Assembly (NCBI GenBank): GCA_025786725.1
Contig: JAHLTZ010000004.1
Span: 372,001 to 436,000 of the forward strand
Reading direction: 5' to 3'
DNA: 64,000 nt
Source: Syncephalis fuscata S228
Lineage: Eukaryota > Fungi > Zoopagomycota
Part shown: positions 1-64,000 of the stretch, piece by piece
How the letters are laid out: the number at the start of each line of letters is the position of its first letter
Numbering within the stretch: the first letter of the stretch is position 1
Program-made: the position numbers and the translations under genes
Notes under the pieces: model-generated
What the model was told of the DNA's origin: nothing
What the model saw: only the letters and a program-made list of their open reading frames with translations
Databases searched by the model: none

Positions 1-361
1 TACCTGCAATGCTATGGTTGTTCATTTCCGTATGGTAGCCTCAGCCTACCTACGTACCCATGCTGATGACTATTTACCATTTATTGAATTTGGACAAACT
101 ATAGAGCAATATTGTTCACACCATGTAGAAGCATTTGGTCGTGAATCAGAAGAAATGCACATTATCGCTCTTACAAAGGCACTAAAAGCCAAAGTTCAAG
201 TGGTATATTTGGATAACTCGACAGCCAACGATGGTCAAGTAAACGTTCATACCTTTGATGGATTGGATGAGACATCTTCCGCAGTATCACCCAGTGTAAA
301 TGAAGGCACGATTACACTACTTTATCGGCCAGGTCATTATGATATTCTATACCGAAGATAG
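1..361 (+). CDS. OTUB1: Otubain-type deubiquitinase (peptidase C65), 3' end only
   Basis: C-terminal LLYRPGHYDILY (catalytic His motif), plus YCSHHVEAFGRESEEMHIIALTKAL and VVYLD, typical of otubains; the 5' part lies outside the window. Confidence 0.9.
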   Translation, partial: TCNAMVVHFRMVASAYLRTHADDYLPFIEFGQTIEQYCSHHVEAFGRESEEMHIIALTKALKAKVQVVYLDNSTANDGQVNVHTFDGLDETSSAVSPSVNEGTITLLYRPGHYDILYRR

Positions 362-446
362 TCAATTATAATCATATCGTTTATATAAAATTTTAATTTA
401 ATTTAATGTTTTCCATTTCAAAAAAATCACTTTTTATTTTACTACT

Positions 447-971
447 ATGATGATCTCAGCCCGTAGCATTTATTCTATGGCGGCACACCAACCCATGAAT
501 CGCTTAGGGATTCAGGCCCGCGGTTATGCGGTTAAATTGAGTGCAAGTGCTGCGGCTGCCGCCGCCGCTGCCGCCGCCGCCACTAAAGCAAAAAAAAGTA
601 TTGACGCGTCGTTGGGCGGTGATCCACGCAATCAGCTACTTAAGCGTATGCTATTCGAAACACCGGTACGTCAACCAACGATCACGGCCGAGATAGAAGA
701 GCGTCAACAAGTTATTGAGCGGGCTTGGCTACAAGAACAAGAGCGCTATGAAGCACAACATCGCCAAGCATTAGAGCGCCAACGTGAACATATCATAGAA
801 GCACATAATGAGCTTAAACAAACGAGTATGTATTTATATCAGGGCGCTACCAATTTTGAGCATGGTCTAGTCTTTCCGCGTCAAATGCGTGCCCCTACAA
901 ATACACCAGCCACTACTGGTTGGAATTACAGCTTTAAAGCACCTACACCAAAATCATCATCATCTACTTAA
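447..971 (+). CDS. Mitochondrial large ribosomal subunit protein mL40 (yeast MrpL28-like)
   Basis: Arg/Ala-rich mitochondrial presequence; IERAW...AHNELKQTSMYLYQGA...FPRQMRAPTNTP...WNY matches the mL40 pattern. Confidence 0.75.
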   Translation: MMISARSIYSMAAHQPMNRLGIQARGYAVKLSASAAAAAAAAAAATKAKKSIDASLGGDPRNQLLKRMLFETPVRQPTITAEIEERQQVIERAWLQEQERYEAQHRQALERQREHIIEAHNELKQTSMYLYQGATNFEHGLVFPRQMRAPTNTPATTGWNYSFKAPTPKSSSST

Positions 972-1191
972 TAAATAAATACATATTAACTAAACTTAAT
1001 TAATTAATTAACATTGTTGTGTGCATGTGTTTGTGGGTGGGTGGGCGATTTTGATCACTTTTATCATTAATGATGGTGTGCACAACACTCAACCTTCTCC
1101 TTTTACTCTCTCTCTCTCTTTCTCTCTCTCTCTATCCAGTCAACGATTACTACGCTGTTTCTCTAAGGATTCACCTGTAGTCATCTTAATC

Positions 1192-2254
1192 ATGCGTACT
1201 TACAAGGAAAAGTACTACCGTTTAAGAAATCGGTTCTACGCGTTATCTAGTGTAAGTGCCAGATCGCGTTCATGATGGTCATTAACTCAACTCGCTGTCT
1301 CTATATGCATTAGAGACGAGAAAAGATACAAAATGAAGTCAATAGCGTGCATACACAGCTTCGCGAGTTTGAGAAAGAAAAAAGTAACTATTAGCAATAG
1401 CGTGGTTACTATATACTTATTAACACTATCGATGTTCATAATAGCCATATACTGGACTTGATGATGGATATTAAAATGTATCCCATTTCTACTGACAGGT
1501 AACTGAATTGAATTAGCAACAGTATTGTACACTATTGACTGGTTTATATTGTAGTTCATCCGATGAAATGGATCAACCTATAAAGACTGAATCTGTAAAG
1601 ACTGAATCCATAAAAACCGAGCCTAAAGAGAACAATGAGGAACATATTGATGCTATAGAGGCGTTGAAGCTGTCAGAGTCTGATACAAACGAGCCTACTG
1701 TATCGCCTAATCGATTTGAATGTAAATAGATGATTTATATATTAATGCAATGCATAATAGATGATTAATACTGTCTATAGATATTCGTAAAGAATTCTGT
1801 CCGGATAAAGATGCTTCATTTTTGCGAGTTCATGTAAAGCGAAAGCGACTATCTCATTTTATTAAACAGGTTATTATCTAATATCTAGTTGACTCTGTCT
1901 ATAACTACTAACTGTATATTTGTTATTACTATTGCTATATTATCGTTATTATAGATAGTTGAAACAACAAAAACAAATCAATCTGCCATTAAAGAAAGTG
2001 GAAATGATAGGAATGGAAGTAATAACCATACTATGTTAAATAGTAATACAAACAGTCGTGGCCATCATCATCCTCATCATTTAATGATTAATAATACAAA
2101 TAGTCGTAATCATCATCATATAACGACTAATAACAGTACAAGTAATCATCCTATATCAATTCATAACGACGATCATGCTGCCATAGATGATACACTAATA
2201 TCTGGAGATAATATGGATGATAAACCAAAGAGACGACGACGAGCCCGTGTAAGT

Positions 2255-2288
<34 letters not shown>

Positions 2289-4037
2289 TTAATTAAATAC
2301 TAATTAAATAATGATAATAGAAATGGCGTGATCGTAGAGATGCTCAAGCAGTTCAATCATTACCAATTGATGAACAAGGAAAGGTTATAATACCAGTTAC
2401 AGTAGGACGTGGTGTTGATGCAGTGACTATCGAGAATTTAGGTAATATTATTAATGTTAACATATATAACTATTAGTAAATAGTATCTAATTTATAATAG
2501 GATCCATTGTATGGGATCGAGAATTATATCATACACAGAGATATATATTCCCGGCTGGATATAAGAGTACACGTATGTATCTTAGTGTTAAAGATCCACG
2601 TATTAGAGTACGATATACAAGTGAAATAATAGATGGTGGCACTTCACCCATGGTAAATATTAAATATTAAATATTATATAATATGTATACTAATATGTAT
2701 ACTAATATGTATATAATATGTATAGTTTCAAGTAACAGCAGAGGATTTAACTGAAGAACCTTTTATGGCCAATTCAGCCAGTGGAGCATGGAAGAAGATT
2801 ATCGACCGCATATTAAAACAAGGATTCAGTGCCAAAACACATGCCAGTGGACCACAATTATATGGTTTATCCGACTGGGGAGTAATGAAAGCAGTACAGG
2901 TAAGTAGGATTATCTAATATCTAATATCTAATATTTAATATAATCTATTTAATCTACTTAATTTAATTTAAGGAATTACCGGGTGCCAATAAATGTGCTC
3001 GTTATATTATGCAGAAATGGTCAGAAAAGAATGGACAGGAATTGATTATGGAGGATCACCATGATGATCATATAGATATCGGTGAAGAAGAAGAACTAGA
3101 AGATGAAGATGAAGATGAATTAGACGATGAAGAAGATGAAGAAGAACACAGATTAATGTTACAACGACATGATCCATATCGTCCATCTATTCCTAGACCA
3201 TATAATAAAGAAGAAGAGTTAGAAGAAGATGAAGAAGATGAAGAAGATATGTTTACAACTGCCACTCAATATCCAATGGATGTTTATCGTCAATCACATC
3301 CATCTCAATATTCACATCCACGTTCATCTCACTATTACCATCATCAATCACCACCACCACCACATCATATACCGTCATCAGATTATGATCCATATCATTA
3401 TAATGCATATTCATATTCATCCAATACACATCCATATACAGAACAGCCACCACCATCCCATTCACATTCACATCAACATTTACGACAACATCGATTATCA
3501 ATAGATCAATCACATTCACATCACCGTCATCATGAACAACAACAATTACGTCATCATCATGAACAACCACAGCCATCACAGCATCGACAACATCGATTAT
3601 CAATAGATCAACAACAAGTACCATATCCACCTTCATCTCCTTCATCTCATTCACATCATCAACATCATTTACATCATTCACGTCATCATCACCATGAACA
3701 ACCACAACAACCACATCCACGTCTACATCATCATCATGAACATCAACGTCATCCACATCATCCACATCCACATGAATCATACAATAATAGTAATATGAAT
3801 CAATGGAATCCATCTCATTCATCAAACGTACCAGCTATGCACCACAACTCAATGTCTGTACCATTACCTTTACAACCACAACAACAACAACCACATCCAC
3901 ATCCACAACAACAGCCAATGCCATCTTCTATGAGATCTCCTAATCCAAATTATAATTCCAATCATCCTAATAATAATGCATCTGGACAAGGTGTAAGAGA
4001 TAATAGTGTTATGAAATTGGCATTTTTAACTGATTAA
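1192..4037 (+). CDS. FYRN/FYRC-domain chromatin protein (TBRG1-like) with acidic and His/Gln/Pro low-complexity tail; multi-exon
   Basis: Exons read YKEKYYRLRNR (N-terminal coil), PVTVG..VTIENLG, IVWDRELYHTQRYIFPAGYKSTRMYLS..RVRYTSEIIDGG (FYRN), FQVTAED..ANSASGAWKKI..ASGPQLYGL..VQELPGANKC (FYRC); exon boundaries around 1730-1960 uncertain. Confidence 0.8.
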
Positions 4038-4260
4038 TATTTAAATCAGTAATAATAATAATAATAAATATGATGTGATGTGTAAAATAAAAGTATTGTT
4101 ATAAATGTTTTGTAATAACAAATGTCTAAATATAATCCAATGATTACAACTTAAATTCTAATTGTTTGATTACATCATAAAAGACAAGCAATACTTTTAC
4201 ACAGATTGCTTCTTTGTTTAAGCTTCTTTTCTCCTTTCATTCTATCAAAGACTAAGTAAA

Positions 4261-7201
4261 ATGACTATGTTTAGGAACTTGAAGATGGGCAGGATTGTCC
4301 TTAATGACGATGAGTTTGAAGACGATGACTGGGCTCTTGACGTAAAGCCAGCTAGTGCGCCTAAAGTGGCTCCGGGTGCTTATAGTTCACCACCACCACC
4401 TCAAAAGTCTATGCGGTCCTCGTATGGTGGTGGTGGTGGTAGACATGACCATACAAGACAGTCTAACGTATCTGTCTCGTCTATACTTGACAGCGACGAC
4501 GAGACTTACTCTTACAGTGGTAGTAGACCGGCACGTCATCAGTCTATGGGTGTTGCGTCGTCATCCGCTCATAGTAGTCGGTATGGTGGACATGATGGCA
4601 ATCGTAGTTGGGCACCCTCTGAAACAGGTGGCTCCTCGGTGGATTATCGATATCATGACGGTAGACCGGTTACTCAATCCGCTACGAGTAGAACGGTATC
4701 GGTTGTGGGCAGTGCTATGGGACAGCGACGTATCGTAAATGATGAATTGGACTATGAAAACGATAAAGATTTAGATTGGAAGAATCAGGATGATAAGCCA
4801 CAGTTAATATCTTCGGATGCCACACCTGATATGACATTAACCGTGAGTGTATTAATATTGGCAAGTATTTAGTACTTAGATTTTGTCTATAGTGTCCATA
4901 TGACATTGATGTTGAAGGATTATTTGGTAAAGAGATGCGCGTATTTAAACGTATGAGTGATAATTCAACTGTTCATATTAAATACAATGCATCATCTCAT
5001 GTAAGTATTAAACTATAAATAGGATATTGATCTAATAGTATGGTGTGTGTATATATATAGGAAATATTTATGTGGGGCGAGTATTCACTTGTAAAGGAAG
5101 CAAAACGTACAATGGAACGCCGATTTGATTATTTGTGTGATGTAAGAGTGCTATATTAGGGATTAATACAATCTGACATTAATAAATTGCCATGTTTATA
5201 GAATATTGAGCGAATCACTAAAATGAATAAGAAGAGAAAAGAAGATGCTGGTCGAACTATTACTAGAAAGTCTGATATTCGTCGAACTGAAAAGGCTGAA
5301 AGGTTTGGACTGGTGGCCATGGATGATTTACGTAAACTGCCTGAGAATCAAACGAGTCATCGTGGTGTATTTATGTTGCCTAGAAGTGACGTGTTGCCTA
5401 TTGCTCGACTACTAGGCCCTAATGGAAAGCCATTGGATGATTTACGACATGATTTAGGTTGTCGTATTGTATTTGGGGAACGAGAAGCACAGGAAGGCGT
5501 AGGTCAATTAATAATAATATATATATATAAAAGTGTAGCTAATGAGTTTATAATAGATTATTAAAGTGGCAGGCAATTCGTATGAGCTAGTACGAGAAGT
5601 ATTATCTCGTTTAACTATTCATGTAGCAAAACGTGTAAGTTTTAAACTATTATTAAATGTTATGGCCACTGATGTTAATACTAGACTTATCCACGTCCAC
5701 CACCGGTACAAGAACGTCTATTTGATGTTACGGAAAAGCCAATGGAAATTACTACCGAACGAGTAACTGCCAACTATATACCATGGGATCTACCTCAAGA
5801 TAATGCCTGGCATACCTCGCCTACCGTATTAAAGGGTATTCTATCTGGTGATATGTTTAATAGTAGTCGATTGACCGAGTAAGTAGATATAGTCATTACA
5901 GAGTCATTTACTTATGTCTATATTATTAGATCGAGAAGTAGTCTAGAAGCGACCTTAACCCGTAACATTCAACGATTCGTGCGGTTTATTGGATTACACG
6001 ATGGCAATGCAAAGATGCGTATTTGGTAAGATTTAATTATAATAGTATAATAGCATAATAATATAATACTGAAATGCAATGGATCATTAGTCTAGGTACT
6101 TGTCTAGTCAGTGATATTTCACCAAAACTACACGATTTAAGTCAAAAGATTGCCCTTAAAGAAATATTTGTCACTCAAAATGCTTTAATGTATTTCTCGA
6201 GAAAGTAAGTAAAAAGTTTATACTAATAAGAACTGTATTAATACTTTATCTAGTTTATTACAGTCAAATCATCAAGTAGAATTATTGACTAGTCGTCTAC
6301 CCAGCAATTATCGTCGTGTAGATGATGATTATAGCGTTGGCTATTCGTTCCGGTGTGAACATCGATCATCGAGTGCAAGCTATTCGCCAAAAACGGCCTG
6401 GCCAAATATTAAACTACGCGTCTGGTTCTCCCGTGAAGGAAGAGCCAGTCGATGGGAAGCAGTTATTGGTGAACGACGTGAACTTGACTTGAATGTCATC
6501 TATCCAAACAAGTAAGTTATAGTCATTAATCCATATTATATATGGCTGGTTATTAAATATGCTATAGTGATTATTATAACAAACCAGATTGGCGACTTGA
6601 AGCCACTACTTGGTTCCATAGTCCAATTAAACCAGACTCGGAAATAGGTCGTCTCGTTACTCGAATGCGTATCAAGTAAGCTGCTTAATGATTAAAACAA
6701 CGGCTGTACTAATTATATATGTATATATATATATATATATAGTGAACGAGGCCGCCTTGAATATAGTAATACAGATCAATTGGTCGTGCAACAAATTACT
6801 TGTAAAACACGTATACTTTACGAATCAGCCGATGATTTCCAACTTGAAATAACTCGAGCTCAAGTTTGGAATTGTGATCCAGATACAGATGGACGTGATA
6901 CCCCTACACCATTACTGGCCAAATCGACATTTGAATCCTATGGTGCTACGGTAAGAACAGTATACAACACTTGTAATATAGCTAATGCATCTATCTATCT
7001 ATCTATAATATTCTATTGATTGATTGATTTTATTAGATATGGCCACTATTATGGAAACGACTATTAGAAGATAATAGCCATACCTCCATCGGCTGTGTGC
7101 CTAATTACAGTGAGGGTGACTTTTTCACCGGCAATTACATAAGTAAATTGGTTGATTCTGTCCACACCGTACAGAATACACTTGGATCTGTACTTCATTA
7201 G
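4261..7201 (+). CDS. Uncharacterised multi-exon protein with two KH-like segments
   Basis: Chain of GT-AG exons from ATG 4261 to TAG 7199-7201; LFGKEMRVFKRM..IFMWG and RLLGPNGKPLDDLRHDLGCRI (GxxG) resemble KH folds. Confidence 0.55.
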
Positions 7202-7330
7202 TTATAATAAAGTACTGAACTGTTTTTTATCATTATACGTTTAATAATAGTAGTAGTAATATATAAACATTAAATAGATTTAATCTTAATCGAGTTATTT
7301 ATTCGAATAAGCCAGATATAATAAGGCAGT

Positions 7331-7864
7331 TTAAGCTTCTGCTTTGCCGGAAGACTTGGCGTTCTTGGGATTATCAGGCGATGTTTTCCACTAAAATGAT
7401 GTGATGTGATGTAATGTAAAAGAAAAAAGGAAAATGTAAACAAACGCGATCAATATAATTGCACCATTTTACTTACCATTGAAGCCACATGCTTAAAAGC
7501 ATCCTATAATAAAGCAAATAAAGATGGTTAGATAATTGTAATAGTATAATGGCAATAGACTACGTACGACGTGCTTCACTCCTGCGTGCTGTGCCTTGTA
7601 CTTGGCGAGTTGGTCCTATGAACGCGTAATTTATAATAAACACAAATATTAGATTAGATTGCTATGTTTATGCCATGCCAATAGCACTATGAAAGTCTAC
7701 AGGACATTGCTAAAATAAACATACCTTCATAAACTTGTTATATGGAGTAATCTTGCGCTTTTTACCGGCAGCTAAATAGCAAATACTATAAGTGATCTGT
7801 ATAATAGGCTTTATGTTTATTTACCGGCGGCGCTTGTTTTGGCAGCGGACTTTTCCTTAGGCAT
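7331..7864 (-). CDS. Small YABBY/HMG-box-like DNA-binding protein (5 exons; missed by ORF track)
   Basis: Spliced: MPKEKSAAKTSAAAAGKKRKITPYNKFMKDQLAKYKAQHAGVKHVDAFKHVASMWKTSPDNPKNAKSSGKAEA; YNKFMK..L...K..H.G..H..AF..VA..W..SP.NP is the YABBY/HMG-like signature. Confidence 0.85.
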
Positions 7865-8119
7865 ATTGGCTAGAGGTTGATCAAGAAGTGGTGTGCTAGT
7901 AAGCAGGTATTTAAACACCGATAGTGAATAAAAAGGTAGCTTGCGTGGAATAGAGCAACCAACGAAGGGCAATAAAAGGTGTGCTTCAAAAAACACGTAA
8001 GTAGAAAGTGTAGGCGGTAAAGAAAGGACAGTGCGTGCCTATGTGGATTGAGTGAATAGGTGAGTGAATAGGTGAGTGGGGGGAGAGAAGAGAGCAAAAA
8101 TGCAGAACTATTGTTAGTA

Positions 8120-8121
<2 letters not shown>

Positions 8122-8153
<32 letters not shown>
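8122..8153. repeat. (GT)n microsatellite
   Basis: About 16 perfect TG units. Confidence 0.95.
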
Positions 8154-8154
<1 letters not shown>

Positions 8155-9514
8155 CTAGGTAAAGAAAGGCGAGTAATGTGCGTCATCACCTCATTCGTCT
8201 ATGTATATCCAAATTAAGCTGATATTCAATAAAGAAAGAAAGAGAGAGAGAGCCATGTGATAACATAGATAGTAAGTATAGTATACTATTAGATGACAAA
8301 GACAAGGCATTATGTGAAGTGTGGTAGCTGTGTGTATAGACACTGCAGTGTATACTATCCACAATATATTCTATAAAGCATGAACCAGTTATCAATCCAT
8401 TAAATAGTGGTCAAGGTTGTTATAGGCCGGTTTTACAATGGCCATAAGGACAAATGTGATGGACGGCAATGGGCTACGTGAATAGTGGAGTGATCCATAT
8501 AGTGATAGCGATAGTGCTAATGGTTGCTGGTACATGAATAAAAGTCATGTGGCAGACCATCCATTTATCCATTCATTACAAGGCAATTTTATTGTGCAGA
8601 TTGACCGCGAGGTGTACTTTATTTACAAAATAGCATGGCATTATTCTGGTTATTGCTGCGGCTACTAGCCATTGTTGTTATGATGGCTATGGTTATGGTT
8701 ATTGCCATAATAACTGTTATAGTGAATAGAATGCAAGTATGAGCTGCACACACACACATACACAAGTTTAACTTTGGTACTTTTTTCCGTTCATGCTTGA
8801 GCGGTTCTCTTTGTAAAGTGAGCCATTTTCTGGCCTTATCTTCTATTGAGCGAGTCCTTAAATAAAATGCCTTTGTACTAATGTTTGTTGTGTTCATCAA
8901 GTCGTTGTATCAAATTCACCGATTAAAATTAAGTTTCAATTCTTGGCACGATCTATTCCATGGCTATACTGATGTTCCATACTATTATGATGATCGTTGT
9001 TGTTAGAGGATGGGCGACGGCCAGGGCGATTCACTCGTAATAAACTGAATTTGTTAGATGAAAATAAGTTGTTCCTGTAACCATTCGCTTGTGTAACCTT
9101 GGTTGGAGGCCTTCGTTGTACGCGTGCTCTCCTTGTCCACATGTAGAGACGCTCCATGGTAGACCACATGTTCATTGCCGCTTTAACAAGTGCTTGGCCT
9201 TATTCGCATGCCATTCCCTCACCACACCCGCTCACACCTGCCTACTTCCCCGCGTGTGCGTGCACCTGTCTCATTACCACTTGTATCCAACAGTACACCA
9301 TGTTAACGTGCCAATGCAGCCGGCAATTCGATCCATGACGCTGCTCAATCGTTGGCCAGTGTTCTCCGCATGGCCTTGTTCCCTACATGTGACACCATAT
9401 AAAACAGAAAGCAGTTCTGTCTTCGCCCTTTTTTCGAGTTAGAATAAACGTTGCTCTCTATATATCTTTAACATCGTCGTCGTCGTTATACTACCTTACT
9501 ACCATTGCCGCCCT

Positions 9515-9556
<42 letters not shown>
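9515..9556. repeat. (TAC)n microsatellite
   Basis: About 14 perfect TAC units upstream of the 9942 ORF. Confidence 0.95.
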
Positions 9557-9558
<2 letters not shown>

Positions 9559-9941
9559 ACTGCTACTTACTGCTACCGTTCTTAGCACTTGCATTTCCAT
9601 TTATATCAATCTTATCACAGCTCCGCTCTGTGATCGGCTCTTAACGCTACGCTATCCTTTCTGTACGGTACTACATTCACATTGATTCTATTTGACCAAA
9701 CCGGCCAATCCTTCTCCTCCTACTCCCTTTCAAACAACATTAACAACAATACTAGCTACCATTGATTCAATTCGTTTATTTGTGCTTCGATCCAGTATTA
9801 CGCAAAGTGACACACACACATAAATACTCTTTGCTTTTCAGTTTAGTATCACCCTGCGAGTTACGTTTTCTATCCTCGCACTCTCTACAACCATACAACA
9901 ACAACAACACATCTACATAAACAAAAGGTATTGATACGCTA

Positions 9942-10727
9942 ATGGCCCTCATGGTTAGTATTCACGATAACAACAGTCCATTGGACACTTCAGAAACCAC
10001 CCAACCGTCATTATGTTATGAAGCGTTGCCTGGTCTTAAAATTGATACGGCAGATCTTAGTGAACTGTCAGATACCATGGAATCGCCCACTTCACCGACC
10101 TTGCCTCCCATGACCAGTCCTCGTAGTCGTCGATCGTCGACCACTACCTTTACTATGCTGGTTGAACGTCCTATGCGCAAACGTTCCTGCTCATCTATAC
10201 CTGCTTGGTCGTTGGCCGACCAGCTGAGTCGTTGTTCACTGGCTGATGTCGATGAACAGAGTCAGGGGCATCACTACCAGCAACAACAGCCATACATCTC
10301 CGAACCAATTATTTATCAACGACGTGCCTCAGCTCATATGCTCGATGCCTACTCTCGTCGTCGTCATCGTCCTTATACGGCACCTCTACGTCTCTTTACA
10401 CCTGCATCGGCTATTACTGCCGAGCAAACACCGTCACAGCAACCGCCATTGGCTTCCTCAATACATGCCAACAATCAAGAGGAAGGTGTTACCAATGCTG
10501 CTGACCCATTAACCAACTATGCCAACTACAATGTTGCCCAGTCTTATAGCTCATACAATATGGGCAAATCATCGCTGTACTCTATGAATAACTCATCGGC
10601 TTCTTATTCGCCGGTAACTGCAGCTGCCATCGTGTATCTTAGTCGTCGTGGTCGTCGCAATGCCATTGGCAGTGCGTCACACGAATTGATTCTAACACGG
10701 CGCGTTTGCCGTCAAATGCCTGCATAA
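9942..10727 (+). CDS. Intronless, probably disordered 261-aa protein with PKA sites and a PKI-like pseudosubstrate motif
   Basis: GC-richer coding-like ORF; RRSS, RKRS and RRAS motifs; C-terminal IVYLSRRGRRNAIG. Confidence 0.7.
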   Translation: MALMVSIHDNNSPLDTSETTQPSLCYEALPGLKIDTADLSELSDTMESPTSPTLPPMTSPRSRRSSTTTFTMLVERPMRKRSCSSIPAWSLADQLSRCSLADVDEQSQGHHYQQQQPYISEPIIYQRRASAHMLDAYSRRRHRPYTAPLRLFTPASAITAEQTPSQQPPLASSIHANNQEEGVTNAADPLTNYANYNVAQSYSSYNMGKSSLYSMNNSSASYSPVTAAAIVYLSRRGRRNAIGSASHELILTRRVCRQMPA

Positions 10728-11141
10728 ATGGGCCATTACTATCGTTTTTATTATTGCTAGATTTCTTTTATCCTTTCTTGACTTGGTCTCTCCATAGGAC
10801 TCATCGACCCTAATGGGCTTAATATATGGACAACATGTGAATAGTCAATAAACACTACCTATTATTAAAATATACTATGCTATCAATGAATATATTGTAT
10901 TATAATTATTAACACTATGATTAACATTGACTACATAGTTTATAAGGAAAGATATTTTATACTAAGAAATAAACTGCTTATTTTCATAAAAGTGTATACG
11001 AGTATTCATGGTAGTGTAGTAATATTGTTATATTAATAGTAGTAATGATACCATTAATAATATTGAAAATAGTGGTAATAGTAGTCATAAAAATATACTA
11101 GTGTTGATGTATATCGTTATTATCATAGTTATTAGTTTGTA

Positions 11142-13980
11142 TTAAACAGTTTTTTTGTTTGATTCAGTCGAGACAGGGGCCACTTGTTCAATGGCTGTTG
11201 TAGTGCCATGTCGTCCAGTCTTTGTATCAAATGTCTTCTTTGATACAGCACGGTATGGATAGGCAACCAATCGTGGCCAGTCAACAAATTGATCGGCATG
11301 CTCGAGGACTAAACTGATACACGCACCAAGTAGTCCGAACCAAAGGGTGCACCATAGTAAAAAGACAAATGAGAAGAAGCCTGAAATATGGTTAGTTTGA
11401 TCAATAGTTGATATTATAGAAATACATACTGTCTGCACTTGATAGTATAAAACTTAAAAAGATAACCACCATTGATGCTAATAGAACCCATGGTACCTAT
11501 TAATCAATATTAGTATTTGAACTGTTAAATATAATACTACAAGTAATTATTATTATTATTATTATTATTGATACTTACTGCTTGTCCAATGGCCGTCACC
11601 TTGACAAGAAGTGGTGACATTCGAGTTGAATCAATTTCATATTCACCAAGTAAAATGTCATAGGCATCCTAAATATTATATTTATTAGATTCATTACCAT
11701 TAGTCTTGATTTTTGTTATTATTGTTAAGTAAAGTAATTACCTGGCGAGCACCATCCATAAAGTTATTCTTTACATAGCGAACAATGGAATTGCTCAAGT
11801 CTTGAAGTGCACCTGCCTTGGTACGCTTGCCAGTACTAGTTACCATAGTGGTATTAATAAATACAATATTACTGTAGCTAGTCTATACTATTACTTACCG
11901 AGTAAAGTCGGTCTTAAGTGCGCCAGTACCCGAATAGGCCACGCTAATAGCATTGGCATTATCGGCCCATACTAATAAAATGCATTATTAATTGTTAATT
12001 ACTAGCTATTAATTACTAGTTATTAATAACAACTTACTATTACGGAAAATAAGTTCAAAAACTGGATAGTTCTGTATCATTTCATTGGGGCCTAGTACAC
12101 CGACTGAGGCCAGTTGGCGTACCAACACATCACGAGCAACTGCCGATTGAACAACATTGGTACGATCTAGGCAGTCCATACAGTTGGTACGCACTACTGA
12201 GCTCTGCTTCCTTGTAACGTTAACTGATCCATCAGTATTCAATGTTTGTTCGAAATAACTATATTATTATTATAATAATAAAATTAACAAAGGCAATTCA
12301 AATCATTAACGCAATATTTACCCTTGTTTCTCGACATCGTCTTTGATATCATTCAACAATAGACGAATACGATCCCATCGCATACGACTACACTCTTTGT
12401 GGAAATCAAAGTGAATATACCGAATACTAGGATCATTCAATTCGGCCATCGTTGAACGGAACACATCACTCATAGGCTTTTCATAGCCATGCTTGTTTAC
12501 AAGATTCACAACAATCTGTGGTCCATACAAGGCTATTTGATCGTTGAAGTGTTTACGGGCGGCACTAAGCTATATTCAGATTAGTTATTGACGCTTATTA
12601 TACATGAACACCTACTGAATCTTGTTTTGTATCTAGATGCAATGTTGGGGTGTATTTCAATGTGCAGACCTGTGCCCAATAGACTGGAATAGAGCCGCGT
12701 GTCTGTATAAAAGACATTCTTCGACGGAGTCCTGACTTGTTCATGTCGTGAAGTACAACAATCTGTTCAGTCTCCACTTGATTGGCGACATTGCCTTCGA
12801 CATCAACACCACGGCGGAAGAACCGGGTACCTACATTAAATGATGTCATTAATCTTTATGGTTAATCAAACTTACTATTGATACTTACCTACTCGGTGAC
12901 GACTACGTCTTGATATTAATGCAAAGTCAAAAGATGCTTTATTAATCTCGACATGTCGAATTTCCAAAACTAGTATTTAATTAGTTTATTGTTATCCAGT
13001 ACTAGTTGTAATTATTACTTACAGCCAAAAATAACTGGCATGATATAAGCACCAGCCTAGAAATAGTCATTCAGCTATTTATAAGCTATTTCATAAATTT
13101 ATTTACCTCTGGCGACTTTTGGGCCAATTCAATCAAATCACGTTGAAGATGGCGATTCCAAAAGAAACGGTCCTTACTCTAATAACAATAATAGTATTAG
13201 TAACTGACTACTATTAATAGATTATAGCTAATACGTACACGCTCCCATAATGGCTGATCAGATCGCACAGGAATGGTGGATTCTCGTTGAATAGATTGAG
13301 TTAGATTGTACGTAAATGAAAAATAATAGCTTGGAAAAGCCAGTGCAGCCTTAAGTAGGCGTACATAGACCTCTTCATCTGCTTTCTAATTCGACATGCA
13401 TTATATTAATACATAGTATCAATAGTTAAATCACTAGTTATTTACCTGTCGTGGCGTTAAATGTGCATCACTGCGAGCATATCGAAATAGTTGTGTGTCC
13501 TTGATTGTATAAATGTCATGGCCATCAAGACAGCCAACCCATTGTCGATCCGTAATAACAATTAAGTAATTGCCTAATTGGTGCGCGTTAATGCTTTAGT
13601 TAACCTTTGTTGCTATATGCACTTACCAGATAGTAGACGTATTGTGCCTAGAATGCCATGACATGTAATAATCTTCTCTGCCTTGCCTGGATAAGCATCT
13701 TGCGTATCTAATACAAATAAATAAATAGATAGATAAACAAGATAATTAGTTATATAATAAACTAAAAGGCATCCACTTACTGCCAGTTGATGCCACGCCC
13801 GTTGCACGTTGCAATATAAGCTTAGGAGCATTACTCTTGCCTCTAGGTGCAGCAGTTGTTGCACTTAGTGGTTCAAAGACAAACGCATCTGGATAGACGT
13901 AACTGTAGCATAGACGAGTTATATACTTGTAACGTCATCAGGCCGCAGTCTACTTACAGCTTCAATACCTCATAAAGCAT
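11142..13980 (-). CDS. SAC1: Phosphatidylinositol-4-phosphate phosphatase Sac1
   Basis: [16 protein letters not shown] (CX5R), [38 protein letters not shown]; C-terminal TM segments and terminal KKTV dilysine signal; many short introns. Confidence 0.95.
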
Positions 13981-14259
13981 GATGAGCTAATATCAAACAA
14001 GTTTCAATGTCAAAGCGTCTACTACGCCAACAAATAGACAAACACAATAAAAGAGCCCGTTCGAAACGGCGTTGATGGCAATAACAGCAGTGAAAACACG
14101 AAAGAGAGGAGTGGTAGAGAAATGGTCGGGTGTGTCGGTCTACCTGCGTAATAAATCCCGTCGTTATTAATATTAATATTATTGTCGCTATTGCTATTGT
14201 TATTTTCTCGATCTTAACCATAGTGAATCTCACGCGTGACAACGTGTCAACACTTCAGC

Positions 14260-15281
14260 ATGTCAACTGAGCAAGCCCACAAGATCACGCTCAAGGGCTC
14301 TACTGCCATTGTTGTGGAGTTTTTTGGTTAGTATTCTCATAAGACATATGGTTATACCGCCACGTGGATATAGCATGCGCTAACGTGGATTATTCTTAGA
14401 ATACAGTATTCATAGGTAAGTCAAAGAACAGTAGGCAAAGTGCATAGCAGTAGACAGTATGGCTTAATGGCTTATAATAGCATTCTATTTCAACGTGGCC
14501 TCTATCCGCCTGAGGATTTCAAAATGTCCAAGAAATATGGACTTAATATGATGATTTCTACTGATGATAGTTTAAAGAACTATCTTAAAGAAGTGCTAAC
14601 TCAGTTAGAAGGTATGTAGCCATCTATTTGTTTATTATAAATACATAAGCATTAGTAACAATATTACATTATAGCTTGGATGTTAGAAGGCAAAGTAAAA
14701 CGTCTTGTATTTGTTGTAATGTCTCGAGAGACACGACAAGTCCTAGAACGTTGGCAGTTTGATATTCAAGTTGTTCAATCGTCAGATACAACAGATAATA
14801 GGTAATTACGTTTATTATTATTATTATCATTATTATTATTACTTCTTACTGTAAACTAACTATAATATAGTGACAAGCCAGTAAAGACCGAGAAAGAAAT
14901 CAACGCCGAAATTCAAGCTATTATGCGACAAATTACTGCTAGTGTTACTTTTCTACCCATGCTTGAAGAGCCATGTAATTATTTGTAGCTATAAATGATG
15001 TCATACCACTAACGCGGGGAATATCGGACAGGCACATTTAACATTGTTGTCTACGCTGATCACAACGCAGAAGTACCCACAACATGGAACGATACAGATC
15101 CTCATTATATTCAACAGAATGAAGAACAAGTAAGTAGTAGTAGTAGTAGTACAGCTATATTAGATATTGTTTATATAATATAATTTGTTATTATGATGAC
15201 TAGGTACGTTTGCGTTCATTCTCTACTACTGTACACAAGATTGATGCGCTGGTCTCTTATCGATTAAACCAAAATCCGTAA
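14260..15281 (+). CDS. MAD2: Spindle checkpoint HORMA protein Mad2 (not in ORF track)
   Basis: Spliced exons ITLKGSTAIVVEFF, ILFQRGLYPPEDF..KKYGL, LERWQFDI, EIQAIMRQITASVTFLP, VRLRSFSTTVHKIDALVSY. Confidence 0.95.
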
Positions 15282-15683
15282 TAATGCTCGTGTATAATTC
15301 TACTTATAAATCATTTGCTTATTACGGCTTAAACGACTGGATTAGTCTTATTTAATTGAATTAATGCTATTTAATTGATTGATCAATGGCTTAAATGGAG
15401 AATGGTAAAAAAATCAAAAATCAAATGTCAAATCAAATCTTCCGATCAATTCCGTTATAGTGATTTTCCAATATTTATATCTCATAATTTATTCACCGCC
15501 TTACACATAGCATGTCGCGTGTCTTTACGTCATATAGAAATAGAAATAGAAATATATAACTAGTGGAACTATATACACACACACACTTATATATATATTC
15601 CATCTGACTTTGCACACACATATCTCCACACACACTTACACTTCCTTCTTCTACTCTTTCTTTACTGTTCTACACTATTGGTC

Positions 15684-18600
15684 ATGCTGTCGCCGTTGCT
15701 TCAGCAATCTATACGCAGGGCACTGCGTCCTGCGGCATCCTCGTTACGTGCAGCATATCGACCACCTGCGTTTGGCCTATTTGCCACCCAACGTGCACAA
15801 TATGCTACCGCATCGCCCAACAACAGTGAGTCCTTTTTACAAGGTAGTTCGGCCAACTACGTTGATGAAATGTACCGAGCCTGGCGACATGATCCAAGCT
15901 CGGTGCATTTATCATGGCAAACTTACTTTAAAAACATTGCCGGTGGTGCACCACCCGGCCAGGCCTACCAAGCTCCGCCAACACTTGTACCCGGCAGTGT
16001 AGTGATGCCTGCAGGTACGGCTATAGGAGGAGCGGCTGCAGTGAAGTCGGCGACTAGTCAATCAGACGACATTTTCGACCATCTTAAAGTGCAACTATTG
16101 GTACGTGCCTACCAAATGCGCGGTCATCACTTGGCCAGACTAGATCCACTGGGCATTTTGGACGCAGATCTTGATTCCTCGTTTCCACAAGAATTAGAAA
16201 TTGAAAACTATGGATTTACGGCCAAGGATCTTGATCGTGAGATTACACTTGGGCCAGGCATGCTTCCAGGCTTCATTACCTACGAACGACCTACGATGAA
16301 GCTACGTGAAATTATTGAGCATCTTAAAGAAATATACTGTAAGCATTAAATTAAATTGAAATAAATAAACATGTATGCTAATTAATTAACGTGTCTTTTA
16401 GGTGGCTCTATCGGTATTGAGTATTGCCATATTCCAGATCGCAACCTATGTAACTGGATTCGTCAACGAATCGAGATTCCAACGCGTTATCGCTACTCTG
16501 TTGACGAAAAGCGTATGATTCTTGACCGCCTTATTTGGTCGGATTCATTTGAACGTTTTGTTGCTAGTAAATTCCCAAGCGAGAAGCGTTTTGGTCTTGA
16601 GGGCTGCGAATCTCTTATTCCTGGTATGAAGGCATTGATTGATCGTAGTGTTGATCTAGGCATTCGTTCGATTGTTATGGGTATGCCGCATCGTGGACGT
16701 CTTAATGTACTTAGTAATGTCGTTCGCAAGCAGAATGAATCCATCTTTTGCGAATTCAGTGGCGTACAAGGCCCATCAGAAGTCGAAGGCTCGGGCGATG
16801 TTAAATACCATCTTGGTATGAACTACGATCGACCCACACCGAGTGGCAAACGTGTACACTTGTCACTTGAAGCAAATCCATCGCATTTGGAGGCTGTGGA
16901 TCCAGTTGTACTGGGCAAGACACGTGCACTTCAATTCTACGCGGGAGATGAGCCAGAGCGTACTCATAGTATGGGCGTATTAATGCACGGCGATGCGGCA
17001 TTTGCTGCTCAAGGTGTTGTTTACGAAACACTTGGCATGTCCGACTTGCCATCCTATACTACAGGCGGTACAATCCACGTTGTTGTTAATAATCAAATTG
17101 GATTTACAACTGATCCTCGTTTTGCTCGCTCTACACCCTATTGTACCGATGTGGCCAAGGTAGTCAACGCGCCAGTATTCCACGTCAACGGCGATGACGT
17201 TGAAGCTGTGGTATTTGTATGCCAACTAGCTGCAGAATGGCGTCAAACATTCAAGAAGGATGTTGTTGTCGATATTGTTTGCTATCGTAAACAAGGCCAC
17301 AACGAAACAGACCAGCCAAGCTTTACCCAACCATTGATGTACCGTAAAATTAAAGAACAAAAGCCAGCACTACAGCTCTATGAAGAGCGTCTTCTTAACG
17401 AAGGCTCATTCACTGCTGATGAAATTAAACAGATGAAGGACCGTGTATGGAAGATGCTTGAAGAGTCGTATTCAGCCAGCAAGAACTACGAACCTACACC
17501 ACGCGAATGGATGGCCAGTATCTGGAATGGCTTCAAGTCACCTAGAGAATTGGCGAATGAAACTACGCGTACCTACCCAACTGGTGCTCCAAGAGATATG
17601 CTAGAACATATTGGCCGTGTTATTAGTTCATATCCAAACGACTTTAATGTGCATCCTAATCTGGCACGTATTCTTAAAACACGTCGCAAAACTATTGATG
17701 AAGGTGCCAACATCGATTGGCCAACAGCTGAAGCGTTAGCATTTGGCAGTCTGCTTATGGAAGGCAAGCACGTACGACTTAGTGGCCAGGATGTAGAGCG
17801 CGGTACATTCTCTCAACGCCATGCTGTTCTACATAACCAGGATAACGAACAACAATACATTTCGCTTGGTCGACTTGATCCACAACAAGCACCATTTACC
17901 ATTTGTAACTCTTCGCTGTCAGAGTTTGGCGCACTCGGTTACGAGTATGGCTATTCGCTTGTCAGCCCAAATGCGCTAGTTATGTGGGAGGCGCAATTTG
18001 GTGACTTTGCCAACAATGCCCAATGCATTATTGATCAGTTTATTGCATCTGGCGAAAAGAAATGGCTGCAACGTACTGGTCTTACTATGCTTTTGCCACA
18101 CGGCTATGACGGCCAAGGTCCAGAACATAGCAGTGGACGCATTGAACGTTTCTTACAGCTATGTGACGACAATCCATACCACTATCCAACACCAGAAAAG
18201 TTGGCGCGACAACACCAGGACTGTAATATGCAAGTTGTATATGCCAGTACACCGGCTAATTACTTCCATGCATTACGTCGTCAATTATTCCGCGACTTCC
18301 GTAAGCCTATGATTGTTTTCACTTCAAAATCATTGCTTCGCCACCCATTGGCCCGCTCAACACTTGCTGAAATGACTGACGAGACTATTTTCCGTCGTTA
18401 CATCCCTGAGGAAGACGTGAAGCAAGAGCTTGTGGCCAATGATAAGATTCGTCGACACATTCTTTGCTCAGGCCAAGTCTACTACAAGTTGGTACAAGCG
18501 CGTGAACAACGCGGTATTAAGGATGTGGCCATCAGCCGAGTGGAGCAAATCAGTCCATTCCCTTACGATTTGATTAAGCCACATTTGGACCAGTATCCAA

Positions 18601-18815
18601 ACGCTGAAATCTTCTGGTGCCAAGAAGAGCCGCTAAACTTTGGTGCTTGGACCTACGTTGAGCCGCGCATTATCACGGCCATGCAGGAAACCCAACACCA
18701 CAATAAGGCCAAGGTTTCGTATGCTGGCCGTGGTCCTACAGGTGCAGTTGCCACTGGCAAAAAGAAGCTGCATCTTAAGCAGGAAGAAATGATATTAGAT
18801 GCTGCGCTTTCTTAA
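15684..18815 (+). CDS. KGD1: Mitochondrial 2-oxoglutarate dehydrogenase E1
   Basis: Presequence; [39 protein letters not shown] (ThDP motif), WEAQFGDF; one intron at about 16339-16401. Confidence 0.98.
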
Positions 18816-19669
18816 ACTGCAATTAAGCTTCTGATTTATAAGAATTTTATTAGTAAAGCAAATTATTAAAAAAGCAATGATTCTTTCGAATGTTATATGT
18901 ATCACAGTATAGTATATAGCACATTAAATTTAAAATAATAACTATAATAGCGAAAGCGGTTTATTATTATTATGTTTTAATGGCATTGTTTAACATCCAA
19001 ACTAGACGTAGCTTTATAAAATAGCTTATTCTTTTCATAGCAAAACAAGCACAAATCGTTTAGAAAAGCATTTGTAATTATTTTTGGGTTATAGTAAACC
19101 AAACTATCAACATCTTCTATACGGCTTCGTAGGTGCCATGTCCTATTCATTTAATTAACTGCGGCAACTAAAAGTAGTTTCTTTTAAGACATAGCTAGAT
19201 AATAGGCTAAAGAACAAAAATAGTAAATTACTGCATATTAATTAGTCTGTTGTCCGCTCTCGTTTTATCCATTCTTTTTCAATAAAGTTTACTACTAGTT
19301 CTCAATCACACTATTATAACTCTAATATTAGTATATCTACTTGAGTAATATTTGCTAATTTTTACGCTTAAATAAAATATGAATATAAACCCAACAAATT
19401 GATAAAATATAATTAAATAGAACCATGTATTTATTACTACAACTTTGTATAGTTGAATAGATCCAATTAAAACTAGACTTGTTGGTAATATAATAAAATC
19501 ACTGATTAAAGGTTGAATAACTGGGGCATTGGATGAAGCTTGCTATAGATATGTAAGTAGGCTAAGCGGCAGCTGTTGAATGGTCTTGTTTTCCGCCGAA
19601 TACATACCTAAAGTATATTGAACTAGCAGCTTGATTATGCTACCAGTTCTAACGCCATGGGTATACCGG

Positions 19670-21764
19670 TTAAATTATTTCTGTAAATGCATATAAGTAA
19701 TGAATAAACCAGTAATATACACTATTGCTTACCTCCTGTTAATATTGAATTATTAATGCATATAGTACATATCATGTAGTTAGTGCATAGTCAATTTATA
19801 TACAATATTACATACCAACTATTAATATTAAATCGTTGGCAGGCACAATACGTAATAAGAATTAGTGTATAGTGGATTTATATATAATACCACTTACGGC
19901 CTATTAGTATTAAATGGCCGGTACCAACAATGAATATTTAATTAGCACATAATTAGCCAAGATACCATACCACTTATATCCTATTGATATCCGGTTGTCG
20001 ATACACAGAATGTATAGCATGCAATTAGTGCATAGGCAATTATTATAAAATCTCACTTACGGCCTATTATATCAAGTTGTTAACAAACACATTAATAGCA
20101 TATGGTTAATGCATAGCTAATTAATATACTATGCCACTTACAGACTGTTAATATTAAGTCATTAATAGACACAATAAATAGCTTTAGGTTAGTGCATAAA
20201 CAAATAATATGGAACATCACTTACAGTCTATTAATATTAAGTTGTTGATACAAACAGTGAAAAAGTAATTAATGTATAATCATATAATATAAAATATTGC
20301 TTACAACCTATTGGTATCAAGCCATTAATGCACGCAGTAAATAGTAAGCAATTAGTTAGTAGTCAATGAAGATACAATAGCACTTACGAGCTATCAATAT
20401 TAGATTATAGATACACACAGTATATGGTATGTAATTAATGCATAGTCAATTTCTATATAATGCCACTTACGATCTATCAATGTAGGCCATTGACGAATTC
20501 AGCGTATAGTATGTAGTCAGCACATAACCAATTGCTATAGAATATCACTTACCGACTATTGATATTAGTAGTAGTATACGCGGCATATATAGTTTAATTA
20601 ATGTACAGTTAAATAACATACAGCTTTACTTACATTCTATTTGCATTAAGTTATTAATTCATATAGTATATAAAATGTAGTTAGTACATAACTCATCAGT
20701 ATGCAAAGTTGCTTACGACCTATTATATCAAATTATTAATATGCACAATAAATAGTATTTAACAGTATACAGCTAATTGGTATAAAATGTTACTTACAAG
20801 CTATTAATATTAGTTATTGATACGCGCAGCACATAGCATGTGATTAGTACTTAGCCAATTAATATACAATGTTACTCACATTCTGTTAATATCAAATCGT
20901 CAACATAAATATAATGAGCATGTAATTAGCAGATAGCCACTAGTATATAATATCACCTACTATCTATTAATATCAAGTTGTTGATGTAAACAGCACATAG
21001 AATGCGATCAGTATATATCCAATTAATATATAATGTCACTTACTGCCTATTAGCATTAAGTCATTGATACACACAATGTATAACATATTAGCAATGCATG
21101 GCTAGTTGTTATATAATGTTACTTACAGCCTGTTAGTATCAGATTGTCGATACACATAATAGATAGCATGCAATTAGCGTATGGCTAATTGATATATAGC
21201 GTCACTTACCAGCTATTAGTATTAAATTGTTGATACACACAGTATATGGCATGTAATTAGTGTATAGTTAATTAATATGCAATAGTACTTACATTCTATT
21301 GATTTTTGTTTGGCAAAAAAATATTTAGTTAAATTGTCAGCTGACATACAGTAAAGCTTACGTCCTAGTAATGTCCATTCAGCATATTAGCATGACAAAT
21401 ATAACATTTGATTCGCTAGCTTATAATAAACTTACTTTTAGCCAATAGTACTGATTTAGTCATGTACATTAAAAGTAATATTTAATTAGCAAATATATAG
21501 CTATTAATGTTTTAAACTACGGGCTGATACATGTGTTTTTACGTTTGTCATGTGTATGATGGTAGCATACAATAAGTATTGGAACAGTAATCCATCACCA
21601 TGACTTACCATCTAATAGTATCTTTGGTTAAACATAGCGTTATTGTATATTTATTATAATTTCGACATACCACGACGACCTAGAGCTGGCTTAGCATCCA
21701 CAGAGGTTGTAGTAATTGCAAGGGCCATGGCAAGGGCGCAAACGACGGCAATAGAAAGCTTCAT
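19670..21764 (-). CDS. Micro-exon gene encoding a 62-aa secreted Cys-rich prepropeptide (26 predicted exons, 23 of 3 nt)
   Basis: Exon 1 (21764-21671) encodes MKLSIAVVCALAMALAITTTSVDAKPALGRR+G, followed by repeated YAG|NNN|GTRRG units. Joined CDS is 189 nt with no internal stop: ...DALLLAKR-QSGCNKSCQFDPRYFCRCLGEII*. One donor (19977) reads AT rather than GT; the CCC exon at 21521 has a weak GTAGTT donor. Confidence 0.85.
19733..21295. repeat. Degenerate tandem repeat, about 80-83 bp period, about 19 copies (each unit = one intron + one 3-nt exon)
   Basis: Plus-strand consensus approximately ctattaatattaagttattgatacacacagtatatagcatgtaattagtgcatagctaattaatataatgccacttac-NNN. Confidence 0.93.
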
Positions 21765-24073
21765 GTTGATATAGAGCTGTTAAACAAACAAGTAGAGTAG
21801 ACGATAGTGTATGGTAATATATAGGTAGTAGTGGATATTTGGTAAATGACAGAGTATGATGATGATATTGCTAATTATTTGTGTGTATGGTATGGGCTAT
21901 TTAAATCAATGGTTATGCTGGGATATCAGCACGTTGCACTATATGATCCATATCATTGTTGTGTAATGTAAAATAATAATAGCACATCCACATAGTGGCT
22001 TGAAGCATGTATGTACCACCATATCGATAAACGGTAGAGTGCTGTCAAGTCTTGCTTCAAGCTGTTCGGCGTTTAGACACAGGGCATAGCGATGTTGGTT
22101 ATTTGGTGCATACGCGGCGAGATACTCAAATCAGCCTGTTTTTGTTACACAGTTCGACTATTTAGTAAAACTAAACCTGTTAGTTTTACTAAATAATAGC
22201 AATAGCTTTGTTTTCTTTCTATTTACTCGAGTCTCACTATCTGCATGCATACTAAACAGCACACAATATTAGCGCATTATTAAATTTAGCACACTATATT
22301 GATATTTTTTATAGATATACACTGCCATGCGTAGACTAGCTGTGGCTCCTTGAGTCAGAAAATAGATTGATTGGTACATGTTTGCGTTTAATTTAAAGTT
22401 ATGCAAACTTTACAAAGCAAAAGATGCATTGGATATATAACGCATTGCATTCATGCATATCAATGTCACATGCTGCATGATTTTCGGCATTTAAGATGGA
22501 TTTTAGTAAAAACTGACTAAAAATCGACAGAGCAATAAAAATATTGTACTACAATGCATCACAGCATTTTAGGCAGTAAATTATTCCATTCAGTCATGCA
22601 TGCAATAGATTTTTAATTGTGGAATAGCCTGTATTTACCAAATTACATGCAATACAATTTCGAACACAATATGCACATCAGATAGTTTTGTCCAAAATCT
22701 GGTTAGTTTTGGGTGTACAATGGCAGTAGACTGTACATTAACCGGTAACGACTCAAAGTCTAGTTGACAATCTATGCTTCTAGAAGCGACTTTGACAACA
22801 AATTAGGCATTCCGTTGGTGTAGTACATCGCTGCATTCTATCTTGCAGCGTGATTTTGTTCCTACTTGTGCTAAAAAAAACAAATCATTTCGTCGAATTG
22901 TCGAGATTGAAGCAAGTTAAAGCGAGCGTTGTTTTTTATGTTACTGTCTTTCTAAATATAGATCGCTTTCTAGTTTTTAAAAGCAGCAAACTAAGGCTAG
23001 TTTCAAAAGAACGAACTAAAACACTAGCTAAAGAAAAACAATTGGTGGTGCAAATATTGACTAACCACCTAGCTTAATAGCAGGTTTTATGGGCAAAAAG
23101 CAAACCATTATAATCATACTAAGCTAAATTGAAATAATCGGAAATTTGACTGATTCTAATATAATTAGAACGGCATAATTAAATAAAGATGAGGTACAAA
23201 AAAAGAAAGCGTTGTATCTAACATTTAATAAAATGCCAAAGAGTATGCACCTGATGGTTTAGTCACTTTTCTAAAACTAAATTGATAAATATCCACTATT
23301 CGATAATACATTGATATTAATATTTTCTTCTGGAAATTATAGTATTTGCCGCATAAGCTGATTTATGGCTAAATAGAATAATGATGTAACAATACGCGCT
23401 ATCTATAAAAACCATAGCATAGAAACAAAGTGTCTTATTCTATACTAATAAAGTCATAGACGCAATGAAAAACAAAAAAATGTTTTTAGAGTTTTAATTT
23501 GCAGCTACATTTCCAGCAATAAATAAGAGAAATAAAACGGTTTTATTTATTTTCTATTAAGAAATTGTAACTATTCAAATAATCCTATTAAAATATTAAT
23601 TATAATAATGGCCAATAGTAATAAAAAATTAACGGCTTCTAATGAGATCAGTAATATGTTAATAGTTTTGCCGGTATTAACATTTAATCAATATTTACCA
23701 TACGCCATAAATTATTGATACTGGACAATTTTGATCAATGAAAGAATTATGCTATACGTTAATACTTATATTGGCACCATACCTATATAATTACAATTCT
23801 GAAATACATGTTTAACTGCTCAATGGTAGCTGCAATTCTATAACCTTAGCTATAATATGAAAGTTGGCTTATTGCTTGTAGTGGGACAAAAGACTATTGT
23901 ACAACGTATTACTATTAATAGTAACATGACTGGGCTGTAGTCATACGGTCTACTCACCTTGGCCCTGCTCGGGTCTCTTTGTTCTTGGACCATGTATTTC
24001 ATTAACTTTCTAAATACACAATATCTTCTATTTATTTTTTAATTCGGTTTATACTTGGATATAGTGCTAAAAT

Positions 24074-25083
24074 ATGGGCGATACGTGGAAAGTAAATGCA
24101 ACCAATCTATTTGGTATTCTGTTGCATCCGGATGGTGAAATGGATTTTCTTGGTTTTGTCAATAGAAAACAACAGAATTACGAGACAGCTAAAGATGAAG
24201 TTCAAAAGCGGCTGACAGTGGTTCAATTTCAAATGATGCTTAGTGTTGTACTGGGAACTCTATTTGCCTACAACTTAAGACGTTTATTACAGCATATTAC
24301 AGTTCAATCGTACAGCCTTCTCGACTTGTGCTATTTCATTCCATCTTTTTTGGGAATTGGATATACTATGTTAGCTATAGTGGCAGCACTAACCAACCAT
24401 CTAAATTGTAGAATAATTGTTTGGTATATTATGATAGCCATAAGCTTTTCAATGTTTTGCAACAGTATTGTTATACTATACAAAACCTATATTGTGCTGC
24501 TGTCGCAACGCCGAGTAGCCATTTGTGGCACCGTTTGTATTTTACCACAACTTTTCTTCAGTCTTGTTGCATGCAAACACTCTTATATTACATTGGAAAA
24601 ACAAGGCGGCTGTGTTTTTAACTACAATACCACTGTTGCGCTGTACTGGTTCACTATGATGATACCTAGCAACATACTTTTTTCAGGCATATTCAGCGCT
24701 GTAGTCTATAAACATTATAAGAAATACGGCTCCGATGCATAGAGAAGATTAGCCCGTAATGGTATTCAAATAATGTGTTTGGTAGTTCTCTGTAATATAG
24801 TATGCAGCATTGCTATTTTTTTAAAAATAGGAGAATCATTTGCAAGTAATTTTTATGTTTTTGACTGGTAAGTAGTTCATATAATTTAAAATGTATCTAA
24901 CGTTTATATAGGTATATTACAGCAACAATACTTGTGAGCGACGTTACGAAAAAGCGTACAAACAGCATACCCAACACTTCAAGAAGGAGTAGGCTGAATA
25001 ATATTTACAGTACTGACGTTGATATAAACCAGACCAGAACGGGATATTCTAGTCGGTTTGCAATTATCAGTAACTATATATAA
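24074..25083 (+). pseudogene. 7TM GPCR-like gene copy A with in-frame TAG at a conserved Trp codon (pseudogene, or base error)
   Basis: Colinear with copies B and C; GATGCA-TAG-AGAAGA at 24740-24742 versus GACGCA-TGG-AAAAGA; frame, intron and last exon otherwise intact. Confidence 0.7.
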
Positions 25084-25902
25084 TTTTTAACACTAATACA
25101 AACTATGGCTGTTATTGAGTTTATATCATTTGCTTTAATATTAATAAACAATTTTAACTTGGCAAATTCAACAATAGTAGCATTTGATCTACAAATGGTC
25201 AACAGTACAAATTAAAAGGCTTAATGGTTATTCGGTGCAATAATATAGTTTTAATTACTATAGGTTGCAGTATATTTAAAATAATAGATGATACAATTTA
25301 AATAATAAATGGTTTAGTTTTATTAACAATATATTACTAATGCTACTGAATTATTTATTGTCTTGAATGCTATTTATTTATAACACAGCAGGTACACAGG
25401 CTTACGTCAATGATTTTACAGTAAAAATAAGAATAAACTGTAGAATTGTCATGTAATCACTATGATTTCTGGCGTGTACATGCTTATCATAAACTGACAC
25501 AGAGTGTCATTTGTAACATAGGTATAAACTATTAATGCTAGGCATTCTGGATATAAATAAATTACGCCACATAGTGAGATAATCATATTGGCGCCATAAA
25601 CACATATCTGCAAAGTTAAATTTCAAATTTGACTGGCTAATGGCAGCCGCAATTGTATAATTTTAAAGTTTTAATAGCATGCAATTTAGTTTATTATTTA
25701 TAGTGCACCGAAAGTGGCTTTTTTACAGCATGGCAAGATTCGCTATTTATGGTAATAAGACCGGTTATTTTACGACATGCATTTTACTCGCCTTGGTCCA
25801 ACTTGGAGTCTTTTGCTCAGACTATGCACTGCTTTAATTCTTTAAATACCCACTTTTTAGTTACTTTTTAATTTCGTCTATATTTGTGAATAGTGTTGAA
25901 AT

Positions 25903-26912
25903 ATGACTAAGGAATGGGAAAAAGACGCTGAAAGACTGCTTGGTATTCCATTGCATCCACTTGGTGAAATAGATTTCTTTAGTTTTGTCAATATAAGAAC
26001 ACATAGCGATGCAACACCTAAAGCCGAAGCTCAGCATCGACTGATAGGAATTCAAATTCAACTGACATTTAGCATCGTGTTTGGAATTCTATCTGTTTAC
26101 AATCTAAGACGTTTAATCCAACAAATCGTAACTCACTCGTACGGTTTTCTCGATTTGTTTTATTTCATTCCGTCTTCTTTAGGCCTTGTATATGCTATGA
26201 TAGTTATGATCGCATCACTAACCAGTCATATGAATTGTAGGATAATTGTTTGGTATGCTATGACAGCCATTAGCATTTCGATGTTTTGCAACAGTATTAT
26301 TATACTTTACAAAACCTATCTCGTGCTATTGTCGCAACGCTGGGTAGCTATTTGCGGCACTATTTGCATTCTACCACAGCTCTTCTTTAGTCTTATTGCA
26401 TGTAAATATTCGCGTATTACATTGGAAGAATACTATGGTTGTTTTTATAACTATGACGATCTTGTCTCACTCTGTTGGTTTGGTATAATGATTCCCAGCA
26501 ACATACTTTTTTCGGGCATATTCAGCGTCGTGACATATAAACACTATAAAAGATACGGTTCTGACGCATGGAAAAGATTAGCTCGTGACAATATTCAGAT
26601 AATGTCTCTGGTGGTTCTTTGTAACATAATATGCTGTATTATTGCTATTTCTAAAATAGGGAATCATTTTTCAGGAAAGTTTTATGTTGTTGATTGGTAA
26701 GTATTCAATATAGTTCAAAATGTACCTAACATTTATCTAGGTATATTACATCAACGATACTTGTAAAATATGTTACGAAAAGACGTGCAACCAATATATA
26801 TAGCAATTCGGCAAAAAATGGACCAAATGATATTTACAGCATGGACGTTGATGTTAATAATACCAAAACGAACTATTCTAGCCGATTTGCAATTACTACC
26901 AATTATATATAA
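25903..26912 (+). CDS. 7TM GPCR-like protein copy B (about 321 aa; intron 26697-26740)
   Basis: Seven hydrophobic segments; Cys at the top of TM3 (MNCRII) and in ECL2 (YYGCF), the GPCR-type disulfide arrangement; TM7 is completed after a 44-nt GT-AG intron. Confidence 0.8.
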
Positions 26913-27745
26913 TTTTTAACACTAATACAAACTATGGCTGTTATTGGGTTTATATCATTTGCCTTAATATCAATAAACAACCTTAATTCAGCAAATTTAT
27001 TTAAAATAGTGTTGGTAGTTTTAGGAATTAGTGAAATGCAACGAAACTTACGCAAAACTGATGTGTAGTACTAAGCGACTAGTTATTGAGTATGTAAGCC
27101 ATTTACTTGATAATAATAGTATATAAAGTGGTAGCACCTGATTTGAAAATGGCCAACAAAAAGTAAGTAAACTGCTCATAATTCAGTGTGGCAATATAGT
27201 TTTATTTAATGTAAATTGTAATATACTTTAAGATAATAGATAATGCAATTTAAATAGTGAAAGGTTTTAGTTTTGCTAGTGTTAGATTATTGATACTATT
27301 AAATTATCTTTTGCTTTAGATTCCGCTCATTCGTAACACGATAGATACACAGACCGATATAAATGATGTTACAATAAAATAAAAATAAACTGTAGAATTG
27401 TAAAGCGCTTTTTATAACTTTCAATGTGCGCATGCTTATCATAGACTGTCACAGGTTGTCATTTTTAACATAAGCTATAATTATTGCTACTAGGCAGTTT
27501 TGGATATTCTTAAGTTTTAGCAATATGCAATTTAGTTTATTATTATGTCGTAATAGAAGCGGCTTTTTACAGCATCACACGACTTGCTATTTATAGCAAT
27601 AAGACCGGTTATTTTACGCCATGCATTTACTCGCCTTGGTCCAACTTGGAGTCTTTTGCTCAGACTATGCACTGCTTTAATTCTTTAAATACCCACTTTT
27701 TAGTTACTTTTTAATTTCGTCTATATTTGTGAATAGTGTTGAAAT

Positions 27746-28755
27746 ATGACTAAGGAATGGGAAAAAGACGCTGAAAGACTGCTTGGTATTCCATTGCATC
27801 CACTTGGTGAAATGGACTTTTTTAGTTTTGTCAACATAAGAACACATAGCGATGCAACACCTAAAGCCGAAGCTCAGCATCGATTGATAGGGCTTCAGCT
27901 TCAACTGACATTTGGCATTATATTTGGAATTTTATCTAGCTACAATATAAGCCGTTTGGTTCAACGTATTATAGCTCACTCATACAACTTTATCGATTTT
28001 TTTTATTTTATTCCATCTTCTTTAGGCGTTGGATACGCTATAACAGTCATATTGGCAACACTAACCGAACATCTAAATTGTAGGACAATTATTTGGTATG
28101 CTATAATGGCTGTAAGTATCTCGATGTTTTGCAACAGTACTATTATACTTTACAAAACCTATCTCGTGCTATTGTCGCAACGCTGGGTAGCTATTTGCGG
28201 CACTATTTGCATTCTACCACAGCTCTTCTTTAGTCTTATTGCATGCAAATACTCGTACATTACAGTAGAAGAATATTACGGCTGTGATTTTAAGTATGAT
28301 ATCATTGTTTCATTATGCTGGTTTGGCGTAATGATTCCCAGCAACATACTTTTTTCGGGCATATTCAGCGTCGTGACCTATAAACGTTATAAAAGATACG
28401 GTTATGACGCATGGAAACAATTAAACCGCGATAGTATTCAGATAATGGCTTTGGTGGTCCTCTGTAACATAATATGCTGTATTATTATTGTTTTTAGAAT
28501 AGGGGGTCATTCTTCAGGAAAAGTCTATATTGTTGATTGGTAAGTATTCAATATAGTTCAAAATGTACCTAACATTTATCTAGGTATACTACATCAACGA
28601 TACTTGTAAAATATGTTACGAAAAGACGTGCAACCAATATATATAGCAATTCGGCAAAAAATGGACCAAATGATATTTACAGCATGGACGTTGATGTTAA
28701 TAATACCAAAACAAACTATTCTAGCCGATTTGCAATTACTACCAATTATATATAA
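27746..28755 (+). CDS. 7TM GPCR-like protein copy C
   Basis: Tandem paralog of copy B at 1843 bp offset, same intron position. Confidence 0.8.
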
Positions 28756-29432
28756 TTTTTAACACTAATACAAACTATGGCTGTTATTGGGTTTATATCA
28801 TTTGCTTTAATATTAATAAACAATTTTAACTTGACAAATTCAACAATAGTAGCATTTGATCTACAAATGGTCAACAGTACAAATTAAAAGGCTTAATGGT
28901 TATTCGGTGCAATAATATAGTTTTAATTACTATAGGTTGCAGTATATTTAAAATAATAGATGATACAATTTAAATAATAAATGGTTTAGTTTTATTAACA
29001 ATATATTACTAATGCTACTGAATTATTTATTGTCTTGAATGCTATTTATTTATAACACAGCAGATACACAGGTTTATGTCAATGATTTTACAGTAAAAAT
29101 AAGAATAAACTGTAGAATTGTCATACTAACTACATAATTTTTCCAATGTTTTTAAGTTGAAGAATGCTATAGCTTAATGTAATTACTGACATACAGCAAT
29201 GACCAAAGATGAATAAGGCTGGCAAACGAACTCCTTTGCTGCGATAAAGCCGGTCTAGAGTTTATTTTATATTGTTTATGTAAACTTTAACAGTAATATC
29301 ATTTATTATACTTATTACATATTCTTAGCACAGTTAGTGTAAACTAATAAATATAAAATTAAGATAGGCATTTATTAGCTTAAACCAAACAATCATAGAC
29401 CAAAAATACCATCCAAGTAGTTTAAAATTGGA

Positions 29433-30568
29433 TTACTGGCTATTTCGAGCATTTTGACCAGTAGGCGAATTTGGACGAGATAAAGTGCCAGCTGAATTGG
29501 TAGGTGAGTTTTGATGGTTTGAAGAAGCAATCAAGATATGATTTTGACTAAGCTGATAAGTAGGCATCTCTTCATCACTCAACAATAAGCCAGGATAATT
29601 ATTACTCACCATTTGTCGAGTGTCCACGCCCTCTTCTGGTAAAGAGTCTGAAAAAGCATAAAGACTCGCAAAAATGTGTTCTATATTGTTATCCAATTGT
29701 CTAAGCTTCTGAGTACTTCTTATGGTACCATCATTTAGTTTTATAGTAAAAGCATTCTTATCAGCTCTAATCAATATGTTGTTTCTCCAATCAAGACATA
29801 TATCTTATAAAAATTAATAACTTAGTCAGCAAGCAAATTATTTGACTTACTATTGCTGTCCGAGCTGTAGTACCAATTATTTCTTCTCAAATACATTAGC
29901 CCTAAATGTATGTCAGCAACAATATAAGTTTCAAGTACTGTGGCACTTACCTTTTCCAATTTGTTCAATTAGGCTAGATGATCTCATACCTGCAAAAAGA
30001 GAGTCATTTTCATTCTCTTTTTTCAAAAAACTGGCAAGCGTTCCACTACAAGTGTCTGGTGTAACATAGCAAAATCCCTTTTTAACGGGGAAGCTGATGC
30101 TTGGTCCTGCAACAAATTGACTACCTTCTGTAGAAATCTTATTTGGTGGGCCCGTGGGTGGTTTCAGTGTCTGTAAGTATGTTGTTATTAGTCAGTTGTT
30201 GTAAAAATCGATAACAGACTTACAGCGTACAGTTGTAAAAAACTGTTTTTACTGTGCGTATCTGCATCCGCGCATACTACATTTACATATCCCATTTTAT
30301 AAATTGCTTTAGCATAGTGAATGCCGCTATCTGGAAGACCTCTTTCTACGATTTTAATGCCATTTTTTACAAATGGGCTGTCTCCGTCTACTGAGTAACC
30401 ATAAAATGGAAGTTCTTCTGCATATGTCTAGTGTGGTATTTTAATTAGTTGAGATATTTTTATGCTTGTGTATCATACCATTTTAAGCACTGAGGGTACA
30501 CCAAGAGCTGATGTTGAGTTTACTATGCGGAGAGCAATAGTGATCGTAAAAAGTAGTTTAGAGAACAT
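29433..30568 (-). CDS. Secreted protein-kinase-like (pseudokinase) protein, 5 exons
   Basis: Signal-like MFSKLLFTITIALRIVNSTSALG; then FCYVTPDTCSGTLASFL (hinge/alphaD-like), LIEQIGKGLMYLRRNNWYY (alphaE-like), ICLDWRNNILIRAD (beta7-8-like); no HRD or DFG. Confidence 0.55.
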
Positions 30569-31683
30569 TGTAATAAATCTAAATGTCAGGTACCGAGGTT
30601 GGTAATCGTTAAAAATGGTTGTAAAGCGGGAAATGTAAATGATAAGAGGATAGAATTAAAAAACGTTCCAGTTTTATAGCAGACTGTTATTGGAAAAATA
30701 TGTTTCGGTAAAACAAGCCGACTACCATCTCAAAAAGATCAATGGCGTTTTGCCAAAAGTGATAAGCGGAATATTAAAAAAATGCTTTTAGCTATTTCGG
30801 ATGTTAAAAAGGGTCAGTCTCAAAATGTATTACCAAAACATTTCAAACAATGCCTCGTGTAATGGATTGTATTCCAATCTCAGCACTCATCCAAATACCA
30901 CTTTATTGCCAAATATACATATTGAGCATGCTGTGCGTTTGATTGAAACAAAAGCCATCGTTACTTGAGCACGACAATTGAAATTTACAAACTTTAGACG
31001 ATCAATATAGTAGCAATGGTAAATTGATATCTAAAAACAATAGCTATTTATCAATACCAATTTAGCAATTCTAAAAATAGGTCTAATATACTACAATTTA
31101 TCTATTCCGCAGTATCATCATAATAGCCCAACATCAAAGGGCTGTAATTTTGTAATTAAACTAAAACTTAAAACAAAACTATGGCCAATAATTATGCTAG
31201 GCTTTTAAAATGTACATAACTTATTGGTTTGTATTTAACGCATTTGATGGAAACCACGCTAGAGACATTAAAAACTCTATCGGCATAGTATCTATCAAAG
31301 TTATCTTTTTAGTTTGATGTTGCCCTTATGTCTATTTATTTTCTATTAATTTATATACTCGAATAAGTGATATTTGTATCATTAGGCTAAAAATAGCTTA
31401 GATGTTCGATGTTCTATAAAACATAAAAGGCGTAGTTTATTCTCTTTATCGTAAAGTGTTTCAAATACAAACTACATTAAAAAATAACACAAACGCAACT
31501 AGCCTATTTTGAAAAAACGCCATACAATTTTTATCATAAAAATGCTGCAATCACAAATACATTGAAGAATGTCGTATGAATATTGCCAAATAGCGTAGCC
31601 AATATTATTGTAAATTAAATTTTATATCCTTGGATTAATTAAACATTGCAAACTACACAATCTGAAATTATATCAAATTTATT

Positions 31684-33021
31684 TTAATTAGAAGAAGAGA
31701 AAAAAGGGTAGTCAGTATATCCTTTGGAGCCTGGAGTGTAAAAAGTATCACGATTATATGGGTTTAATGCCCAACTGTTAAGAAAACGAGCTGGGAGATC
31801 TGGATTGGCAATAAATAGACGGCCAAATGAGACGATGTCGGCACGATTGGCTTCTACGGCTTCGTTTGCCGAATCACCCGTATAGCCACCGGAACGAATA
31901 ACAGCACTACCGCCTTTCTGTATTTCATTAATAATCGGCTCAATACTTGGGATAGGCTTGATTGCCTCAGAGCCCTCAGCGTACCCAATACGAGGCTCGA
32001 TAATATGAACATAGGCGACACCGAGCTGTGTAACGGTTTGAACTGCTTCGGAGTACAGAGCAATCGGATTGTTGTCATGCATATCATTACTATTTCCATA
32101 AGGTGAAAAGCGAATGCCTACACGGTCGCTGCCAAATACATCAATGGCAGCTTTGACAACTTGGCTACAAAAACGAATGCGATTCCTAATAGAGCCGCCG
32201 TATTCGTCAGTTCGCTGATTAGTTCTACTTTCTAAAAACTGGTTGATCAAATAACCGTTGGCTCCATGGAGTTCCACGCCATCAAAGCCTGCCTCTTTTG
32301 CATTGATACTGGCACGGCGATAATCCTCTACAATAGTGGCAATTTCATTCTTTCCCAATGCTCGCGGGACCTCATACGGAACCGATTTCCATGTTTTATT
32401 CATAGTAGTAGCGCCCGAAATCGCTATTGGTGATGGTGCAACAGGTGGCTGATTGTTGGGCATAAAGTCTAGTTTATCGTTATTATTATTAATTTACCAG
32501 AAATCTATGTTTTCACTTTAACTTACCGCTATGGCAATCGCGTCCCCGATGCCTATTGATTATGCAAACAGCTAATTAGCTAATAAATTCTTCAATAATA
32601 CAGATATACATACCAAAGCTGCATTACAAATATAGTCTCGGGCGACTTTTCTTTTACAGATTTTACTATTTCTTTCCAAGCATCACGCTGCTTAGTCGTC
32701 CAAATACCCGGTACACTAAAACTACCGACGCCTGTATCAGATACGCCTGTCGCCTCAGTAATCAATAAACCTCCCGGGGTTGCTCTCTGTGCGTAATATT
32801 CGCCGGCTAATGAAGTATGTACATTCTGTAATAAGAATTATATGAGATAGGTTAATGTTTTAGTTACACAATACACGAACTATTGGAAAGTTGACAGTCT
32901 GAAATTTGCTTACATTAATTGCGCGGCAGCGCGTTAATGGGGCTAAAGCAATACGGTGATTTAACGGCCAGGCCCCAACATTCAATGGCTTAAACAGATG
33001 CTTAACAGCTGTGGTAGACAT
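31684..33021 (-). CDS. OYE: Old yellow enzyme (FMN-dependent NADPH ene-reductase)
   Basis: HRIALAPLTRCR, YYAQRATPGGLLITEAT, GFDGVELHGANGYL (His/Asn/Tyr active site), RTDEYGGS, FGRLFIANPDLP, GYTDYP. Confidence 0.95.
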
Positions 33022-33872
33022 ACTGACACTCGGCTATGATTGATCAAACTAAGTTAAATGTGAAATGAGTAGTTTATTTTAAGAAATAACTCGACGCATT
33101 TTATATGCAGAATTCTCGTAGGATGCTGACTAAAAATTGGTACTAAAATACGCGCTAGCTGATCTATGGGTAATTCCACAGCTAGGTCCGTGCTCAGTAA
33201 TACTGATCATCAGTAATTCAAATATCTTGCCGAGATCCGGTGTGCAAATAATAATACATCCAGACAGATGATTGGTGGAATTACAATGGACCAGTGAAAC
33301 ATTTGTATTATTACTAATTCCTGCAATGAAGCGCCACATGATTGGCCAAACAATTAGTAAATTTCTTATTACAAGTATACTATAGTTAGCTGTGTATGTC
33401 GAATAAAACAACTACTGTAGTCAATATTTACTTGACCACGCGCTAACCAAAGTCACAAAACATAAATATTTTATTTTGATAGACATTGGTGATAAATAGA
33501 CATAAAGTTTTGTTAGGTTATAATAATTAAATCTATACTAATACTATTAATAAATAAATGTAGTATTTATTTATCATCTAGCAACTGAATATTTAGTAAC
33601 ATCGCAATAGAAAATAGTATTTTAAAAGCGAAATTTAATTTACAAATAAGCAATATTTTATTTTTATAATAATAATTTTTAAATCATTTGATCTAAATAA
33701 ATAGCAAATAATATTTATAAAGCCACCTTTTATCTAAAATAGTATCGATATTACAGAGTCTAAACAATGCTCATTTTACAGCGATGGTGTTGGTGCTGAC
33801 CCAAACGCAATGTGATTTTAAATGTTCGCCTGAATTTAGCTCGAGTCAATCAATCTTTTTTTTCTTTTTCCA

Positions 33873-35321
33873 ATGAAAGCCACTTTTGAAAACCACTCCA
33901 GCGGTACAGACGACGTTGACCGTGACGCCGAAGCACAACACAGCCAGGCAAGCGTAAGCGTGACGCGTCAGCCGGCTCCAATGCTCGGTCTGGCCATTCC
34001 AGCATGCGGAAACGGGATTTCTGGGCTGGTCTAACTCGTTTCCTTGATGCGTTTTTTAGGTTGGCTTCAAAAGATTAAGGCCAACTTGTCATAGCTAATC
34101 TACCCCATACCTTCTATAGAAAAGATGCATACGGCTTTTTTCACCAGCCTGTCGATACCACGATAGTGACCGACTATCTTACGGTAATTCGTAAACCGAT
34201 GGATCTTACGACCATGCGAACCAAAGTACTTGAGCATAGTTATGTAACTTTAGAGGAATTTAGAGTAAGTAGCCATTGCCACTTCAATGCAATAATATCA
34301 ATGGCCACTTTTTGCATTATAGGATGACATTGCATTAATATGCAATAATGCACGTATTTATAATAAGCCAGACACCATCTACTATCGAGAGGCTGCTCGA
34401 CTATGGGAGTATGCTGATCGAGTGCTTAAACGAAGCGGATCTCATTTGTTGTCACCTGAAAAAGACGATCAACCTGAACAAACCATTGCTGCCCACCACG
34501 AATCATCCGAATGGAACAAAAAGAATTGGAACGAAGAAGAAGTAGATGTAGTTGGTATGTTGGCCGATGGGCAAACCTCAACGCGAATCAATACGACAGT
34601 ATCAGCGACGACAACACCGGTATCCGTGCGATCATCCAGTGGAAATCAACATAAAACAAACGATTCATCCTACTCATCTGGTAAATGTTATATTATTAGT
34701 TAAGTGTACATTAAAATATTAATTGCCATTGTGACAAATAGTATCTACCAAAAAACCAGCCTATCATAATATTCGACGACGTAAATATGTCGATGCATCA
34801 TTCCGCACACTGGCCGATGGTAGCTTCAAAGAGTGTAAGTTACGCAATATTATTTTGCAAAATTATCTTATAATTATGTATAGTTGAAGAGGAACAATGG
34901 CTGGCTAGCTTGCCTGATTATGGCCTGCCACCAACCTTGCAGGTAACATCCGTAACCAACAACAATAAAGGCAGTGAAATTATAGAAAAGCCTGGTAAGT
35001 AATTTATTAATTAGCGACTGTTTTAGTTTAACACTGCCATAACAATGGTTTTTATTAGCTGGGTTTTTAGATTATGGTCCCTATGCTAGATTGGCACCAA
35101 AGAATCCGCCCCCTACTGCTGATCGAGCCATGTACTTGTTCTCTACATATGGTGACGAGATCGGAGAAGCTTATGCACGTAGCCTTGAAGCATTTACCTG
35201 TGACATGGATGATGATGTTAAATTGTTGGTACACGAACGGTTAAACCGTTTATCAGAAGGAGCACATGCCATTGTACATCAAGTGGTGCAAATTGCAGCA
35301 CAACAAAATGAAACCAAATAA
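33873..35321 (+). CDS. Bromodomain protein, BRD7/BRD9-like
   Basis: KDAYGFFHQPVD..DYLTVIRKPMDL..LICNNARIYNKPDTIYYREA bromodomain; downstream LDYGPYARLAP..STYGDEIGEAYARSL resembles the BRD7/9 C-terminal conserved region; 5' exon structure uncertain. Confidence 0.8.
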
Positions 35322-35406
35322 ATAAACATTGTTGATAGGAAACGTATAGGCATATATTTATAATTATATCTGTATATGTTATGATAAACATTAATGATAG
35401 ACCCAT

Positions 35407-38400
35407 TTAAGCCGCCGATGTATTTAAAGGCTGTGTAAGGGCCGCTGACGCTTCTTGAGAGTGACGAGGAGTTTGACTAATCTCCGACGGAGTATCGTTG
35501 TAGCCATTTATATGACTATTATGCATGACCTGAGACGCCAATCCACCTCGAGGAATGCATTTGCCCGGAGTATCAATAGCAAATGGCAATGGAATCTCGC
35601 GAATGGCTCGGAAATTACCACAATTATTAACGTGCTACGTTATAATAAATGTCATCATTAATATCGTATATTATTGTATTATTATAAACACCTACTTCGT
35701 TCTCCATACGGTAGAAGTTCCATTGGAAGCGTCTAGTTAAATAGTTTGTCAAAAAATATACACTTTTTCTAAATTAATCTACCTAAATACTTCGAGTAAA
35801 GCTAGAATGAATGCGACAATTCGATGGTCATAAAATATGCCCCATAGACTTGGAGAAATATTCAATAGCCATGCAGCACGCAGTAACAAATCCGATCCCA
35901 TAGCAAAGTAATAGGTCTATTAAATATTGGTTAACAACTGAGTTAAATGGTAGTCATTAATACTTACCCATTTATAAGGGAAAACAAGTTCATCGCGTAA
36001 AAATCGATTTTTACTGCCTTGTTGAAAGAATCCCCAGTCCATGTAGAGATCCCAGAAGGTTGCATAACCTGTTACAAAAATAGATACAATGATCCAGAGA
36101 ATCTTCCATATTGATTGATCTGTATAAAGACAAATAGACGATTAGATAAATAAATACAAATAGATGTGGGCTTACCCGAAATACGATTTGCAGCTGCCAG
36201 GAATGTTACGGCAATAGTACCGCTATATTTAAATGCATTGGCCAAATGAGGCCATGCCATCTTCGAATCATAGTATCGACGAAGGCATTGCATTAAACGC
36301 CAGAATGGAGGTAGAACGGCAATAAATGGAGTAATCCAACTAACTTGTAATCACAGTGATCGCCTAAATATAAAGTGTTAATACCATGTATGTTTACTGA
36401 TAACACTACTCACCAAGCTCTTCCCAATCAGTGACATAAGTGCAAACTGTCAATTGAAGCATAGTAAACAGATACACTAGACTACAAAGTTCATCAGCAA
36501 TAAAAAAGTCACGGAACTGAACGTCAAAAAGACCACTAAAGAAAATACGTGTCTATTAAACAGGGATATATATATATATATATAAGTAATGTGTAAATAT
36601 ATTCATTAGCATAATATACAACTTACCGCAACTATAATACTCCAGCGTCTTGCTGAGTAGTAGAATATATTGAATGGCAAAAACATAATAGCCAGTACAA
36701 TACCTATGAAGATAGCCGGGAAATATTCAGATGGCAGTGTATCAGGCCATGGATTTGTTACAGATATTGCTACACAATAAGCAAATATAACAAAGAATAC
36801 ACCGGGAAACTACAATGATTAAATACCATGGGTGGTTAGTAATTGCTATTAATGCTGTTCCACTACTAACTTACTTCAAGAAATTGATAAAAATGCAGAT
36901 GATCACGTGGATCAACTTCAAAAATAAACTTGTAATTAACATGATACCGTGTCCAGGCACGCACATTAATGGCGAATAACAGCATAAACAAAACTGGTAA
37001 AAAGAAACTACTAAATATCTGCAATAGTCTAGAATCAAGCGAATCACGGCCTGCACCATCCTTGGCAACTATAATACAAGCATTAGTAGAGTAACTTATA
37101 TATATACATATAGTCTAGTTATTATTACCCTGTGATACAGCATGGAAAATAGCAGGAATGCCCAAGCCTAAGTAAAGACCAAATCGAAACATGGGTGCAC
37201 GGAACGACTAAATAAATAGGTTAAAAGTCTGTATAATATACATGCAACTCTATTGCTTACGTGTAATTCCTCAGAAGGTAATCGCAGCAATTGCATAGCA
37301 CGTCTTCTTGATCCATCTTCAAAATGTCTAGTAAATAGTTCCTATAATGCATGTTAATAAATAGATAGATACTTGTAATAACTGCTTGTTCTTACCTCAG
37401 CACGTCCTTGTGTCTGTTGAATACTGTCAGAGTGGGCAAAGTCGTAATCTTCCATTTTCTTTAAATAGTAATCTTTAAATTTACGGTCTGCCATCTACAA
37501 TAGCGTTTAAATGGTTATTATATGTTGTTATACTTTATCACTGACTTACCTTGTCAAACTTTTTTAGGATTTTAACAAATCCTGATTGATTTAATGTCTA
37601 TACATAAGAAATAATTAGTCTTATTTTGCTATGATAAATAGTAGCTTACACGATAATTTTGGAGTAAACGGATATTACGATAGTATTCTAATAAAGCCTT
37701 GCGAATACGGCGCTTGGCTGCCTTAATTTGAGTATCAATCCGATGATCTTCTGATGCTAAGGCTCCCACCGAATCTCTATCTCCATTGACTGAAGGCGTG
37801 GCCGATTGAGTTGGCTGCCAAGCTTGTCCCAGATGGCGCAAATAAGCTATATTGGCTTGTTGCAATCGAGCAATAATGGCCGTCGATGGGGATAACGACT
37901 TTGATTCATTAGTCAAAGGGATACTAGGTATAGTCGTGCCATCCTCAAGAACACGCAGAGATGCAGGTGTATCTATTATGGTCATCATACGTGTCAATAG
38001 TAGATATCAAATAATAGAATACATAGTGATACCGTCATCAATACTATCTAATCGTTAATGACTTACTAGGAGGAGTTAATTTATCTTTACTGCCATCTGC
38101 TTGTCCTTGTTCATATGATGCAATAATATCACATTGTTTTTGTAATAGCTCCAATCGTTCAAGTAATTTAGTCTCGTTTTCTAATCAAAAAATAAACACT
38201 CTATATAATAAAATATAGTCTATTTACCTTTATAAAATTGTTCAACCATTTCCAATTCAACATTTAACATATCAAAGAACTCCACTTCTTCTTGCGTGCA
38301 ATCCAATAATAACAGTGAAAGTTCTCGTTCCGCCTCTGTTTCATTTAATGTATTAGTGAATTTCTATTAATAGATTAATATGAATGGTAATATTTACCGT

Positions 38401-39089
38401 GCGGTGTCATTTCATTGGGTGGCTTAATAACATTTTTACCACTAGATGATTTTCTTGAATGTAGTGTATTATTATCCTCGTTATCGAGTGGTGGCAATGA
38501 CCAGCCAAGACTTGTTGATACACGGCGTAGTATATTAATACCGGATTGAGTGCTGAAATTGCGGAAATGACCACGCTTTGGCGCTACTGGGTTATGAACA
38601 GTACTATGTGGAGATTATATGATGAAGCCGTAGCTAACAACGGCTCTCGAGACGGTGTCTCAACGGCATACTAACGCGGTGACCACCATTTGGTGTAACG
38701 GCTGACGGACTAGTAATAGTTGGCTCATTTGTCGGAGATGTTGATAATGCCGACGCGAGTATTATCTCAGCATTCATATCATTATCGTTCGTATCCCACC
38801 GGCTTATCGATAGCAGCAATATCAGCAGCACCACTACCGTTAAATGGTGTGGATGAATCTTTCTGGGATAACGTGCCATAGTGACGATCCCCACGACCAT
38901 CAAGCGAAAGACGCTGGTCCTTTGATTTTGATCGCTTAGTTGGTACATAAGCCGCAGTTGATCCATCTTGTATCATCGCGTCCGTGCAGAGTGGACCCGC
39001 TTTATGGCCTTTTTAAGCCCTTTATAATCGATATACTTTTTGCGCCATTCAGGCACAGATTCTGCGTACAAATACTTTGCAAATTTCAT
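35407..39089 (-). CDS. SYG1: SPX-EXS domain phosphate exporter (Syg1/XPR1 family)
   Basis: MKFAKYL..VPEWRKKYIDYKGLKK (SPX), LNQSGFVKILKKFDK, FRDFFIADEL.SL, QCLRRYYD..HLANAFKY, RFQWNFYRMENEH.NNCG.FRA. Confidence 0.95.
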
Positions 39090-39876
39090 GTTGGTTCTAC
39101 ATGAATTACTAAAGGGTGTTATTAGAGGTATTACTGTTGTACTAATAAAGATGTTATATAACAATGACTAAAGATAAGGTATACTAAGCATAAAGACAGT
39201 GCCAACCGTAACCATAGGCCAGCGGTTGTTGTTGTTGTTCCTATAAACAGTATGCAAGAACAATACGAAGAGCGAAAGAAAGAGCGAAAGAAGACAAGTA
39301 GCTGCGCTCGCGTTAAAAACAAGAAATATAAACACCAATAATAAAGGGTTTGCACGCTGTAGCCGTAAAGAGTGGAGATAGTCAAGGGCGCGGCGACTTC
39401 AAGCCTGAATTCGATATGACAGGTTGCAGCTTGTTTGCTTGATGCTGCAGAAAACAGGTAACTACAAATTCATATAAAATAGCGGTCAGATAGAATTGGA
39501 CAGTTGGCAAGCTAAATAGTCGTTCGGCTATCTCGGCTATTGCACAATAAATAGATATACTTGAGAAAAGCAATAAAAAATGATAACATAATAGGCTGGG
39601 ACGGAATAGAGCGGCTCTTCTAACCATCTAATGGAATATCAATAATCCGGGAATATGACATTTATTCATCTAAGAAGGATGTCACATGTTGAACACGCAC
39701 ACACTCACATGTACACTTACATTAAGTAAAATCAGGTGATGAGTGTTTATAGAACATAAATAAAAGTCATTGATCCTTCAATTGTGTGTGTGTGCGTGTA
39801 CACAGTCTCGACCGAGAACGTCATCTCTTTGTAATAATTACAAGTAACTAACGAGTGACTATTCTATTGTAAAAAT

Positions 39877-42800
39877 ATGGCCACACCCACGCCTACAAAT
39901 GAGCCGGGACTGACGAGTGTTCATGGATCTCGTTCTACGGGAACAACATCAGTACCGCAACCTGGACGGAATCATAGTGTTCCATTGGAAGAGAAGCTAT
40001 CGCGGACCGGTCCAGTCCCACCACAAGCAATGCCAGCACAATCAGCACCAAACACACCACCACGACAACATGTAGAGCTTTGTAAATTCTCATTATACGA
40101 AACAAAAGCCGTAAGATTCATAATTACAAAGTGAATTCATAGATTATTAATAATATGGATATATATATATACTGTAGCGTTATTATATTGTTGGATGCGA
40201 TGAGGCTGAATCGCGATTTCGCATATTAAAACTAGATCGTACCTCAGTATATTTAGGAAAAAGCGGTATGACCAATGGAGGTACGGCTGTATCGACTACT
40301 GCTCCAACGACAACAGCGGCACCGGTTACGGCGACCGGTATGCCTACAACAGCAAATACGACGATGCTTGCTACTACTACTACAGCGACAACAGCGGCTG
40401 GTAGTTCAGCACATACGGCATATTTGGCACCCGAACCAATACAGATGTCGACTAATATGTCTCATCCATCAAATGCATCCATTAATTCGGCGACAACGCT
40501 TGTTGACCAACAGCGACATAATAACGCAGCAAATGGTTATGGGCAGTATGGCAGTCGATCAACGATGGAAGAACCACCGGTCGTTGAAGTAGCTGCAGTT
40601 TATTCCCGCGAAGAGTGTGAAAATTTATTAGCTACAATTCAAGTAGGCAATAAAGCAACCGGTGGTATGCATAAAGTTATGGACTTTTATGGTGTTATTG
40701 GTAAATAGCTATCTATAATATAGAAAGTTCATTAATACATAGATATGTACAAATGTATACTAATAGGATTTGTCCGATTTACTGAAGGTTATTATATGGT
40801 ACTTATAACACGTAGAAGACCTGTGGCTACATTAGGTGGTCATTTTATTTATCATGTGGAAGATACAACCTTGCTAAGTATTCGTGGATCATCAAAATTA
40901 GAACGAAAAACCGAGGAGAGTCGGTAAGTAAAGTGAAATGTGCTATAACAACAGTAATAACAATCATAATATAATATCTTATAGATACGTAAATATTTTT
41001 CAAAGTGTCGATTTAAATCAAAACTTTTACTTTTCATATGCCTATGATTTGACAAATACATTACAACGAAATATGACACGTGATCCATCAGAGTCACCGA
41101 AACATAATCCAATGTTTATGTGGAATCATTATTTGGTAGCATCAGCCTTTCCAAATCTTGATTCTAACTGGGTACTGCCAGTAGTCCATGGATTTGTTGA
41201 TCAAAGATGTAAGTAAATATTTATTATGGATTAGAGTTTAATACGTAGCACAATTTACTAATCAATACAATGCTAGGTCTTGACATGCTTGGACATGATG
41301 TATATTTAACGCTAATTGCCAGAAGATCTCGTCACTTTGCTGGTACTCGATTTCTTAAACGAGGGGCCAATGATCGTGGCTATGTTGCAAATGATGTTGA
41401 AACGGAACAAATTGTTCATGATACGCGCTTTACTTCGATGCACCAACCAAATAGACAGCCCAATGGCAATCCAGGCTATACAGCCTATGTACAACATCGA
41501 GGCAGTATTCCATTAAACTGGTCTCAAGATACATCCAATATGGCACGAAAGCCACCCATTCATCGTAAGTCTATTCTTTTTCTTATTATTATTATTATTA
41601 TGATCTATTTATTAACAAAGTGGATATTAGTCAATGTTGTCGATCCATATTATAGTGCTGCAGCTCGTCATTTCGACAATATGTTTGCACGATATGGCAC
41701 ACCTGTTATTGTACTTAATCTTGTTAAGGTAAGCATAGATTTATAGTATTATAGATAGAATCACAGCTAATCTAAAGGTATAGAAACGAGAAAAGACTAG
41801 ACGAGAAGTTATTCTACTTGATGAGTTTACAGAAGCCGTTAATTATCTTAATCAATTCCTGCCAGATGGCAAGATTCAATATATTGCATGGGATATGTCA
41901 CGGGCCTTTAAAAGGTATATTCTACGCTATACTATTAGATAATAGTTGTTTATTTGTATGTAATAATTAGTGAAAAGGAAGATGTAATTAGTATGTTAGA
42001 GAAGATTGGTGAAGATGCATTACAAGAGACGGGATTCTTTCACAGTGGGCCTGAACCGCATATTAATAAAATACGGCGAGAAACAGATGGGTAATAATAA
42101 TATACAACTATATATATATAAATATATAAATATAAATATAAAAATATATAATACTAATATAATTTATTGCTAATATAGAACGGGAGAGCCACTTCATGGT
42201 ATGAATGCACCACATCAACGACAACATGGCGTAGTTCGTACCAATTGCATTGACTGTATTGATAGAACAAATGCAGCTCAATTTGTAATTGGTAAATGTG
42301 CATTTGGTCATCAAGTAAGTGAAGTGTAATATTGCCAAATCTAATAGTATTTTAATAAATCTGTATTATTGTGTCTATTTATTGCTAGTTATACGCACTA
42401 GGCATTATTGAACGACCTACAGTTGAATTCGACTCGGATGCTGTTGATGCTCTTACAGAGTTGTATCACGATCATGGCAATACTATTGCTCTTCAGTATG
42501 GTGGTTCCAATCTGGTCAATACAACACAAACATATCGTAAAATGAATCCATGGTCGAACCAGTCCCGTGATATGCTTGAAGCAATTAAACGATACTATAG
42601 TAATTCGTTTGTAGGCAAGTTACAGCAAAACTAACAGCTATATACATTTCTAATTCCATATAATTTATAGATGCGGAAAAACAAGGAGCAATTAATCTAT
42701 TTCTTGGTAATTATATACCACATCATGGTGGGCCGCCTCTATGGGAGTTACAATCAGATCATCATTTACACAATCTGGATCCAAGAGTTAGACGACCGCG

Positions 42801-44046
42801 TTACAGGTAAATATTACAACTATGTACAGTGCATATGATATCAATGATTAAAATTTATAATATACTATTCTAGCTATATACATTGGTATACAGATCAGCT
42901 TTTAGATAATCAAAAAGATTCAGAATGTGAATTAATCCCACCACCACCATCTGGCACATCATTTGTGGATATTAATGAAGAGGAATTGGCAGAGATGCTT
43001 TAAGAAGTTACTGGCTCGAATTCTATCCAGCGTATGAATTGGCATCACTATCTAAACAATTTACACATAATATGAAAAGTACAAATGAGTAGGTAATTAT
43101 TGATGTATTGATGTAATGTGTTAATTCTAGTTGCAGTAAAGAACCCGATGATTATTCGAGTCCATTTAAGGCAAGAACCAATGACGGGGCCATTTCCACG
43201 ACAGTTGGGTACGTTTATGATGATTTATGAATATTAACTCATACACAATAATAGATTGAATATTGGCGGATTTAAACGTTGGTTAACACTAAGTAATAAA
43301 AACTCAAAGCCAACATTACCAGCTGAAGAAGCTGAGAAAACATCGCCTCATGGGCCGATTGAATTGATCGATCAATCAAACGCTGAACCAAAACTGCCTC
43401 CACCATCAACCATGGACGGTATTGTAGCTCGTCTACTTCAACCACAAGTATCAGATCGTGAAGAGCACGAGTATGGCCGGTAAGTATTAATTAAGTGGTA
43501 TGGCAATAGCATCTAATTGTCGCCATTTAGATATGTGGATCAATTCCGTATGGCATTCCAGTCATTAAAGCCTGTACCAAGTGGTGGACTTATTCAAGAT
43601 CCAACCGTGCTTAAACATCCTGAATATCGCACCTATGCCAATTATGTGGGTCGGGCTCATTTACGCCCCAATGAATTGCGTACAAGTCATGCTGATGAAC
43701 AAATCTACACCACCTATGTTAAATTACCGGGTGAATTGATGGAATATGGTTTAATACGGAGTGAGAAGAGAGTGAAAGTGCTCGACAACGACGAGAAGCC
43801 TATCAACGCTGGTTAAAGACTGGAAAGTTCCGTGGTAAATATCCATTGTCAAAGCGACAACATCAACATCATCATCATCATCACCAACCAGAACATCAAC
43901 ATCAACAAGAGCAACAACAACAACAACAACAACAACAAGATCAACAAGATTATCATCAACAACCATTAGTATCACCGCAACAACTATCACAACCATCGCT
44001 ATTAACACAAGCATTATCATCTGCGTCTTCATCAATGTCCGCTTAA
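39877..44046 (+). CDS. FIG4: PI(3,5)P2 5-phosphatase Fig4/Sac3 (two apparent 1-nt frameshifts near 42992 and 43765)
   Basis: [76 protein letters not shown]; poly-Q tail. Confidence 0.93.
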
Positions 44047-44098
44047 TTAAAATAATTAAAATGATATGTTTATAATCAAGCTAGTAACTTTATTATAA

Positions 44099-44897
44099 CT
44101 AAGATGCCGCTGCCTTGGCATCTTTTTGTAATTGTTGTTGTTGTTGCGCAGTCAATTTTGTTTGCATAATACTGACAACCGCTATAATAACATTGATAAA
44201 GAGGCATCAACTATCTAGATCTATTGATAAAAGTAAAACTACTTACCACGTAAATTATTCTGTTTAGTGGTAATCGTTTCTTCCAATTTATCCAAATTAC
44301 TGCGTAAAAAGTCTGTTTTACTCTTGTAAAACTTGGTGGCATCTTCACTTGACTAATTTATAACATTATTGTAAATGATTAATAAACTACCAGTAATTAA
44401 TAACTTACCTTTTCAACATAATAGCCGGTGCCCACATCAACAATGACCTTGTCAATGTTTGTCAATTCAGCTGGTACATACATGTATTAACAATTGAATT
44501 AAATTATAAACTACTATATACAATATGGCAATATTTGTTTTTAAATAAAGGATATCGATGCCGTTAATGGAACTAATATTGTACGACCTATTCATTATGA
44601 CTATAAGTATGCTATATATCTATATAGATATATAGTTGTAAAGATCTATTTACCTTCATTCTCTGGCACAATAGACTTGATGGCATCTGCACAGTCTAGG
44701 AATGTAGACTGCACTCTTTTCAATGAAACAAACGAGCCGTTAAAGTGCGATAGTTCCTATATCCAGTTGAGTCAGTAAATATCAGAATAAATAGAGCTAT
44801 TTACATCTTCAAGCTGTTGTTTTACAGATTGTAGCTGTTGCAAATCAAGATCTTGTAGCTGAACAGCTGATCCACCTGACGAAGAAGAGGATGCCAT
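44099..44897 (-). CDS. GIM5: Prefoldin subunit 5 (alpha type), includes an AT-AC intron
   Basis: LDLQQLQSVKQQLEDEL, ILVPLTAS|MYVPAEL..VIVDVGTGYYVEK. Confidence 0.93.
44484..44555 (-). other. U12-type (minor spliceosome) AT-AC intron, 72 nt
   Basis: Minus-strand donor ATATCCTTT, acceptor ..TTAATAC; removal restores VPLTAS-MYVP. Confidence 0.9.
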
Positions 44898-45049
44898 GAC
44901 GTCAGTGTTAATGAAATGTTTAATACGACGACAATAACCAAATAACAATAACAACAAAAGAAAAGTGTAAAGGAAAGTGTTGACGCGATAGTGGCGACGT
45001 TTTCATTTTACCATTTCTTTCTAATTGCTGTACACCACCAATCGATAAT

Positions 45050-46929
45050 ATGGATGTTGCATCGCCTAATCCTGCAGCGGTCGTGCCTGATCCCGAGACA
45101 ATTATTCGTCGATCACTTGAACGAACGCATAAACTGTTTGGTGATGTTGGAGTGCCGCCTCTAGACTCCAATGATAGGTAAATATGGCCGTGATTCCATA
45201 ATTGATTATTGTTGACTGGTTTGTACTAGTCAACGTGTAAAGCTAACAAGCAAGATTATCGATGAATATGCTGATGTACAAGAATTGCCAGAGGTTATAG
45301 CGAAGAAGCAGGGTGTCAGCAAAACGGCTACATCGGCTGCTAAACGCGCTAAAGTTACGGCAGTGTCCGAACATGCTACTTCAGAGATCACTATGCTTGG
45401 TAAGTAATAGCTATATAGCCTATTAAATATAATATAACATATCTATTTATTAATTATCATCATCATAACATATAAATTAGATGACATTAATACGGCTGAC
45501 GATACCATGCAGCAGGCAATCGATGGCTTAGCAGTGACCAAGAAAAGGTAAGTAATTGCATAGATGTTAAGTAATCAATATATTTATATAATAATTAGTA
45601 CAAGAAATACCAATAATAATGCTTTGGTACTTCGTGCCAATGATACAGTATTACCAACATTTGGTAGCGAAGGCAGTGGTGATTCAATGGTGGTACGCCA
45701 GCCTATCTTTAAAGCAGTACGGCCAACATGGCATGCACCGTGGAAGTTGATGCGTGTAAGTAGTTTAAATGGTTCTGTTTTAGCCTTAATTAATATTATA
45801 TTATTTCATAGGTCATTTCTGGACATTTAGGATGGGTGCGCTGTTTGGCAGTTGAACCTGGCAATAAATGGTTTGCAAGTGGTGCAGGTGATCGAACGAT
45901 TAAAGTAAGTATTTATACTAATAGACCATTAATAATCAAATTACAATTGGTATTAATATGGCATAAATGTAGATTTGGGATCTAGCATCAGGTACACTCA
46001 AACTTTCACTTACTGGACATATTTCATCAGTTCGTGGTCTTGCTGTATCTGAACGACATCCTTATTTGTTCAGTGGCGGTGAAGATAAAATGGTGAAATG
46101 TTGGGATTTGGAATATAACAAGGTGATTCGTCATTATCATGGTCATCTTAGTGGTGTCTATTCATTGGCTGTACATCCAACACTTGATATTCTTGTATCG
46201 GCTGGTCGTGACGCTGTAGCTCGTGTAAGTTATGGCTGTTGATAATAATAATAATAATAATAACTAGAATTGATATATTAATTATAACTACAACTATATA
46301 TATTATATATATATATATATATATAGGTATGGGATATGCGTACGAAACAAGCCATTCATGTATTGACTGGTCATACAAATACGGTGGCTTCAGTACGTAC
46401 TCAAGCAGCTGATCCACAGATTATTACCGGTTCAATGGATAGCACAATTCGTCTATGGGATTTGGCAGCAGGCAAGACAATGTCCACGCTGACCCATCAT
46501 AAGAAGTCTGTGCGAGCACTTGAGTTGCATCCACGTGAATTCACCTTTGCTAGTGGCAGTGCCGATAACATTAAACAGTGGAAGTTCCCTGAAGGTCGTT
46601 TTCTACAAAACTTTGAAGGCCATAACGCTATTGTGAATACACTATCGGTCAACGAGGATGGTGTTATGTTTTCAGGGGCCGATAATGGCACAATGCGATT
46701 CTGGGACTGGAATACTGGCCATTGCTTCCAATCTGGTGACGCTGTTGTCCAGCCAGGTTCATTGGAAAGTGAAGCCGGTGTATTTACATCTATCTTTGAT
46801 CGATCAGGTCTCCGTCTTATTACAGGTGAAGCCGACAAAACAATCAAGGTTTGGAAGGAAGATGAAACGGCCACCGAAGAGACACACCCACTAGACTGGA
46901 CACCATCACTAGCTCGAAAGCGATACTAA
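45050..46929 (+). CDS. PRP46: Pre-mRNA splicing factor Prp46/PLRG1 (WD40)
   Basis: [71 protein letters not shown]. Confidence 0.97.
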
Positions 46930-47169
46930 ATACACTTCTTGCCACTTCGTATATTTCTTGTCTTAGTAAAAACAATTTATTTCGTTGTCGATACTAGTGA
47001 ATACACTATGAATAGAAGCACTTTTAAATCATAGCCATTTAATAATAGACCAACAAAGCAGCAGTCGTATTTTCTTTGTTAGCTACTAAGGAAGTGTCAT
47101 GCGGCTAAACAATAATACGACGCGACAATAAACGTTATAGCCATTGTTGTAGCATCATGTGAGCCATGA

Positions 47170-47370
47170 CCAATCAGTATAAATTGCATCCTAAAATACC
47201 TGACCAATCAATATAAATAACAAAGTGTTGGATACACGTTATGATTGGCTAACTACGTGTTCTTTTAACCAATCCATAAGTGATTTAACACTTTAATGTG
47301 TAGAAGTCATTAATATTAAGCTATAAGCAATTGAAATAGAAGCTAAAAGATAAACTCGCACTTTCCCAAT
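47170..47370. promoter_or_regulatory. Cluster of five CCAAT boxes upstream of the 14-3-3 gene
   Basis: CCAATC at 47170, 47204, 47269 and 47366, and reverse GATTGG at about 47243. Confidence 0.4.
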
Positions 47371-48014
47371 CAAGCTAACCAAGCACGATGATCACATTAG
47401 TGATTAATGGAGTGAGCACATGGCAATAAAAGATTACAAGTATTTTGTAGCTCAACTGGATGAAGTTGGAGACGGTAAACACACGGTCTATCACGAATAG
47501 AATGCACACATCCACACATACAAGTCGTACACGCGTCTGTACATGTGAGGCCACACGCGTCATACCAAACTAAGCATGATTTTATTGCTAATAATTAGCG
47601 CACTCTACAAGGTTAGCTAGATAAGAGGGAATATATGAATGGTAAGTGAGTTAGTGAGTGAGTGAGTGAATAAGTGAGTGAATGAATGAATGAATATAGA
47701 CTCCTTGTCTGATAAACATGTTTATTTGATAAAAGGTAAAGCGTGTTTATTTGATAGAATACTGTAAATTATTGGTCAAGTATCAAATGACCATGATGTG
47801 ATGTGTCCAATTATTCTATCATCATCTATGGGTGGGTGTGTGGGTGGATGAGTGAATGAATGGACATGCCCCGATTTACTTCAAAAGGCTGACTTTTACC
47901 CTCCACACACACACCTTTCTTCTTCTTCTCGTTACCATCAACACTTCGCTTGTTTCTTTTTACTGACTCTTCATCTGCTGTTACATTTGCTCTTCTCATC
48001 TAGAGACTAGTAAA

Positions 48015-48992
48015 GTAAGTATACAAGGTGTGGTGGTGGCGGTGTTGAAAGAGCCACGGTCATTGATGTTTATGATAAATGGGTTTACGTGGCGTGATGA
48101 CGATGGCAGGTCCAGTGTGTATCGTTATGGTGGGCGCCTTTTGCTTTGTTAGATTATGACACTTTAGTATATCATCTATTTGTTTATTAATAGCAATAGT
48201 AAGTAGTATACATAATCTATTACGCTGTTTGAATACGATGACTAGTCATTATTATAAGATGATAGTCATTATAGTCAATGGTAGCTATAGACAACTTATA
48301 CTGCTTATTATTCGTGATGACGTCTACAATCCTAATAAACAAAGCGTTTATATACAAAGATGACTTGTTATAAGCGATGACGCGTCATGCTAAGCCAATC
48401 ACTATTCTATAGTGAATAACAAAGTGATGCATGAGGGTCTGTGTATGCGCGTTAAATGAACTGCGTTGAACAAGCCGCGTGTCAATTAAGCAGGTGGCAA
48501 TAGTAGTATTGCTCAATTAAGACAAAGTATTTGTCACGTGGTAAAGCTACAGCAGGTTGTTGCCCTGGCAGCATGGTTTCCTTTGTTTGAGGCGTTACAC
48601 TGTGAGCAATAGCTACTATAGCTTTCATGTGACAAACGCTTTGTCTTTTTGATACTGGTCTCTAAGAGAAAGAGGAATAATAGCTATAGTAGTCATTGTA
48701 GTAATAATGATATAATTGTAATAACAGTATACTGTTGGTTTTAAGTAAATGTTACTTTTAATCACGTTACTGCTAATACTATTATAACATTATTGTTATG
48801 ATGATTTGTATGCAGATGAAATACATTAGCCTATAGTCTAATGGTCTGCAGGGCATCCTTGACTATGATACCACGTGATGCAACACCATGCATTGTACAT
48901 TGATGTGGATGGAAATGCTGGCCTGTCATTGGTCTAGTGTACTTTAATGATACCATAGGTGTATACCAACTGACTAACGTTTATTATTATAG
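48015..48992 (+). other. Long 5'-UTR intron of the 14-3-3 gene
   Basis: GTAAGT at 48015 after a pyrimidine-rich leader; TGACTAAC branch site and TAG at 48990-48992, 47 nt before the ATG. Confidence 0.6.
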
Positions 48993-49039
48993 CCACTTTA
49001 CATTTTTCAATAACCTTTTAACCTTTTATTTCTACCACC

Positions 49040-50161
49040 ATGTCCTCTGTAAGTTATCAAGGTTCATTATGGCAAGCAAGACTCATTCAATGATGTTATG
49101 CAAGCTACATGGATCATATCAAGTTATATGTCGCTGAAACTAACTTTTATTACCATAATTACTATTAATAGGACCGTGAATCCCATGTCTATATGGCCAA
49201 GTTGGCCGAGCAGGCTGAGCGCTATGACGGTAAGTTATAAACAAACACTACTTTATGTAAAACAATGAAACTAATAATCTTTTGTTTCATAGAGATGGTC
49301 GATAACATGAAAGAAGTCGCCAAGCTCAGAGAAGACCTCAACGTTGAAGAGCGTAACTTGCTATCCGTTGCCTACAAGAACGTCATTGGTGCCCGTCGTG
49401 CCAGCTGGCGCATCATTTCCTCCATCGAACAGAAGGAGGAGGCCAAGGGCAATGCCAGCCATGTCGAAAGAATCAAGGAATACCGTGCCAAGGTTGAGAA
49501 GGAACTGTCCGAAGTCTGCCACGACATTCTCAACGTATTGGACGAATACCTTATCATTAAAAAGGATGATGCTGAATCATCAAGCCAAGACGAATCCCAA
49601 GTGTTCTTCTACAAGATGTACGTATACCAACCACAGTAATATTCATAGAAACATTTTGTGCTAACCGCCCATGACTTTGTTTATCGCCTATAGGAAGGGT
49701 GACTATCACCGTTATTTGGCCGAATTCACATCGGGAGATGACCGCAAGAGTGCATCTGAAGCTGCTGAGCAGGCCTACAAGGAAGCCACGTCCATTGCCC
49801 AGACCAACCTGGCACCAACCCACCCAATCCGTCTTGGTCTCGCATTGAACAACTCGGTGTTCTATTATGAGATTCTTAACTCACCACAAAAGGCTTGCGA
49901 GTTTGCCAAGCAAGCATTTGACGATGCTATTGCCGAATTGGACACGCTATCCGAGGAATCGTACAAGGACAGCACACTGATTATGCAGCTATTGCGTGAC
50001 AATCTAACTCTCTGGACATCGGACATGCAAGACAGTACGTATAACTAGGATGAAGGTGCATTGTATAATGTATTTACTAATCGTTTTTCTACTTTTTTAC
50101 CATAGATGACACACCTGCTGATGCTAAGGACACAGAGGAAGCCGACAAGGATGATGCTTAA
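49040..50161 (+). CDS. BMH1: 14-3-3 protein
   Basis: [65 protein letters not shown]. Confidence 0.98.
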
Positions 50162-50459
50162 ATGAAGCAGCACACTATGTGCGTTTAACGTTTGCTTTAT
50201 TCACTTATTTCGATGTGTTGAGGTGTACTTCATGATCCACCAAAGCAACAATGTCTTTTACGTACATATGATTTGTGTTTAATACATGTTTAAATGTGTG
50301 TGTGTGTGTGTCTATTTGATTAATTATTATTAGTAGTAACATTAATGTATAAGTTATTTTATTAATTGAGTACAGAATTCAAAGGCAGAAGCTAAATATA
50401 ATAGGAGTACAATAAATAACACTTATGAAAAATAACAGTGCTGCATCATTAATAATGGC

Positions 50460-51245
50460 AATCCAATGACTACATTTAATAATATTTGCTCTATTAAACA
50501 TAGAGTTAGGTGGTAAGAAATACCAATAGTTAACTATTTAACTATATTGTGATTTTGATGCCAAATGACTAACTTTAACAACAATCAATCTATTGAACAT
50601 GATGATGGATGGTAAACAATATAGTTTAAATACTCAATATTATAGATTCGTTATCCAGTATGCATATATACTCTATTCGCATATAGCATTCTACGATATA
50701 CTAAACACATTCTATTGTTTATATGTTCCAATACACCTTATTCAGTTCATTCATTGCACTATATGCACTATAACTTTAATATCGTTTTATATACTTTCTT
50801 ACCCTATATTTAGCATTTCTATATATTCTATACTCACATGGCCTTGCTTTATTCAAACTGTTTTTGTTTTTGTTTTAGCTTTATTATTAATAAATATCAA
50901 TTTATTTACCCTATTTATTTAGCAAACTATATTTAATTGGAATCTATAACAATATGATGTATTCAGTATAGCATAAAATGATATGCAATGGTAAAAATAT
51001 ATAATTAAAAGTATATATGCATACTGGATAATGAATCTACAATGATGAGTATTTTAAACTTTGATGTCATTCATCACCCACCATCATGTTTAATAGATTG
51101 ATTGTTATTAAATTCAATTATTTGACCATTAAACAAACAATAAATATGATGATGTAATAATTAAATAAAACTCACCACCTAGCTCCATCTTTAATAATAA
51201 TAAATTTAGTTTAATTACGCGAATAATATTAAAGTAGTCAGTTAA
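50460..51245. mobile_element. MITE/foldback-like non-coding element with long imperfect terminal inverted repeats
   Basis: 50578-50672 is the reverse complement of about 51010-51107; weaker pairing extends outward (50495-50520 with 51170-51196; 50466-50485 with 51226-51241); related copies elsewhere in the window. Confidence 0.65.
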
Positions 51246-51508
51246 TACCAAACTGTACTGAATAATTAATGAATTGTTAATAAAAGACAAAGGCATATAT
51301 AATTACTATAATTTGATGTGACTAAGAAAAAGGAAATGATTGGACATCTATCTACGAATGCGGCTTCTAAACTGTTAGACGGGACTCTCTTTCTTTCACT
51401 TGCATTTACCTTGCAGTATTTGTCGTCTATTTCAAGCATTCTTGCCAATAAGCATCTCCCCCTATTATCGAGTCTTTATTTGGAATACAGATCGCAACAG
51501 TCTTAGCT

Positions 51509-53962
51509 ATGCTGCAGCTCATCAGAAAGTCACGGCATCAATGGCGACTGTTGCTGGTGTATTTGTTACTATTAGTATTATTGTCGGCATCATTGACCGG
51601 TAAGTACCGGTTAAATAGTCTATATTCTACGGGAATGGCCATAAGCTCGTACATAATACCTAATTACTAATACGCCACTATTGGTATGGTTGTTAGTGAC
51701 GGCTGAACCTGTATGTGCTGCGTTAAAAACGCCATCCACGTTATGTCCGGACATTACGTTTAATACAACGGTAACCGATGCAAGTGCCACTGACAAAACA
51801 ATCAAAGGTAGTTTTAAAACAACAATAAACAAATCGATACATTTACTTATTGAATATAACGCTAATTTGCAGATTTATTGGATAAGATCAGTCGTGAAGG
51901 AGCTGGAAGCGCAGGCGCTGATTGCTTTCTGTCCATCCGTCGTACGCTTTGTCTTACACATTATCGCAAATGTGACCCAGCAGCCAATGCAACACTAACG
52001 CCCGTTTGCACTAGTGTTCGGTAAGTTTACCAGCGAGTATATGGTATGGAACTGTCAAATATTGACCATCAGTAGAAAACATGTATTTGAAGTCTGTGCT
52101 AAAGGTGGCGCATTTGCTGACACCACGGTGATCAAGGCCAATCTAGATGATAAGGCTTTTGGCGACGATAAAGATTGTATTGCTTTGGCAGTTGGCACAA
52201 ATGCTGTGGATGCAAAACCAGTCAACGCATCAGCGACAAAGACCAGTGAACCAGCACCGACTTCAGCTGTGCCTCTACGTACCTGTTCTCTATTCGATAT
52301 GGCTGCAAGCTACAAAGACCATTGTGCACAGCAGCACACACGTACGCTACTACTTCAGAAAAAGCTAAACACCAATTGTAATGATACTAATGTACTTGCT
52401 AAGACGGAACGCACTTTGCTTTGTCCATGTAGTTCCAATATGATGCGTAATTACACCTCGCCATGTGCCAAAGATGGAAAACAAATGGTTATTTCATATC
52501 AGCCTGATATACGTAATCAGCATTGTGACCGTCAATTAGCAATTCCACAACCTTTCAATGCTACATGTTCTTTCCAAGATGATCTGTGGGATGTTAGTAA
52601 TGGCGTTTATCGTGATTTTCGCGATATTCGATGGTCCATGCGTACTGGATGTGCACCAAACCATTGTTTCAACAAGAAAGGCAAAGATACACGCAAAAAG
52701 CATGATCCAGATTGCGCTATATCTCCAGAAGGCTGTAAAAAGTAAGTGCAAATAAACGCGTAGTTAATTTATAAATATTAATCAATGATTCGTTTATTAG
52801 TTGGCGTGTCACTAAAACTGGTGCACATATTGACGCACTGAACTCCAATTTAACTTCATTTTTAGAATTTGAAATATCTTCTTTGGTAATAATGATTTAT
52901 CTATTGCTATATTGAATTCATTCTAACTATTGATAATATCTAGGATACGGTCATGAATCCAGCTGTAATATTTACCTTTAATGTATCGACAAATATACCT
53001 ATTGACGTGGGTCTACGCGCCAAACTCGACGGCGTTGAACGTATGCCGCTTGTAAGCAATCAAACCAATATTACAGGTTATGAAATTGCATTAGTCCCCG
53101 GCAAAAAGCATCAAATTCGCTGGGAATGGCTAGGATTAGATGGTCACCAAGGCAATGCTAGTATTCATGAAATTGCCTTACGTGATACATTTGCAGAGAT
53201 TAATACTAGGCCTTCGATGCCACATAAGCCAACTCTTTCGTCCAGTGCTTCACCGCCTATATCGACTACTACGCCTATCGGCAATAATACAGTCAAGGCG
53301 GCTGCTAATTCTACCGATAATAAGCAAGAGCAGTTAAAACTTAATAATAATAATAGTAATACAACAAATAATACAAACAGTACCAATATAACACTGGCCG
53401 ACCAGACAGCTGTAGTTACACTGAATTCGTCTGAACTTTCTTCCAATATTAACCATCAACCAACACGACATCAATCGTCGAATGTCACAACTGCACAAAA
53501 GCCACAAAATCCATTTACAGTGGCTAATGTAGTCAGCGTGGCAAATGCAGAAAATGCCACTGCGGAAACGATTGACGAAGTTGCCGTATCACGTCGGTTT
53601 TCTGGCGGTGTATTTGTCACAACGCTATTTATTATATTTGCTGTTATTATTAGCAGTTTATTTTTATGGAGAAAAAAAATGGGCCACTATCTAGGTATTG
53701 CTAACTTAGTTAATCGATGGCTACAAAGGCGATATGCGGTTGTTCCAACTGCCGAATCGCTATCGCCACAGCCGGCAAAAAACGTGGACGACCAGGATGC
53801 GCAATTTGAAATGAATCATTTTCAAGTGATTGATGTAAGTAGCTGATTTAAAATGGTATTAACTAGGCAACTTAACCAATATAACTACTTTAGGATGAGG
53901 ATATTTTAGAGTTTGGTTCGTTAAAGGATCATCTGTCTGATGATGATGATACGGTTGTTTAA
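51509..53962 (+). CDS. Type I membrane protein: signal peptide, Frizzled-CRD-like and ELAPOR/KIAA1324-like Cys-rich ectodomain, TM, acidic tail
   Basis: Spliced N-terminus MLQLIRKSRHQWRLLLVYLLLLVLLSASLTVTA-EPVC; DCFLSIRRTLCLTHYRKCD..PVCTS; TM VFVTTLFIIFAVIISSLFLW; tail ..DEDILEF..SDDDDTVV. Confidence 0.65.
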
Positions 53963-54310
53963 TCATTTGCAACCATATCAGCAACATTTGATAAATATAT
54001 TCAACTAATTACAATTAATTATCTATTTAAATACCGATTAAGGATTAATGGTTCATGAGATATCAGCATAAACTTTTTTATTTAATCCTGTTAACAACAA
54101 CAATGACAAGTAGATATAGATAACACCAAAAAATATTGGGTTTTTTTAACTTTTGACAAAAACAATGCGTAGCATTATACATAGTTATAGGTAGATGTGC
54201 ACGCAATTATACTAATAGTTGGAACTGTTTCTTATATATTCTACTATTGGCTACTGTTATTATAAAATAAAATAAAATAAAATTTAATAATCCAATAAAT
54301 TGTAAATGGA

Positions 54311-55630
54311 CTAGTGCTGTCTAGATGATTGCCATTGTGACCACCGTCGAACAGTCTCTTCGTAGACGGTCCATGTTAATGCAGAGCTTACAGCTTTACG
54401 TGAGATGCGCAATATTAGACCATCAAAGAATCCACGCCAGCCTTCTTGCTAATAATTGTATTATTATTATTATTAATGAATTTGTTGTTTAGCAGCCATT
54501 TATATCAACCTACTTGAAGGATTAACTGGGTAGCGGACCAGGCATTACGGTAAACATCCGGTTGTACTTGTACTCGTGTTTTTACCAAATCAAATGGTTG
54601 CGTAATTGTTGTTGCCAACAATCCAGCCGCCATTCCTGGTATTTGTTATAGCTATTAGCTTAATCTACATTGTCGCCAATACTGGCAGCTATTTACCTGA
54701 TATCAAGTTATTGGCCGAAATAGATAGCCTATTTCGTTCTATTTATATATTAATATTTGTCTTTTGCTATATTTAAAATGGAAAAAAAAGTTGTACACCA
54801 TACCTGTATTAAATACATTCGATTTACTACCTTCGTAGAAAAAAAGAAATAGACCTGCATACGGAGCATCGCGCAATGCTGTGACACCAAATCCTAGAAA
54901 TAACCCTGGGTATATTATAAAATTATCAATTATATTAGATATCCAGATTATGCCACAAGCTTACCGCGTACACCTTCACGGCTAGCAATATGCCGAAATG
55001 CTTGCCATAGATTACGATAGGCAAACGTACTACTCTACTTAATAATAATAATAATAATAATAATAATATGTTTATCATTAATTATTAATTTATAAATAAT
55101 AGTACATTACCTCGAAACGGGCCTTGGCCACAGTTAAGGGCATTACAGCCATACCAGCAAGTATTCGAGCTGTTGCACCAATAACTAAATGTTCTGTAGG
55201 TGTTAATACAGTGCTGGACTTTTGATATCGCCAACGAGTACGTAAATTTTCAATAATTGCAAAATAAAATGCTTGGCCAGGTACATTTCTAATTCACGAT
55301 TATTATCATGATTATTACTATCACATAGCTATTTCTCTACCGTGCTAGTGTTGGTATAGTACCGCGCCATAGTCCAAATACGCCATTGTGCTTAATGACC
55401 GTATGTATCTCATGCCATATCCGACTTTCTTTATGCAATAAATTGCTAGGATGCGTTGTTTGCTGTCGCTGCTGTTGTAGACGTGTTTTTAATAAATCCA
55501 GTGGTTGTAATAATATGCACGTCGCTACGCCGGATAAACCACCTGCTGTAAAGTAGGATGGACCTTTTGTCTTTTCTACGACACGACCGTTGCCAGCAGA
55601 TGAGACGACCAATGAAGTAGAACTGGTCAT
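54311..55630 (-). CDS. HEM25: Mitochondrial glycine carrier (SLC25A38/Hem25)
   Basis: [76 protein letters not shown]. Confidence 0.88.
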
Positions 55631-55774
55631 GCACACGTAATGAATTGTTTTTGTAACAAAAGTAATGGTCGACTGGAGTGGAAAGAAGAAAGAATAATAT
55701 TTTGTTATTTAATTAATTGCCATTGCTATTATACTAATATTAAACAATTTAGTAATAATTTAATGTAATTTGGT

Positions 55775-55865
55775 GGCCAAATGACTACATTTAATAATAT
55801 TCATACATTTAAATTGAATATTCTTTCCATTGAACAGAATGGATGGTGAGTGACATTAAATATCA
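55775..55865 (+). repeat. Partial copy of the dispersed repeat / MITE end
   Basis: ccaaatgactacatttaataatatt..cattgaacagaatggatggtgagtgacattaaa is shared with 50460-50615 and 60338-60410. Confidence 0.7.
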
Positions 55866-56287
55866 AATTATAATGCTTTGAATACTTTACAGCAACAATA
55901 ATATGGATTAACATTTATTTATTATATTTTATTGTAAGTAACAGAAATACTATTTAATATCTATTTTAATATTAAGAATAGTGCAAATTAATCAAGACTG
56001 ATCGATTTACTTTTCAATATTAAAAACTGACCGACGGTTTATTTGAGCTATGGAACTTTTTGTTCTTCATACACTAACGAATAAAGAAATTGGTTAAATA
56101 TATTGAAACACGCAAACAGGGTGCAATAACTAGTATGACGTGTATATGCTTGCTGTTGTTTCGTGTAACAATTGCACCGTATAAGACCGATACCCAACGC
56201 CTTTTGCCTTTTAAATCTTTTTCAACACTTCTGTCGTCGTTTTATTTAAAACGTATCCTTGTTGGAAATACATCTATTCTGATTATT

Positions 56288-58687
56288 ATGGCATCAGTAG
56301 ATAGCAAAGGTATGCTTGATGTATAACATGATGTTGTCTATACTGATGTTTATATTGTGTATATACAGCTGCTTCTCAAAAGCATATCATTAACAAACGG
56401 GAAAAGGTAGATTTAAACAATGGCAAACGCACGCATCAATGTATTAAGCAATAAGTAGCTAGTTGATGAGGCCATTCATGGTTATGTTTTAGCTCATCCG
56501 CACTTACAACTTGTGAAACAGCACAAAAGTAAGAATCAACGATTTTATTGATAATCACAAATAGCATCACTGATAAAACATTAGTTGTTATTTGTCGAGA
56601 TATTGATTCTGTACGAGAAAAACAAGTAACGGTTATTTCCGGCGGTAAGTGATATAATTTGTGTTTTAAACTGCGTTGTGCCGAAGACAACTGTAACTGA
56701 TATCAACAATCATTTTAGGTGGCGCGGGTCATGAACCAACAGCTATAGGCTATGTTGGCAATGGCATGCTAAGTGCTGCAGTTAGTGGTAATCTATTTGC
56801 ATCCCCTTCTCCGCGACAAATATTAGCGGCTATTCGTCTGTGCCAATCGCCTCATGGCACGCTGCTAGTGGTAAAGAACTACACAGGAGATGTGTTGAAT
56901 TTTGGTCTAGCACGTGAGCGTGCTGTCGCCGAAGGCATTCGTGTTGAGATGGTTGTAGTGGGCGACGATTGTGCCGTTGGCAAGGCAAAGGGCGGCCTGG
57001 TAGGAAGACGAGGGCTTGCAGGTGCGATAGTGGTCCATAAGATTGTTGGTGCGCTTGCTGCTCGCGGGTCAGTGTTTTTAGCTGCAACATGTTTCAATAA
57101 TTTATATTTTGCTATGTAGTGAACTGTTAGACACCATCCTAGCTACAGCAAAAAATGTTATATCCAATTTAAGCACGGTAGGAGTTGCGCTAGAGCCGTG
57201 TTATGTTCCGGGTGCCGACAACTCAAACGTAAGAAAGCTAAAGCCAAATGAAATCGAGCTTGGTATGGGTATGTGCTGTTAAATAAAAGTAAGACGGTCA
57301 TTAGTGCTGATTGCAATTAAAGGTATTCACGGTGAACCTGGCTGCGAAGTAATCCCTTTACTTCCATCGCGCCAACTTGCCCAGCGTATGCTGGCAATGG
57401 TGACGGCAACCGAGGAAACTGATTCTGATCGTGCATTTGTATCGTGGTCTAAAGAAAATAAGGATAGTGTTGTAGTGCTTGTTAATAACTTGGGAGGCAC
57501 TTCGGTACTAGAGTTATCTGCTTTTACCAACGATGTTGTGGAACTGGCTGGTAAGCGGCAGCTGATAGTTAAAGCAGCAGTGTACGCTTTATTGAATTTT
57601 AGCTAGAACAAAAAGGATTGTCGGTAAAAAGAATTTATAGTGGGCCTATAATAACGGCACTTAATACACCTGGAGTCTCAATCACCTTATTCCGGCTGGG
57701 AGATTCAAATAGCGAAGCGCAGCTACTTGGCCTTTTGGATGCTCCTAATCATGCCACTGGCTGGCTGCACGCAGCTGGATATAACAAAAACGTGCTGTAC
57801 AGCTTTACTGATAGTTCCAAAAATACAAAGGTTGTCGATAACAACGGTAAGAATGCAGATATGTGCATCGGTAGTTTAATAATCGTGAAAAAGTTGGAGA
57901 TAATCCGCTAATTGCAAAGGTCATTCGAAAAGCATGCGAATCTGTTATCAACGCGGAACCAGAGATCACTCGTTTGGATACAATTACAGGAGACGGCGAC
58001 TGTGGTCATACACTGAAAAGTGGCGCCAATGGTAGGTTTAAATTCATTAATAACGCATATTAACCGTTACATTGATCAGCCATCCTATCGGCACTTGATG
58101 CCAGTACTCTGTCTCTTGCTCCTTTGGATAAACTTGCCATTGGCATTGCCGATATACTCGAGGATTCAATGGGTGGCACATCAGGGGCACTGTATTGGTA
58201 ACTAAAATTATTGCGTTGTATAAAAGTTTTAATCAAACATACCATTGTCCATAACTTTATTTAGTATATATTTCAATGCGCTGGCAGCATATTTTGCATC
58301 ATCTACTACATCTGATAAAAAATCATGGCAATCAGCAGCTAGTGTAAGTATTGGCGGCAGCCAATGTGGCCATGTCTAGTATGCTAACACAGATAAATAC
58401 AAAAGGTGGCTTTGCAACAACTCCAGCGCTATACAGCTGCTAGAAAAGGCGATCGTACAATGTTAGACGCGTTGATACCATTTGTCGAAGAGTTTGACCA
58501 AGGAGCAACACTATCTAAGGCAGTTGATGCAGCTCGTCAAGGCATGGATGCAACTATAACGATGCAGCCAAAATTGGGCCGCGCTACATATGTAGGAAAT
58601 TTGGAGCACGTGAATGAAGTTGATGCCGGGGCATACGGTGTCGTTAGCATTTTAGACGGATTGCAATCTGCTCTTGCAGACTTGTAA
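56288..58687 (+). CDS. DAK1: Dihydroxyacetone kinase (DAK1/DAK2 domains)
   Basis: [71 protein letters not shown]. Confidence 0.96.
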
Positions 58688-58902
58688 TTGCCGTATTACG
58701 TGTTTTGGGGATATAATCTAGCCAAATTATTAATTAGTTCGAGAATTGATTGAACATTGCAATGCAATAATAAAAAAATACTCTGTCCTATGCACCTGTG
58801 TCAATAATGTATACAAAGATGAAAGGACTCTACCTGTTTATTGGTTTGAGGGCAATTATATCACGTTTCATGGATGGAGCTGTACCAAGTTGAGACCAAT
58901 CG

Positions 58903-59135
58903 CATGGTTCGGTTGATAACTCCGCTGTAAGAGTTTGAAATAAATCTTGTTTACAATGCCATTTTTGCAGCATTGCATAACAGCAGTCACTGCTTGAATG
59001 TAAACTGCAGCCTGCAATCATATGGTTCAATTGACTAAACTCCGCTGTAAGAGTTTGAAATAAATCTAGTTTTTCATACCATTTTTGTAACATTGCATGG
59101 CAGCAGTCACTGTACGAATGTACACAGTTGTCTGC
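58903..59135. repeat. Two-copy 120-bp tandem duplication in the promoter of the Gly-rich secreted gene
   Basis: tccgctgtaagagtttgaaataaatct at 58921 and 59041; cagcagtcactg at 58981 and 59101. Confidence 0.9.
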
Positions 59136-59378
59136 AGAGTATTGTTTCAGCATCATACCCGACATCATGTTTTCAACGTGCAACGATATAGTAACTTGGT
59201 ATATAAAGCAGCTTCTATTTGGTGTCGAAATTAAATTATCACCACACTCAACAGATTCAGTCTACTTAACAACTTTCGTACTTACACAACAATAGCACCG
59301 AGCAAGCGCAGGCACTTCTCATATTTACAACATTTTAGTTTATTTTATTTAAACAAATTATATATCTAAGAATTCAAC

Positions 59379-60070
59379 ATGAAGTCCTATATCTATTTCG
59401 CTGTCCTTGCTGCTGCCGCTGCTATTGCATTAATCAATGTCGACGCTGCCCCTCAAACTTACACAGCCGACTCCACTTCATATAGCGTTGGTCCTGTCGA
59501 CACCAGCTACAGCACCGGATCAACTACTCCTGGATCATCTGGCGGCTCAAAGACTCCATCAACGCCAACCGGCTCTACTGGAAGTGGCAATGGCGGCAAC
59601 GGTGGCAACGGTGGTAATGGCGGCAATGGCGGTAACAGCAGCAGTGGCGGCAACGGTGGTAATGGCGGCAACGGCGGTAACGGCGGTAACAGCAGCAGTG
59701 GTGGCAATGGTGGTAACGGTGGTAACGGCGGCAATGGTGGTAACAGCAGCAGTGGAAGCAATGGTGGTAACGGCGGCAATAGCGGCTACGGCAGCAGCGG
59801 CAGTGTCGGTCAGGTGGCAGTGGCGGCAATGGTGGCAGCGGCGGTAATGGTGGCAATGGCCAAAACGGCAGCAATGGACAAAACGGTAGCAACGGCCAAA
59901 ACGGCAGCAACGGCTTATATGTCTCCCCACCTCGCGGTTCAAGTGGTGGTAAGCCTCGTCCAGTTGGAGGCTATTATGGCAGTGGCTCTAAAAGCAAGTC
60001 CTACGGCAAGGGTAGTGGTAGCACCACCACTGGTTCCACTGATACCAGCACTGACACTAGCTCCGACTAA
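59379..60070 (+). CDS. Secreted Gly/Asn/Ser-rich protein (GGN repeats), apparent frameshift at about 59805
   Basis: Signal peptide MKSYIYFAVLAAAAAIALINVDA-AP; (GGN)n and NSSS repeats continue in a shifted frame as GGSGGNGG..NGQNGS..GSTDTSTDTSSD* (TAA 60068-60070). Confidence 0.8.
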
Positions 60071-60337
60071 TGGTATACCATCGCTAAACACTGAATTTGC
60101 AATCTAGTGTTTAATACAAAATAACTTCGTCTAAATAAAACATTGAAACATCATTTGTTTGTAGTATGTTGTAATCTACTATCACAGCACCAGTATTTTA
60201 TTATTCAACAATGAGTGCAGCTTACTTTTGATCATTATATTTTGTTGTATAAAATCTATTGTATAAGTTATTAGAATTGACTACTTTTCCAGCTTAAACT
60301 ATCAGCACAAATCCAAATAATCGACAATAATAAAACA

Positions 60338-60480
60338 ATTTAATACTATTCATACATTTAAATTAAATATCTTTTATTGAACATGATGATGGATGGTGAG
60401 TAACATCAAAGTTTAAAATACTCATCATCATAGATTGATTATCCAGTATGCATATATCTCTATTCATCCATATTATTCAT
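60338..60480 (+). repeat. Copy of the dispersed repeat / MITE TIR sequence
   Basis: tattgaacatgatgatggatggt..aaagtttaaaatactcatcat..ttatccagtatgcatatat matches 50591-50672 and the reverse complement of 51010-51095. Confidence 0.8.
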
Positions 60481-60808
60481 CATTGTATACTCATACTATT
60501 ATATGCTATTCTATTAATAAAAAGTATTTGTCTATCATTAGTGCGTTTATTATGAGTTCAATTCATTGTGCTTAGTCATACATATAATAGTTTTAGCACT
60601 ATTATTCATACAGTTTATTTTATTCGCTTATATTCAACTATGTGTAAGCTAGTAAAACAGTTGTTTCTATTTATACATCTAACAGAAGTAAATGGATACA
60701 ATCACAATGCGGTGTAACAACTGATGAGACTCACTCAACAATAAGTACTGTCTACTCTTTCTATTCTTTGCTACTAAACTGATACTAGTTTAATTGCTCT
60801 CTTTAATA

Positions 60809-61753
60809 ATGACGCCTATTAACGGTTCTACCGCCTATAATACGGCTCTGGAGAATGCCAAAACGCTTTTGAAACAGAAAGACGAGGTGGAGGCAGAGAT
60901 TCGTAAGCAAGAAGCGTTGCTAAATGAGGTAGATAAATTAGCTGACTTTATGTTTTATGATTTGTAACAGTCCTAGCATCGCGTTGGTATGCATGAACCA
61001 TTAGTAGATCGAGAAGGATATCCCAGGGCGGACATAGACGTGTACTCGGCCCGTAAGATTCGTGTTCGAATCATTGGTAAATATCGCTATGATAAACGAA
61101 TAACAAGCTGACAAATACTCTCGCTGCTAGAATTACGCAACGATTTACGTGACTGTATGGCTTGTATTGAAAAGGCTCTTCATGAGGTACATGCTACTCG
61201 AGCCGAAGCTAATCAAGAAGGAGGGACAACCTTATGAGTGTTGATAATCCAGAGCCGGTCTTGCCACTCGCATCAATCGCCACCGCGTCTACTATTGCAA
61301 GTAAGCCATTTGCACGGGTCAATGCGGTGTCACCTGATTCGCCAGCATGGGATGCTGTAAGCTGAATACTTTGCTACAGGCATAGTAGCTGAATTTAACC
61401 ACATCTGCTTCATTAGGGACTGCGAAGAGATGACCGAATCCTATGCTTTGGCGATATCGACATTCAACAGTACGAATCATTGGCACAGATTGGCGAATTG
61501 GTCAATAGTAATGAAGGAGTAAGCTGCTGTCTCCAATTGAGGCAATTATTAACTTTTTTTATTAGCGTACAATCAACATTACGGTTGAAAGACTATTAGA
61601 TAACAGTGGCAATTCATGGAAACACCAGATACTGCAGTTGATTCCACGTAAAGACTGGGGCGGTCGTGGTATGCTGGGGTAGGTAGTTTAATATACGCAC
61701 GATAGTTTAACTAATGCACAAATAGCTGCCATATTGTTCCGATGGAGGATTAG
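60809..61753 (+). CDS. NAS2: 26S proteasome assembly chaperone Nas2/PSMD9 (apparent frameshift at about 61225)
   Basis: [32 protein letters not shown]; PDZ-like [20 protein letters not shown]; [19 protein letters not shown]. Confidence 0.92.
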
Positions 61754-63330
61754 TTACAATCAACTAATAAACACTGCATAGCACTTTATCATCACCAATA
61801 AACTGTATTACTGATAGTTCACTGATTAGTTCCACGCTTATGTTACAAAATTAAGTAGTTACAATCAGTATTAATACGTAAAACTCAATATTTTGAAAGT
61901 AATTGGAAAACAAGTTAGGCATTTGTGACGAGTAGACGAATAACCTGTATGAAATCATGCTATTAGTTATGTTTTTATAATCATGATAGCACTTTGAAAC
62001 TAGGGAATTTTAAAAATGTATTGTTTTTAAATAATTAATAAAAACTTTAGTCTACTTGCGATATCTTTTTATTCATACATTTCGTTATCGTATTGTATGT
62101 CACAAGTAACTGCAATGGTCTAACTGCATTTTTTAATTACCGCAATGTCTTCTAAACTATTTGATGGAATCATATTTACCAACATCAAAGAACTGAGGAT
62201 TGCAATTGACGAGTTGAGACTTGTTGACAATTGTAAATGATGTTCCTACATTCTCAAATATAAACCAAAAGATGTACAAATAAGAGCATTAAGTACATAT
62301 TTCATTGTTTAATATACACTAACGATTGTAATAGCTAATAGATGTTATATTTTTTATTACAAAACTGGCCTTCTTTTGATCCAACAAAAAAGAATGCCAT
62401 TGTTACGACACCAGTAATGAAATGATGTAACATTTATCAAATAACCAAAGGAGGAAAAGTAATAGTAGTAGTAGCTTAAATTAACATATTTATAACAAAA
62501 TTTGTCATTGTATAAATCCTGATAACAAGTTAAAATAAGTTGTATTGTAAAAGCATCTTTATTATTACTTGAGTAACAATATTATGTATTTATAATGTTG
62601 TTGAATAATAAGAGCTAAAAAGCTAAAAAAATTGATGGAAAAAGTTAATTACAATAAATATGAAATGCAGTTACAGAAATGATTTTATTACTAAATATCT
62701 TTTTTGATTAAAAATTGAAAACTGGGGCGTTTTTTAAATTCCCCTTAAAACTAATATCAGTTCAAAATACGTAACACCAATATAAGGATGGAACTAAAGC
62801 ATTAAACATGGGACTTGGAAGAAATTGAATAAAGCAGTCTTTAGCACTATAATATGATTGAATCATAATTTGCATAATTATATTCAATTAGCATGCGTAA
62901 AGCTGTATTATGACCAGTTTGGCTTTTTAAAAATGATACTTTGCACAACGACATGAAAGATAAATATTTGATTTGATACAAAAAATCAGAATTGTATTAG
63001 CATGCGACAAGTAATCGACCAATTGCATTCTGATGTCATCCTTTAGTACTTGTATTTTCAAGGTGCTTTTTGTAAATAGTAGCAGGGTACGTTGACTCCA
63101 TCAAACTTTGTTTTAGAAGGATGTACAGAATAATAGCTTTACTCGTTAATGATGTAACAATTTCAGTATATAAGCAATAGCTTTTAATGTTAAATCTCAA
63201 TATTCATTAAGTTAGCACCATCTATTTCAGCGTTCACATCTCTACAACATTATCGAGTAAGCGCAGGTCCTTCTCGTTTTAACACGTCGCTTTACTTTGT
63301 TTGATCAAATAGCATATTTACTGTTTCAAT

Positions 63331-64000
63331 ATGAAATCATCTGTTTTTGCTATCGTCGCTATTGCCATTATCGCATTGACCAGATTGAAGCTACTCCTGT
63401 TTATTCCAATGGCAATGTGGGCAATTATGGAGGTCGTTCCAATAACTATGGTGGCAATAGCAACGATAGTGCAAGATATAATAATAACAATCCCAGGAGA
63501 GCTGCATACAGAGGTGCCACTCAAGGCCGTCGTGGATCCAGTGCCGGAAATGCACACAGATCTAATGGCGTAGCTTTGTATGGTCAAAGAAAGGGAGCAA
63601 ATTATAACAAGCGTGTTCAAGGTGAATACAGCACTGAAGTCCTTTAGAATATAATAAACAACAGGAGCAGGATATGGAGCAGGATATGAGCAGGATATGA
63701 AGCAGGAACATCTACTACCACTGATACAAATCAAACTCAGGTGCCACTACTACAGGGGAAATAGCAACAGGAACAGAAATGGCCACTTCGACCAATACAA
63801 ATCAATATTCTAGCTCTAATATTAATGAAGAGACGGGAACAGAACGGGAACAGGAACAGAAATGACCACCTCGACCAATACAAATCAATATTCTAGCTCT
63901 AATACTAATAAAGCAACAGGAACAGGAACAAGCAGTGGCACGAATGGTGGTTATTATTTCTCTGGAGATACTAAGGAAGAGGTAGGAACAGGAGCAAATG
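63331..64000 (+). CDS. Secreted Gly/Asn/Thr-rich low-complexity protein with several apparent indels (low-quality consensus or pseudogene); probably continues beyond the window
   Basis: Signal-like MKSSVFAIVAIAIIALT, continuing in another frame as QIEATPVYSNGNVGNYGG..; GAGY repeats; ~55-nt segment repeated at 84-bp offset (63766-63904); TATA at about 63168. Confidence 0.55.

What the first reader, a model, noticed from the sequence alone, without database searches (positions are those of the whole stretch)
19670..21764. One-exon-per-residue gene: 23 three-nucleotide micro-exons encode a secreted Cys-rich peptide
Seen in sequence (minus strand): a 94-nt signal-peptide exon (21764-21671) is followed by exons ATG 21609-11, CCC 21521-23, a 15-nt exon 21436-50, then 21 consecutive 3-nt exons: GAC 21362, AAT 21293, CTG 21210, GCT 21127, GCA 21044, ATA 20961, AAT 20880, CTT 20798, GTC 20717, AAT 20634, TCG 20553, ATC 20471, CTC 20388, GTT 20305, ACT 20225, TCT 20142, GCC 20061, GAT 19978, GCC 19898, TTG 19816, GAG 19733 (lowest plus-strand coordinate). 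The last exon starts at 19680. Each is preceded by YAG and, except for the weak GTAGTT after CCC and the AT after GAT, followed by GTAAG/GTGAG/GTAGG/GTATG. All introns are phase 1. The joined 189 nt give MKLSIAVVCALAMALAITTTSVDA/KPALGRRDALLLAKR/QSGCNKSCQFDPRYFCRCLGEII* with no internal stop. A dibasic KR site and an ordered Cys pattern emerging from scattered triplets argue against chance. Established knowledge: schistosome micro-exon genes (MEGs) use symmetric short exons in secreted proteins. I know of no gene built from a run of over 20 single-codon exons, and ORF finders and spliced aligners would miss it. Inference: an undescribed effector/peptide gene architecture.
Basis: partly seen in the sequence, partly recalled or inferred. 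Interest (0 to 1): 0.98.

Follow-up and report, generated by a model that had tools for sequence, protein, structure and literature searches.

The report
One-intron-per-codon fungal peptide genes
A fungus that parasitises other moulds has about a hundred or more genes for small secreted peptides in which an intron interrupts nearly every codon, so the peptides hide inside what looks like junk repeat DNA and can gain or lose single amino acids by gaining or losing a repeat unit.

Summary
The genome is Syncephalis fuscata (neighbouring gene 100% identical), a mycoparasite. All 23 three-nucleotide exons lie where stated. An RNA contig from this locus joins three consecutive triplets and the last exon at the predicted sites. 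The paired-unit pattern occurs 3,270 times in the genome (control 0), and 100 loci carry the same leader exon plus donor. In 32 parsed loci, 660 of 702 internal exons are exactly 3 nt. Phase-1 junction codons hold 0 stops in 632 (34.7 expected) and twice the expected cysteines. The introns are copies of one ~79-nt repeat, and close paralogues differ by whole units. Intronless members share leader, cysteine pattern and 3' UTR. It works like schistosome micro-exon genes but is not one. No description was found in the papers searched. This scan's first readers noted the same family on other pieces of this genome. Peptide function is untested.

The parts
21671..21764 (-). Exon 1 (94 nt): signal peptide plus short propeptide ending in RR; conserved across the family
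   Evidence: 85% mean column identity in 23 copies; RNA contigs of family members lie here
21609..21611 (-). 3-nt exon ATG
   Evidence: equivalent exon in paralogues L054, L064
21521..21523 (-). 3-nt exon CCC, weak GTAGTT donor
   Evidence: equivalent position in L054, L064; splicing not seen in RNA
21436..21450 (-). 15-nt exon giving the L-A-K of the second dibasic (KR) site; marks a subfamily
   Evidence: homologous 15-nt exon in L054, L055, L064, L065
19733..21364 (-). Array of 21 consecutive 3-nt phase-1 exons separated by 66-80 nt introns that are copies of one repeat (period about 83 nt); encodes the mature peptide
   Evidence: (introns 68% alike within this gene)
19901..19977 (-). Intron with non-canonical AT donor after the GAT exon; retained in the only RNA contig from this locus
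   Evidence: X1 record 3 runs 19980-19898 without a gap or mismatch; X2 record 9 shows the same letters at the donor
19681..19897 (-). Three introns (19897-19819, 19815-19736, 19732-19681) removed in RNA, with the TTG and GAG exons included
   Evidence: tables 5, 5c, 8: joint 19682/19898 with exactly the four expected letters between
19670..19680 (-). Coding part of the last exon, ending in TAA
19414..19669 (-). 3' UTR, shared by the family
   Evidence: (record 3 covers 19414-19682)

Best explanation
This is one member of a large Syncephalis fuscata family of secreted peptide precursors. A conserved first exon gives the signal peptide and a dibasic processing site. The mature peptide is spelled by a tandem array whose unit is a ~79-nt spliceosomal intron plus a 3-nt exon, always in phase 1. 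Shown: the architecture, splicing of three consecutive junctions at this locus, selection on the joined frame, and gain or loss of whole units between close paralogues. Inferred: each short intron is recognised on its own (GTAAGT donor, branch-point-like YTRAY about 10 nt before AG) and removed in turn. Unequal crossover or conversion between the look-alike introns adds, deletes or recombines single residues without breaking the frame. This diversifies disulfide-bonded helical-hairpin peptides that act on host moulds or competitors. This particular copy has an AT donor that was retained in RNA, and is probably a low-expressed, partly damaged member.
For: RNA: X1 is spliced RNA (OGDH intron removed) and its record 3 joins GCC-TTG-GAG-last exon with 0 mismatches; alignment also stops exactly at the GAT acceptor. 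Genome: 3,270 paired units vs 0 control; 100 leader-plus-donor loci. Frame-blind parse: 660/702 exons are 3 nt and 24 are 6 nt. Junction stops 0/798 vs 45.3 +- 4.9, and 0/632 vs 34.7 +- 4.3 in 22 representatives; the phase-2 frame has 72. Cys junction codons 85 vs 39.2. About 24 of 31 models are open to a stop just inside the shared last exon, most with 4, 6 or 8 Cys. Intronless annotated proteins with the same leader have the same CxxC/CxxxC pattern. Whole-unit indels between paralogues with 93-100% identical flanking introns; intron identity falls with distance, 0.78 to 0.72, with some identical pairs. Intronless member folds as a helical hairpin, pLDDT 84.
Against: Direct splicing evidence is one contig of depth about 3 covering three junctions; the letters upstream of 19980 were not displayed. 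The deep RNA signal on exon 1 may come from intronless members. No full-length transcript, no peptide detection and no activity. About 7 of 31 models have an off-size exon (parse error, assembly error or decay, unresolved). Unit orthology inside repeats is ambiguous, so the exon-versus-intron change rate is only suggestive.
Confidence: 0.88

Rival explanations
1. The genes are real, but diversity is made mainly in RNA, as in schistosome MEGs: symmetric 3-nt exons are skipped in combinations so that one locus yields a peptide library.
For: All exons are multiples of 3 in one phase; only 29 of 579 single skips (5%) create a stop. MEGs use alternative splicing of central exons (10.1101/2023.06.21.545858).
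Against: No skipped junction was seen; record 3 includes both small exons. Donors are uniformly strong (606 GTAAGT). Zero stops and fixed Cys spacing point to selection on the all-included form. DNA-level unit gain and loss is directly visible.
Confidence: 0.2
2. The introns are a selfish, self-amplifying repeat that is merely tolerated because splicing removes it; intronless genes are the working, ancestral form and the arrays bring no benefit.
For: All introns derive from one repeat (73% alike between genes). Intronless members exist and may supply most of the RNA. This copy is weakly expressed and mis-spliced.
Against: Stop avoidance and Cys excess show selection on the products of array genes. 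31 of 32 fetched leader-plus-donor loci have arrays. Insertion of a mobile intron would not give one phase at every codon; unit duplication does. Intronless UTRs are 90-93% identical to an array gene's UTR, which fits recent processed copies as well as ancestry.
Confidence: 0.15
3. The array is a non-coding minisatellite whose unit happens to contain splice-like motifs.
For: Tandem Repeats Finder calls it an 82-83 nt repeat; public gene models miss it.
Against: Spliced RNA at predicted junctions; 0 stops in 632 junction codons; exon length fixed at 3; always placed between a signal-peptide exon and a shared last exon.
Confidence: 0.02

Closest known systems
Schistosome micro-exon genes (MEGs)
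   Same: Parasite; secreted products with only the signal peptide conserved; runs of symmetric micro-exons; multigene family missed by automatic annotation (10.1101/2023.06.21.545858).
   Different: MEG exons are mostly 15 bp (3-81), 10-20 per gene, with introns of 0.1-5 kb, 35 genes, and variation by alternative splicing. Here exons are 3 nt, up to 57 or more per gene, introns are ~79-nt copies of one repeat, 100 or more loci, Cys-patterned products, and variation by unit gain or loss in DNA. No homology.
Scattered fungal microexons (Coprinopsis cinerea)
   Same: 3-nt exons are known to be spliced in fungi: 27 such exons in 26 genes (PMC12230235).
   Different: Those are about one per gene inside ordinary genes; here 20-57 in a row encode the whole mature peptide, about 3,300 units in the genome.
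Disulfide-stapled helical hairpin peptides (alpha-hairpinins / vicilin-buried peptides, nigellin, CS-alpha-alpha toxins)
   Same: Paired CxxxC motifs in many members; model of the intronless member P0125 is helix-loop-helix; Jug r 2 fragment Z 3.3, nigellin-1.1 Z 2.7, wasabi receptor toxin Z 2.6.
   Different: All Z-scores are below 4, which is generic; no Foldseek, Pfam or Atlas hit. The window's own Cys spacing is CxxxC then CxC. A resemblance only.
Introner-like elements (from own knowledge)
   Same: Many near-identical spliceosomal introns in one genome.
   Different: Introners insert at scattered sites in unrelated genes in any phase; these sit head to tail at 3-nt spacing in one phase within one gene family and similarity decays with distance in the array.

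Membership tests
Schistosome MEG | Secreted product with conserved N-terminal signal peptide | tested here: met
   Hydrophobic leader conserved in 23 copies; judged from sequence, no signal-peptide predictor was run
Schistosome MEG | Central run of symmetric micro-exons, multiples of 3 | tested here: met
   684 of 702 parsed exons are 3 or 6 nt, all phase 1
Schistosome MEG | Exons mostly 15 bp separated by long introns (0.1-5 kb) | tested here: not met
   Exons 3 nt, introns mostly 73-80 nt and mutually homologous
Schistosome MEG | Protein variation by alternative exon skipping | tested here: inconclusive
   One low-depth contig shows inclusion and one retained intron; only contigs were available
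Schistosome MEG | Restricted to Schistosomatidae; homology to MEG proteins | tested here: not met
   Fungal genome; leader profile finds only S. fuscata proteins, one ENA contig and two repeat-like hits that were not looked up
Alpha-hairpinin-like peptides | CxxxC-Xn-CxxxC motif | tested here: inconclusive
   Present in L032 and L067 models, variants elsewhere, absent in the window gene and in Cys-free members
Alpha-hairpinin-like peptides | Helix-loop-helix fold with inter-helix disulfides | tested here: inconclusive
   Intronless P0125 model is a hairpin; best Z 3.5, unspecific
Alpha-hairpinin-like peptides | Antimicrobial or inhibitor activity | not testable with these tools
   Needs an assay
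Introner-like elements | Dispersed insertion into unrelated genes in any phase | tested here: inconclusive
   All arrays examined are tandem, phase 1 and in this family; solitary copies in other genes could not be surveyed

The most novel reading that the evidence does not exclude
A repeat-encoded peptide-diversifying system: the coding part of a secreted peptide is held as a minisatellite of intron-plus-3-nt units, so recombination between introns edits the peptide one residue at a time while the frame is protected, and reverse transcription occasionally fixes variants as intronless copies. The same design appears to have arisen independently in other fungi (phase-0 arrays with different intron repeats in soil, root and gut metagenomes), forming an overlooked gene class invisible to standard annotation.
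Probability: 0.5. Interest if true: 0.97.

Novelty: new variant of a known kind. Interest (0 to 1): 0.93.

Why it matters
It shows that a spliceosome can assemble a message from long runs of 3-nt exons, probably the densest intron packing possible, and gives a natural test system for intron definition and order of splicing. It exposes about a hundred or more secreted peptides, many with 4-8 cysteines, that the public annotation of this mycoparasite misses: candidate antifungal or host-manipulating molecules. It offers a way to gain introns in bulk and to evolve peptides residue by residue. The metagenome hits suggest that similar genes are being masked as repeats in other fungal genomes.

Tried and rejected
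Chance minisatellite: rejected. Assembly error at the AT donor: rejected, both runs agree with the assembly. Pfam, Atlas, Foldseek and VIA gave nothing specific. Rfam gave nothing for the intron insertion. The first parser failed and was replaced. Ten paper searches found no description; subscription journals are not covered. Left out by the operators' rule: no search or fold was run with a joined spliced model; exons were searched by reference, and joined frames were built only inside local scripts to count stops and cysteines. The 30-letter loose end of record 5 has no reference and was not searched.

Full report
Source and observation. The neighbouring 2-oxoglutarate dehydrogenase (16515-18815) is 100% identical to a Syncephalis fuscata protein; the assembly has 29.4 Mb in 371 contigs. 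The splice-flanked triplet motif occurs 25 times in the window against 5.2 expected, 19 of them in the array. The model has 26 exons and 189 coding nt. Because all introns are phase 1, each 3-nt exon holds the last two letters of one codon and the first of the next.

RNA evidence at this locus. Run X1 behaves as spliced RNA: the OGDH intron 16339-16401 is removed at GT..AG. Its record 3 (408 nt, depth about 3, no mismatches) covers the 3' UTR and last exon, then carries exactly the four letters expected from the TTG exon and the G of GAG, then continues at 19898. So GCC, TTG, GAG and the last exon are joined and three introns are removed at the predicted sites. The record runs unbroken from 19898 to 19980, so the intron with the AT donor is retained. 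It stops aligning exactly at the GAT acceptor with 52 letters left over, which fits further spliced triplets, but these letters were not shown. Run X2 has unspliced sequence over 19749-19920 and the same AT. Retention would give a 78-aa product with 3 Cys and a stop upstream of three junctions; skipping GAT would give 3 Cys. Contigs drop rare variants, so a minor fully spliced form is not excluded.

A family, not a curiosity. Two units in a row match 3,270 times in the genome and 0 times for the reversed pattern. The leader exon followed by a donor matches at 100 places; looser searches give 282 leader and 266 UTR candidates. I parsed 32 distinct loci by splice-site scores alone, with exon length free from 1 to 45 nt: 660 of 702 internal exons are 3 nt, 24 are 6 nt, and introns peak at 78 and 80 nt. 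About 24 of 31 array models are open; where the fetched locus reaches the shared last exon, the stop is a TAA just inside it. Most have 4, 6 or 8 Cys as CxxC and CxxxC pairs; others are Cys-free and Gly/Ala/Ser-rich (L054, L064) or long and charged with 57 or more exons (L056). Seven models contain an off-size exon. These may be parse errors, decay or assembly slips; X1 shows three single-letter insertions against the assembly nearby.

Selection on the joined frame. Among 798 adjacent 3-nt exon pairs, no phase-1 junction codon is a stop, against 45.3 +- 4.9 after shuffling within genes; the phase-2 frame has 72 stops and nine triplets are themselves stops. With 22 representatives the result is 0 of 632 against 34.7 +- 4.3 (lowest of 10,000 shuffles 18), and Cys codons number 85 against 39.2. 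The middle letter of the triplet, the wobble position in phase 1, is T- or C-rich. Donors are overwhelmingly GTAAGT and a YTRAY motif peaks with its A 10 nt before the exon.

Independent check of the product. A profile of exon 1 finds S. fuscata hypothetical proteins, one ENA contig and two repeat-like hits. Two of the proteins, KAI9591999.1 and KAI9593080.1, have the same leader and Cys-paired mature parts that lie contiguous in the genome. At four further loci the family UTR begins 114-146 nt after the leader. Intronless sisters thus confirm frame and product class without any joining. They also mean that the very deep RNA signal on exon 1 cannot be credited to array genes. The mature part of KAI9591999.1 folds as a helical hairpin (pLDDT 84) with only generic structural matches.

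How it most likely works. The introns are copies of one repeat: 0.76 identical within and 0.73 between genes, falling from 0.78 for neighbours to 0.72 at 15 or more units, with some identical pairs. Close paralogues differ by blocks of 3, 6 or 8 whole units while flanking introns are 93-100% identical. In matched units the triplet letters differ at 14%, 9% and 15% against 2.7% in introns, with the wobble letter lowest; this suggests diversifying change, but unit matching in repeats is uncertain and one pair dominates. I infer that arrays grow and shrink by unequal exchange between introns, each event adding or removing residues in frame and creating a new junction codon. Splicing most likely proceeds intron by intron, since a 3-nt exon cannot hold both flanking complexes at once (established reasoning, not tested); the RNA contig, with one intron kept and its neighbours removed, fits this. 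Intronless members may be processed copies; a SINE-like insertion with target duplications in the introns points to retro-activity, but direction was not established. A role against host or competing fungi is inferred from lifestyle, secretion, copy number and variability.

Comparison and novelty. Schistosome MEGs are the closest kind: secreted, symmetric micro-exons, poorly annotated. They have mostly 15-bp exons, long introns and 35 genes (10.1101/2023.06.21.545858), so membership fails while the working resemblance holds. In Coprinopsis only 27 exons of 3 nt are known, in 26 genes (PMC12230235). No paper on this family was found. I file it as an extreme, independent variant of the micro-exon gene kind; if repeat-driven residue shuffling proves to be its main function it would be a new category.

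Beyond this genome. Many are plain repeats, but 24 contigs carry varied triplets between fungal-type introns unlike this repeat. In 15 contigs of 37-48% GC, 3 of 288 triplets are stops (12-16 expected); in 9 AT-rich contigs 0 of 143 (6-12 expected). L125 has a signal-peptide exon followed by 20 phase-0 units to the contig end. These are unverified leads with no RNA and no taxon.

Limits and steps left out. Direct splicing proof is one low-depth contig. No search or fold was run with a joined spliced model; joined frames were built only in local scripts. The loose end of record 5 has no reference and was not searched. Earlier notes of this scan report the same family on other pieces of this genome; they are unchecked and not counted as support.

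Noticed in passing
L008, L046, L060 (two copies), L063 (two), L067, L069, L070; also L038, L040, L066 (e.g. L046:3047-3439): A ~400-nt element, 84-95% alike between copies, sits at the same spot about 18 nt into the intron repeat, with a ~14-nt target duplication and a T-rich end; SINE-like, apparently targeted to the array introns. No ORF, no Rfam match.
   Followed up: partly
G000 C240:2569, C308:180587, C345:42395, C268:234971, C212:183081, C362:5960, C361:344799, C35:21513, C306:635499: Intronless family members with the same leader, Cys pattern or 3' UTR; possible processed copies.
   Followed up: partly
L125 (Ga0210392_10032348) 1-1634, minus strand: Another organism: signal-peptide exon ending in LEAR followed by 20 phase-0 3-nt units with a different intron repeat; L144 and L131 from the same sample have the same repeat.
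   Followed up: partly
L101, L158, L078: Metagenome contigs where chains of 3-nt units follow what look like related coding segments; not signal-peptide genes by eye.
   Followed up: no
L122:3551-7900: A NACHT-ankyrin (fungal NLR-like) gene is followed directly by a chain of about 29 triplet units.
   Followed up: partly
L120, L130, L088, L072, L106, L113, L139, L151: Very AT-rich contigs (15-21% GC) with chains of varied 3-nt units and ~90-nt intron-like spacers; no stops in phase 0 or 1.
   Followed up: partly
L189, L075, L128, L087, L109, L086: Arrays of up to 50 units with the invariant triplet GGA between ~69-nt intron-like spacers; could encode a homopolymer or be a plain satellite.
   Followed up: no
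L191:579-698 (ENA ERZ1505404): Low-coverage metagenome contig with a related leader and APLAKR site, intronless, stop right after; possibly another Syncephalis.
   Followed up: partly
L052 (G000:C1:496442): Leader exon with donor but no array in the next 4.5 kb; the public model KAI9599469.1 continues with sequence not found there.
   Followed up: partly
window 18867, 18882, 19518: RNA contigs have single-letter insertions against the assembly, and substitutions at 17048 and 18326; likely assembly slips or strain differences.
   Followed up: no
window 25903-26700 and 27746-28543: Two ORFs of the same length (265 aa) in tandem with no Pfam match; 24074-24742 also has none.
   Followed up: no
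window 59379-60107: Gly/Asn/Ser-rich repeat ORF (9- and 18-nt periods).
   Followed up: no

Follow-up and report, generated by a model that had tools for sequence, protein, structure and literature searches.

The minus strand of the window, by which we mean the whole 64,000-nt stretch of Syncephalis fuscata DNA that was analysed, carries a gene composed of a signal-peptide exon, an array of putative exons of only 3 nt separated by homologous introns, and a short terminal exon. This gene is very probably a divergent member of an S. fuscata family of small secreted cysteine-rich peptides, in which comparable arrays occur at many loci. The reading frame that crosses the exon junctions strongly supports a coding role for the arrays, and we infer that splicing would take place at every junction. 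Our search of the literature found neither a description of an architecture of one-codon-exon arrays nor a precedent for the splicing of runs of 3-nt exons.

Structure of the Locus

The junctions were located on the minus strand with a regular expression ([CT]AG-NNN-G/ATRDGY), those of the array having the form YAG-NNN-GTAAGT. The search identified 20 consecutive junctions spaced 80-83 nt apart, from AAT (21295-21293) to GAG (19735-19733), as well as two isolated junctions upstream of the array, with ATG at 21611 and GAC at 21364. The features of the gene are listed in Table 1.

Table 1. Features of the micro-exon gene in the window, in the order of transcription.
Feature	Position	Strand	Description
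Exon 1	21671..21764	-	94 nt; ATG, signal peptide and pro-region to RR (MKLSIAVVCALAMALAITTTSVDAKPALGRR) plus 1 nt; ends in phase 1
Intron 1	21612..21670	-	59 nt, GTATGT...TAG; not a copy of the repeat unit (identity to units 0.45, the background level)
First micro-exon, ATG	21609..21611	-	3 nt; junction TAG-ATG-GTAAGT
Stretch of 244 nt	21365..21608	-	about three units long; unit homology gone
Micro-exon GAC	21362..21364	-	3 nt; followed by a 66-nt intron (21296-21361)
Repeat array	19733..21295	-	20 three-nt exons and 19 homologous introns of 77-80 nt
Array triplets			in order: AAT CTG GCT GCA ATA AAT CTT GTC AAT TCG ATC CTC GTT ACT TCT GCC GAT GCC TTG GAG
Non-canonical donor, ATAAGT	19972..19977	-	after the GAT micro-exon (19978-19980)
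Last intron	19681..19732	-	52 nt; 5' half a truncated unit; family-specific 3' end ...TTTACAG
Start of terminal exon	19670..19680	-	(G)AA ATA ATT TAA; stop 19672-19670; conserved 3' flank beyond

Exon 1 of the window gene could be aligned with exon 1 of 21 paralogs, all of which are 94 or 97 nt long and end in phase 1. It encodes a hydrophobic leader, judged as such by eye, with a VDA cleavage-type motif, and the exon is conserved in these 21 paralogs. In the stretch between the two isolated junctions, the preliminary description had placed a CCC exon (21521-21523) and a putative 15-nt exon (21436-21450); a single long intron is the alternative model, and phase 1 is open in either case. The profile of the intron unit gave no match here other than a weak one at 21361-21321.

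The outer introns had been described as not clearly sharing the consensus of the array, and their identity to the units (0.42-0.50) was indeed at the background level. In the profile search, the last intron matched positions 1-51 of the unit (nhmmer, E = 0.002), and it is homologous to the terminal intron of the paralogs, where it measures 68-72 nt. In the paralogs, phase 1 likewise reaches a TAA within 1-6 codons of the terminal exon.

Homology of the Array Introns

The obtained alignment confirmed that the 19 introns follow one consensus, to which they align almost without gaps: it opens with GTAAGT, contains CTAAT or CTAAC in its interior and closes with yTTRATATTAATAG. Tandem Repeats Finder assigned the array a period of 82-83 with 66-74% matches. 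The 3-nt exon between the introns was found to vary, as had also been noted, with 16 different triplets at the 20 positions. The mean pairwise identity of the introns (0.659) exceeded that of composition-matched shuffles in which the donor and acceptor were kept (mean 0.498, highest of 20 shuffles 0.505), that among 16 ordinary introns of the window (0.46) and that between the units and these ordinary introns (0.43). The ordinary introns are 44-86 nt long, begin with GTAAGT and carry a CTAAY motif 10-25 nt before YAG. The unit profile matched all 19 array introns (E = 2e-6 to 4e-19) and, apart from the 5' half of the last intron, had no match elsewhere in the 64-kb window. The units follow each other head to tail, with strand and phase the same throughout, and no minus-strand unit match was detected inside the 25 other arrays that were checked.

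In the interior of the intron, about 34 positions show 85-91% conservation, in the old array of the window as well as in the rest of the family, and the conserved positions are the same in the two (r = 0.76). This exceeds what splice signals alone would need, and would be expected if the intron rather than the peptide were the product, the arrays being hosts of a small intron-derived RNA. A model for such an arrangement is SNHG14, with its tandem snoRNA-bearing introns. We nevertheless regard this explanation as very unlikely. The region gave no Rfam match other than a miRNA model at chance level (E = 0.6), RNAalifold returned no consensus structure, the folding energy was no better than that of shuffles (z = -0.47), and motifs resembling boxes C/D are absent from the consensus. 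Furthermore, the frame evidence presented below marks the exons as coding, and the splicing signals needed for 3-nt exons are a simpler cause of the interior conservation. A pairing of ATATTAA with TTAATAT within the unit was considered and rejected as apparent only, being supported by neither RNAalifold nor the z-score.

The Gene Family in the Genome

A search of the S. fuscata genome itself revealed at least 40 such arrays with 64-78% identity, 40 of the 275 candidates having been scored; 26 of the arrays were parsed. The arrays have exon 1, the intron unit, the promoter region and the 3' flank in common. Each gene starts with a conventional exon for the signal peptide and a pro-region that closes with the dibasic RR, and a short last exon supplies the stop codon. 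Between them, 13-42 exons, each exactly 3 nt long, are followed one by one by an intron copy of about 80 nt. The family intron has a GTAAGT donor and a TAG acceptor, with a branch-like yTRAy motif some 10 nt upstream of its 3' end. The distance from acceptor to donor was 3 nt at almost every junction parsed, with a few exons of 6 nt, and this spacing is retained while the introns vary in length between 67 and 82 nt. Among 705 parsed junctions, the donor was GT in 690, GC in 14 and AT in one.

Exact TTAATAGNNNGTAAGT sites numbered 2,016 in the genome against 0-1 for the reversed control. Given that this pattern fits 48% of the parsed junctions, about 4,200 junctions are expected, and we estimate that the family may comprise about 150 arrays with about 4,200 three-nt exons. 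A subfamily in which the spacing is 64-66 nt also came to light. A subtelomeric location of the arrays was rejected, as the contig ends next to them carry no telomere repeats. A scan for bacterial-type promoters and terminators was set aside as irrelevant to a fungal gene.

Coding Potential of the Arrays

As exon 1 always ends in phase 1, the frame that continues it spans the junctions. In 18 non-redundant arrays, this frame contained one stop in 476 codons, while 5,000 shuffles of the triplet order within arrays gave an expectation of 30.5 and a minimum of 17; the other junction-spanning frame contained 40 stops. Cysteine codons in phase 1 amounted to 86 against 41 expected, with a shuffle maximum of 58. 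Complete open reading frames, from ATG to TAA, extend through 19-42 micro-exons in seven paralogs, whose mature part has six or eight cysteines, and the family framework of the conceptual peptides is CxxCxxxC...CxxxCxxxC. Read in phase 1, the window array gives SGCNKSCQFDPRYFCRCLG without a stop, a result that is marginal for this array alone (P = 0.049). The phase-0 reading, a 'peptide' rich in A, I, L, V and N, was rejected owing to the phase-1 end of exon 1 and to TGA stops. Taken at the level of sequence, the arrays are thus strongly supported as coding.

The array is a classic head-to-tail repeat according to Tandem Repeats Finder, and the public annotation holds no such gene model, the deposited annotation rendering such loci as exon 1 with intron read-through. 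Both facts would suit a non-coding minisatellite downstream of a small signal-peptide exon, in which the splice-like motifs are merely part of the unit. Such a repeat offers no reason why stops should be missing only in the boundary-crossing frame that continues the phase of exon 1, or why the same frame should hold twice as many cysteine codons as expected. Complete reading frames with an even number of cysteines are likewise left unexplained, as is the matching peptide in a single exon of a paralog. The 3-nt spacer is constant though the rest of the unit takes indels, and GT/AG is kept at more than 98% of the sites while the interiors diverge by about 30%. We consequently give the minisatellite very little credence and retain the coding interpretation.

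Intronless paralogs annotated by NCBI display the same cysteine framework as the conceptual micro-exon peptides. In one of them, a similar cysteine-motif peptide lies in a single exon, flanked by the same promoter and 3' flank as in the micro-exon genes. An intronless paralog is predicted to adopt a helix-loop-helix fold (pLDDT 85), and its nearest solved folds were nigellin-1.1 and vicilin-buried peptides (TM 0.57-0.78), with Foldseek E-values above 3. Alpha-hairpinins are plant Cx3C...Cx3C peptides with a helix-loop-helix structure. The S. fuscata paralogs would fit this motif and the predicted fold, the matches being non-significant and the likeness one of resemblance only; the peptide of the window differs from alpha-hairpinins in its Cx3C...CxC arrangement.

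The public protein libraries searched contained no spliced micro-exon product, and a query with the 41-aa open reading frame of exon 1 returned no homologous protein candidate. All 17 library proteins that had the family leader and a species name came from S. fuscata. Pfam assigned no family to the cysteine-rich paralogs, and a metagenome scan for two consecutive junctions gave 0 matches.

Growth of the Arrays

The preliminary description had proposed that the coding region grew by tandem duplication of a cassette of intron and codon, so that unequal exchange would change residues in frame, and had named the insertion of an introner-like element at every codon as the alternative. The gene family supports the former. 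Between close copies, be they haplotigs or paralogs, the indels measure 81, 82, 166, 243, 325 and 641 nt and correspond to whole units, as multiples of about 81 nt. In 23 of the 26 arrays, similarity was greater between adjacent units than between distant ones, and many unit pairs in the paralog arrays, adjacent units included, are 92-100% identical. The array of the window did not follow this pattern, since its adjacent units (0.668), its distant units (0.667) and the units of other arrays (0.68) were equally similar. This array was probably inherited from an ancestor of the family and not recently grown in place. The comparison of triplets with introns in close pairs yielded only a trend towards greater divergence of the triplets (3.3% vs 2.0%, P = 0.07).

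An occurrence of the consensus in many unrelated genes had been named as evidence against tandem duplication. The consensus does recur at 40 or more other loci, which would be such evidence on a literal reading, but these loci share exon 1, the promoter and the 3' flank and are paralogs rather than unrelated genes.

An introner-like mobile intron, repeatedly inserted at every codon of a once intronless gene, would likewise leave homologous copies at these loci, and intronless paralogs with the same flanks and cysteine framework do exist. The unit profile, on the other hand, detected no solo unit outside the arrays in about 150 kb (62 kb of the window and 87 kb of flanks), and all copies have one orientation, one phase and an exact 3-nt spacing. 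The indels between close copies are whole cassettes, as described above. In a tree of the 5' flank and exon 1 (midpoint root), the intronless gene nests among the micro-exon genes, with the window gene as the deep branch; a single event that removed every intron, such as passage through a cDNA, would fit this tree better than their gain. Insertion at every codon is unsupported by these data, and we judge it extremely improbable compared with the duplication of whole cassettes.

State of the Window Copy

The window copy has no close paralog. Its exon 1 and array are the most divergent of the family (61-71% amino-acid identity, at most 69% DNA identity), and it forms the longest branch of the tree. 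The single AT donor among the 705 parsed junctions is located in its array, three units at the 5' end of this array are degenerate, and its peptide has four cysteines, as Cx3C...CxC, and not the six-cysteine framework of the family. All of this would be expected of a pseudogene, or of a gene becoming one, within a real family, and decay of this kind is compatible with our main explanation. Against it, 39 of the 40 splice dinucleotides of the array are intact, though the unit interiors agree with the consensus in no more than about 70% of their length, and the positions that are conserved are those conserved in the family. In addition, phase 1 is open and ends in the conserved terminal TAA. We regard decay as possible but less likely. 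The window array, with its equidistant units, is an old and divergent member of the family that shows no sign of recent duplication.

Comparison With Known Systems

Schistosome micro-exon genes (MEGs) have exons of 3-81 bp in multiples of 3 (PMC10526429). The S. fuscata genes resemble them in their secreted products, in a conventional first exon with a signal peptide, and in having most of the coding sequence divided among tiny exons with lengths divisible by 3, so that exon loss or skipping keeps the frame; both are lineage-specific, fast-evolving families in a parasite. Unlike in MEGs, the internal exons of S. fuscata are nearly all exactly 3 nt long, and the introns are about 80 nt (up to 5 kb in MEGs) and are tandem copies of each other; the organism, moreover, is fungal. 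The one test applied, Pfam on the paralogs, revealed no relation in sequence to MEGs. The 'bicycle' effector genes of aphids consist of many micro-exons, with nearly all internal exons in one phase (PMC9168663). Their products, too, have cysteine motifs and a signal peptide, and the families are large and diverge fast, again in a parasite, but their exons are small without being single codons, their phase is 2 and not 1 as in S. fuscata, and their introns have not been reported as tandem copies of one unit.

As with introners, many near-identical spliceosomal introns are present in one genome. Introners are dispersed in unrelated genes, while the S. fuscata units were found only in head-to-tail arrays, in one gene family and in one phase, across the 62 kb of the window and 87 kb of flanks. 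Ratchet sites (AG-GTAAGT) of Drosophila and vertebrates undergo recursive splicing, leave 0 nt, and serve the removal of long introns. By analogy, an acceptor followed almost at once by a new donor may allow the upstream exon to be re-spliced stepwise, with the difference that each S. fuscata step would leave 3 coding nt.

A conserved signal and pro region combined with a variable mature peptide is typical of the conotoxin-type superfamilies, and the S. fuscata family has the same pattern. In the SSGP genes of the Hessian fly, the signal/pro region and the non-coding parts are conserved and the mature peptide is highly variable (PMC2955719). The exons of the conotoxin-type and SSGP genes are ordinary, whereas the variable residues of S. 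fuscata are parted by conserved introns.

Proposed Mechanism and Implications

With all introns in phase 1, the bases of each codon would come from two neighbouring micro-exons, one from the end of the first and two from the start of the second. Whole cassettes, and hence whole residues, may be gained or lost when the homologous introns mispair in recombination or when replication slips between them; such a change would never shift the frame, and point changes within the 3 nt would alter the residue. Runs of 3-nt exons pose a steric problem for the simultaneous assembly of spliceosomes. The introns would presumably be removed one after another, in a manner resembling recursive splicing, since a distance of 3 nt leaves no room for two spliceosomes at once. 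The peptide product may then be processed at RR or KR and may act on the fungal host.

Going further, we propose tentatively that some 4,000 exons of 3 nt could be routinely spliced in an ordered, recursive-like series of steps for which the conserved intron interior is needed. Frame-safe exon skipping might then yield sets of peptide variants from each gene. The arrays would generate host-directed peptides in an evolvable and perhaps somatically variable way, and would offer a natural system in which to learn how small an exon can be under intron definition.

If the arrays are spliced, one intron per codon would be removed, at about 4,000 places within a genome of 29 Mb, which would be the most extreme split-gene architecture known to us. 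It would imply a spliceosome able to process long runs of 3-nt exons and would provide a clean natural case of intron multiplication by tandem duplication, in which peptide length changes residue by residue without the risk of a frameshift. The mycoparasite would also possess a large effector-like peptide family that has been left unannotated or mis-annotated. For gene prediction, these loci are a warning, as current pipelines make artefactual models of them.

Structure of the window gene

The array on the minus strand of the window is preceded by a signal-peptide exon and by further micro-exons, which are exons of only 3 nt (see table). The preliminary description had noted that the introns between these triplets share one consensus, and this was borne out by the alignment. 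The 19 introns are 77–80 nt long, could be aligned nearly without gaps and showed a mean pairwise identity of 0.659, compared with 0.498 in shuffles that kept composition, donor and acceptor and with 0.46 when 16 ordinary introns from the window were compared with each other; identity between the units (one repeat intron plus one triplet) and ordinary introns was 0.43. Tandem Repeats Finder reported a period of 82–83 with matches of 66–74%. A profile of the unit recovered all 19 introns in the 64-kb window (E down to 4e-19), as well as the 5' half of the last intron of 52 nt, and had no further match there, so that the earlier description is confirmed in full, also where it says that the consensus is not clearly shared by the outer introns.

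Exon 1 ends in phase 1, meaning that each codon takes the last base of one triplet and the first two of the next. Read in this way, the array gives SGCNKSCQFDPRYFCRCLG, followed by (G)AA ATA ATT TAA in the terminal exon. The 244 nt between the ATG and GAC micro-exons equal three unit lengths, and unit homology is absent from them. A candidate CCC exon and a 15-nt exon in this stretch would put …DALLLAKR before the mature part; the frame is likewise open when the stretch is taken as a single intron.

Positions of the window gene features and of features at related loci (L) and contigs (C) of the same assembly
Feature	Position	Strand	Description
Window exon 1	ATG at 21764	minus	94 nt; encodes MKLSIAVVCALAMALAITTTSVDAKPALGRR and one extra base, followed by a GTATGT donor
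Window first micro-exon	21611-21609	minus	ATG
Window micro-exon	21364-21362	minus	GAC
Window array	21295-19733	minus	20 YAG/NNN/GTAAGT junctions, spacing 80–83 nt
6-nt exon	L027:1328-1336		near array start
SINE-like element	L028:3012-3504		~415 nt, antisense
Arrays of mixed spacing	C2:226057-228495; C2:245449-247902		spacing partly 64–66 nt alongside ~80 nt
Intronless gene	L051:1501-1707 (C240:2569-2775)		KAI9591999.1 (P0002), 69 aa, in one piece
Array matched by KAI9596839.1 (P0007)	L048:4146-4220, 4453-4548		exon 1 and unit-intron read-through

Sequence evidence on whether the triplets are exons

From the sequence statistics, we strongly infer that the triplets are spliced together. Across 18 non-redundant arrays with 476 junction-spanning codons, the phase-1 frame contained a single stop, compared with a mean of 30.5 and a minimum of 17 in 5,000 trials in which triplet order was shuffled within each array; the other junction-spanning frame held 40 stops, which is the chance level. 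Such stops would exist only once the triplets are joined, and selection against them implies that the joining takes place. Cysteine codons in phase 1 were doubled, with 86 observed against 41 in the shuffles (maximum 58).

The acceptor-to-donor distance was 3 nt at almost all parsed junctions, while intron length drifted between 67 and 82 nt. The rare exceptions included 6-nt exons, in which the acceptor had moved 3 nt upstream and the frame was kept (attag/CGGAAT/gtaagt); one of these recurs near the array start in L027 and at the equivalent position in L033, L036, L040, L044 and L049. The frame was also kept by double-length introns where a junction had died, and two 2-nt spacers (aatag/TG/gtaagt, arrays L037 and L041) would shift it unless the junction is skipped. 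Among 705 family donors, 690 were GT, 14 were GC (GCAAGT) and one was AT, and AG was found at 692 of the 705 acceptors, the remainder being mostly the 6-nt-exon cases. Splice sites stay in place while the unit interiors diverge by 25–35%.

Seven genes presented complete ORFs, running from the ATG to the TAA of the terminal exon through 19–42 consecutive 3-nt exons, with products of 55–75 aa whose mature part carries 6 or 8 cysteines. The units look like introns of S. fuscata: ordinary introns of the window are 44–86 nt long, start with GTAAGT or GTATGT and have CTAAY 10–25 nt before YAG, and the repeat unit has GTAAGT, TTRAT/CTRAT at about −13 to −9, and TAG. A non-coding satellite is a very unlikely account of the array, as it cannot explain the frame, cysteine, spacing, splice-site and ORF statistics.

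Comparison with known gene architectures

The closest known kinds are the schistosome micro-exon genes, whose exons of 3–81 bp are separated by long introns unrelated to one another and whose products are secreted (PMC10526429), and the aphid bicycle genes, with many micro-exons of almost all one phase (PMC9168663). Recursive splicing may serve as a mechanistic analogy to arrays of one-codon exons. A full-text literature search returned no description, in any organism, of one-codon-exon runs or of tandemly repeated spliceosomal introns encoding a peptide. We class the S. fuscata arrays as a new, extreme variant of the micro-exon-gene architecture.

Distribution of the family in the genome

A DNA search of the 29.4-Mb assembly with the window array identified at least 40 other arrays at 64–78% identity, which is a lower bound given that scoring covered 40 of the 275 first-look candidates. 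In the genome, the strict junction pattern TTAATAGNNNGTAAGT occurred 2,016 times, versus 0–1 times for the reversed control. Since 48% of the junctions in parsed arrays meet this pattern, the strict sites imply an estimated family size of ~4,200 three-nt exons, in ~150 arrays. Within each of the 26 arrays that were parsed (the window array, L026–L030 and L031–L050), the junction motif was confined to one strand. A common first exon, of 94 or 97 nt and always ending in phase 1, lies before almost all of the arrays, and the directly compared paralogs share an upstream region with the TTTAAATAG element, a terminal intron of 68–72 nt and the 3' flank.

The leader MKLSIAVVC…VDAKPALVRR was present at no fewer than 150 scored loci genome-wide (319 candidates), among them loci of ordinary single-exon secreted proteins with unrelated mature sequence, of which the library protein P0017 has an SVWC domain; the leader behaves as a reused signal/pro cassette. 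All public-library proteins carrying it are named 'hypothetical protein BDF19DRAFT_... [Syncephalis fuscata]'. The two arrays on contig C2 have the same junction motif at mixed spacing and may represent a second unit subfamily missed by the array DNA search. The tRNA-derived SINE-like element of L028, which has a tail rich in A and a short GTATTGTATATTA duplication, was also seen in L030, L034, L037, L042, L043 and L046. It lies within unit introns, and several arrays carry it at a corresponding site. Its insertion extends the host unit intron to ~495 nt and leaves the triplets untouched.

Proposed tandem duplication of the intron and codon unit

The arrays had been proposed to grow by serial duplication of an intron-plus-codon cassette, and at the family level this reading is supported. 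Close array copies, some of which lie on small contigs and are possibly haplotigs rather than paralogs, differ by indels of 81, 82, 166, 243, 325 and 641 nt, with a divergence of 1–4% apart from these; in …CDDCKKRC[RPWASSYL]KCVTYC… the eight bracketed residues were lost in a single step with the remainder unchanged. In 23 of the 26 arrays, similarity was higher between adjacent units than between distant ones, and several arrays held mid-array units that were 92–100% identical, sometimes as two-unit higher-order repeats. The alternative, in which an introner-like element was inserted at every codon, does not hold: no solo unit was found in ~150 kb searched outside the arrays, and all units share one orientation and one phase. 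What introners have in common with the arrays is limited to the presence of many homologous introns.

Between close pairs, divergence was 3.3% in triplets, 2.0% in introns and 1.3% in exon 1 (P = 0.07 for triplets against introns, P = 0.05 for triplets against exon 1). Triplet divergence is slightly above that of the introns, and therefore the residues are at least as free to change. Small contigs of 14–30 kb carry near-copies of large-contig arrays (L038/L039, L035/L050, L036/L044 and L045/L046), which differ by whole-unit indels or by SINE presence or absence. These pairs may be alternative haplotypes, in which case unit number would be polymorphic within the sequenced isolate.

Age and state of the window copy

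The neighbour effect expected of cassette duplication did not extend to the window array, where identity was 0.668 between adjacent units, 0.667 between distant units and 0.68 to units of other arrays. Judged by its units, the array is old, without recent duplication or homogenisation. This old array nevertheless keeps the conserved positions of the family (r = 0.76 against the rest of the family; 34 strongly conserved interior intron columns kept at 85%), a sign that the interior of the intron, and not the splice sites alone, is under constraint. Neither an RNA structure that might cause the interior conservation nor a known RNA family was found in the units, and the most economical guess is that the conserved positions are signals needed for splicing 3-nt exons.

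Decay of the window copy is possible, although we consider it rather unlikely. It is raised by the donor after the GAT micro-exon, which is ATAAGT and the sole AT donor of the family, by an exon 1 that is the most divergent of the family, by the strict junction consensus being met at only 2 of 20 junctions, and by an atypical cysteine pattern; skipping of the GAT exon would remove one of the four cysteines of the peptide. Against decay, the splice dinucleotides are intact at 39 of 40 sites, and phase 1 reads through the array with no stop (P = 0.049, window array alone).

Predicted peptides

No Pfam family was matched by the cysteine-rich paralogs. The AlphaFold2 model of the mature library protein P0014 was a helix-loop-helix (pLDDT 85), and its nearest solved folds were the plant alpha-hairpinins (nigellin-1.1, vicilin-buried peptides), at TM 0.57–0.78 with non-significant E-values. 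S. fuscata is a zoopagomycete that parasitises other fungi, and a secreted, disulfide-stapled helical hairpin in such a mycoparasite suggests a possible host-directed or antimicrobial role. P0014, itself an intronless paralog, has the whole CxxCxxxC…CxxxCxxxC framework in common with the conceptual micro-exon peptides.

Intronless paralogs and deposited annotation

The intronless gene for KAI9591999.1 was found at three loci, with identical copies on C308 and C345. Its promoter region and 3' flank are those of the micro-exon genes, and its peptide (…KCKECINEC…) is similar to a conceptual micro-exon product (…ECKECVKNC…). In a midpoint-rooted tree of the 5' flank and exon 1, this gene nested among the micro-exon genes, and the window gene formed a long outlying branch. 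The KAI9591999.1 gene is possibly a micro-exon gene from which all introns were precisely lost at once, perhaps by way of a cDNA; if so, the gene would itself document the spliced message. The deposited annotation mis-models at least one micro-exon locus, as KAI9596839.1 matches exon 1 and unit-intron read-through of such an array.
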